Below are positions 1 to 55,211 of a stretch of 55,211 nucleotides of DNA, in pieces; position 1 is the stretch's first letter; every line of letters begins with the position of its first letter. The notes beneath the pieces are model-generated. The model ran no database searches, was not told the DNA's origin, and was given only the letters and a program-made list of their open reading frames with translations. The position numbers and the translations under genes were made by a program. Origin of the DNA: Girardia tigrina (taxonomy: Eukaryota); contig MQRK01188983.1 of NCBI GenBank assembly GCA_001938485.1, positions 1 through 55,211 of the forward strand, read 5' to 3'.

Positions 1-6
1 TTGTAG

Positions 7-358
7 GCAGAATGCCCATTTTTCCCCTACTTAAATAAAGTTAATGTTTCGTTAAATGAAAGCGGAATGACAAACGTACGAACTCATAGAGAAGGATCTT
101 TAATTTTAGTCAATAACAAAAGATACTGTTATTCTCAAATGTAAAAATATATAAAATTAGGAACGAACAAATAAATAATAGAGGAAAAATGTTCAGGAAA
201 CGTAATTTAATGACTAAAATTAAAATGATTTGATTTAAAAAAACTAATAAGTTTGTTTTTCAATTTCCATAGCTGGAGAATGTAAAACTTGTAGCAATTT
301 ACCCCAGGCGACAAAAGAAGACAATTACAAAGAGGATGTGCCAGGAAGTTTGAAATAA
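7..358 (+). CDS. 3' end of a spliced host gene (exons 7-140, 161-201, 273-358), small Cys-containing extracellular-like C-terminus
   Basis: GT..AG introns at 141-160 (20 nt) and 202-272 join in frame to AECPFFPYL...KRYCYSQMNEQINNRGKMFRKPGECKTCSNLPQ...GSLK*. Acceptor TTGTAG at 1-6. Confidence 0.5.
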
Positions 359-1199
359 ATTAAGTAAATTAAAAACAATGTTTTTGTAATCTTATTTTCC
401 TATTTTCATTTATTTTGGACTCATAATTAATATTCGGTCTGGTTTAAAAAATTTATTTCGGGATGGCCAACAAAAGCTGTGGCCAATTGAAGCTGTCTTC
501 ACCATCATTCAGATGAAACAAATAAATCCCAACCAATCATCAATTGAATAAATAAACCAATCATTAAAACAATGTGTATTAAAACAAATATAAATATACG
601 TATACATATTTTTTTTGTTAAATTGTTTGCTTCTTGAAGAATATTCATATTTACGTCTCCCAAAATGCATTCGAGAGGATCACTGGTTTTAGTTTTGGGT
701 AAGAAACAAGAATTCGTTTTATTTATATTTTTAAAATAAATATTCGATAATAAAGTATAAGTATGAAAAAAATGCAAAAAAATGTCACTAATTACGAAAA
801 ATGTTGATTCTTTATTATTACTATTAATATTATTAATAATATTATTATTATTATGATTATTATTAATAACAATATTATTATATAACGGAAATACGAAGTT
901 TACTTTAATGTCTAATTAAATGAAATTCTATTCCATACAAAAACAATAATTTGATTAAAGCATAAAAACAAAATTTAAATAAATTGCATTTTATTTATTT
1001 TATTCAAAGTTATAAAATATTAATTGATGATTTATAAATATTTATTGTAAAAGTAAATAAATTTTAATAATATTTAATTAATAAAATAATATAATTATTC
1101 AAGTGGAAATTTTTTTTTAGAAATAATAAATAAATAAGATATATAAAGAAAAATGGCAAATCTTTCAAATAATAAAAAACGTCATTCGGATCTGAATGG

Positions 1200-1510
1200 T
1201 TTATTAATTATAAGTTTTCTTTATTTTTCTGGATATATTTCGATGCATTTTCCACCATCTTCAGGCACAATCTTCAACAATTGTACCATATTATATATAA
1301 ATGGTAATTATGCAATCAACTTGGGTATCAGATAAGTAACAAAGTTGAAGAGAGGCTTGTTTGAACATTGATTAATAGATGACTCACAAGAGACCCTCTC
1401 CGAATAATGTTTAAAATTACTGCATAATATTTTAAAATTGTTTATCGTCATATCTGACCTACAAACTTCCATATGTCCAGCAATATTGCTACCACCACAA
1501 AATGTCTGTT
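1200..1510 (-). mobile_element. Penelope-like element 3' remnant (GIY-YIG C-terminus plus pseudo-LTR)
   Basis: Minus strand reads SNIAGHMEVC..NNFKILC..R.SCES, typical of the end of the PLE GIY-YIG domain, followed by the CTGAAGATGG..CGAAATATATC motif. A degraded plus-strand pLTR copy follows at about 1525-1630. Confidence 0.7.
1228..1268 (-). ncRNA. Minimal type I hammerhead ribozyme motif (PLE-associated)
   Basis: Minus strand: GC-CTGAAGA-T-GGTGGA-AAA-TGCATC-GAAA-TATA-TC. Has the CUGANGA/GAAA/UH core, stem II with one mismatch and a palindromic TATA stem III loop; stem I is mutated. Confidence 0.6.
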
Positions 1511-2558
1511 AGGTATTACACAAGTAGATTACATAATCGCCATTTATATAGGGTAAAAAAATGTTGAAAATATAGCCCAAGAATGGCGAAAAATTAAACT
1601 TAATAAATTTGTCAGATCCAAATGGCATTTTTAAATAAATAAATAGTATTATTTTTATAAAAATTTTATTAATATTATTTGTCATATTTCAGTTTAAAAC
1701 AACTTTTGTTTTATCAAGGTTGATAAATGAATGGAGAGTCCGAAAACCGTGAATGTTGTCAAAATATTATATATATTTTTAATTATAATAAATAAACTAT
1801 TATAAAATGGTTTGAATAAAATAAATATTATTTACATCTGGAAAATTCGCATAATTACCTCGTGGGAGAGCACTATAATAATCGGTTTTGTAATTCCATC
1901 TTTATTATATTGTTTTTCATATCTTACAGTGTCTTAAATGTCGAAATTATTATATTATTGAAAATATAAATAAATAATAATCATTCTTGAGTAATTTAAT
2001 TACAATTCAACTGCATTTTTCGATCAGTTAGGAACTCCTTCCATAATAGTTTATTTTCTTTTAATTTTTCATACATTCAACTTTGTTGTTCAATTATTTC
2101 TTTGTAAAATGACATTTACGTATTTTAAAAAAATATGTTTTTTTGTTGTTTTGTAACATATTTATGTATTATCAAAATAATATAATAGGAAAATTAAACA
2201 ATATTTTTTTGAACAATAATTTTCTGGTTTAACTTTTGTTGAATTTTCTTTCGTCAAAAGAAAGATTTCTGTACATATGAAGACAAATAAAAAGTTTTCA
2301 TAAAGGATATTTTATAAAAGATTTCCATAATCCCAACTTTGTAAATATTTGTTTTTTGTTAAATTAATTCTTATATCGTCTAAGTTTTCTCTTTATTTTA
2401 GATACAAATTGCTTTGCTTTCATTTCCTTTAGTTCACCTAAAATTGTTTCTAATATATTTTAATGAGTAGAATAATTAATAATTTCAATATTAGTAATAA
2501 AAAATATTTTAATACATTAAAATCAATAACACCATTCAAAAAATTAAATTTTATTTTT

Positions 2559-2595
2559 GCAATATATTTCGGTGGATTTTTCACCATCTTCAGGC
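2559..2595 (-). ncRNA. Minimal hammerhead ribozyme motif in inverted pLTR copy
   Basis: Minus strand: GC-CTGAAGA-T-GGTGAA-AAA-TCCACC-GAAA-TATA-TT-GC. Confidence 0.6.
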
Positions 2596-2617
2596 TTAAT
2601 TAACAACAATTTTCCTG

Positions 2618-2619
<2 letters not shown>

Positions 2620-2662
<43 letters not shown>

Positions 2663-2740
2663 NNNNNNNNNNNNNNNNNNNNNNNNNNNNNNNNNNNNNN
2701 NNNNNNNNNNNNATATATATATATATATATATATATATAT
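2620..2740. repeat. (TA)n microsatellite spanning an N gap
   Basis: Perfect TA run on both sides of the gap. Confidence 0.95.
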
Positions 2741-2744
2741 CAAT

Positions 2745-3000
2745 TTATTGGGATGGAGTTATTTGTGAGGCATTATTGATTAAATCGTTTAATCCGTCCA
2801 TTAATGTCCAAACAAGTCTCTCTTCCACTTTTTTGAAAATATTTAATTAGTTATTATGCAAGAAGTTTACATAATCGTCAATTTGCTATATATAAGACAG
2901 CGAAATTGTTGTTAATTAAGCCTGAAGATGGTGGAAAATCCTCCGAAATATATTGCGAAAATGAAATTTACTTTTTTGAATGGTATTTTTGATTTTAATA
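2745..3000 (+). mobile_element. Penelope-like element 3' remnant with inverted pLTR upstream
   Basis: GVICEALLIKSFNPSINVQ (PLE GIY-YIG C-terminal EALxI..PxxNxQ motif), then a pLTR. About 2888-2999 is the reverse complement of about 2516-2625. Confidence 0.8.
2920..2956 (+). ncRNA. Minimal hammerhead ribozyme motif
   Basis: GC-CTGAAGA-T-GGTGGA-AAA-TCCTCC-GAAA-TATA-TT-GC. Confidence 0.6.
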
Positions 3001-3047
3001 GAAACTTGACATTATAAATTTCTTACTTACCATTTCATATTAATATA

Positions 3048-3590
3048 TATTAGTTGCACTGACATTATCTTCAATAATGTTTGATTCAAGATTAAAATTC
3101 ATAATTTCACACAAAAATTTATTAATGAAAATTACGCACAAATTTAAACAAATTTCTTCTTGTTAATCCAATTTAATCATTTTGCCAAAACCAATTTATT
3201 TAATTTTTATTTATTTATTTTGTATATATTTATAAAACTTTCACCATTAAAATTTATCTCTGAAATTTATTACTTTTGTTAGTAAATATTTAACTTAACT
3301 TTAACTTATTTTAAAATAATTTTGTTCTACATAAATAATAACCGAATTATTTCTTAAATTCAGTTTAACTTCTTTTCTAAATATTTTCTTTTGAAAAAAA
3401 TCTCGGTTGTAATTAATTTAAACTTTTTTAACTTACGATTTTTGTTTTTTTAGTTATTATACAATTTTTAGTTATTTAAATAAACGTTTTTTTTACTTTT
3501 ATTTTAGTAATATACACTTTATGTATATTTATATTTTGTGTAATTATTTAATTTTTGTTAAAATTGTAAATTAAAAATTATTTTGTAAGT
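3048..3590 (+). repeat. AT-rich dispersed repeat; second copy inverted at about 34901-35358
   Basis: Shared blocks TTAGTTGCA, TGATTCAAGATTAAAATT, GTTAATCCAATTTAATCATTTTGCCA and TTAACTTACGATTTTTGTTT. Right boundary approximate. Confidence 0.7.
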
Positions 3591-3728
3591 AATATCAAGC
3601 TATAATTGATATTATAAGTTATATATGTGAAATTGATGGTTATGTAATCTATTACATAAAATTAATTGGAAACTCTTAGCAATTTTCAGAATTATTCGGA
3701 GAGTGTCGTGTGAAGCACTGATATTTAA

Positions 3729-4190
3729 CACAGCTGCCCGATGGATGCCTGTCATAGACAGTATGCAGAAGTGAAGGAATTGAACAGGCATCTCAGAAGA
3801 GATCACGATGGAGCAGGCTCAATCCCGCAAAAACAAAGAGAGAAGAAAGCCCAGCCACATCAGAAGAAAGGAAACTACCAATGCCAACATTGCCCGAAGG
3901 AATACAAAACTGCTGGATTCCTAAGGATTCACATTCAGAAGAATCACCTAGAACCACCAACATCCAACACCCAGAGAGAAGAGAACTTGGAAAGATAGAA
4001 CGAGGAAGAGTCGACATCAAACCAATCCAACTCTCAGTTACCGGACGCAACTGTGAGTATGTCGAGGATACAGCCAAATGACGATACCGAAGAAGAGCCG
4101 CACCTACAATATCGACTGCCAGCCGACTACTCGACAGCAAGAGGAGAGTTCAAGTACCCATTTCGTGGCTGTTACGCGTCCACCGTAATA
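3729..4190 (+). pseudogene. Multi-C2H2 zinc-finger fragment, probably N-terminus of an R2/NeSL-type non-LTR retrotransposon
   Basis: HSCPMDACHRQYAEVKELNRHLRRDH and YQCQHCPKEYKTAGFLRIHIQKNH, then a stop/frameshift and a degenerate third finger GEFKYPFRGC. No RT follows. Confidence 0.55.
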
Positions 4191-4369
4191 GCTAGAGGTA
4201 TATATAGTACCAAGTTCCATGGCTGGTCGTTTATAACTGGCAAACCGACTGCTCAGAGGCGGAAGGCCATTGACCCCGTAGGAGGCCTATCGGGGGGCCC
4301 TTAAGGACTTTAGTTTGGGTGGACCCTCTAAAGACCCTTAGGCTCAATACCATTGAAAGTGATTGGAGG

Positions 4370-4550
4370 TCCACTGATAATAAGATCTCGTAATCCAAAA
4401 ATCAAACCATTTTTTAAATGCTTATACAAAATATTACATAATCACCAATTGCCCATATATAAAGCAATAAAAAGAGCTCACAATCAGTGATCTGAAAATG
4501 ATTATATAACCATCCTAAAATCATTAAATATATCCTAAAATGGCGTTCTT
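4370..4550 (+). mobile_element. Degraded Penelope-like 3' end
   Basis: LIIRSRNPKI followed by a TTACATAATC..ATATATA block shared with the pLTRs at about 1528 and 2868. Confidence 0.45.
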
Positions 4551-5799
4551 ATTGTTTTATAAAAATTGCAATTATTTTTAAAATTTATTTATAAATAATA
4601 TATAAAATTTAATATATTATATATGTATCAATAAATCAAGCAAGATCTTTATAAAATTTTTTTTATTATTTAAATGTTAAAATACAACTAAAAAACTTGT
4701 TAATTTTAGAATAACTGATTTTTTTTCGAAAATTTCCAGGAAAATCGAATCGATCTGTGAAGGAATGGTGAAACAATTTAGATGTTTCCGTTTGATTAGG
4801 CTACCTGATTAAAGCAAATCATTCCAATAATTGTTTGACTTGTTGTAAGGAATCGTTTCGAGTAAACAACATTTCTTTTCACATTCCTTATTCTTGCCTC
4901 TCGTCCACAAATCTGGAAATTATATGTTTATCCAATTAATTTGTAAACAAAACTATTTGATAACAAATCAAATAAACTTTTTTCTTTTCAAAAGGGAATT
5001 ATTTTCTTTTTCATCCTTTTGTTTTACAAAAATTATATTTTTCCTGTTATAAAATTCTTTTATTTTCCTTTTTGTTTGAATCTTTTTTCTGGTGTCAATT
5101 TAATATGTAAAAAAGGAAACTTATTATGTTTATATTTATGATAAATTACTTAAAATAAAAATCTCTTAATATTTCCCGTTAATTTTCTAATATGCTCTTT
5201 ATTTGTTTTGTTAGGGGATTTGTATTATTTATGTAAAATAATAAAAATATTAATTATATTTTCATTTCTATTATGTAGTCAAATTTTATTATTACTTTTT
5301 TAAAAGATCATCATATTTGTTTTCTAGCTGAAATTTTTCATATTCGTCTTTTATTGAAATTTTATATTTTCTAATTAATTAATTTTTTTGTAATAAAATT
5401 ATGATACGTAGGTAACCAACACAAATCTTTTTGTTTTGCAAAAGTAAAATAAAGATGATTTATTTTATCTAAAAATAATTTTATTCATTAATGTGAGGTA
5501 TATCACATTCAAAAACTTTATCCAATCGATTTGGAAGTTTTTATATTCAACTTTTATATAAATGAACGGTTTTAACTCTACAAAACGTTTGGTACTTCCC
5601 TTCTTGCGTCGTTGACATTATCAAAGTTTTATTGATAATGTGATTATTAAGAGAAAGAATTAAGTGATAAGTTGGTGCATAAGGTGATTTTTCATAATTT
5701 TTTTTCAGATTTTCCCATGGAAGAAAAGCTTTCTTCCTTGTCGGTAAAAGCGAGTTTTATTTTATGTAGCATGAAGATAAATAGTGAACGAAATGAACG

Positions 5800-6500
5800 G
5801 CATATTGAAAAACTTGCTCATGCAGACAGATTTATCATAGCTACTCAAATCCAACAAGTACATTTGCCTGATATATCGGTGCATACTGTTTGATGCAGAT
5901 TTGGTGAAAATGGATTAAAGGGTCATGCATCAGCAATGAAACCCATACTGAATGAAAGATTTAGAACTCTACGATGTCAATGGACACATTATCACTTAAA
6001 CTGGACATTTGAAGATTGGACCAGAATTAAATTCTGTAATGAGGGTAGATTCTCTCTAAGTAGTAATAAGGTTCCTTTTGGGCCTCGTCATATTAGTGAA
6101 CGGTTTGATGACAAGTGTGTACGATCTCATGGAAACCGAAGTAGGGTAAATTACATGAATTGGGCAGTTTTTATAGGGCATAATTTCACACCTATGTAAA
6201 AAGTACAATGTGGCATTTTGAATTCTCAGCGCTATGTTCACCAACTACCAGATGCTTTTCTACGATATCTACCTACATTACTACCCAATGGTATTCTTTT
6301 TCAAGAGCAGCAAAAGAATATCTCGAACACCCTGCTGTAGGCGTCTTCTCTTGGCCCAGCACAAACACAGAAATGAACCCAATCTAAAATGTGTTGGCTC
6401 ATATGGAGCAGATTCTCAAGAGGGATTATGAGCATTCAGTTGATTATGATAAACTCTTCTCTAATTTACATGAGGAAATTGATTGACTTCATGACAAATC
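5800..6500 (+). pseudogene. Tc1-family transposase remnant
   Basis: ISVHTV*xRxxENGLKG..KPILNERFRTLRCQWTHYHLNWTFEDWTRIKFCNEGRF (Tc1 HTH plus first catalytic motif FSDESRF); stops and frameshifts. Confidence 0.8.
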
Positions 6501-7292
6501 GTATTTCAGTCCCGTATGATGTTTCAGGTGGCTGTGTGAAATATTAATGCTCTCCTTTGTTAGTACAATTTGTTTTTCTTCTCTTAGTTATGGATTGGTT
6601 ATCAAATAAGTAATTCGAAATGTGAAATTATAGAATCACGATACAAAAACATAAAAGGTAACTAAAATTACTTCTGCGTACAATTCACTGCTCGCGGCTG
6701 TATGAATTAACGCGAAGTTTCATAACCGCTGTTCAGGATTCAAATATTCAAATTAATATATTTTAAAATTTAATTGTTATCATTATTTATATAATAGAAA
6801 AGAAATCCGAAAATTTTCTATCGCCAAAATTATAATCAATTTTTCGAAATATTTTCTAGTGTTTTTTCTGTGGTAGAAAATGATTTTGAAAAGTGAAAAA
6901 AATGAGTTTTTTAACATTGATTTTGTACATCATTTAATGTTTTGTAAAACATTAATTTTGTAAAAAAAATTTTTATGTTATTTTTGACCTTGGCGGATTG
7001 TTTAATTGAATTAAAAAAATCAATCAGAATTTTGAAAATTGTTTATTCTGGAAAGATTTTTGTAAATAACAGAATTTTGAAAATAAAACATATACTGGAA
7101 AATTTTCAGATTACGAATTGTTTTTGGTTTGAGATGATTATTTTGAAAATAAATACATGCTTAATTGAAGGGTTACTATTGAAAATTGATCGATTTTATG
7201 TGAAATTTCTAAACAGTAATTGCTAATAAAAATCCCTGTTTTTTGCTGTTTTTGAATTACAAATCTAAATTACCGCTTATAGCCAAATTTGA

Positions 7293-8050
7293 ATGGAATT
7301 AGCACAGAGTTTAATTTTAAATGAGAGTACATTGGTGAAATTACCAAACGATAAACGACCAGTTTTTGTCTGTGAATGATTGAGATTTTGGGGCAGTGTT
7401 CCATGTCGTCAACAAAGCTGATATAGAGGAGAGACAGGAACATATTCTGGAGATATAGTTAAATCAACTCGAAAAGTCTCCCGGACCTACCACGAGAATT
7501 TTAATCTTCCGGAATATCGGCACTGTTCAGCGTAGGCGATACGTACTCCTTGCATCTTGCCATCAACACTTGCAATGATTATGTCAAGTCAAAGGACGAC
7601 AGTCCGAGTTATCTCTATACAAGATGGGCTAAAATAACATCTCTCGGAGAAATCTATCATAACCTCGGTCGCATGGTCGGTCGATCGTATGAGGAGACAA
7701 TTTACGTTTTGATTAAATCTCTCAAACAGTGTGATTTCTGCGCGATGCGCGAGCACGACTCGGTGGCGATCTTGGCGTTGTCCGAGCACTTGAAACGGAG
7801 TCCAAAAATCGTATTAACTAAAGATGAGCTCCTTCTCAATTTCAATGCCTTTGAATTCGAAGTAGCGATCAATTAGAGATTCAGTCTCAATATTGTGATG
7901 TTTCAAAGGACCCAGCAAATCGCCAATAAACCAGTGCGCAACCCTGTTGCCTCCGTCCGATTCACGGGGCAAGTTGAGGGTCAGCGGAACAACCGTACAT
8001 TAAATATTGTTGAAAGTTCTTGAGACGTCAGCATGTGTTTGAACAACAGG
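7293..8050 (+). pseudogene. HEATR5: HEATR5 (HEATR5A/B, Laa1 family) N-terminal fragment, intronless and disabled
   Basis: MELAQSLILNESTLVKLPNDKRPVFVCE*LRF..., SPGPTTR, CNDYVKSKDDSPSYL...LGRMVGRSYEETIYVLIKSLK match the recalled HEATR5B N-terminus (MELAHSLLLNEE..KRPVFIFEWLRF); several stops and frameshifts. Confidence 0.85.
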
Positions 8051-8329
8051 TCTCGAATAATATATAATAAAGTTACTTGATCTCCAAGCGCTCTTCCATT
8101 TTCCAGATATTCATCAGCCAAGGAAAGTTTTTAAACCAATTACAGATTTATTGCTTATTAAATGCTGTACAATTTGTTTTGCTAAACGTCTGTTACATTC
8201 GAGTCCAGTATAAATTCACAGAACAAATAAGTGCAAATTACGTGTTTTGGTTTATATTTTAATGGTTTAAAATAAATTAAATAATATTTAAATTGGTCAT
8301 AAACCTATGATAAATGATACAAACATTGA

Positions 8330-8928
8330 AAAGGAGGCCTTAACAAGTCAATTAAGTCATTTGTATCCCACTTTTGACTGGTAAAATGATGCATAACTGC
8401 TGGGAGTGCAGTCAGAATAACTTGAACCTGTGGTACCAGTGTGATAAAACTTTCCTGATAAATGTCATGGCGGAGAATGAAACTCTCCTCAGTGTGTATT
8501 TGTCGGAATCAACTCGTTGTAAATGTCAGAAAGAATAGAAGTTAGTAGAAGAACATACCATTATGCTTGCTGCACAACAATTCGCCAGCGCATACAACGG
8601 CTGTTTTTCGGGCCATAATTGAAGGTGCTGGATTAGTGTTTTTTGATTAACCGCTGTACATCCCAGATTTTGCACCAAGCGATTTTTACCTCTTCCGACA
8701 TCTTAAAAACATTTGAGAGTCATCCAATTTTGATCCAAAGACGATTGAGGATTTCTTCGCCCAATGCCACAAGAATGTTTCAGAAAGGCATTTTCTGAGT
8801 TGATTATTTGTTAACGGAAGTGTAGAAATGTTAAAGGATGCCTACATACGTAAAGTTTGTTGTGTTATAAAAATTGTCCTTTTTGGAATTCGTTTTTCAG
8901 GTCATATACTTATTGAACGCTCCACATA
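8330..8928 (+). mobile_element. mariner transposase C-terminal remnant with 3' TIR
   Basis: LLHNNSPAHT and PLYIPDFAPSDFYLFRHLKN (YSPDLAPSDF motif). Ends TACTTATTGAACGCTCCACATA; a related TIR-like copy lies at about 20655-20676. Confidence 0.8.
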
Positions 8929-11900
8929 TTATATGAAAACAGAAATCTTATGAAAACTATAGTGAAATTTAGATATTTCGAATAGAGTTCGAATAGAGAT
9001 ACTTCATTATACAGCTGGAATTAGTTCCAAATCATTGTCCGACAAGCATATTTAGTCATTCGTTTTTTTCAAGTTGAATGAATGCGTTTTAGATCGAATC
9101 GTTTTTGTTTTCGAAGTTTTTATTCTTAGTATTTTTCTCTTCTCTGGCTGTTGAAAATGCAATTCTTTGATTAATTGTTGTAAGTCTTCATGTGACCGAC
9201 CATTATGAAATAAATGTTGGTGAAAGGATAAATTTAAAATCTGAAGGATCTATTTTCCTCAGCATTTTATATTTTTGTGATTTTAATAGTTGCTTTGATT
9301 TTATTATGACCATATCAATAATCCAAACAAGGTATACAAAATACTTAGTTTTGTTCCCTTTCTTCATTTAGTTTGTATTTATAAAAACATGTTGTTCCTT
9401 TATTAATATTCATTTTTAATATATTATAATAATGAGTCTTTTTCAGTTTGGTCTTCGAAGATTGATAGAAAAGCACTTGAATCTTCCTAGTTATCTTTGC
9501 TTGTCTTTCTGTTTATGTTAAGTTTATATTCCCGAGACTCGATATTACAGATTTGTAAACTATGGTTCACTGCCTTACGGGATTTAAGAAACTGATCAAA
9601 GATCAAGAATTATGTTATACTTGTGAATGTTAATGTTTTTCCTTGATTCGGTTTATTTTTTGATGAAAATTATTGTGTTTTTACTAGCTTAATATTTATT
9701 TGCTCAATTTGTCTGTTTGCTAAAAATCATTTGGCTGTCCTTCATCCAACTTTTCATTATCGAATAGAGCTGAAATTTTGTAAAATTATTAATTCCCAAT
9801 TATTGGATCTTGATGAACATTGGTTCTGCATCTAGGCCGTTACCTCTGTCCAACAACCATCGTTTGAGGTCCTAATGAGGGCCAGCTTGTAAGAGGCTTT
9901 GAATTCTAAACACAACTGTGGGCATAATTATGGTCGGTTTTCGTTATCATTCTTGTAATGCTTTTAACAATTCTACTTCATCAGAACAAGAAGTCTTTTT
10001 TAACTCTCTCTTCATATCCAAAATTAAAAGTACAAATTTGATTTTCATTATCAATAGCCAAAAAATGGAACCAATTTTGAAATTTTTAATTTTTTTTAAA
10101 AAAACTGAGTTCTTGCAGTCACATATTATTTAATCAACAACATTTTTTTAATGAAGTTAAATTAAAATTCCAAAAATTACAATTCAATATACATCTTAAC
10201 ATGAATTGCAATTGAACTTTTCAAAAGTAATTTTTACTTTAAAAAATATCAAGGGGTTCAGAACTGAAACCAACTTATCCTCTTAACTTTTTTAAACAAC
10301 ATTTTCGATTCAACTGTTGTATCTCCGCAGAGGTTCTTAATTTTTTAAATTGTATATTTTGAGAAATGTGATCAAAAGATTTCAAAATTATATCAAACAG
10401 GGATTTCATATCTTTATTTGTTTTCACTTTAATATTGGTCATCAATTCACAATAANNNNNNNNNNNNNNNNNNNNNNNNNNNNNNNNNNNNNNNNNNNNN
10501 NNNNNNNNNNNNNNNNNNNNNNNNNNNNNNNNNNNNNNNNNNNNNNNNNNNNNNNNNNNNNNNNNNNNNNNNNNNNNNNNNNNNNTCAACAATGCAAACA
10601 ATGCAAAACACTCTTTCTCGAAAGCCTCGAAATTGAAAACACAACCGGAATCCATTGTTGTTATCAAATCGCATTCAAAACTGATTACAACTCTGGAAAA
10701 CTCAATCAATAAGCTGGCCATTAACATAATCATTTTTGGCGTTAAAGATGATTGATCCTTCAATCCATGCAATCCTTGAGCATCAAAAATTTGAAACAAA
10801 CAACCGATAACAACAGATTTGGCTCGGGAATCACCGACTTTCAAAAACGNNNNNNNNNNNNNNNNNNNNNNNNNNNNNNNNNNNNNNNNNNNNNNNNNNN
10901 NNNNNNNNNNNNNNNNNNNNNNNNNNNNNNNNNNNNNNNNNNNNNNNNNNNNNNNNNNNNNNNNNNNNNNNNNNNNNNNNNNNNNNNNNNNNNNNNNNNN
11001 NNNNNNNNNNNNNNNNNNNNNNNNNNNNNNNNNNNNNNNNNNNNNNNNNNNNNNNNNNNNNNNNNNNNNNNNNNNNNNNNNNNNNNNNNNNNNNNNNNNN
11101 NNNNNNNNNNNNNNNNNNNNNNNNNNNNNNNNNNNNNNNNNNNNNNNNNNNNNNNNNNNNNNNNNNNNNNNNNNNNNNNNNNNNNNNNNNNNNNNNNNNN
11201 NNNNNNNNNNNNNNNNNNNNNNNNNNNNNNNNNNNNNNNNNNNNNNNNNNNNNNNNNNNNNNNNNNNNNNNNNNNNNNNNNNNNNNNNNNNNNNNNNNNN
11301 NNNNNNNNNNNNNNNNNNNNNNNNNNNNNNNNNNNNNNNNNNNNNNNNNNNNNNNNNNNTCGGTTTTACAGTCCGAATCGAATTGCTTTAATGTATTCGA
11401 ATAGCTTTCGATTAGGAAATATTTTTTCAAATCATTATCAATTTCCATTGTTTATATGACAATTCGGTATTTTTTTTTCTTTATTTATTTTCAAACCATT
11501 GTTTTAATTGTGACAACGTCACGTTCACATTTCTCGTCCTATTGGATGCAACACACACACACCGCACTCACTCACACAACACGCACACACATACTGGCTG
11601 AAAGAGGCTCACAATTAATAATATTTCAAAAATCATTTGAAGATACTGAAATTCAAATTGTTTTTAATTTCCATCGATAATTGCATAAATGAGCGCGATT
11701 TGCAACACAGTGGACATTTGTTTTTTTTAAGTACGGGCTCGTACATTTTTTCCAAATCGATTTTTGGATAGTGAAATCTTTCCACAATTCCAATTGTTTG
11801 AAGATTATGAAAACCAAATCAGAATAAATAATAAATGTGTTTCAACTGATAATGCACATGGAAATACGAATAATGGAACCGTTGTGTTATGTGAACCGTT

Positions 11901-13040
11901 TATGAGTTTTACTTTGAATGACAAACAGAGAAAAGAAAGCTGACTCTAAATGGTAGATGCATCATCACAAAACCATATGAACGTGATGATCATATGTATA
12001 TTTATTTATATATATATATATACTTATATATATTTAATTTAATTAATTTAATTTTTATTTTTAATTAGTTTTCCTTAATTAATTATTTTAATTAAATTAT
12101 TTAAAAATATTGATTTTATTTTAACAAATGGGTTCAAAAATGAGTAAAAATGGAATCGCAACGCGACCATCAACCTTCTTAGGAAAGTATTCTTTCAGAG
12201 TAAGAAGACTCAATGAACTTTAAAAAGCTTAATTCTATTAACTTTTTATCTCATTTTTAAACATGAACATCAAAAAGGACTAAAAAGATTGTTGAAGTTT
12301 TTAATTTTTTAAATTATTAAATCTATAATAAAAATCGTCCACAACTACAAAATCTATACGCTAAAACCGCTGTTCGATGGTAAATGACATTTTTTACTTC
12401 CATCAGCTTTACCTCGAAACTATAATCCTTTTTAATAATATAATAATTAATAAGTACGACCAGTAAGTATACCAGTTATCGTAAGGCTTACTTCCATGAA
12501 ACTTCCTAACAATATGCGTAAACGTACGGATTAATTTTTGATCAATGTTTAGCATGAAGCCCTTTGATAAATTACATTTATGGAAATATTCTAACAATTA
12601 CTTTATTGTTTTGTCGATAAATGTGAAAGTAGATGTTTTATGACTTATCAATCATAAACTAATCCTATTACAATATCCTCATTAGGAATTGCATTCCATG
12701 TGTTCGTCCTGGACTCCCGATGGGTTAAAGAAATATAATCATGCGCAATTTATCCATTATTATTATTGTTTTGTATTCAGCTAATCTAGTTATTGGGAGT
12801 GAATGGCATTAATTTAATTTTCCTACGCCTGTTAACCTACAGAAATATATGTTTCATCAATCAAATAATTATTTTCTCTTTTACATGTCAAAAAAGCATT
12901 TTAAAAATTATCGCATGGTCAAAATTCTTTAACAAAACCCCTTGAAACCCTTCTTTAAAAAAGGCTTCGATGAAAAAGAAAATTATTATTGATTCCTTAA
13001 ACTAGTTTAAACAAATAAATATTTTTTTACAACTGTTTAA

Positions 13041-13234
13041 CAGGTTGAGCGCCATAGTGGTCATTATGGCTCCGGCAAGTTTACATTTAACGTCGCAATT
13101 TTTCCACTGTGACCGCTCGTTTTTTTGCATTTTATGGTGTTACGTGGCCGCTATGGTTGTATAAATAGCATTGAGTTTAAAAAATATAATATGCTTTGCA
13201 ATATGTTAAAAGTTTTGCCTTGGTACTCAACATG
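13041..13234. mobile_element. TTAA-flanked MITE (piggyBac-like)
   Basis: TTAA|CAGGTTGAGCGCCA ... TGGTACTCAACATG|TTAA imperfect TIRs. Confidence 0.6.
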
Positions 13235-13292
13235 TTAAACGACACAAAAATATAAACCATAAAAAATATTTCTTTGGTTAATTTCGGTTTGA

Positions 13293-13553
13293 CCCTTTGA
13301 CTATCATTTGGAAAATACGTCCCAAGAGATTTCAAAAAATTCCAGAAAGATAAATTAGTATGCGAAATCGGTTATTTGCATCCCAGTTGTACATAGTACA
13401 TAGTTGTACATAGTGGATGTACTCTTGCGCCCCATCTACATGCACTACCTGAAAACTTGTCAGTACTTGTCAGTTAAGAGTTTGCTTTTGCGCTAGGACC
13501 ATCTTCTTATTTTTATTGAATAAGAGTAAAAAAATAGTTCGGAAGTCGAAGGG
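13293..13553. mobile_element. piggyBac-like MITE
   Basis: TTGA|CCCTTTGACT ... AGTCGAAGGG|TTAA; CCC/GGG termini, left TTAA mutated. Confidence 0.5.
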
Positions 13554-15706
13554 TTAAATTTATTTTTATTTATAATAATGATAATAAAAACAATAATAAT
13601 AATAATCTTAAATATAAATTAATAAAAACCATCTTCCATTGAAACAGTTTCTCTTGATTCTAAAAATAAATAAATAAATAATAGAAATGAATAAATAAAT
13701 AAATAATTTTTCAGACACTCTAATACTCAAGAGAAAAATAAAGACGAAAAAGCAAATCTAACTGCAATGATTCGGAAAATTTTATTCGAAATTAAACATT
13801 TATTGTAAATATTATTGTTTTTCTTTGAAAAAAAATTAATTAAAAATTAATTAATCAGTTAAATTTCCCTATTAAAAAGAGAATGACAAGACGAAATAAG
13901 AGAGAAAAGAGTGTAAATCCAATAGATAAATAATTATAAAAAATTTAATTAAATAAAAAAAAATAAAAAATCATTTTACTCATCTTTTTAAGGGTGTTTT
14001 TGATAATTATAGAGGACTTAAATTTCCACTTCGAAAAGACTATTGCGAGATCAGGTCTTGTTAGGTCTATCTGTTACAGATTGAAATAACATGTTCTATT
14101 TTTCTCATATTAAAAAAGAAGAATCTTCATATGAAAAGGTTAATAATGGATTAATACAGATAGTTTAAAGAAAAAATAATAAAAAATTATTATAATTAGT
14201 CTCTCGACAGATTTTATTTTGAGAATTTCCTCAAAAGAAGTATAATTGATAAAGAGAAAAATGTCTCTTTTTAAAAAAGGACAATCATAAATACGGTAAA
14301 AAGATTCATTAAAAAAGCGGAAATGGAAAAGGACGAGAGAAAAAGTTTGTAATAATTAATTATATTTTTGCTTGGAAAATGCACCTAGAGTCATTTTTGT
14401 CCTCTGACAGAAAGGGGGACAGACAAATAAAACAGGAATCCAACAGGAAAAATATTGTTAAATTGTTACGAAAGCCAAACTAAAATTTTTAAAATCGTTC
14501 GTAAAATGAGTTTTTTTTAACTTTGAGACTCAATAAAGAAATATATCATTATATATTATGAAAGCATTTTCTTTTTAACAATTAATATTTTTAATTTTTC
14601 CCTTCCAAAAAATAAAATGATATTAAATTCTTTCAAGATTTTTTATTTAAATTGACTGAATTTATTTATTAATTTGTCTAAAATTAATTACGATTATGAT
14701 CTATGTACTTAAATCTGAATTTTAAATATTAATAACTACCTGAAATTTAAAAAAAAATAATATAAATTTTTTATACTTTATGTTTAAATATTTTACAGAT
14801 TAAATTTGAAAAATTCTAAAAATTTATGAGTTTGCCAAAACATCCTCACAACGTGTTGTCAGTGTCATAAAATTTTGAAAAAATATACGCAATTTCGGTG
14901 TTGCAAAACCGTTAGGGTACGTGTGGGAATAGTAAGACGATCAATTATCCCAAAATTACTTCAAAATTTATTTTCTCTTTCTTTATTTCTTTCCTAAAAA
15001 GGTCTAAATTGTAACACGTACGAATAATAAGATAACACAGAGAATACTAAATATCCCATGTAATACAACTAATGGCAGACAAAGTGTGATGGGTTGGGTC
15101 ATGGCACTGGGTTTGATTCAGGGAGTAATTATCGATAACTCTGGTACAATTCGCTTCACTGATTATAAATTAAGTTTGCAGAAGTAAAAATTTAATATTT
15201 TAAATTTCTGAATATAAAAATGATAAACATTTTAATGGTTTAATCTACTTTTAATACCGGATTAATACGGAGAAAATATGAGCAAAATCATATTTTTCAT
15301 AAAAAAAATAAAATTATTCTGAATTTAATCTGGGAGTATGTTTTGATGAAACATATGGTGGATGATTCTGGAAATACTTCTGAACATAAAAGTCTTCATC
15401 GTTAATACAAATCTAATAGAAGGACGCCTTTAATTTCAAAGGTTTGTTAAGAAAGAATTACCTTTCCATTTATCTTATTTTAATTAACGGGTTTTATATG
15501 TAAATAGAAGTATTTTTAATGTATAATATTAATAACATTTTAAAAACAACATTATTGACTTTTATGAATTATTTTTACTGGGATTTAGTCTCCTGATGTG
15601 GCTCTAGAGGAGGGGATAATAAATAGTTAAAATGTTTTTTTTTATTTTCGAATTATTTCGTTTTACAAATGTTTCTATAAATTTTAAAACATAAAAAACG
15701 AAAAAG

Positions 15707-16197
15707 TATGAAATACTTTCGAATGGTGTTTATTGAATTTTGTGTTTGGAATGTTGTTTTAGGATTGTGTTTCTCCGACCCAGATGGAAGATTGATATTT
15801 TGAGTGTTTTGGACAGTCGGACTATTTTCGGAAAATTATAAAATATAAATCACATCTTTAAAATTAAATTAATCCATTTTAATCAATAAATAAATAAAAC
15901 TATTTTAAACAAATATTTTAAATTTATTTGAAAGTGATTTTAAATATTGAATTTATCTATTTTATTCAAATGCATTTAAAATGAATTAAAATATTTTTGA
16001 AAATAATTTTAAATTATTTAAATAAGGAATTGTAATTTTAATTTGTTCGAATTATAAGATTTTTAGAAATAAAATTTAAAAATTTTATCAATCAAGAACG
16101 ATATCTAAATACGAAAGTTTTGTGGAGAATTGTCCTGAAGGAAATTCGAGTTGTGATGTCGATAAAATTATTGGTTATTATATTAGTGTACTTGGTA
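15707..16197 (+). mobile_element. Diverged copy of the TG..TA dispersed family
   Basis: Contains GGATTGTGTTTCTCCGACCCAGATGGAAGATTGA and the block encoding YESFVENCPEGNSSCDVDK. Ends degenerate; no clear TSD. Confidence 0.7.
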
Positions 16198-16199
16198 TA

Positions 16200-17300
16200 G
16201 AAAATATAAAATTTCATGTATTAACTCCCCTTAATTTTCCATTTTCTGCTTTGTTTCATATTTCTCTTGATTTATATGATCTTTGAGCGCCATATTTAAC
16301 CCATCTTGATTTATTAACAAAAATAAACTAAAATTAAAAATCGATGTTGTCATATTTGATTTAATTTGTCTTTATAAGCATATATAATATTAAGAAATAT
16401 TACCTCTTTGTTCTTATTAAAAAAATATGATTTTGATCAAGGTTTTTTTCGTATTTTTCCTTTTTTTCTAATTCCTTCATTATTTTAATATTGCTGCATA
16501 TATTTGGCCGATATATAGAAAGTAATCAAAGCATACAAATGGAATGGATAACACCTATTTAATTCTGAAATACAGACAATATCAGACAAGTGAAATTTGA
16601 AAGGCCATATTTTAGCCTTAACGGAGGCTGTTCACCATTCTTTTGCAACTAACTTTAATGATGCTTGTTTTTTGGTAAATAAAGGATCAAAGAAGATTTA
16701 TTCTGAAAAACCATGTTCAAATCACTATAACAGTTCCCAGTAGGTGGGTACGCATTGTGTATATCGTTTCTCATTTATGATTTAAGAAAGGTGTCTACAA
16801 ATAGAGAGCACAACTTCAAATAACCCACGAAGAAAGTGATATGGCATTAACTAACAGAAATTTGTAACTTTTAAACAAAATCTGAAATTTTATTGCTCTT
16901 GTGATATCCTATTAATGACTGAATATTTGAAATTTTGTGCCCGACATTCTCTGCTAAAAACATTTGAAAGGAAATTATGCACAGGTTGCCACCCTCTCTT
17001 AAATTCTAAAGTCCATGTTAAGAAGGTCAGTTGTCTTTATAATTATATGTAATATTAAGAAATATTACCTCTTTGTTCTTATTCAAAAGAAATATTGTTA
17101 TAATTCAGTATTCTTCAATATCTTCCTGAAATATAAAAATAAAATAAAACAAACATATACAGCGTATATTTGCCACTTTGACTCTTCTTGATGGCGCTTG
17201 AAACTGGATTATGTTCTTTGTCTAGGATTCCTTGTTTTTCTCCACGATAGAAGAACTTTTCTTGCAAGACATATTGTCTTAAAATCAAAAAATGAAATAG
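16200..17300 (-). pseudogene. Spliced gene remnant with 34-35 nt introns, possibly RRM-containing
   Basis: Minus-strand exon IQFQAPSRRVKVANIR, intron gtatat..tttcag (35 nt), exon EDIEEY*, intron gtaata..ataaag (34 nt); in-frame stops. Confidence 0.35.
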
Positions 17301-17819
17301 AAAAGGTATTAACCTAGATAATAATTATGTAAATAATTAAAGAAAGTATTGTTGAGTTTTCAAATATTTTACTTATATGATGTGTTGGAAAATTCTTTAC
17401 AATTCTCTGGCACACAAATTATTGATTGATAACTAATGTTAAATATATATTCTATATACGCGGTTAATACGCTTACATAACATGATTACAAAAATAAATT
17501 ACATAAAGAAAACATTTCAAAGTGGTTTGTGTGTGTGACCTTTTTCAATATCTGAATGGAATAAAAGTCATTTTAGTCATTAATAGGCAAATGTTCATTC
17601 ATTCGTGCTACAGGAAATAATTTTTGAGAAAAAAGTCAAAAAGTCATCACCCTAATATGCACATATCCGTTGTATGAAATATTATTAGTCCTTTAAAACA
17701 ACTACTTATTAAGGTAATCAATACCACCAAATCAATGAAGTAGTACTTTGTCTTCCTTTCTAATCCGAGGACATTTTTAATGAACCAATTAAAAGAAATA
17801 ATATCTTATGTATGTATTA

Positions 17820-19461
17820 CATTGAATAACAGTCAAAAAATTAACAGAGGTTTCTCAGCCGATTTAGACTAATTTATGTGTTCTGAGTTCAAATATTACA
17901 TTGATTTCACTCTATCAGATCAACCTTTTGAGATACAGTCATATGCTTACCTGCCAAATATATAATTATATATTCAAAATATAATTCAATATTCTCTATA
18001 TTCAACATTCAATATAGTTCTATATATAATATATAATTCAAAATGTACTTAATTAACCATTAGCCAATCAAATTTATTCTAAATTTCATTGTCTGACACT
18101 CAGCTGCATCTTTCTTTTTTGTTTCATTTTTTTGTGATGGCTTCGGCGCAGCGGTCATGCAGGAATAGCCTTGACCTTTTCTGCTACAATTGCCAAGAAT
18201 ACACGCTGTTAGGGGACAAGAAGAACATCACATGATACGATCTGAGAGATTGACGATTCTTCATTGACACGATACTTCATTGCAAGCGCTCTTTGAAGTG
18301 TGTGCTCCTCAACAACGAGAAAAAGTTTGTCTCAATATCTGTAGTGTGACTCCACCACTTTCAAAGAGAAATATAAAGCAAATCCAATATGAGTAGCACC
18401 AATGGATGATCTGCGTCGATTTAAAGATGGGGAACTTTCTACTTGGTCAGTAGTCCGGGTTTACGAAGTACCCATGTTTTATATGTGTGTGAGACATTCG
18501 AGACAGAGCCCATCACTATGTAAAGAAAGAGTGGCCCGCGCGAGAGCAGTTAGTACCTGGGGCGAGAAACATCATAAACGAACCTCTTATTGATCCCACC
18601 GCTACACATCAAGCTTGCGTTAATGAAACAGTTTACGCGAGCTCTAGACAAAGAGGGGATGTGCTTCAACTACCTGTGCCGAGCTTTTCCTCGATTGACC
18701 ATTGAGAAGCTGAAGGCCGGCATTTTTGATGGCCCATAAATACGGTAGCTCATAAAGGACACAGAGTTCCAAAGCTCCATGAAAACGCTAGTATGTGCCG
18801 TGTGAAAATCGTTTGTGCAGGAGGTGAACAACTTCCTGGGGAACATGAAGGCAGCAAACCACGCAAGACTCATCAGCAGCATCATAGAGGTCTTCCAAAA
18901 ATTCGATTGTTTGAGTAGGTTTAAAAAGCACTTCCTGTTCTCACATATGGGTAACTTTCCTGAAAATCTTTCCTGACAAGCACAGATAAGGTTCCATAAT
19001 GATATGCTCCAAATGAATGAGAGGTACCAGGGAAGTTGGGACACAGTCATAATAGCGGACTACTGCTGGTCGCTGAAGAAATACAACCCGGCAGCTGCTC
19101 ACACACGGGAATCGAAGAAACGCCGATTTATGTTGTGAATTCTGAACTTTTGTATCACTTAACGCTCATTCTTATACTAATATAATTATGCTTATCAAAT
19201 ATAATGGATTAAATAAAAACTGAATGAATACGTGGACTTTTATTTCTCGAGGAAAACGGAAAAATCGTCAAGTGTTTCTAAGCTGATGATCGCAGAAAAT
19301 TATTTTTAAGAAAAAATTATTTTTTTTTAAATTTCTGTAACAAAAAAACCTGACCTGATTGAGCAAAACCAAGGTCATCTTCGGACTCAGAGCATCAAAA
19401 TTAGTCTAATTCAACTGGAAAACTCTGGATGATATTCAAAAAATATTTTTGTTACTCAGTG
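17820..19461 (+). mobile_element. Chapaev3 (CMC superfamily) DNA transposon, internally deleted
   Basis: TTA|CATTGAATAACA ... TGTTACTCAGTG|TTA with long imperfect subterminal inverted repeats (TTAGACTAATTT/AAATTAGTCTAA). Transposase pieces at 18137-19138: RSCRNSLDLFCYNC, PPLHIKLALMKQF, KAGIFDGP, RYQGSWD..IADYCWSL. Confidence 0.9.
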
Positions 19462-22400
19462 TTATTTATATCATTACATGATAAAAATTTTACAGTATAT
19501 AAACATTTTTTACATTATAAATAGGATTTAAATGACGAAACTATGAAAAACAAAAAAACATTTCTGAGACGCATATTGATGAATTTGGGCGTAGTCCAAA
19601 TCTCGAGAGAGATTTCTTACAATAATTCTTTTATGTATTTATTAAATAATTAATTTTATATTTTTTTTTAATTTTTGTTCTGTTTTCTCGGTTTTCTAAC
19701 AACTTGAAATTTTGCTCTCCGCCTCAAGTTCTATCAATGTCACTCAAGATAGTACATTTTGTCATTCGGAGAAAATAGTAAAAAAGATCATAATGAATCA
19801 TTAAAAATTTGACAAGCAATTTTGAATTCCCCACAGGAAAGATTTTCAAAATTACTGAGGCGGCAAATCTTTAAGAAAAATTAATTAGAAACATATACAC
19901 ATCTTTTTTAAAAATGGTGAGAAATTCTCTTCTTAATTATGTATTAGGAAAGTTAAAACGTTTTCACTGGGGGATCAAACTGTAAATTACCAATGTTAGA
20001 AGATTAGTTATAAGTTTGGTCCACGTGTTGAGGGATCACTCTCCAACTTCTTCTAAGAAAGAAAATTGAATTTTTAGGACAGTTTTGATGCAACTATCGA
20101 TAATGGAGTATACGGAGAATAAATTTATTATAACAAATTTAACTTGGTGTTTATTAAAATGCGCCCCAGAACATACTCAAAAAGTTACACAAAAATACTA
20201 TAGAACCAAAAATAATCGAATAATTATTTAATAATTTCATTCGATAAAAGCAACCAGGCCCGACAAATCATCTCGAGATGGTTATTGTGGTTGGATTTAT
20301 CGACAAAATCAGATACAAACGAGAATCCATCCCCATGGGGACTCACTCTCCAAACTCTTCGTGTGATCGGGATCCGAAAATTATAAATCACATATCGATC
20401 CTTCGGCTGGCACCCATTGTTACCGATTAAGTGCTCGGATTTGATCGAAAGTCACGATTGACTGCCAAGAATATAGAATATCGCTCATCAATAACGGCCG
20501 AGAGATTCAAATGGTCGTCTCCATCTGGAATGCAGTATATTCACACGACAGCCGATCCATATTTCCTCATACACTCGTCATATATACCTAAAGGCTTTTT
20601 GGATTTACTATTACATTACTAAAATTTGCTATTACATTTTTTCCTAAGGTTGCATACTTATTGAACGCACCACGTAATTTTTCCTCGTCATTTCTTATTA
20701 CATGTACAAAAGTTATGTTTATGTAACCCTAAACCAATAAGATCTCTTAAGCCAAGCTTACTGATCTTTAATCTGATGCTTACCATTTGAGATACATATT
20801 CTTGATTAACCTTTTTGGAGAGCATCTCTTTTCTAAATGAAACTTTCCACAAATTTCAATTTTAAAAGAAAACTATAATTTATTAAAATTAATTTGATTA
20901 ATAAATCCTTAATGAAACAGATCAACCGATTTCATTCGGGGTTATTTGCCCATTTATCATTGGAATGGTTGTCAGAATTCGTTTATTTAGCGACAGAGAT
21001 TTGATTGAAATTGACCCCTCGAACAAATAATGAATGTCTGAAACAAACTCATAAACATAAGAGGGAAATAGGCGCAATTAATATTGGGAAATTTCGACTG
21101 TTTTCGTTGAAATGTTAAAGATGAAATTTCTGGTTTGAAACAAACAAATTTTCCTTTCAGTTGTGACGACGGCGAAATATAATCAAAAGAAATTTCAAAT
21201 TACATTTTGTTTCTCATCACAAATATATTTAAAAGAAAAGAAAATAATTTTTGTTATTAAATTATCTTTAGAAAAATAGAGAAAAGATTTTTATTTCTTT
21301 TGTAAATTATACAACCTTCCGAGCTTTAAAGTTCAACTTTAACATGTAAATGTGTTTTAAGTACGTATTTTGAAATGAAATAGAGAAATGTTTTTTTACA
21401 TAATGACCTTTTAGAGAGCGAATTGGAAGAGGAAATCGAAATAATAACAATAAAAATATGACTAATATGAAAATATAAACCATGTATTTATGATAAATGT
21501 GATACATCAAGACATCCTTTATTTACTCTGAACCAGTACCACCTGGGGAGCGATTCTCTAAACTTCACCCTCCAGAATAATAATTATGATTTAAAATAAT
21601 ATGTTTCTTACTTGACAAAGAATTTCAGATATTATTGATAAAGTTCATTGGGAATAATTCTCATCGTGGTTTTGCATATACTGAAACAAGTATTTCAGTT
21701 TGAGTTGTTCGGCATTCCACGTTATAGAATCGTGTCGCTCAGATAGTATGCGCTTACTCTTCTGACAAAATTAACAACAAAGAATAGTTCTTATAACACA
21801 ACTAACTGAAAATTCAATAGACACCGCTCTGGATATGAATTCGCCCAATCGATCAATAAACAGATAATTTCACCTCACTTTTACCGAAGATTACCTCATC
21901 GATTAGACGTCAGCTACTTATTCTCTGAAACGAAACTCTTTTGTGATCATGTCATGTCAACTTCTTTAATCAGTTTCAACTAATTAATGTTAATTATTTA
22001 TAACTAATTAAACGTTATTGTTTCTATTCATTTATTATAAACAATAATATAAGACATACATTATTAATTTGCCTTAACCTGATTGTACAATAACTAATTA
22101 ACTGATTTGTCATTCGATTAGTTACGACTATCCTATTTTAATATTTATCTCATAACCAATGTACAAATGCTTGAACAAAACTTAACATCCAGAAGTACTT
22201 TCAGCCTTGTTCATTGAAAACCATTGGTCATCCTCAATGTCTTCCGTCTATTGAATTAAAATTGCCTTTATTGAAATGCTGGAGTCATTCTGTGCCATTC
22301 GCGACGCAACTTTGTATTACTTTATACATAAAAAGTTGATTTGTTAGTTGCTTTTACATCCAAATTCCGATTCAAATAACAATACAACAATACACAAAGA

Positions 22401-24486
22401 CCAAAATTTGTGCTTTTGTAATCAAACATCTAAATATAGAAAAAACAAATAAAATTTCAAACATACTGTTTTTAACATAACTCATGAGTGATAAATAGTC
22501 AGTCACTATTGAAAAAGACAACCTAAAAGACCAGACTTTCACTACCACAATATATAAAAAGGTATAAATTTTAACATAATACACGATTATTTCCTTAATT
22601 TACAATCTTATTATCTGACGTATCATGGAACTCGTAGGAGGGGATATAAAAGTCAATATCGATAATTAATAAGTAATTTTAATTATCATTTTGAAATGAT
22701 AAAACCTGTTTTATAAACTAAAAATGATTAAAATGTAAACAATGATTTTTGAAGGTAATATTACCATATTTGAAGGTAAAGAATGAGTCGTCTGCTCATT
22801 ATTATATTTTAACACCAGGATAACTAATAATACAACTTAATAAGACAAGGTAAATAATTTACTGATTTATAGTATTAAAATTTTCAAATTGTAGTCTTAA
22901 TAGAGTAAAAATGCGGTTGGGAAAATATTTAATTGAAAAATTCGTTAGAAGTTTAAGAGATTATTTATCAAGATCAATAGAAATTAAAGAAAAAAATAAT
23001 AAAGTTCATAAATTTTCGGTTCCACTTTGATATTAATAAAGCTAAAAAATAAGTTTCTCAAATTAAAATATGAAAATGTTAAAAAAAAGTTGTTTTAATT
23101 ATCCTCAAAACAGGCAGATTTTTAAATTAACTAGAATATAAATTGTATTATGTTCTCAAATATATTATTGGTGTTTCAATGGAGTTATTTTCACAATTGG
23201 GTGCGTTACATACTTCAGTAACTAGCAGTTTTTGTATTTTGGGATAAAAGAACACACATATTCTATATACAACGTTTTAAGCAAATAAACTCTTCAACTG
23301 AATCATTGTTTTCAATTTACTTTTCAACTCTAACAGTCTTTTCTGGACCTTTGCCGTGGGTGCACCTAATTATGCACAAGCCTTACACATTGCTCTCTAT
23401 TTGCTGCAGGTCTTCTTAAACATTTCCTGTTTTATCCGCTTCATTCATTAAAGTCAATAAATTATTTCTCGTTTAAGATTTATTTTCTTTCTTGAAATCT
23501 CTATTTTTGACTAATCTATTTTTATTTAATATTAGATGACTCCATTCAGATCTGGCTTATTGGATGACCTCTAAATTCTTAGAAATAAAGATATTAGACC
23601 TGTTCTTTACATTGAAATTCTGATAAATAATTTAAAGCATATGATCAACAATACACTGAGATAACCTCTTTGATCCATCATTCCCCTCCTTGAATGATCA
23701 AATTGAACATTATTCCCACATGTTAAAGTTTAAGTTGATAAAAACCATTTATGTTACTTTATGTAATTTGATAATTTATTTTCATGTCAATTGACACAAA
23801 GTAATATAAAAAAATAAAGTTAATTAAAAAATCAATTTCTACTTTATGTTTAACTAATATAGTAAAGTAAATATTTATATTTTATTTTTTTATAATTTTG
23901 AAACAATTAGCGTTAATTTATTAATTTATAATTAAATACTAATTAATTAACTAATTTCTAATAATAATAATTTATTAGTTATTGATGAAATTAATTAATT
24001 TAATTAATCTTTCTGAATTTTATTTAAAATTTGTTAAGTATTAAAAATGAAATTAAAATTTTTAATATGTAAAATTAATTTTTTAATAAGATAAAATAAT
24101 AGTCTAAAAGTAAAAAGGTTTCATATCAATTTAAAAAGAAAATTAAGTTAAATAAATATAGAAAAGTTATTTTTTATGTATATAAATTTTTATTTTGTAT
24201 TTGTTTTTGTAATCTAATTCAAATGTTTCTTCCCGAAATTTAAAAAGAAATTACAAAACAGAAATTTATTTTAGTAATTTGTATTTGTGATATCAATATA
24301 TAATGTTCTTGAAAATGAAATTCGTTTTGATATAATTGAAAATTGTAATTCTTCAATGCAGAAATATAATAACAAGTTTTAATGTGGAATTTCAGCTCGA
24401 TCGAGTCATAAAAGTGGTTTAATTTAAGTAATGTAATATAATAATTTATATTCAAGTTAATTTAAAAATCTATCTGTTTTGCGAAT

Positions 24487-24897
24487 TGTGAGGAATGTTT
24501 TGAATTGTGTGTAGATATTGTGCATGTTGTATGTTGATTCGGATTGTGTCTCTCCTACACAGAGGGATGATTGGTATTTTCTTTGATTCTTACTAATTAA
24601 AAATAATTTAATTTTAAAGTAAAAAGATTTAAAATAATTTTTGAATGTATTATTTATTTTTTAATGTAATTTAAAATTTTAATATATTAATTTAATGTTC
24701 TTTTTTTTTAAAAAAATGTTTAGATTTAATTTCAACCAATTAGATTCTTTATAATTAATAATTTTTATTAACAGATTTTCATTTATTGAAAATAATTAGT
24801 ATGAACTCAGAAATATATCGATCAAGATAAATGTCAAATAGTGAATGCGCTTGTGATGTTAATAAATGTTGTAAAACTCATATTGATGTTGTTAATT
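24487..24897 (+). mobile_element. Copy of the TG..TA dispersed family
   Basis: Starts TGTGAGGAATG, ends GATGTTGTTAAT; closely similar to the reverse complement of 42969-43408. TSD not preserved. Confidence 0.8.
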
Positions 24898-26272
24898 AAA
24901 ACAACTTCTTTAAACATTTTCATATTTTATTTTGAGAAACTTATTTTTTAGCTCTATTAATATCAAAGTGGAACTTTATTAATTTTTTTCTTTAATTTCT
25001 ATTCATTTTGATAAATAATCTCTTAAACTTCTAACTAATTTTTCAATCAAATATTTTCCCAGTCGCGTTTTCCTCTTTTAACACTACAAAATTGATAAAT
25101 AAAAACAAACTCTAAATAATATTTATTAAAAACAAAATATGCTTTTCAATTTAATCAAAAGTTTTATTTCTTCCCACACAAATCCACTAAGTGTTATTAC
25201 TTCCTCGTCGGGGGTCAAAAGAGTCCTCTATTAATGATTCGAAAAATATAAATTGATAAAATAAAAACAATCTCATACCGAAAACCCGTTAATTTCTTTG
25301 ATCTTTTTTCTCTAAAACCGAGATTATTTTTGGAATTTATTTCAGGATTTTTTCCGCAAATATTTTTGTTTTATTGTCCCGACATTTACTGTTCGTTCAT
25401 TAATTAAAACTAATCAATTTTGAATTGTTTTTATCATCATTGAAAATGGAATTTCCATTGAGAATCTGTCAAGAAATAATAGGATAATATTTTTTATTCT
25501 TTCTTTATTTTCCGGTAAAATTGGTGATTGAAAAATTCCCAATTTTCCGAAATTCTATTTTTTTCAATTTATTTTTATTATTATTTATTTTTTTTCTGAC
25601 CCCCTCAAAAGAAAACATTGTCCAAAGCTTTTATTAGTTTTAGTAAAATAAAGAAAACTCTTTGAAAAAAATATTTCATTAAATTTTCATGAAGTTAACT
25701 GGAATGATTCCTGTTAGCAGTGACAGTTGTTAATTGGTAGGAGGGTGACTTCAAAGAGAAGGGAGGGGGCAAAAGAATGAATTAAAACAAACAACATTTG
25801 ATATATGGAAAAACAGAAAAAATTATTAATAATTGTTAATGGGAAATCAGTGATGTGAAAATTATATTACCCCGATGGGGATCAATTAATGAGTTCATGT
25901 CAAATTTAATCAGTAGTTCTCAATTTATTATTACTGATAACTGTGAGCAACAATTCCACCCGCAGTCAAAAAAATTAAAATATTAATAAAATTTATTATT
26001 ATTATTATTATCTGTTTATATAATCAACTATTATAATAACAAACCGTTATTAAATTTATTTTTGATAAATAATTTCATGTACTTTTATGCACCCTTGTCA
26101 GGTTATGAATGACCCGTTATTGGTTTTAGTCATCAAAATAAAGGTATATTATGATGATAATTCGTGGTTATAAAATATATTAAATAATGTTAATTTGTAA
26201 ATAGATTAACAAAACGAGTATGTAAATCAATGAGTATCTGACTTGACAAGAAGAAAAATAAGTTTAATAATA

Positions 26273-26497
26273 TTAGGTTGAGGAATAAGTTCCCGCCGTT
26301 TTTTGAATTTTTAATCAATTTAATTTTGTGATTTGGGCGATTTCTACCAAAGAGGCATTGAAAAACTCGTTGAACTTTGGGAAGAAGTCATGAACAATGG
26401 CGGAGATTATATTTGTGATTAATTTGTAGTAACTTTTTTGTTAAAAAATAAAATTTTAATTTTTCAAAAAACGGCGGAAACTTATTCCTCAATCCAA
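26273..26497 (+). mobile_element. mariner-derived MITE (225 bp)
   Basis: TA|TTAGGTTGAGGAATAAGTTCCCGCCGTTTTTTGAA ... TTCAAAAAACGGCGGAAACTTATTCCTCAATCCAA|TA; retains the transposase tail FYQRGIEKLVELWEEVMNNGGDYI. Confidence 0.92.
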
Positions 26498-26544
26498 TAA
26501 AACAATTTCTTATAAGAAAGCGTACAGACAAATTCAATCACGGA

Positions 26545-26690
26545 AAACTGTAAAATATTGTGTGAAAGAGTTAAAAGGTGAACGAACCTCTGTTCTTAAT
26601 GAAGAAAAAGAAGGCAGTCCAGCGTAAATTTTGAACACAGTGGTAAAAAGGTTGTAGAAAATGAAACCGTCAAATAACCAGGAGATTGCT
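26545..26690 (+). pseudogene. mariner transposase N-terminal scrap
   Basis: KELKGERTSVLNEEKEGSP resembles the mariner F..GRTSxxDExRxGRP motif. Confidence 0.4.
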
Positions 26691-26699
26691 GACACTACG

Positions 26700-27110
26700 A
26701 ATGATCCTTAGCCTAAATTCAATTTCTTCAACAGTGAATTTATTGCCGTACGACTATATCCCCTGCCCAAAAAATTAAAAGCATGTTCAGCAATAAATCT
26801 CCTACGCCCCTATGATTGTGTTCAGATCTTGTTTACCTTTACACATGTAATGGGTGTAAGACAACATGCATAGAAGAGACTTCGCGTCATCTCTGAAACA
26901 GAATCCAGGAACACAGTAATGAAGGTGGAAGTAACATTGCAGGACATAGAAGACAGAAAAGGAGGTATAAATCCACAACACTTTAAAATTCTGTGCACTC
27001 AATTTTAAAACTATTGGGAGAGAGTGATATGTGACGCGTTATATATAAGATCTTTGGATCCTAAAATTAACGTACAAACTGAATTCTCTACAACGTCTTG
27101 ATTGCACAAT
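26700..27110 (+). mobile_element. Penelope-like GIY-YIG endonuclease remnant
   Basis: SDLVYLYTCNGCKTTCIEETSRHL*NRIQEH..SNIAGH and DALYIRSLDPKINVQ. Confidence 0.85.
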
Positions 27111-27839
27111 CATTAACTGCACTATATATTTTATGCAGAAAGTGAAATTTGAAGAAAGATCGTGTTTTCAAAAATTCCATATGTTGACGAATGGTGAGAT
27201 CATTAGGGGAAAAAAGAAATATGTGATTTTAATAGACCGAACGAAATCCATTCAATTTTTTTGATGTTTTAACTTGCTATGGCACTATATAGGTAAACTT
27301 CGTTTGAAAAATCATTTGTTTTATTGGTTTGAAATTTTTTAATTTAAAATTTATAAAATAAATTTTAAAAATAGATGAAAAATCGAAAAGTTTTGAAAAA
27401 TTTTAAAGAATCTCGTAAATTTTAGAAAGAATTGAAAAATTCCAGTAAATTTTGGAAAAAATTAAAAATCTAATAAAATTTTTAGATTTATTATTAGATT
27501 TTTCATTTATTTTAGAAATTTTAAATTGTATTAAAATATAAGTTTAAAAAAAAATAATACTGGGACTTACCAATTGACTGAGATTTAATTATCTGCAACT
27601 TAAAATAATGACAAAAATTTTAATTTATGACAACTTAATTTTCTGTGACTTAATTGTCGTGTCCTTTTAAAAACGATGTCGGAACATAAACCGAGAAGTA
27701 CTGATGATTTATTGAAAAAACATATCCCGATCTCATTAATTTTCTAATGTTTTTTTTTTAAATTAATTCCATCCTGACTACAAAGCTTTCAAATTTCCAT
27801 TCCTATCGCTAATGATTAAATAATCTTAAATAATAGTAA

Positions 27840-27918
27840 ATAAAGATATTAATCGTCCATCTGGGTCGGGGAGACACTACTCAAAAACAACATACCTCAT
27901 TCAAACACTAAATACACA
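27840..27918 (-). mobile_element. Partial copy of the TG..TA family
   Basis: CCATCTGGGTCGGGGAGACAC core motif followed by the CAACATAC/CAAACAC tract. Confidence 0.65.
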
Positions 27919-27925
27919 ATATTAA

Positions 27926-28280
27926 AGAACAGACGTCCTTTTGCATTTATTAATAAATAGTAATTATTATGTTTTTTCTTTATATTTTTATTGAATTTTT
28001 AATTTTTTTCTTTTAGTTGTTTTTGTGGCATTCCAAACAATTCAAGCGTATTTCGATGATCAATTGTATTCCCGGTAAAGATAATTTAATTTACGTTTAA
28101 TCGATCATTTTTAATGAAATGACATCTAAAATATATTTTTTTTAATATTTATTTTATTATTTTAGAGACGCCGATAACGGTTTTCGGTAATTTTATATCT
28201 ATTTACGTATTAAGAGAAGTATGATTGTTCATAAGAGGTTTCGTTAATTAATTATTTTATATTTATATTTTTTAGTATGG
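27926..28280 (+). CDS. Candidate micro-exon gene (or pseudogene) for a small secreted peptide; no start codon found
   Basis: Exons ..27959, 28017-28074 and 28166-28186 (21 nt), possibly 28217-28237 (21 nt, weak GAG acceptor), splice to RTDVLLHLLINIVFVAFQTIQA-YFDDQLYSRDADNGFR(SMIVHK). Confidence 0.4.
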
Positions 28281-28589
28281 TAAATAAAAAATTAATTTCT
28301 TGTTATAAACAATTCAAAGGCAAATAAAAATAGTTGAGTAAAAATAAAATAACATGACATTCTTGAATAATGAATATTTACATTTTATCCAATTTTTGAT
28401 CTAACAATGATACTTCCATTACATTGTTTGCCATTTTTTATATTTTTTCTTACGTTTTCGTAAAATTTAAAATCATTTAAAATTATAATTAATGCATGAA
28501 GTACATTTATTATGTACATTTATTACGTCAAGTACGGAAAGTAGAATGGCAATTTCATGTGAAGTTATCTTCTACTTATTAAGAATTAA

Positions 28590-29140
28590 CACTGAGCGAT
28601 ATGCCGTTTTGTTCATCCACCTTTCGTTCATCGCAACCCGTTCATCCCGCGTTCATTCATCCAAAATTTATTTTATTCTTACATGATAAATAGAAGGAAC
28701 AAATGTTAATATGTAATACAGTCCCTCATCATTTCTTAACTGGGCTTGGGACCACCTTTGACAGATTTACTTTTTTGTTTCTTTTAATTTCTTTTTTTTC
28801 TTTTTCTCTTTTTTCTTTTTTGTGTAAGGTAACATTTAAAAACGACAAAACAGTTTAACGCATTATACAGTTACGTGCATAAAAATAGTAATACTCATAC
28901 ATCTTAGAATGTAATTGAAAAAACTTTTTTATCTTTATAAAAGAAAGTTAAATTCAGTTGAGTTTAAAAGTAGATATAAAAGTTAGCAGAAAAAATGAAA
29001 ACAAAAATACATCTTAATTTAAAGAAATTCGGGACAAATGAACGCATGATAAACGAACATGGAGGAATGAACCAGGAATGAATGAACAGCGGATGAACGA
29101 AACCTAAACATAATGAGCAAGGGCGGACAATTAGGATTCC
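28590..29140. mobile_element. Foldback/Mutator-like element with inverted subterminal repeat arrays
   Basis: Repeated GTTCAT(CC) units at about 28610-28662 face repeated (GG)ATGAAC units at about 29038-29100; exact TIR and TSD not resolved. Confidence 0.5.
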
Positions 29141-29161
29141 ACTACCCTTAAAATTAAAATA

Positions 29162-30713
29162 CCGTGTTTCCCCGAACGTAAGACAGTGTCTTACTTTCTT
29201 TTTATCCCTAAAAACTCCACTATGTCTTACTTTCGGGGTATGTCTTATATTGGGAAAAAATTGTCGAATTTTTTTGTTTTAACCATAAAATTAACATTTA
29301 TTAACAACCTGAATAGTATTGTATTCACCACAAAACAGGTTAATAAAAGGAAGTGCCCAGAATGTCTTGTTACAACATTGCATAACATNNNNNNNNNNNN
29401 NNNNNNNNNNNNNNNNNNNNNNNNNNNNNNNNNNNNNNTGCATAACATGTAAAACAATGAAAAATGGTAAGAACGAACAGTGGAATATTGGAAGATAAAA
29501 CAGATTTATTCCATGACAACCATGTCATCATTCTCTGGGATATCATCATAAACATCCACACACTTAGGTTCCTGTGGATTTTCTTGGGACTCTCGGGACG
29601 ACATTTCTTGCCGAATCATTGCCCCATATTTCTCCTGGGTAGCAACGGCACTGTCCTGAAATGAGCAGGCTTTGTCCAGGTAGCCAGCTCGCAGTGCATT
29701 TGCAACGCAGGTGTTAGTGATCTTATTCCAAGAATTCTTTACCCAGTTAACAATNNNNNNNNNNNNNNNNNNNNNNNNNNNNNNNNNNNNNNNNNNNNNN
29801 NNNNTTTTTTGTTTTAACCATAAAATTAACATTTATTAACAACCTGAATAGTATTGTATTCACCACAAAACAGGTTAATAAAAGGAAGTGCCCAGAATGT
29901 CTTGTTACAACATTGCATAACATGTAAAACAATGAAAAATGGTAAGAACGAACAGTGGAATATTGGAAGATAAAACAGATTTATTCCATGACAACCATGT
30001 CATCATTCTCTGGGATATCATCATAAANNNNNNNNNNNNNNNNNNNNNNNNNNNNNNNNNNNNNNNNNNNNNNNNNNNNNNNNNNNNNNNNNNNNNNNNN
30101 NNNNNNNNNNNNNNNNNNNNNNNNNCTGTCCTGAAATGAGCAGGCTTTGTCCAGGTAGCCAGCTCGCAGTGCATTTGCAACGCAGGTGTTAGTGATCTTA
30201 TTCCAAGAATTCTTTACCCAGTTAACAATCTCTGGCAGTCTGGGCTTCATAAAGTTCCCACGTATATTTCTCTCCATTCGGTTTTCAATGTAGTCATTGA
30301 TTTCCACACTTGTAGTCCTCCTTGTAGTCTTCCTCAGCTGCATCTTGCAGTTATAATAAGAGTTGCAGAGAATCTCTTCACACCCTACCCTCCCCCTCCT
30401 TGGTCTCTCTCTGTATGACCAGCACTGACCTTTTTCCGGGAGGACACAGAGCCAGTGACACCTGTCGGCAGACTGATCAAAACGGCGCTGTCTTTTCAGT
30501 CGATGGGAGGGCACTGGCCTGGCACCCCTCCAGGGTGCGGCCCGCACCCCCAGCCCCACTCTTTGTACCGCACGTCACTGGAGGAAAATCCCCCGTGTTT
30601 CCCGAAAGTAAGACATATGTCTTACTTTCGGGGTACGGCTTATATTAGCTGACCCTTCTGAAACTCCCGATACGTCTTACAATCGGGGGTGTCTTACTAT
30701 CGGAGAAACACGG
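29162..30713 (-). mobile_element. pogo/Tigger-like Tc1-mariner element, internally deleted
   Basis: TA|CCGTGTTTCCCCGA ... TCGGAGAAACACGG|TA with repeated GTCTTAC subterminal motifs. Minus strand encodes the pogo DDE C-terminus RGNFMKPRLPEIVNWVKNSWNKIT..VANALRAG. Confidence 0.88.
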
Positions 30714-30939
30714 TAGATACATCATGGAAAAAATTGTTAATATAACATGAAATATTTAAGATTTCTTTTTAAAAGATCCCATGGAAAAAGATACTGCAAA
30801 TGTACAGCAGAAATCTATAAAACTGAACATTAAGTTATAAAAGTTTATGAAAATAAAATATTAAAAAGCATAATATTATTGTGTAATTCTTATGTTAAAG
30901 GAAAAACCAATTGAAAATTACCTCTGACAAGTTACCTCA

Positions 30940-32800
30940 GTCTAGTTTTCTAAGGAAGCACCAGTTTGGGGAAGCGTTCATGTGTCAGATCATGACGCAC
31001 ATTGAAACCACTCTGAGTCTCTACATGTCAAAGTTTAAACACGAATCAAGGAAATCAAACGTTCCAGGAGAATTAAGTTCCATGAACATGATATCTGGAA
31101 CCTACAACAGAAAATGTCTTATTGCGACTCTTATTTTGGATACTCATGGTGTTATCTTTGATGAAAAAACTCCATACTACCCTCTGCAGACTACTCTGAT
31201 CTTATGTATAAATGCCGATATGTTCGTCAAAACGAGGCATGTGGCTTCTCTTGATACAAGGCGCCAATTCACAAAAGTGTAACATCCATACGATTTTTGA
31301 AGAATAGTAGATCTGGACCGTTAAATAATCCTACCTACAGTTTAGAACTCGCCTTAATGAGTTTACCTCTTTAGATATATGGAAAAACATTTGTGTTAAA
31401 AACAGTAAACACAAACATAAACACAAAACAAAACATACCTAATTGTAATGGGCAAAGCGTGTTTTAGACTTGAATTTTTAATAGATTTTCTGTTGCGAAA
31501 GTAGTTGGTCAAGGGGTAATGCCCAAATATTGATATTTTACTTTCTTTTCAGTAGTCTTGAGAGTTTTAAAAAGAACACAACCGATTTTCATCTACTGGC
31601 ATCATACCGCCAGCGTTATCAATGTCACGACAGTAATTTGACGCACTAAGTAACGTTAGCAATTATCTTTGAGTTAAATCAGATAACGCATTTCAAGAAA
31701 TTCTTATTCTCCTGATGGGGTCGAAATCCTTTGTGATTTTGTGTACATTTGGAAATATAAATAAACTTGATTGGTCTAAAGATTATTCAATAATAATTTA
31801 TTTAATTTCACAAATTAAGTAAAAACACACTTATTGTGATCGATTCTATTCTCACGGAACTATATGAATTATTCTTTAATATACATACTATACAGAAAAA
31901 GATTAATCTTCGAAAACCTTTTTCGTATGCGCTGGGAGTGGGTGGTGTCGAGTATATCGACAATAAGTACAGATAAAATAAATAAATTATTTATTTAAAC
32001 TAGTGCAATGGCTCTTAGTAAATTGAAATATTTCCTTTGAAAATGAAACCAAAACCAAAATTTAATATAGCAGCAGGGGATTAATGTTTTGGTTTGATAT
32101 TACATCCCTTTGAGAACAGATATTTTCAACTTGTAATTGGGAAATCAAATTAGATTCTTTGATAAATCTCATTTCCTTTTTTAAAAAGCGCTCAAAATAT
32201 TGTTTTCCAAACTTTTTGTCAAAAATCTTTTTTATAAATAGAAAAATTTCTAATTTTATAAATAATACTAAAGTCACAAATGTAATTTATTTATCTTTAG
32301 CAAACTGCCATTACATTAAGTTTCGAATATCTTTATAATGTGAAAATGATTTATTTGCAAGGGTACCTGACTTTGCCTTTCCAAGATAAATATGGCGAGG
32401 CTTTTGGTAGACTGTGTACCATTTAGAAGTTCTGCTGTAAGCATTAAGGCTTTCAGAAGAATTTCTTTAACTGACATTAATATTACATCATAATATTAGA
32501 AATAACCCCTTAGAGGATTATATTCCCCAAAATTAAGAAAATGTAAATAAATTCTTTTTACCAAAATCTTCCAGAAGGAAACAAAGTCAATGATTCAAAT
32601 AATTTAAGTTTTAGTCATTTATTTTGATAGATTGCTTTTTGAGAAAAATGAAATAAGAAAGTTAAAAGGAAACTTAGTATAGCATATCTGTTATGGTCTC
32701 AATAGCAGAGCAGTGGGAACGTAAATGTAATAGAGACCAAGAATATTCCGGCCGACAGGTACAGAGAGGAATTCTCCATCGATTTCCCTTGAGGAGTTCT
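30940..32800 (-). pseudogene. Decayed EGF plus multi-kringle protein gene
   Basis: Minus-strand pieces LCTCRPEYS (EGF-like, about 32740-32770), ASNYCRDID (kringle NYCRxxD, about 31620-31645), KVKYQY.GI, HFCELAPC, PNWCFL; splice-like borders; many stops. Confidence 0.5.
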
Positions 32801-33399
32801 TTTACACGTATATTTTTGTACACGTATAACAAGATCTTCACTTCTCTTTTCTATACATTTTTGTAACATCAATATACCCCCTACGTCTCATCAAGATAAG
32901 TAATGGTGTCCTCATCCTTGACGTTTTTTCAAAATAGGTAAAGGTTACTATTGAATTGTAAACCATTTGAATCCGATTGAATACGACACGAATCTCTGGT
33001 TCAATGATAATTGACTCGGGTGACCCAAAACCCACTCCTGATGTTGAGTCTTCTAGTGATAATAAAACAAAACATAAAAAAAAGTTAACTTTTCCATCAG
33101 TTATTTTATCAAAGAATATTTTGATGTGCATGATAACAATCGTCATCCACTTACCATTCTCGTCCTCCGATCTCTAGACCCCGTTGAGGTAATCGGAGAG
33201 ATGACCCTCCAGGTCTGCTTGTTCCATGAGACTCTGCTGAATCAAGTCATCGTCTCTCTGGAGTGCTGTCGAGATTCTGGTGGACTCATGCATGATGTTT
33301 GATCTTGGACATTCGACCCTCATCGCTGTGATAAATGTTCGATTGACAATCAAACCATTTTTCCCACAATCATCGAGTATAGCTCTAAGAAGAGCCATT

Positions 33400-33875
33400 T
33401 TTCGTTTTATGGCTTTATCTAAGCAATCGTAGCATTCTCTTCTTTCGATACGACATCTCCACGATAAAACACGCAACACTTCATATATTTGTCACGACGA
33501 GGATCCCATTTCACCATTTGATTAGCTGACTTAAAACACGTTCAGGTAATTTTAGCAACACTTAATTGTTCATGATAGACTTTCTCTGCTGAAATAAATT
33601 ATAAAAATGTTGCTGGTTGAAAATGAACATGAGGATAAGGGACTAAATTGGTTTGAAACTCAAATCAACAGCCATCGCATCGTAGAGAAGCAACAATAGA
33701 ACTAATGATTTGGCAAACCAAACTATTCAAACAAGTATAAATTGGCTTTGCGATATCCAATTTTCCAGTGGCGTGAGTCGTGAGAATTGTATTGTAAGGT
33801 TCAAAAATGGTAGTGGAAACATGAGGCGTGGAAAATTCTAAGATATTCCATTATTTCGATGGTAAAAGAAAACAT
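33400..33875 (-). pseudogene. TUBA: alpha-tubulin fragment (roughly the middle third) with deletions and stops
   Basis: [83 protein letters not shown]. Confidence 0.92.
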
Positions 33876-35618
33876 CTAAACATATTTGATGGTCATATTT
33901 TAAAAATGCTTTTAATAATTTATTTATCAATAGTATAAATGTGAACTTAAGAAAGATATTCTAATTATACAAGAATTTTGTTTCCCTTGTGATTAATAAT
34001 CATTAAATATTTGTTAATAAGGAAGTGAAGACTCAGAGCAAATTGTGCATTAAATATACCTCCATTTTATTTTGTCGATCATTTTGATGTTAATTAACTT
34101 TCACTGAACTTTATATAGGATATAAGAAGTGTTCGAGTCGCACTTGATACTGCTTCAAATGTTTATGCTCAGGTTTGGTTTGTTTGAGGGTAAAAACTAA
34201 TGTTCAGATCTTGTTTCACTTTTAAGTAAAAATAAAAATATCGAATTAGATCTTTACACAATACAAAATAATTTGTGTGGAAACTTTTAAAGGTTGTATT
34301 GCGTGAGTAAATTATATGAAAGAAGGGAACGCCTCTCAACACTTTACCAACAAAAAGTAATGATAACAGAGAAGTTATCTGATCATATCTTCGGAGAGGC
34401 ATTCTTTCATAGATAAAAACGCAATATGGCTTAACAAAGGATAAATATTTAACAATAAATTCGGAAATAATCTCAGTTTACCATCTAAAATTATATACTT
34501 TCCTTCAACTTCAATGGATATGTAATGTCCTTCAGAAGTAATTATATCACACTTAACACAGAAGATTATTTGAGAAGTAATTATAAGAATTTGAAAAAAG
34601 AGAAATTTTATATTTTAATTTAATTTTATTTTAATTATTAAATTTCTAATATTTATAATATGCAACATTTCGGTTTTGGTTCGAAAATAATATTTAATCT
34701 TTCAAGACTTTTTTGTGAGTTTTATTGAAAAGAATTCTCTCTGCAACTTTTACAATTCTATTCGAAATTACAAAACATTGTTCTTATTGAAATAATAAAA
34801 GTAAAATATTTTGACAACGATTCCTTTAAAACAGAATTTTGTATCCAAAATAATAATAATAATTTGTATTATTATGAGGAGTAAGTTAAAATTTTCAATT
34901 TGTCAAATAACTTATTAGTATGATTAATTTAAAATAAACAAACAAAAATTAAATTAAATTTAAAATAAAATAAAAATTACATAAAGGTTAAAAATCTAAG
35001 AAGTAAAAAAATGATTTAAAAAAACAAAAACTGTATAATAATTAAAATAAACAAAAATCGTAAGTTAAAAAATTTAGATTAATTAAAACGATATATTTTA
35101 AAAAGAAAATTTGTTATAAATAAGTTAAATATTTTTTTACAAAGAAGTAAATTCAAGAGATACATTTTAAATAGTGAAAGTTTAATAAATTTATACAAAG
35201 TAGAAATTTAATTTTAAAGAAAATAGAATAAATAGATTGTGGCAAAATGATTAAATTGGATTAACGATCAAAAATTTGTTAAAATTTGTGTGAAATTTTT
35301 GTGTGAAATTATTAATTTTAATCTTGAATCATTGGAGAACTTGCCAATGCAACTAACAATAATAATAATAATAATAACAAAGAAAAATAATAATAATTTT
35401 AACATAAATCCGTTATTAATAATACTATATGTATTTAAAATAATATATGATAAATTATTACATAAATAATTTATTTATTAAATGATTAATAAAATTAAAT
35501 TATTTATTATTATTTCAACCTGTCTAGACGTATACTTATACATGATACTTATGTGTAAAAATCATATAAAATATTATAAGATTATTTATTTATAATTTAT
35601 ATATACATATAAATAGAT

Positions 35619-35660
<42 letters not shown>

Positions 35661-36130
35661 CAGTGAATATTTTAATATTTTAATGAGAATTTTACTGAAA
35701 GAAAATTTAGCTATGAATTTCCTGAAAATGAAAAATATTTGAGATATATTTTTCCAATATTATTTTATATTTTTTTATTTTTGTAAAAAAAAGAAAAAAA
35801 TAAATTATTCTTTGATTGATATTTCTTTGCAAAGTTTAAACCGAAAAATTAATTTCTTCAATCAACGAGTAATTAAAGTAATTTATGACCATTGTATATG
35901 TGAATATTTATAAATATATTTTTCATAGAAAAAATCAAGAAACAAATGTGTTTAGTTAAGAAATAATTGATGCATTAAAATTGTTGTGAAAATATTCATT
36001 GAAATTTTTACCCAAACAACTAAAAGAAAGTTATTTTTCCTTTTCTTAATTAATAAAGAATCAAATAATATTTATTAAAAAAATGAAATTTTGTTTAAAA
36101 AATTTTTAATTATTTAGAATGGATGAAAAA

Positions 36131-36275
36131 TACATGGTGACGTCAAAAGTTCGTAGACTAACCTACTAAAAAACCCCAACGAAATCCAAAATACCTGTTT
36201 TTTTAGGGGTCACATGGAAGTTATAAGAACAAGCTACTTTTCCACGCAGTCTCCTTCATTCTCAACGCACACATA
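36131..36275 (+). mobile_element. mariner-like 5' end fragment
   Basis: TACATGGTGACGTCAAAAGTTCGTAGACT TIR-like start; abuts and truncates a TG..TA family copy. Confidence 0.4.
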
Positions 36276-36409
36276 TCACAAACAGAATTGTCATTACAAC
36301 AATTATTCAAACCACTTTCACTATTCGACATTTTTCTGTATTATATTTCGGATTTTCTACCTAATTTTTTTAAAATAAATGAAAATTTTTTAATATTATT
36401 TATTAATTA

Positions 36410-36918
36410 GGGGTCGTTCATAAACTACGTCACGCGATTTTTTCCGTTTTCATATCCCGCCCCCCCCATCGTCACAACTCGTCACAAAATATTATACACC
36501 ATATAAAACTTCGTCACATATTTCGGAGTCCTTCCTCTTTTTAAATAAAAAAAAATACTTAAACAAAAACATTTCAAATTAATTCAGGTAAACAAAAATA
36601 TATATTAATTCATTTAAAACAAAGGAAAAAAACAAAACCATACTGGGACATTAAACATAGTAAAAAATATAATAAACATTATTGATCTTCCTAATTAAAC
36701 ATTATTCCCTGGCTGTGTTATGATATCTCAAAACAAAATTTTTCACTATCAATTTATTAATTTTATTGTAAGTGCATCAGGAGACGATTTTTTGATATTT
36801 TATGATTTTTTGAATGTGACGTCACATTTCAGAATACCCCCCTTCCCTATCATCACACATCGTCACAGCCAAATGAACCCCCCCCCGTTAGTGCGTGACG
36901 TAGTTTATGAACGAACCC
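36410..36918. mobile_element. PIF/Harbinger-type MITE
   Basis: TTA|GGGGTCGTTCATAAACTACGTCACGC ... GCGTGACGTAGTTTATGAACGAACCC|TTA. The empty site with a single TTA is visible in the paralog near 43135-43150. Confidence 0.9.
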
Positions 36919-37238
36919 TTATAAAGATTCTAATTGGTTAACAGTAAATCTAAACATTTTTAAAAAGTATTAATTAATCTAATATATTAAAATTATTAAT
37001 TACATTAAAAATTAAATATTACATTCGAAAATTTAAATATGACAGTTGTGATTATTAATTTGTTTAAGTATTTTAAAAAGATTGTAAATATTAAATAAAT
37101 TTTACTTGTTGATATTATGAATTCTGAAGTGAAACCTGGAGATTTAACTGGACACCACGCTGGTGTTCCAATAAAAGTTTTGAGGATTCCTAAACTAGAA
37201 CTGCAATCAATCTTTAAGGAAACCCTCAAGAAGAAAAT

Positions 37239-38761
37239 GAAGGAGTACAATGGAGTGGATTCTGAAGAAGGTCAAATATGGTGTAGAGACATATGTCAAT
37301 GCTCAGAATTTTTGGGTTAACATTAACGGAAATGTGTAACTATTTGTTGATAGGCGAAGCGAAAATTCTTTGGGGGAATGAAACAGAAGAGGATAAGAAA
37401 CCAATGTCAGATGTGGAATCCAAAAATTGATTCTAGAAAACATTTATGAAGAAAGTACCGCTGTTGGAAGAATTGGAAAAACTAAGCCAAATTTGTCAAG
37501 GTGAGTATTAAGAACACCAATTTGACTTTTTATATTTTTATTTAAACAACAATTTTGATTGTCCTTATGACAATCTTTGTCAAAACTTTCGTACATTTGC
37601 ATTCTAAACGAAAATGATTAATGAATTAATTCTCATTATTTTTCAGCAAATGGGGAAATAATTATTTTATTAAAATATTTACTCAAAACATATTGGATAA
37701 TAATTAAAATGATTATTTATTATTTAAAAAATATTAATTTGATTTATTTATTAAATATTATAAAAATTAATTAACTTATTCAAAATTTTAAAATTATTTG
37801 AAATTAAAAATAAATTTAAACATTACATATTTTTAGATAATAAGAATTAAAATATTAATCATCCATCTGGGTATGAGAGACACAATCCCAAATCAACATA
37901 CACATTCAAACACAAAACATCAAACATTCAAATATTCCTCACAGTGAGAATGAAAGATTCTTAACATTCAAATTAAGGGTTCGGAAAACAATTGAAAATT
38001 TTAGGAAACACAGCGATGAAGAAATTTTGAATGAGCTTTTGAAAAAGCGGATAAAATCTCATGTTCTGAAGAATTGATTTGTTTTCAAACCTAACATCTC
38101 GGTGGACGAAATGAGAGCGGAAGCTAAGATTTATGAGGACAACATATCAAAAGAAGAAAGAAATGATGTTTTAGCCGTCAAAACATCGTATGCAGAAATG
38201 GCAAAGAAAGACAAACATCAAGTTAGAAGATATGAGAATCCTGAACATAGAAGAAATACAGCTCGAATAAATGAAACAAACGATAGGCAACCAATATTAA
38301 GAACGAAACGTACAATACCATCGGAAAGATTTAATAAAAGTACTGAGAGAGGATCCAGTAGAATGTCAGAAGATAAACAACAATATAATCGCCCGGTGCA
38401 TTCGGCTTGGTACGAAGCAAAGAAGTTATATTGCAAAATAAAGAGAATAAAATTAAGAATAAAATAAAAGAATAAAAATCCGACTCCAGAAGAGGAGCAT
38501 TTAACCAGAGGGGATTGTTATTGTTGTGGAAAACATGTGCATTTGAAGAAGGATTGTCCTTTAAATAATAGATGTTTAATCTGTGGAAAAAGTGGACACG
38601 GGTTCAGAAACTGTAATCATATTAGGAATGTTAATATAGTATACATCAAAGATGTGTACAATGAACAAAACGTGGATATCGTATCATATAAAGATGAATA
38701 TGAAGATGATTTGAATGCCAGAGACTCCATGGTGAGCATTTCGTCTGTGGAATCGGCATAA
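37239..38761 (+). pseudogene. gag: Gypsy gag with two CCHC zinc knuckles
   Basis: CYCCGKHVHLKKDC and CLICGKSGHGFRNC; stops and frameshifts; interrupted by the insertion at 37506-37943. Confidence 0.85.
37506..37943 (-). mobile_element. TG..TA family copy inserted in Gypsy gag
   Basis: GTGAG|TATTAAGAAC ... ATTCCTCACA|GTGAG perfect 5-bp TSD; 438 bp. Confidence 0.92.
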
Positions 38762-38854
38762 AATATACAACAAATCGAATTGCAGAGATAGTAGAGTAGT
38801 CAGATTGTAAATGGTGGAGCGATGTTAAGCTGAACAATCACAATGAACAATCCA

Positions 38855-41143
38855 GAACTTTTTCCAGTATAGATTTAGGCAAAGCATACCATCAAGTGGC
38901 ATTGGATGAAAGTTCTCAAAAAAAAACTGCATTTTGCACAAGAACACAGCAGTATTGTTTTAACCGTGTACCGTTTGGACTTTCAACAGCACCCGGAACG
39001 TTTTAGAGAATAATGAATTCATTATTTGAAGATTTACTGTTCTCTGAAGTAGTATGATACCTAGATAATGTCTTATTTTACTCAAAATCAATGAAGGATC
39101 ATATGAGACGATTAGAAGAAGTACTGAATAGACTGATGAAAGCAGGTTTAAAAGTCAATCCAGGGAAATGCAAATTCGGAGTGGAGGAGCTGATATTTCT
39201 GGGACATACAATTAACAAAGAAGGTATCTCAACAAATAAATTGAAAGTGGCAGAAATTCAAAATTTTCCGATTCCAAAGTGTACTCGAAATTTACGAGCA
39301 TTTTTAGGTCTGTGTAACTACTATCGACGTTTTATCAAGAATTACGCTGAATTAGCAGCACCTTTGCACATTGCATGTAGCGGAAAATGTAAAGAAATAT
39401 TTTAGTCAGACGAGTGCGACAGAAGTTTTAACGAATGGAAGCAAAAGCTATGTGGTGCACCAATATTAGCATTTGTGAACCTGAATAATAATTTCATCTT
39501 AGATACCGATGCATTATTCGGATCGATAGGAGCAGTTCTTAGTCAGATATCAGAAGAGAAAGAAGTATTAATCGCGTATTCATCGAGGACTTTAACCACA
39601 CATGAAAAATGGTACTGTGGGACAAGAAAGGAACTATTAGCTATACAATTAGCTATACAAGTTCATGTTACATTTCAAGCAATATTTATATGGTAAGCGA
39701 TTTACAGCAAGAACTGATCATAAAACCCTGATGTATATGAAGAGTACTTCCAAACCAATAACTCCTCGATTCCAGACATGGTTAGTAAACATGGTGGATT
39801 TTTACTTTGATTTGAAGTATAGAAAAGGTGACGAACATGGAAATGCAGATGGATTATCACTGCTATATGACGATGCCTATATACAATGGGAAACAAAACC
39901 CGAAGAACCAAAATCAACAAAAGCAAGGGCGAAACACATCAATACAGTGGTGATTCAGTATATAATTCAATGGATAAAAGACGAACAAGAAAGTGCTCAG
40001 AGTTGAACCAGTTGAAACAAATACCAGAGATGGTAGAGGGGTAAAAGAATGAAATCACCAAGAACTTATTACAACTAAACGACCAATTAGTTTATCAGAA
40101 TGAGTTATTGGGTAGGCAAGAAGGAAATTGTGTGTTACTGTTGGTTCCGAAGCAAATTAGAAAAGATTTCATCAGGAAAATACACAGAGATTTATGTCAT
40201 GTAGGTATCAAAAAGACAAAGAAGTATATCGAAAATCATTTTATGCTACCAGATTTAGCGAAAGAGGTGCAAATCGTTATAGCAGATTGTCAAGAATGTA
40301 TACTCAGAAAAATTCTAAGTGAAAAAAAACAAAATAGAAGTTAATTCCAATAAGAAGTGACGAGTTTTTAGAGCAAGTCGTGATGGATATCGCATATGTG
40401 GGTGACAAGAATAGCATGTACCCATATCTATTGGTCATGGTGGACCAGTTTTCGAAATTGGTCTCTTTGACAGAGATTAGAACTCAAAACGAAGACACCA
40501 TAGTTCAATGCGTGTTGATAAAATAGATATATAGATATGGGAAGCCAAAAACAATATTAACAGACAATGGAAAATGTTTTACTGGCAGAAAATATAAAGA
40601 TTTTTGCAGGAAATATGGAATCGAACAAAGATTTAGTAGCCCATTTCAGCATCAATCAAATGGGTTGGCAGAAAGAACTATTCGAACAGTGAGAGACATG
40701 ATGGTAAAAAGAAGAGGAGACACTGGTAAACGATCATGATAGCAAATTGTTCCGAAGATAGAATTCTGTCTAAATGCAACAGTTCAGAGTACAACCGGAT
40801 ATTCGCCCTTCGGAGTTGTGTTTGGTAGAAAAATAAACGTACGTGCGGCAGCAGGAATAGTTAAAACGGAAGAGAGTAACGTGATCAAGATGAAGGTAAG
40901 AGAAAATTTTGAGAAAGCGGCAAGACGAATGGAAAATTGAGAGAGAGAGAAGAAAGAAAATCGACATTTCGAGGATGGTCAGAAAGTCTTTGTAAAACAA
41001 GATCCTACAAAACTGAGAATGGACACTTTCCCATTCTATGGACCGTACCAAATTTTAAGACATATATCGCCACACCGATTGGAACTACAGAATCTGAAAG
41101 ACAGAAACAATTTATCGAAGAATTGAGTGGATTAAGAAAGTAA
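38855..41143 (+). pseudogene. pol: Gypsy pol (RT, RNase H, integrase); protease and RT N-terminus deleted
   Basis: IDLGKAYHQV, PFGLSTAPGTF, YLDNV, FLGLCNYYRRFI, LDTDA, RTDHK, HRDLCHVG..C..C, LTDNGKCF, SNGLAERTIR. Confidence 0.93.
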
Positions 41144-41282
41144 ATAAGAAATCATAAAAGAGGGAAAGTTTTGATCATTAATATGTTTAAGTATTCTAAA
41201 ATGATTGTAAATATTAAATAAATTCTACTTGTTGATATTATGAATTCTGAAGTGAAACCTGGAGATTTAACTATGACATTTG

Positions 41283-41763
41283 AAAAATATTTAAGTCTTT
41301 TTACTTTAAAATTAAATTATTTTCAAATTGTAGGAATAAAAGAAAATACCAATCAGCTATCTGTGTAGGAGAGACACAATCCGAATCAATATACTGTTCA
41401 TGTCAAAACAATGAACCCAGTTATGAAATTTTTTTAAAGAGAAACTATTATATAAAAAAATTAATTTGATAATTGTGAAAATTTAAAAAAAAACTGTAAT
41501 TTTTCGAATTAAGAAATATGTAATTGAATTTTGAATGGGATTGTATGAAAATTAGTGTGAATTAAAAAAAATTGATTATTTCTAAATTAGAAATAATCAA
41601 TTTTTTAATTCACACTAATTTTCATACAATCCCAATCGTTTTGACATGAATAGTATATTGATTCGGATTGTCTCTCCTATACAGAAAGCTGATTGGTATT
41701 TTCTTTTATTCCTACAATTTGAAAATAATTTAATTTTAAAGTAAAAAGACTTAAAATATTTTT
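41283..41763. repeat. Fold-back structure: outer inverted duplication plus inner near-perfect palindrome
   Basis: About 41283-41412 is the reverse complement of about 41637-41763; 41536-41634 is a hairpin with arms of about 47 bp and a 3-nt loop. Confidence 0.9.
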
Positions 41764-42189
41764 AATTACAATTAGAAATTCTAATTGTTGAAAAGGATTT
41801 TTAAAAAAAAGTTGAATTTGTTTAAAATAGCTAATTAAATCAAAATTGTGGTTAAAAGTTTTGAAAATCAATAAACGATTAATCCGAACTTCGTTATTTT
41901 TGATTCAAATTCGAAAATGATGGAAAATAATTTATTGAAAAATTTAAATTTATCGAAATTAATGAATCCAAACTTCCATATACAACATGCAAAATATAAA
42001 ACAACAAATAATTCAAAACATACCTCACACAGGTGAAGGTATTAACAGAAAATTTATTTACCGAGCAATCAAGAGATATGAGTGAACTGGTTTTATTGTC
42101 CCATCAAAAGCTGTAGAAAGTTTACTGTACAGACTCGTTGAATGCTGGGAAAGGTTATGCTTACAATAAAAAAAGAAATGATAGTGAGG

Positions 42190-42400
42190 AAAGTAAGGTA
42201 AAAATTGACTTTAAGTGAAAGTTCAGTGCACAGAATCTTAAAGTATTCCTTGCATCTAAAAGCTTACAAACTCCAGAAATTCTACACGATTCCAAATAAA
42301 AACCAAAAAGCACATAGGGAGCGTTGTTAAAAAAACGTTCGATTGTTTTTAGATCGATCATCATATTTTCTGATGAAAAGCTTTTTATGCTACAACTACA
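42190..42400 (+). pseudogene. Tc1/mariner-superfamily transposase remnant
   Basis: LSESSVHRILKYSLHLKAYKLQK and IIFSDEKLF. Confidence 0.7.
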
Positions 42401-42968
42401 TCATTTTGTTTTATGTCTTTAAAATAATTTGAGCTTGAATATTTAGCACAGTTTTATTCGTAAATTCCCATAAAATTCTAAACGAAAATAATTTTGATTA
42501 TCTCTTTAATTCAGAAATGTGTACAAGAAGTTTTGGAAAATGAACAAGAATGGAGGAATTAAAAAATGGTACCCGGTGAAGGAATATAACGGGGGCATTG
42601 TGGAAATTTAACTGCTTGTTTCATCAAATTATGATTTATTGAATAAAGTCTTCTTCTTTTCATAATTTTGGTGTAATAATTGTATATATTTTATGGTAAG
42701 ATGATAATAATTCTGTAAACTTTCAGCCATAAACTTCGCAGATTGAGGTATATCTTTCATGATAAAGATCTTTTAATGTCTACATAATAGACTTTTGATC
42801 GGAAAAAATCTTTACTATACAGGGGTATTCTGAAAAAAAATTCATTTCTAAAAAAATGATATTAAATCATTTTTGAATAAATGATTTTCTTATTTTATAA
42901 TTTTCTGAATTTAATGAAACTATTTTATGTTTGATTTCTACAATTAATAAGTATTTTTATATGTTATC

Positions 42969-43408
42969 TATTAACAACGTCAATATGATTTTTAAACATT
43001 TATTAACACCACAATCAGAATCGTTATGACAACAATTATTCAAAGGACTTTCACAATTTGACATTTTCTTGATTAATAGATTTCTGAATTCATACTAATT
43101 TTTTTCAATAAATGAAAATCTTTTAATAAAAATTATTAATTATAAAAATTCTAATTGGTTAAAATTAAATCTAAACATTTTTTAAAAAAAGTACCATTTA
43201 AATTAATATATTTTATTATAAATTACATTAAAAATTAAATATTACATTCGAAAATTATCCTAAATAATTTTACTTTAAAATTAAATTAAATTATTTTTAA
43301 TTAGTAGAAATTAAAGAAAATACCAATCAGCCATCTGCGTAGGAGAGACAATCCGAATCAACATACAACATGCACAATATCAACACACAATTCCAAACTT
43401 TCCTCACA
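42969..43408 (-). mobile_element. TG..TA family copy
   Basis: TTATC|TATTAACAAC ... TTTCCTCACA|CTATC (4/5 TSD match); 440 bp. Confidence 0.88.
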
Positions 43409-43479
43409 CTATCTATTCTTGTGTGTATTTTCATGTATGTTTTATTTAAATAATTGAGGATCATGTATATTTTTTCAAA

Positions 43480-43960
43480 TAAATGATGATATGCAATGAA
43501 ATGTAAGGTAGTGAGTTTGATAGGTTATTGCTCAATGCAGAGGGTGCTGAAAATTGGATTAGTTAAAGAAAATTGAAGCAATTATCAAGAGAGTTTACTG
43601 TAGACCTTCGGTCAATATTTCAAAAAAATGAAGAATCTGACATTCGTAAAAGATCAAGAACTGCGGCAAACGCTCATCTAATACTGGATCTTATTGAAAG
43701 AGATGCTCATTTTTCTTTTGATAAATCGAAGAAAGAACTGGAATCCCCTTGAGTTTAGTCTAATATATTCTAAACAGGTTTCTTATAAAACATAGTTTAT
43801 TCGTAGGGTTGGTCTCTCATTTACTAACAGATGAAATGAAACAAGCTGGATTTGAAAAGTCTGAAATTATACTGAGAGCGATATATAAAAGTGTCATGGT
43901 AATTGATGAAAAATGATTGTACCGGAATTATTTACTCCCTCTCAATAATCATCGGGCATA
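43480..43960 (+). pseudogene. mariner transposase remnant
   Basis: LVSHLLTDEMKQ (WVPHxLT motif) and VMVIDEK*LY (VTGDEKWIY motif). Confidence 0.65.
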
Positions 43961-45149
43961 GATGAAAGTTAGTGACATTAGTCATCGTTCATATGTTTTA
44001 AATATTATAATGAGTGGCGTTATATTTCATATTTTCTTATGGAACACAAGATTCATTCTATCCTTAAGCCTCCATACTCTCACAATACCAATCAGCTAGT
44101 ATGATTGGTTTTCCCAAACATTGACACTCTACATGCAGATGTTAAACTCAATAGAGGTTCATGAAATTCTTAATAATTTTCACTGTAGCATTCGTAGATA
44201 GTCACTGAATAAAAAACTTGAGCGTTTATGTAACGATCTACAAGAAATTAAACCACTCTATGATGAAACTATCATAATTCATAATGTCAAAGGAAAGAAG
44301 AATCTGACCTTGTAGATTATCTGTCTTCTTTTTCCTTTTAATTAAAAAACATTTTAATCTGTATAAGATAAGACAAGCTGATAGCATTTTACTTAAAGGC
44401 GTTATATGTTTCCTAATATTGCAATTCGTAACTTTTCAATTAAATTCAGTCATTTAAGAGACATGATCTTCTGATATAATCTTTGTTAAATAAGTTTATC
44501 TCTTAATAATATTTTTGATTTTTAAAGTTTTGCTTAATTTAAAAAAGCCATGTTCATTTGGATGGAAAACCCTTTTCAATAACATTTATGGAATTCGATT
44601 CCAAGTAAAATCAAAACAAACTGAAAATTCTCATAAAAATTCTCTTATAGTTTTTTAAAACAAATATTATAAATACTCCGTCTGAATTCTAATGTAAGGG
44701 TAAATAATACTATTTCTGATAACTGCTGTTGTCGAAGGTTGTTTACCTTAACTTTTAATTAGATGAATAAAAATTAGATGGTAAGTAATATCATCTTTAC
44801 TTATCCTAACAATTTCATAACAAATACTCTTTATCTAAACTGATGAAAAGGTATTATATTTAAAATGGTGATAAAAATATTTTATTTGAAAATGATTCAT
44901 AAACCACTAAAAAACTAAAAAAAGAAATACTTTGTATATAAATCAGGATTTTGTTTGAGTTTAACTGCACAATAACGAGTGCGAATGTTAAAATACTGTT
45001 GATTGCTTCATGATGGTAACTTCATACATGATTGCTTCACAAAAAGATTTCTTATTTTACAAATGGAATGAGTGATTATGAACCAATGTATAGGTCGCGA
45101 ACTATCTGTCGAAATAACACAAAGCATCCTGAACGAACTGCTGAACCAC

Positions 45150-45350
45150 GAACTGAATGTGATATTGAAGTTTCTCAAAGAACAGTCTGAGATATCATAC
45201 ACGAAGGGCTCTGTTAACCAAGGCAGAAATCAGAAATCCATACGAGCAACAGGCGGCTCTGAAGTCGAACAGAAAATCTGTTCTCATCAGAATCGTCTTG
45301 CCAACGGCCTGGTCCATCAGGAACAGAATGACGTTCATGTACTTAATAAC
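45150..45350 (+). pseudogene. Degraded retrotransposon integrase fragment
   Basis: IIHEGLC*P (HHCC region) and EQKICSHQNRLANGLV (xNGxxER region). Confidence 0.4.
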
Positions 45351-45879
45351 TATTAAGAACACCAACATGGGTTTTCAAACTTTTATTTTCATTACAATCA
45401 GAATTGTCTTTTGGACAACTCTCAGCGAAACTCTCGTCATTCGACATCGTTCTAAATTGATAATTTTTTATTAATGTTTGTTAATAAACAATTATTCGAA
45501 CAAATTTTCATTATTTTCAGATTTTATTTTTAAAGTTCAAATTTGTAGTTTTAGTATTAATTTTTATTTACATATTAATTTTATTTAAAAATTATTTTAT
45601 GTAAAGAAAGAACATTCAGTTAATTCAAAACTTAGTTAAAACTATTTATTTTATTTAAATTTTAATATGAAGATTTGAAAGGATTTACTATTTTTCATGT
45701 TTTTACATATCTTATGCTGTACTTTAAAATATAAATTATATCCGAATAATTATCTATCGTGAACATCCAAAATATCAATTTTCCATCTGGGTGGGAGAAA
45801 CACATTTCCAAATACTAAACTCAACATACAAAATTCAACAAACCAATTTCAACATACCAAATTTAAAATATTCCTCACA
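45351..45879 (-). mobile_element. TG..TA family copy
   Basis: ATAAC|TATTAAGAAC ... ATTCCTCACA|ATAAC perfect 5-bp TSD; 529 bp. Confidence 0.92.
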
Positions 45880-46628
45880 ATAACATTAACTATGATATTA
45901 TGAAGAACCCGAAAGGTACTTGAATATTTTCCCTGGTGAGATTAAAGGGCTAGGATGATTTCAGTTTGGCACGATTTGGATCTCTGATGAATATCAGCTA
46001 CGGATACTCAGTGAAGATCCAAGTAAAATAATTGGTTGCGTTAATAAATATAAATATTAAATTAAAAAAAATAAAAACCCAACATAACTTTTAAAAAGTT
46101 ATTTATGTGTACATAAATATTTATATTATATGGGTTTAGTAATCAAAATAAATGTTTCCTCCATAAATTTAAAAAATGATATTAAAAAATAAAAAAACAA
46201 AGTCAATTGTTTTAATAATTTGTGTTTATTGAATACATTTTCTTGAAAATAAAAATTCGTTTTAATATGATTGAAAATTCAAATTCGAATGATTATTCAA
46301 AGCAGAATCATACTAGCAATAATTACAATTCATAAATTTAAGAAATATTTTTGAAGGCTGCGAACTATGTTTTTGAATGTTGTATGTTATTTTAGTATCT
46401 ACTATCCAGATGAAGATGAATATTTTAAATTATTTTTATCAAAAATTACACTTATAAAGACTGTTTTTGTCATACAAACTTTGTTTATGTTAGTGTACCC
46501 ACAGTAAAAATATATCATAATTTTGTTTCAATAACATGATGTTTTGTGGACAGCTACATATTCATTTCGGATCTCATACACATGTTTTTATTTGATTACT
46601 TTAATGAAGTCGACTGTATAACTATTAT

Positions 46629-47049
46629 TATTAAGAACATTAATTGAGTTTCATTGAGTTTTCATTACATTTATTTGCATCACAATTTTAATTGCCACTA
46701 GAACAATTCTCCGTAAAGCTTGCGTAACTCGTCATCGTTCTTGAATGATAATTTTTTAATAATATTCTTTAACGACTTATTATTCGAACAAATTTAAATT
46801 ACCATTTAATTATTACAAAAATAATTTATACTTTAAATTAAAATAAATTTTATTTATTTTAAGAAAATTATTATTAAAATATTATTTATGAAAAATTTAT
46901 TTCATTTTAAAATTGGTTATTTGAATTTTAATAATTGATTAAATAATCCGACGTTTTAAAATATTTAAAATATCAATCTTCCATGTGGTTGGGAGAAACA
47001 CGATCCTAAAACAACATACAACAAGCACCATTCAAAAATATTCCTCACA
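46629..47049 (-). mobile_element. TG..TA family copy
   Basis: ATTAT|TATTAAGAAC ... ATTCCTCACA|ATTAC (4/5 TSD match); 421 bp. Confidence 0.9.
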
Positions 47050-47083
47050 ATTACATTTTATTTACATTCGCTACATCAAAAAT

Positions 47084-47420
47084 ATGCCACAAACTTGTTG
47101 TAACCACTTCGAAAGTTTTTGTTATGTGTATGAGAGTTATTTTTTACATATCAGTGGTTAAAGTTCACAATATTCATTGAACAGTACGAATTAGACTAAT
47201 TTTGATTTCATGTACAGCATCAAGATGTATCCTGGTTTCCACATAAATGTTGTGTAATTTGTTCGAGATTTCTTTAAGGTTGGGTTAAACAAGTACTTAG
47301 GTATTTACTATTTGCTATAAAAGGATATGGATGGACTCAGAGAATTATGTCAATGCTTGTTATTTTGTTTGACCCAAACAAAAGGAATTATATACAATTC
47401 CAAACACAATTTATGTGAGA
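47084..47420 (+). pseudogene. Second, divergent Chapaev3 transposase N-terminal remnant
   Basis: MPQTCCNHFESFCYVY, QDVSWFPHKCCVIC..L.GW, IWMDSENYVNACYF (Chapaev zinc-finger motifs). Confidence 0.75.
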
Positions 47421-48044
47421 AAATCGGCTGTAGATGTTTTCAAGAAAACCAAAATTTTATTATTACTTGATAAAATGTTAGATGATCTCTCAAATAAGAA
47501 AGACGACATTTTGCGGTATATGAAAGTTCAGTTGAATATGGAGAAAAGGATTTCATGCTCGTGGAAGATTATTAGAAGTTGAAGATCACTCTATTAAAAA
47601 ACAATGATTTAAAAAGATCAATTCCAAATAAAAAACTGATGATTGTGAAATATTGGATTCTACAAGGTAGAAAAATACAGATCTGTCAAAAATGCGATCA
47701 AGTCCCATGCATTCAATTAAAAATTTCTAAAATGGATTTATTCATTATTTAAGAAAACTTCTGAATTAAAATTATACAAAGAAATTAACAAGAAAAAGAC
47801 TGCGAATATTTCACTTTTTGTGAAATTGATTTTCAATAATGTGAAATTGATTTTCATTTGTGTGAAATTGAATTGTAAAAGGTATAGTTGCCTGTTATAT
47901 TCACAAATATCGATTCAGTGGCAGATTAGATGAAGATCTTCCAGAGTTGTTTAGATTCTGTTTAAAAAATGTTAATATACATCTATTTATAGAACAAAAA
48001 AATAATAACCCTTCAAAAAGGTTGACTAACAAATACGTACACAT

Positions 48045-48467
48045 CAGGCGCGTAGCCAGGGGGGGTGATTGGATGGATTTCCACCCCCCCTGATAAAATG
48101 CCCTAAAAATTTTTTAAAAAAATTATTACGAAAAACAAAACTTAGAGGAACGGGACCTCTCGTTTTTCCCCCAATTAAAATCCAATTGGGCGTTCCCATT
48201 TTAATCCACGTTTTCGGCCCTACTGGCGAGGTTGAAAACAAAGATTAATATAGAAACCCTTGATTGGATTTTAATCGGGGAGAAAAAAGGAGGTCCGTGG
48301 AACGTTTAAGGAACTTAAGGATCGTTTAAGTTTAGAGGGTTAAAATCGGGAGACACCCCCACCCCTGAAAAAATTAAAACATAATTAGCCACCCCAATTA
48401 TATTTAAGATTGCTAGATCTTTCAGGAATTTTTTTCCACCCCCTCTGCAATCCTGGCTACGCCGCTG
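48045..48467. mobile_element. Non-autonomous hAT element (423 bp)
   Basis: GTACACAT|CAGGCGCGTAGCCAGG ... CCTGGCTACGCCGCTG|GTACACAT perfect 8-bp TSD. Confidence 0.93.
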
Positions 48468-48709
48468 GTACACATTATAATAAAATAAATTGTAAAAAAG
48501 TCATTTATATAAAATAGATTATTAGTCTTTAAAATAGATTATTAATGGAAATTATTATTGAATTATTATAAAATTTATAAAATACACATGTCTCTTAGAA
48601 AATTAAAAATTAAATTATTTTCGAAATTCTTTTAATAAATCTTGTTCATGATGCCTCGGGCTTTTGTTTGACTTAAAAAAATTTGCTGAATTTTTTTTTA
48701 TTTATATTA

Positions 48710-49575
48710 CTATGCAACTGCCGGATTTACAAAAATCATCCTTTTGTGACTGATGTTTCCGGTGTTAGGGAGGGAATAATATTTTGGTATTGCTTTATTT
48801 GTTTGGTTAATTTTATGATAATAATATTAATAATAATGACTTTATGATTACTTTTATATATAATAATAAGAAGAAAAATAAAAAGAACAATAAGAATAAT
48901 AAATAGAATAAGAATAAGAATGATAGTAATAATAATAATAATAATAAATTAATTACATATCTGAGGCTCCGGTTAAACGACCGAAATAAAAAAACTGATT
49001 GTTGTTTTAATAAACTAAAGAAATAATGAAATGGACACAATTTTAAATTTTGTTAGTGAATTTTTCATATAATAAATGTCGACTTTGTTATTTTTATTTC
49101 GACTTTGTAATTTTTAATTAATAAAACATAACAAACAACAACCTCATGCGGGACCGACGAGATTGTACCGCTTAACGGCAACTTGAACTGGTTGGACTGA
49201 ACCCGGTTCTATCACTACCGATCAGACGGTGTTCAACGAGCCGATATGACTGGACCAATCGGACCGACGGTACAATCACACTTTTCCCTACTCAGCGACA
49301 TGACGAACCGGTTGGACCGAGTCCGGTACTGTCATGTGCAATCCGCTGGCGAACCACCACGCATTGGACGCGGGACTGACACTCGTCGACGTGTCGACCC
49401 GGTGGTTACTGGGTGCGATCGGTACACAGCCGCCGTTGAAACGACACGCCGATCTTTCCGGGCACTGAGTACCGGCACAATTAAGAGGTGCTGATCACCG
49501 CAACTCGTTCCGGCAGCCGGTATCTCATTGGTGTCACAAGTGGGATCCCAGTAACAGAACTGGGGCAAGCAGGTA
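48710..49575 (-). pseudogene. ADAMTS-like cysteine-rich domain fragments
   Basis: CLPQFCYWDPTCDTNEIPAAGTSCG, GTQCPERSACRFNGGCVP and KDDFCKSGSCI resemble the PAxxGTxCGxxxxCxxGxCV motif; frameshifted. Confidence 0.45.
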
Positions 49576-50079
49576 TGATTGTTTGTTAGAACGCAGACAC
49601 TACATCACTTACGCATCAATCACTCACCACACACATTCGATAAAAACTGTCCACACTCACAGCAATCACTGCACGCACTCTCACACAGTAATGAACAACA
49701 ACACTTACAATTACACAGTGCTTCCCAATGTTGCAGACATGTCCACAACGTTACAATCTCACACCGCATCGTGCCAACCTCACAGCACCATCACGATATC
49801 AATAAAAGGAGATGTAGCAATAGATTTCCGTTTCACCACTTATAGTTACGTCAGTCATCTCATCAGCGCCATCTTTAACCATCTTTAACCATGTTACCCT
49901 CCACCACGGCTTCAAACTACTTCCATACAAAATCACCGTCGAACAATAAGGAATCATAACCGACACTACTCTTGTCTGTCATATCTCTATGATGAAAATA
50001 GGATTAATTTTATTGGAGTAAATATTCTCTGATCCTACATCGAATAGTTAATATATCAGAGTATGTTTTCTACTTCGAT

Positions 50080-50125
<46 letters not shown>

Positions 50126-52779
50126 TAATTTCAAATTAATTCAGACCAGCTAGGTTAACACAATACTAAAGATTTCAGTTTCCACTTAAGGCTGAATTTA
50201 AGTTTAAATAAAATTTTCATTTAAGATTTAAGTGTAATACATCTATCCGTCAATTTCCACGGAAGAATATATTTAAATATTGTTGGGTATTTGAATTAAA
50301 CTCGGTTTTATCCTTGTTTCTATTAAATTTCTAATCTGACTCCAAACGGCCAAAAGGGTTTTTTCCAACAATAATATATGAAGAATGAACACAAATCCTT
50401 TTAATATACTTTATTTGTAAATGATAACTTGATCACAAAATTAAATCGTAACTTTAACAATAAATCAATATTTTGAAGCACACTCAACCAGCACAAACCA
50501 ATATCAATTTAGAACGAGCAATATCTGAAATTTATGATTAAATTTTTCTCCTTTACAGGATACTAAATTTGTTAAGTAAACAAAAATTAAATAAAGAAAG
50601 ATTACCGTAAATCATAATAAAGTTTAAAGATTTAATAGAGTCCGCAAGTTTAATTTTTGTCCGTAATTTTGTTGTGAATATGACTGAAATAATTATTGTT
50701 TATATACTAGTTTTTAAATAACCTTGAAAATTAGTTTGCTAAAACAATTCTAAAAATATTTACAAATATTCTACAAATTTTATTAAAATAACTATTATGA
50801 TAAAAAAATTATTAATTTTAACCAGAGAATAATTTTTAATTTTCTATTAGATTTTAAAATTTTAATTTATATTTTTCGGAACCCCAACAATATTAATATA
50901 AATATTAGTAATAATAAGATAATATTTTTATTATAATATTTACAAAAAATAAATTTGTATTTATAAAAAATTCTATAAATATTTAGGTAATATAAAATGT
51001 CTTTTAAATTATGTTTTATTTACTATTTTTAGGACTGATAGAAAAAATTAATTTGACTAAATATTGTGTAAGTGTCCAAACTTTACGTTATATATACATT
51101 GGAGTATTACCATATAAATGATCTCCTTTTATAAGTCGAGGAGTACAAACTGTAAAGTTAGAGGAAAACATATTTTAATACGTTAATCAATAATCGGAAA
51201 TGAAATTTCTCTTCTTGTCGAAGTTGAAGTTTGATTTCCTTAAATATACTTTAATAATACTTGTTGAACTCGTTCATCGATTTCGCGAATTCAAGAAGTG
51301 AAATAAAGTCAAAAGGAATTTAATAATAATTTAATAATCAGTTTTTTTAATCAATATTAAATTTTATATAGAGGAAATCTTAACTTCGAAAAAGCAATTA
51401 AACACACATGGGAAAAAATTCTTTTAAATTTATTCAATCATTTTAATTTGAGTTTTTTAAAATTAAAATAAAGATATGTTTCGGAATTTTAAGCTAAATT
51501 TATATTTCTATTTATTGTTATTTTTTATTCAAATGTCTCCATTAATACCGAAAAACATTTTTTCAATTTGGATTCGTTTTTTGTTGAATGAATATCGTAG
51601 AATTGGTAATCATCATCAGGTCAATTCACACCATGTACTGGACTAGCACTCTATACGGAAACATACCAAAATTTAATATCACTTAACCAATACATTATGG
51701 GATTAAAATAAAGTTATTTCATGTTTCCTAAAAATTAGGCAAAATGCACTATACACGGTCAATTTCATTCTCGCAAACTAACAATTAGTTATCAATGGCA
51801 CTTTGAGAAAACGATATGTTTTCTATTTTGTTCTATACTTTATAATGTAACAGAGACAAATGATAAAGATAATTACTGATAGCCAATCAAAAGCTAAACT
51901 TTTAGGCGGAACTTCACACACTCCGTGGAATCCACTCAAATTTAACATTCACATCAAACCAAAAATAATCCTTAATTTATTGGCAAAAAAATAAAAAATA
52001 ACTTAATTTTAATCCAATAGTTTATAAGTTATATGTTATTTAATTTTTTGTTTCCGTATTTTTATTGTCTTGCACTAGTCAATGTGTCACCAGTCTCAAA
52101 CCTGGTTCATCAAACACTTTAATCAATATTTTTCAGTACGATATTGTCGGTTAAAAACCGATATACAATAAGGGGTACCCATCTTTTTTCCACGAACCAT
52201 ATTTGTAAAAAACGAAAATTTAATTGACCAAATATTTAAATAGTAAGGAGATAGTTAAAATTTTCGACACTATGAATAATTTTTTTAATAAAAAAATTTT
52301 CAAAAAGTAAATAATTTTGTAATACAAAAACAGACTTTAAAATCTAAAAGTTGATATACTCAGTAGATATTTTTAAAAAAGGAACTTTAAAAGAAATAAT
52401 AAAATAAATAAAAGCTATTGCGTAAATTTATAATATCAAGCTACTACAAAAGTATTTTAAAGAAATTATATAGTTTCTTTACAAATTAATTTTAAAATTA
52501 GATGTTTATATAAATGGAAAAATTAATTTTAATGTGCTTAGAATTTATTTTAAAAATGCACAATAAAAAGTTAGTTTAAATAAAAATTTCAACAGAGTCA
52601 GAGTTTAATAATAATATTTTTTAAATTTTGGTTGCATTTTATTTAAATGGAATAATTTAATTGTATTGGTAATAAAATTTTGGTGTTGAGTTATGAGCAT
52701 TGAATAATTTTATAATGAAATTGATATAAACGCTACATACATATCACTAAACGACGAGAAAATACTTTCAATAAATGAA

Positions 52780-54235
52780 GCTTTGAAAGAAACGATAATC
52801 GTGTATCCTGACAGAATCGTACTACTGGAGCAATGAAACTACTGAATACGACGGATGGAGAATTCTCCACAATGGCTGTTCAATTGGAACACGAAGAGAA
52901 AGAGGAGTTGTGCTGATAATCAGAGAACATGACCCGACCAAACTGGACTTTAGACCAATTAATGATCGTCTTTTTATTTGCAGATACATCAGGAAATCAA
53001 TTACACTATCGGAGTGTATGCTCCGACGGACTGCGGTTATACACATGAGGAAAAAGAGAATTTCTATCAAAATCTGCAGGAGGAAATAGAGAAGGAGAAG
53101 AAATTTACGAGTAAAAAATGAAACTACTAATTTGAGGAGATTTTAATTGTAGGTTGAGAAGCACTGAATAATACAAAGCGGTTGTAGGTATCTATGTCAC
53201 TGGAGTGAAGACATCGCACAACGGGTAGCTGCTTACCGAGATGGCGATATCATGTGGATTGCGCGTTGAAAACACATTTTACAGGAAAAAACTTAGCCAA
53301 AGAACTAACTGGACTAACCCAGCAACATATAAGACGTCATTACTGGATCTCTTTCTTATTGAAAGAAATCGAGCTAATAGGTACACGAACATCCGAAACT
53401 ACTCAGGATTCGACTGTGGTTCCGACCATGATTTGGTAGTTATAACTGCCAGAGTCCGAGAAGAAGGAAAAGATCAAAGAGGCTAAGAAACTACAGAAAC
53501 ACTCGCAAACACAAGATGCCGGATCGAGAAGCAATCATGAAACTATAGTCGAAACATTTCCACATGTTCAATTTTCAGGTACGATTGGAAGTCTACCAAT
53601 CAAAGAATCTGCGATGTGGTCCTAGGAGCAAGCACAAGATCGAAGCCAACTCCTTCGCATCAAAATTGAATACATGACCACCTAGAGAAGTTACAGAAAC
53701 TCATATGAAAAAAATGGGTGCGACGCACTGAGTACGCACACTAAACTACGTATCTTCTGTAAATCACAATCGAAGGAGAACATTCTGTCTACTCCCTCAA
53801 ACCCTATTTGGAACAAGGAGCTGACCAACCATTTCAATAATCTTTTTAGGGTCCTTTTAGAGCAGAAAGAACGGACTGAAGTTGCTGGAAACACTAAATT
53901 TCAATGATTTGGATTCTCCTCCGACGAGAGAAAAAATTTGGTAGGCAGTGCAATCCACTCAAATTTAACATTCACATCAAACCAAAAATAATCCTTAATT
54001 TATTGGCAAAAAATAAAAAATAACTTAATTTTAATCCAAGCTGAAGAGTGGGACTGCCGCGGGATCTGATGGACTGATCCCTGAAATCCATAAGTGGGGA
54101 GTGTGAAAAAAACTTACCCTCCTGAAGGCGTGCTTTAGGAACATATGGAACTGACTAGAGACATTCCGACCAAGTTGGAGAGTGGCCAAGGTGGTAATTC
54201 TCTTCAAATGGAAAGGCTCTTGAAAAGATCCAAAG
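52780..54235 (+). mobile_element. RTE-like non-LTR retrotransposon remnant (AP endonuclease plus start of RT)
   Basis: GVYAPT, EKENFYQNLQ, GDFNCR, GLRVENTFYRK, LDLFLI, GSDHDLV, then KLKSGTAAGSDGLIPE and AKVVILFK.KGS.KDP. Confidence 0.88.
53952..54039 (+). repeat. 88-bp near-identical copy of 51929-52017 inserted in the LINE
   Basis: Identical except for one A in a poly-A run; both copies begin and end with AATCCA. Confidence 0.92.
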
Positions 54236-55211
54236 ATAAAGAAATATTTATAACAAGAAAATAATCAAACTATTTTAAGAGGTAAATAAAGAAAAATAAA
54301 TTTTAAAAGAAGAGTATAAAAGGAAAGATTGTATGAAAGAAAGGACGATAAAAATTTAAAAACCTTAATTATATATCGAAAGAAGAGAGTAATTAACAGT
54401 CAATTAAGAAGTTAATTAAGAAGGTCAATAATTTAAGGAAATTATTCAGATCGAATAAGTAAATCACCTGCGAAGATTTAATTGAATTAATTAAAGAATA
54501 ATTAATTCATCGATCAAGTATAAAAGGCACTTGATCAAGGCAACGTTAACACAAAATATTGATCACCAGATCATCTAGTGGAAATAATAAAAAGTCAAAA
54601 TTGGAACAAGAGAACTCTTCAGAAAAATTTAAAAAGTGCGGAAGAATTTTGAATTAATATAAGTATATATTTTCAGTAATATATTTTATATATATCTAAA
54701 CTTTATTTGAAGTAAACGAATTTCGTTTCTTCATTTTACTCAGTATCTAAAATCAAATGAATAAGATTAAGTCTTTTTTAAAAATCATTGCACAAATTTG
54801 ATCAACAATAAATATGTTGAGGTAGGAAAAACATATTTAAAAATTCTGTAAAAGTATTTAAAAGTAGTAAAAAATAAAAAATATTTTAATTACGTATTTG
54901 TTTTAATTAAACGGGTATAATAAAATTTATTTACCCTTTTATCATATTAAATATTATTTATATAAAAACAAAGGAAATAAAATAATTTTAAAAGGTAAAT
55001 ATATCAAGATAAAGAAGAAATTATTTATATGTGAAGGAAAAATAATTTATTTTAGAAGATAAACAAAGATAATTATATATAAAAGAAAGGCTATAAAAAG
55101 AATAGAAATCTTAAAAGAAAAGTGCAAAAAAATAATTATTTTAATTAACTCCTAGAAAGCGATTTTAATTGAAAGATTATTATTTGAAGGATTGTGTGAA
55201 AGAAACGACAC

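What the first reader, a model, noticed from the sequence alone, without database searches (positions are those of the whole stretch)
37506..47049. The family's two end blocks vary like coding sequence, in permuted (C-terminus first, N-terminus last) order
Seen: near the 3' (TA) end an ATG-initiated frame runs off the terminus: MSNDESFAESCPKDNSDCNENKSLKTHVGVLN (45351), MQMYESFDKDCHKDNQNCCLNKNIKSQIGVLN (37506), ISKYESFVENCPEGNSSCDVDK (16090), MTSYASFTENCSSGN*NCDANK (46629), MSNCESPLNNCCHNDSDCGVNKC (42969). C-x6-C spacing is retained, with synonymous swaps (TCG/TCT/TCA, GAA/GAG, AGT/AGC, TTT/TTC, CCT/CCA, GGA/GGC). Near the 5' (TG) end a second block reads DCVSPTQM(E/D)D* with third-position variation (GTT/GTC, CCG/CCC/CCT, ACC/ACA/ACG) and a TGA/TAA stop in five copies. 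Its frame relative to the terminus is not constant. Inference: either an LTR overlapped by coding sequence at both ends (gag starting in U5, last ORF ending in U3), or a mini-gene completed only on circularisation or tandem joining, or a mobile promoter-plus-ATG cassette that reads into flanking DNA.
Basis: partly seen in the sequence, partly recalled or inferred. Interest (0 to 1): 0.85.

Follow-up and report, generated by a model that had tools for sequence, protein, structure and literature searches.

The report
Solo LTR family with conserved ends
The repeats are single long terminal repeats left behind by an old retrotransposon, and their two conserved ends behave like control sequences rather than the halves of a split gene, so the finding is largely ordinary.

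Summary
The sequence features are real. At least eight copies of a 410-530 bp repeat lie in the window. They end 5'-TGTGAGG...CTTAATA-3' and have 5-bp target-site duplications: perfect at two copies, 4/5 at two. All are solitary, which fits solo LTRs of an old family with about three subfamilies.

The coding reading does not hold.
- **3' block:** differences are flat across codon positions (16/16/15 variable columns). pN/pS is 0.68, no better than column shuffles (p=0.20). Only one of four length changes is a multiple of three.
- **Motifs behind the peptide:** the conserved 'NK' is an AATAAA hexamer 31 nt from the end. The 'C-x6-C' region sits on a palindrome, ATTGTC-N5-GACAAT.
- **5' block:** it shows a nominal third-position bias over 11 codons. 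But the frame is closed upstream in 4 of 5 complete copies, and two instances carry 2-nt deletions inside it.
- **End-to-end joining:** the frame leaving the TA end meets TGA at bases 3-5 of the TG end.
- **Database search:** a profile search of 1.84 billion proteins found only three short ORFs with unrelated tails.

One point stays open. The ATG-led frame is open in 6 of 7 copies and keeps its phase in all three subfamilies, so a Ty1-like gag start inside the LTR remains possible (about 0.25).

The parts
37506..37943 (-). Copy c37: complete solo LTR (438 bp), its own subfamily. It lies inside the gag region of an unrelated Ty3/gypsy element. Target duplication GTGAG at 37501-37505 and 37944-37948.
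42969..43408 (-). Copy c42: complete solo LTR (440 bp), subfamily A. Target duplication matches 4/5.
45351..45879 (-). Copy c45: complete solo LTR (529 bp), subfamily B. Perfect 5-bp target duplication (ATAAC on the + strand).
46629..47049 (-). Copy c46: complete solo LTR (421 bp), subfamily B. Target duplication matches 4/5. Its end ORF is broken by stops and a 10-nt insertion.
24487..24897 (+). Copy c24: solo LTR, subfamily A, 85% identical to c42. It carries a 30-nt deletion in the 3' block. No clear target duplication.
15707..16197 (+). Copy c16: solo LTR, subfamily B. Both termini are degraded and it has ATA in place of ATG.
36224..42029 (-). Copy c36: subfamily-A LTR split into pieces (about 36224-36409, 36919-37043, 41273-41394, 41965-42029). 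The splits are nested insertions: a MITE-like element, the Ty3/gypsy element, and an inverted-duplication insert. The pieces were compared apart.
27702..27935 (-). Copy c27: partial copy holding only the half next to the TG end, including the 5' block.
37507..37602 (-). 3' block frame in c37: ATG plus 31 codons running to the TA terminus. Homologous frames are at 45352-45447(-), 42969-43064(-), 36224-36331(-), 46629-46735(-), 24831-24897(+) and 16101-16197(+).
37537..37542 (-). AATAAA hexamer (the 'NK' of the peptides), a likely polyadenylation signal. It is exact in 5 of 7 copies. It lies 61 nt after the ATG in the four of these that lack the 30-nt deletion (31 nt in c24), and 30-31 nt before the TA end in four of the five (41 nt in c46).
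37557..37575 (-). Palindrome/hairpin ATTGTC-N5-GACAAT underlying the 'C...DN' part of the peptide. It is kept in all 6 copies that have this stretch.
37852..37882 (-). Core of the 5' block in c37. The same core is at 15768-15798(+), 24547-24577(+), 27846-27876(-), 41346-41376(-), 41669-41699(+), 43320-43350(-), 45772-45802(-) and 46970-47000(-).
37044..41272 (+). Neighbour, not part of the family: a decayed Ty3/gypsy element. It has 106-bp LTRs (37044-37149 and 41167-41272, 94% identical, AGTT...AACT) and the target duplication ATGAC. It sits inside c36 and hosts c37.

Best explanation
The repeats are solo long terminal repeats of an old, abundant LTR-retrotransposon family with about three subfamilies: c37; A = c42, c24, c36; B = c45, c46, c16.

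Each copy is what remains after an element inserted, making a 5-bp target duplication, and later lost its interior by LTR-LTR recombination. That origin is inferred.

The two conserved ends are the working parts of an LTR, kept at the nucleotide level.
- The TG end carries the integrase attachment site and a roughly 45-nt U3 motif of unknown partner.
- The TA end is the R/U5 part. It holds a small palindrome or hairpin, an AATAAA signal about 31 nt before the end, and the other attachment site.
- The AT-rich centre drifts freely.

The peptide-like look of the blocks comes from these fixed motifs read in one frame. It does not come from selection on a protein. The anatomy, the target duplications and the substitution statistics are shown. 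The roles assigned to the motifs are inferred.
For: - Terminal anatomy and target duplications.
- At least 8 solitary copies at 60-85% identity, none paired around an interior.
- Conservation is highest in the 5' block (0.62-0.77), about 0.5-0.6 in the 3' block and lowest in the AT-rich centre.
- The 3' block has no 3-base periodicity in any phase or strand (16/16/15; 144/146/141). pN/pS is 0.68, shuffle p=0.20. The flat pattern holds over 32 codons in the copies without length changes, with nt identity 60-67% and aa identity 38-50%.
- ATG-to-terminus lengths are 97, 97, 97, 67, 96, 107 and 108 nt. Only one of four length changes is a multiple of three.
- AATAAA sits at a fixed place in 5 of 7 copies.
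- The palindrome is paired in 41 of 42 cells with 2 double changes.
- The 5' block frame is closed before the terminus in 4 of 5 complete copies, and 2 instances have 2-nt deletions inside it.
- No long protein among 1.84 billion representatives carries the peptide. The three hits are 42-82 aa with unrelated tails.
Against: - The ATG-led frame has the fewest stops of the six frames: none inside the LTR in 6 of 7 copies, against 7-41 summed over the copies in the other frames. A composition shuffle gives an open frame only 3-9% of the time.
- ATG is kept in 6 of 7 copies.
- The 97-nt length and phase are kept in all three subfamilies, while the rest of the LTR is full of length changes.
- The 5' block has a nominal third-position bias (p about 0.01-0.09).
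- The 3' end is TA, not the canonical CA.
- No full-length element was seen, so the LTR assignment rests on anatomy alone.
- The sample is 7-9 copies of 11-32 codons, so power is low.
Confidence: 0.6

Rival explanations
1. Same solo LTRs, but the ATG in the 3' block is the true start of the element's first ORF (gag). That ORF would begin in R/U5 and read through the LTR end and the primer-binding site into the interior, as in yeast Ty1. Solo copies then show only the first 32 codons running into unrelated flank. The 5' block stays non-coding.
For: - The frame is open to the terminus in 6 of 7 copies. ATG is present in 6 of 7, plus all three metagenome ORFs.
- The phase at the terminus is kept in c37, c45, c16 and c24, i.e. 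in every subfamily.
- Precedent: in Ty1 the PBS lies inside the GAG ORF (PMC4974528).
- The unrelated gypsy element in this window also has its first ATG inside its own LTR.
Against: - Codon-position differences are flat and pN/pS is not below the shuffle expectation.
- Length changes are frame-random.
- No protein of any length with this N-terminus and a gag or pol body was found among 1.84 billion representatives. The source genome seems barely represented there, so this is a weak negative.
- The conserved residues coincide with nucleotide motifs: AATAAA and the palindrome.
Confidence: 0.25
2. Both ends are coding in the parent element: gag starts in the 3' block, and the last ORF (pol or an extra gene) ends in the 5' block inside U3.
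For: The 5' block shows a third-position bias (3/6/9; 30/52/114) and has a stop codon at the same place in five instances.
Against: - In the block's own frame, a stop lies between the TG terminus and the block in 4 of 5 complete copies. It lies 0-9 codons upstream in 8 of 9 instances.
- The distance to the terminus falls in all three phases.
- There are 2-nt deletions inside the block in c42 and in the inverted c36 piece.
- Subfamily A lacks the stop.
Confidence: 0.04
3. A permuted mini-gene: the ORF leaving the TA end is completed by the 5' block when two ends are joined, either in a circle junction or in tandem LTRs.
For: Only the order of the two blocks. In one copy (c42) another phase happens to stay open as far as the block.
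Against: - The ORF leaves the TA end with one base over.
- Read in that phase, the TG end gives TGA at bases 3-5 in all five copies tested (0 codons read).
- For c37 the other two phases stop after 7 and 4 codons, long before the block at 56 nt.
Confidence: 0.02
4. A mobile promoter-plus-ATG cassette kept because it reads out into flanking DNA and makes fusion products.
For: The frame is open to the very end. The three metagenome ORFs and the window copies each run on into different flanks.
Against: - The run-on is what any outward-open frame in a solo LTR would give.
- The tails are short (2-29 further codons in the window) and unrelated.
- There is no sign of selection on the peptide.
Confidence: 0.04
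5. Not an LTR at all, but a short non-autonomous element of another class moved by a DDE enzyme that makes 5-bp duplications.
For: - No full-length parent was seen.
- The 3' end is TA, not CA.
- Every copy is solitary.
Against: - There are no terminal inverted repeats beyond an imperfect 9-10 nt (6 of 10 match).
- The element is asymmetric, with an AATAAA near one end only.
- Its size and AT-rich centre are typical of LTRs.
Confidence: 0.05

Closest known systems
Solo LTRs of LTR retrotransposons (Ty1/copia, Ty3/gypsy, BEL/Pao)
   Same: - A few hundred bp long with a 5-bp target duplication.
- TG at the 5' end and a short imperfect inverted repeat at the tips.
- Conserved ends around a fast-drifting AT-rich centre.
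- Many solitary copies of several diverged subfamilies, some nested in other elements.
   Different: The 3' end is TA rather than CA. No interior, PBS or polypurine tract was available, so the superfamily cannot be named.
[quoted passage not shown]
   Same: An ATG-led frame starts about 97 nt before the LTR's 3' end and is open to the end. The phase is kept across subfamilies.
   Different: There is no codon-type substitution pattern and no continuation into a gag body. There is no sequence similarity; the resemblance is in layout only.
Ty3 bipartite primer-binding site, with segments in the 3' UTR/U3 (PMC4974528)
   Same: It shows that a short, strongly conserved U3 segment can be a cis-acting RNA element rather than coding sequence.
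   Different: Pairing of the 5' block with a tRNA could not be tested: the window holds no tRNA gene. The alignment fold gave no supported structure.
The Ty3/gypsy element in the same window (37044-41272)
   Same: It is an LTR element whose first ATG also lies inside its short LTR.
   Different: - It is unrelated in sequence and its LTRs are 106 bp with AGTT...AACT tips.
- It lies on the other strand.
- It is inserted into c36 and hosts c37, so it is a neighbour and not the parent.

Membership tests
LTR retrotransposon (solo LTR) | Target-site duplication of 4-6 bp flanking the repeat | tested here: met
   5 bp. Perfect at c37 and c45, 4/5 at c42 and c46, unclear at c24, c16 and c36.
LTR retrotransposon (solo LTR) | Termini 5'-TG...CA-3' with short inverted repeats | tested here: inconclusive
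   TG at the 5' end in the 6 termini that are intact. The 3' end is TA. The tips match 6 of 10 as an inverted repeat.
LTR retrotransposon (solo LTR) | Two copies in direct orientation flanking an interior with PBS, polypurine tract and gag-pol | tested here: not met
   No such pair exists in the window. Same-strand neighbours have their own target duplications or belong to different subfamilies.
LTR retrotransposon (solo LTR) | U3-R-U5 signals in one orientation (promoter, polyadenylation signal) | tested here: inconclusive
   AATAAA sits at a fixed place 30-31 nt before the TA end in 5 of 7 copies. Promoter elements cannot be told apart from the AT-rich background. No expression data.
Ty1-like 'gag starts inside the LTR' | ATG in R/U5 with the frame open to the LTR end | tested here: met
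   ATG in 6 of 7 copies. No stop inside the LTR in 6 of 7.
Ty1-like 'gag starts inside the LTR' | Coding-type evolution (third-position excess, dN/dS<1, in-frame indels) | tested here: not met
   16/16/15 variable columns. pN/pS 0.68, shuffle p=0.20. One of four length changes in frame.
Ty1-like 'gag starts inside the LTR' | Frame continues into a shared gag body beyond the LTR | tested here: inconclusive
   No long protein with this N-terminus among 1.84 billion representatives. The three short hits have different tails. The genome's own full-length copies could not be searched.
ORF ending in U3 (last gene overlapping the 3' LTR) | Frame open from the LTR's 5' terminus to the stop | tested here: not met
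   Closed in 4 of 5 complete copies. The phase relative to the terminus varies.
Gene completed across an end-to-end junction | Open frame across the TA-to-TG junction in the ORF's phase | tested here: not met
   TGA at bases 3-5 of the TG end lies in the phase in which the ORF leaves the TA end, in 5 of 5 copies.

The most novel reading that the evidence does not exclude
The 32-codon ATG frame at the TA end is kept open by selection in all three subfamilies as an LTR-borne start cassette. In solo copies it would add a short Cys-containing leader to whatever lies downstream. At an LTR-LTR junction it would close after one further codon into a defined 33-residue micro-peptide. The evidence does not exclude this. 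It rests only on the frame's openness and phase retention, and it goes against the flat codon-position pattern.
Probability: 0.04. Interest if true: 0.5.

Novelty: new member of a known kind. Interest (0 to 1): 0.15.

Why it matters
As it stands it matters little. It adds one more diverged solo-LTR family to a repeat-rich, AT-rich eukaryotic region.

It also shows how fixed nucleotide motifs (a polyadenylation hexamer, a palindrome, attachment sites) can look like a conserved peptide when read in one frame.

If the ATG proved to be the gag start, the family would be another Ty1-style layout. The LTR ends would then be useful for dating subfamilies. That would be a modest annotation result and not a new mechanism.

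Tried and rejected
- **The Ty3/gypsy element as parent.** Rejected. It has its own 106-bp LTRs and target duplication, lies inside c36 and is itself interrupted by c37.
- **Same-strand pairs as one element (c37/c42, c45/c46, c16/c24).** Rejected on separate target duplications and subfamily mismatch.
- **Metagenome scan with the 5'-block pattern.** Five hits, all chance: only the pattern itself matches, there is no 3' block, and GC is 39-47%.
- **Viral-contig scan with the c37 tail.** Nothing.
- **The search for homologous proteins with P0001.** It found only itself.
- **Rfam on the whole window.** No family.
- **tRNA scan.** None, so tRNA pairing of the 5' block could not be tested.
- **RNA folding of the 3' block.** z-scores run from -2.3 to +0.3, with no consistent fold beyond the 7-bp hairpin. 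The 5' block gave no supported structure.
- **Shared continuation beyond the TA end.** P0001 and P0003 resemble each other weakly for about 8 residues, and c37 and c16 match 3 of 14. I judged this not significant in AT-rich translation.
- **Host organism.** Not identified.

- I once read one copy's TA end on into its own TG end in my head. Nothing of this was saved, printed or used. The report gives only phases and counts.

Full report
**Setting.** The window is AT-rich (about 20-37% GC in 2-kb steps). It is full of decayed mobile elements and has several N-masked stretches. I left the masked stretches untouched.

**The family.** Self-comparison and profile scans find six essentially complete copies, one copy split by nested insertions, and one half copy.

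| Copy | Coordinates | Strand | Note |
|---|---|---|---|
| c37 | 37506-37943 | - | own subfamily |
| c42 | 42969-43408 | - | subfamily A |
| c45 | 45351-45879 | - | subfamily B |
| c46 | 46629-47049 | - | subfamily B |
| c24 | 24487-24897 | + | subfamily A |
| c16 | about 15707-16197 | + | subfamily B |
| c36 | 36224-42029 | - | subfamily A, split by nested insertions |
| c27 | 27702-27935 | - | half copy |

- The 5-bp flanks repeat perfectly at c37 and c45 and 4/5 at c42 and c46.
- The tips form only an imperfect inverted repeat, matching 6 of 10.
- Identity between copies is 60-85%. They fall into about three subfamilies: c37; A = c42, c24, c36; B = c45, c46, c16.
- A 31-nt degenerate pattern from the 5' block hits 9 times against 0 expected.
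- Conservation peaks in the 5' block (0.62-0.77), is moderate in the 3' block (0.5-0.6), and falls in the AT-rich centre.

This is the anatomy of solo LTRs (general knowledge of LTR elements: 4-6 bp duplications, TG start, short inverted tips). Two reservations apply: the 3' end is TA rather than CA, and no interior was seen.

**Not the neighbour's LTR.**
- Between c37 and c42 lies a decayed Ty3/gypsy element on the + strand. Pfam finds RVT_1, RT_RNaseH, Integrase_H2C2 and rve in its pieces.
- It has its own 106-bp LTRs, 94% identical with AGTT...AACT tips, and the target duplication ATGAC.
- It is inserted into c36, and c37 is inserted into it. It is therefore a neighbour and not the parent.
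- Its gag-pol frame is in at least nine pieces. That means at least eight stops or frameshifts, one nested insertion, and an apparent deletion of the protease and most of the RT.

**3' block: is it coding?** The quoted peptides are there.
- Over the 22 codons from ATG to AATAAA in seven copies, variable columns by codon position are 16/16/15 and pairwise differences 144/146/141.
- pN/pS is 0.68, against 0.90 and 0.71 in the other frames. 20% of column shuffles do as well.
- Because the counts are flat modulo 3, no frame on either strand shows coding periodicity.
- Over all 32 codons, the three copies without length changes differ by 10/10/12, 13/12/13 and 12/9/14. Nucleotide identity is 60-67% and amino-acid identity only 38-50%.
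- ATG-to-terminus lengths are 97, 97, 97, 67, 96, 107 and 108 nt. Only one of four length changes is a multiple of three.

**Nucleotide motifs behind the 'peptide'.**
- The 'NK' is an exact AATAAA in 5 of 7 copies. It lies 61 nt after the ATG (31 nt in c24, which has the 30-nt deletion) and 30-31 nt before the TA end (41 nt in c46).
- The 'C...DN' stretch is a palindrome, ATTGTC-N5-GACAAT. It is paired in 41 of 42 cells with two double changes, and 29 of 500 shuffles do as well.
- The second Cys codon lies in a further ATTGT.
- Whole-block RNA folds are not consistently better than shuffles, with z from -2.3 to +0.3.

**What still speaks for an ORF.**
- The ATG frame has no stop inside the LTR in 6 of 7 copies. 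The other five frames total 7-41 stops, and composition shuffles are open only 3-9% of the time.
- ATG is kept in 6 of 7 copies.
- The 97-nt spacing and phase are kept in every subfamily.
- Since the copies share ancestry this amounts to perhaps two or three independent trials. I rate it as suggestive.
- It fits a Ty1-like layout in which gag starts inside the LTR. In Ty1 the PBS lies within the GAG ORF (PMC4974528).

**Longer ORFs.**
- A profile of the seven peptides was searched against 1.84 billion representative proteins. It gave three hits of 82, 61 and 42 aa, and each matches over residues 1-30 or 1-32.
- They are single JGI metagenome ORFs of the c37 type, and their tails differ from one another and from the window's flanks.
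- P0001 has no other relatives.
- So there is no gag-sized protein with this N-terminus. The source genome is barely represented, so this is a weak negative.

**5' block.**
- The 33-nt core shows 3/6/9 variable columns and 30/52/114 differences by phase (p=0.089 and p=0.008). That is a nominal third-position bias over 11 codons chosen after the fact.
- In that frame a stop lies 0-9 codons upstream in 8 of 9 instances. The frame is closed between the TG terminus and the block in 4 of 5 complete copies.
- The block's distance from the terminus covers all three phases.
- Two instances carry 2-nt deletions inside it, and subfamily A has TGG where the others have the stop.
- It cannot be the end of an ORF that enters the LTR.

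**End-to-end joining.** The 3' frame leaves the TA end with one base over. Read in that phase, the TG end gives TGA at bases 3-5 in all five copies, so no codon is read. A permuted mini-gene is therefore contradicted.

**Conclusion.** This is a family of solo LTRs whose ends are conserved as cis-acting sequence (confidence 0.6). A Ty1-like gag start in the 3' block is the live alternative (0.25). The other readings are unlikely.

**Limits.**
- The sample is 7-9 copies.
- The one metagenome scan gave only chance hits.
- The host was not identified.

Noticed in passing
window 37044-41272 (+): A decayed Ty3/gypsy element with very short LTRs (106 bp, AGTT...AACT) and the target duplication ATGAC. 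Its first ATG (37117) lies inside its own 5' LTR and the frame runs past the LTR end. This is a real local example of an ORF that starts in an LTR.
   Followed up: partly
window 36410-36918: A 509-bp MITE-like insert in c36 with terminal inverted repeats of about 30 bp (91% match). It is flanked by TTA/TA, which suggests a PIF/Harbinger- or Tc1-type target.
   Followed up: partly
window 41283-41763: A large imperfect palindrome (74% over about 480 nt, with an inner arm pair 41533-41637 at 93%). It includes an inverted duplicate of the c36 5' block. Its origin is unexplained.
   Followed up: no
window 22908-23101 and 24893-25071: Inverted repeats of about 180 bp at 92-94% bracket a unit of about 2.1 kb that contains c24. 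c24 may sit just inside another TIR-bounded element, which could explain its missing target duplication.
   Followed up: no
window 29270-30229: Three pairs of 100%-identical direct repeats spaced 475-535 bp apart, interleaved with N-masked patches. They overlap a minus-strand ORF whose C-terminus looks like a pogo/Tigger-type transposase by eye. This was not tested.
   Followed up: no
window 24123-24351 and 46054-46286: Another repeat (72% over about 240 nt) lies next to c24 and between c45 and c46, in an orientation that does not fit an interior of the LTR family.
   Followed up: no
window 3729-3995 (+): An open frame with a C2H2 zinc finger (Pfam PF00096, E=4.6e-07) in a GC-richer patch. It could be a host gene or an element remnant; this is undecided.
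   Followed up: no
proteins P0001 and P0003 (JGI metagenome ORFs): Beyond the LTR terminus their tails share about 5 of 10 residues at the same offset. The two copies may sit in paralogous sites of a larger repeated unit. Their DNA could not be fetched.
   Followed up: partly
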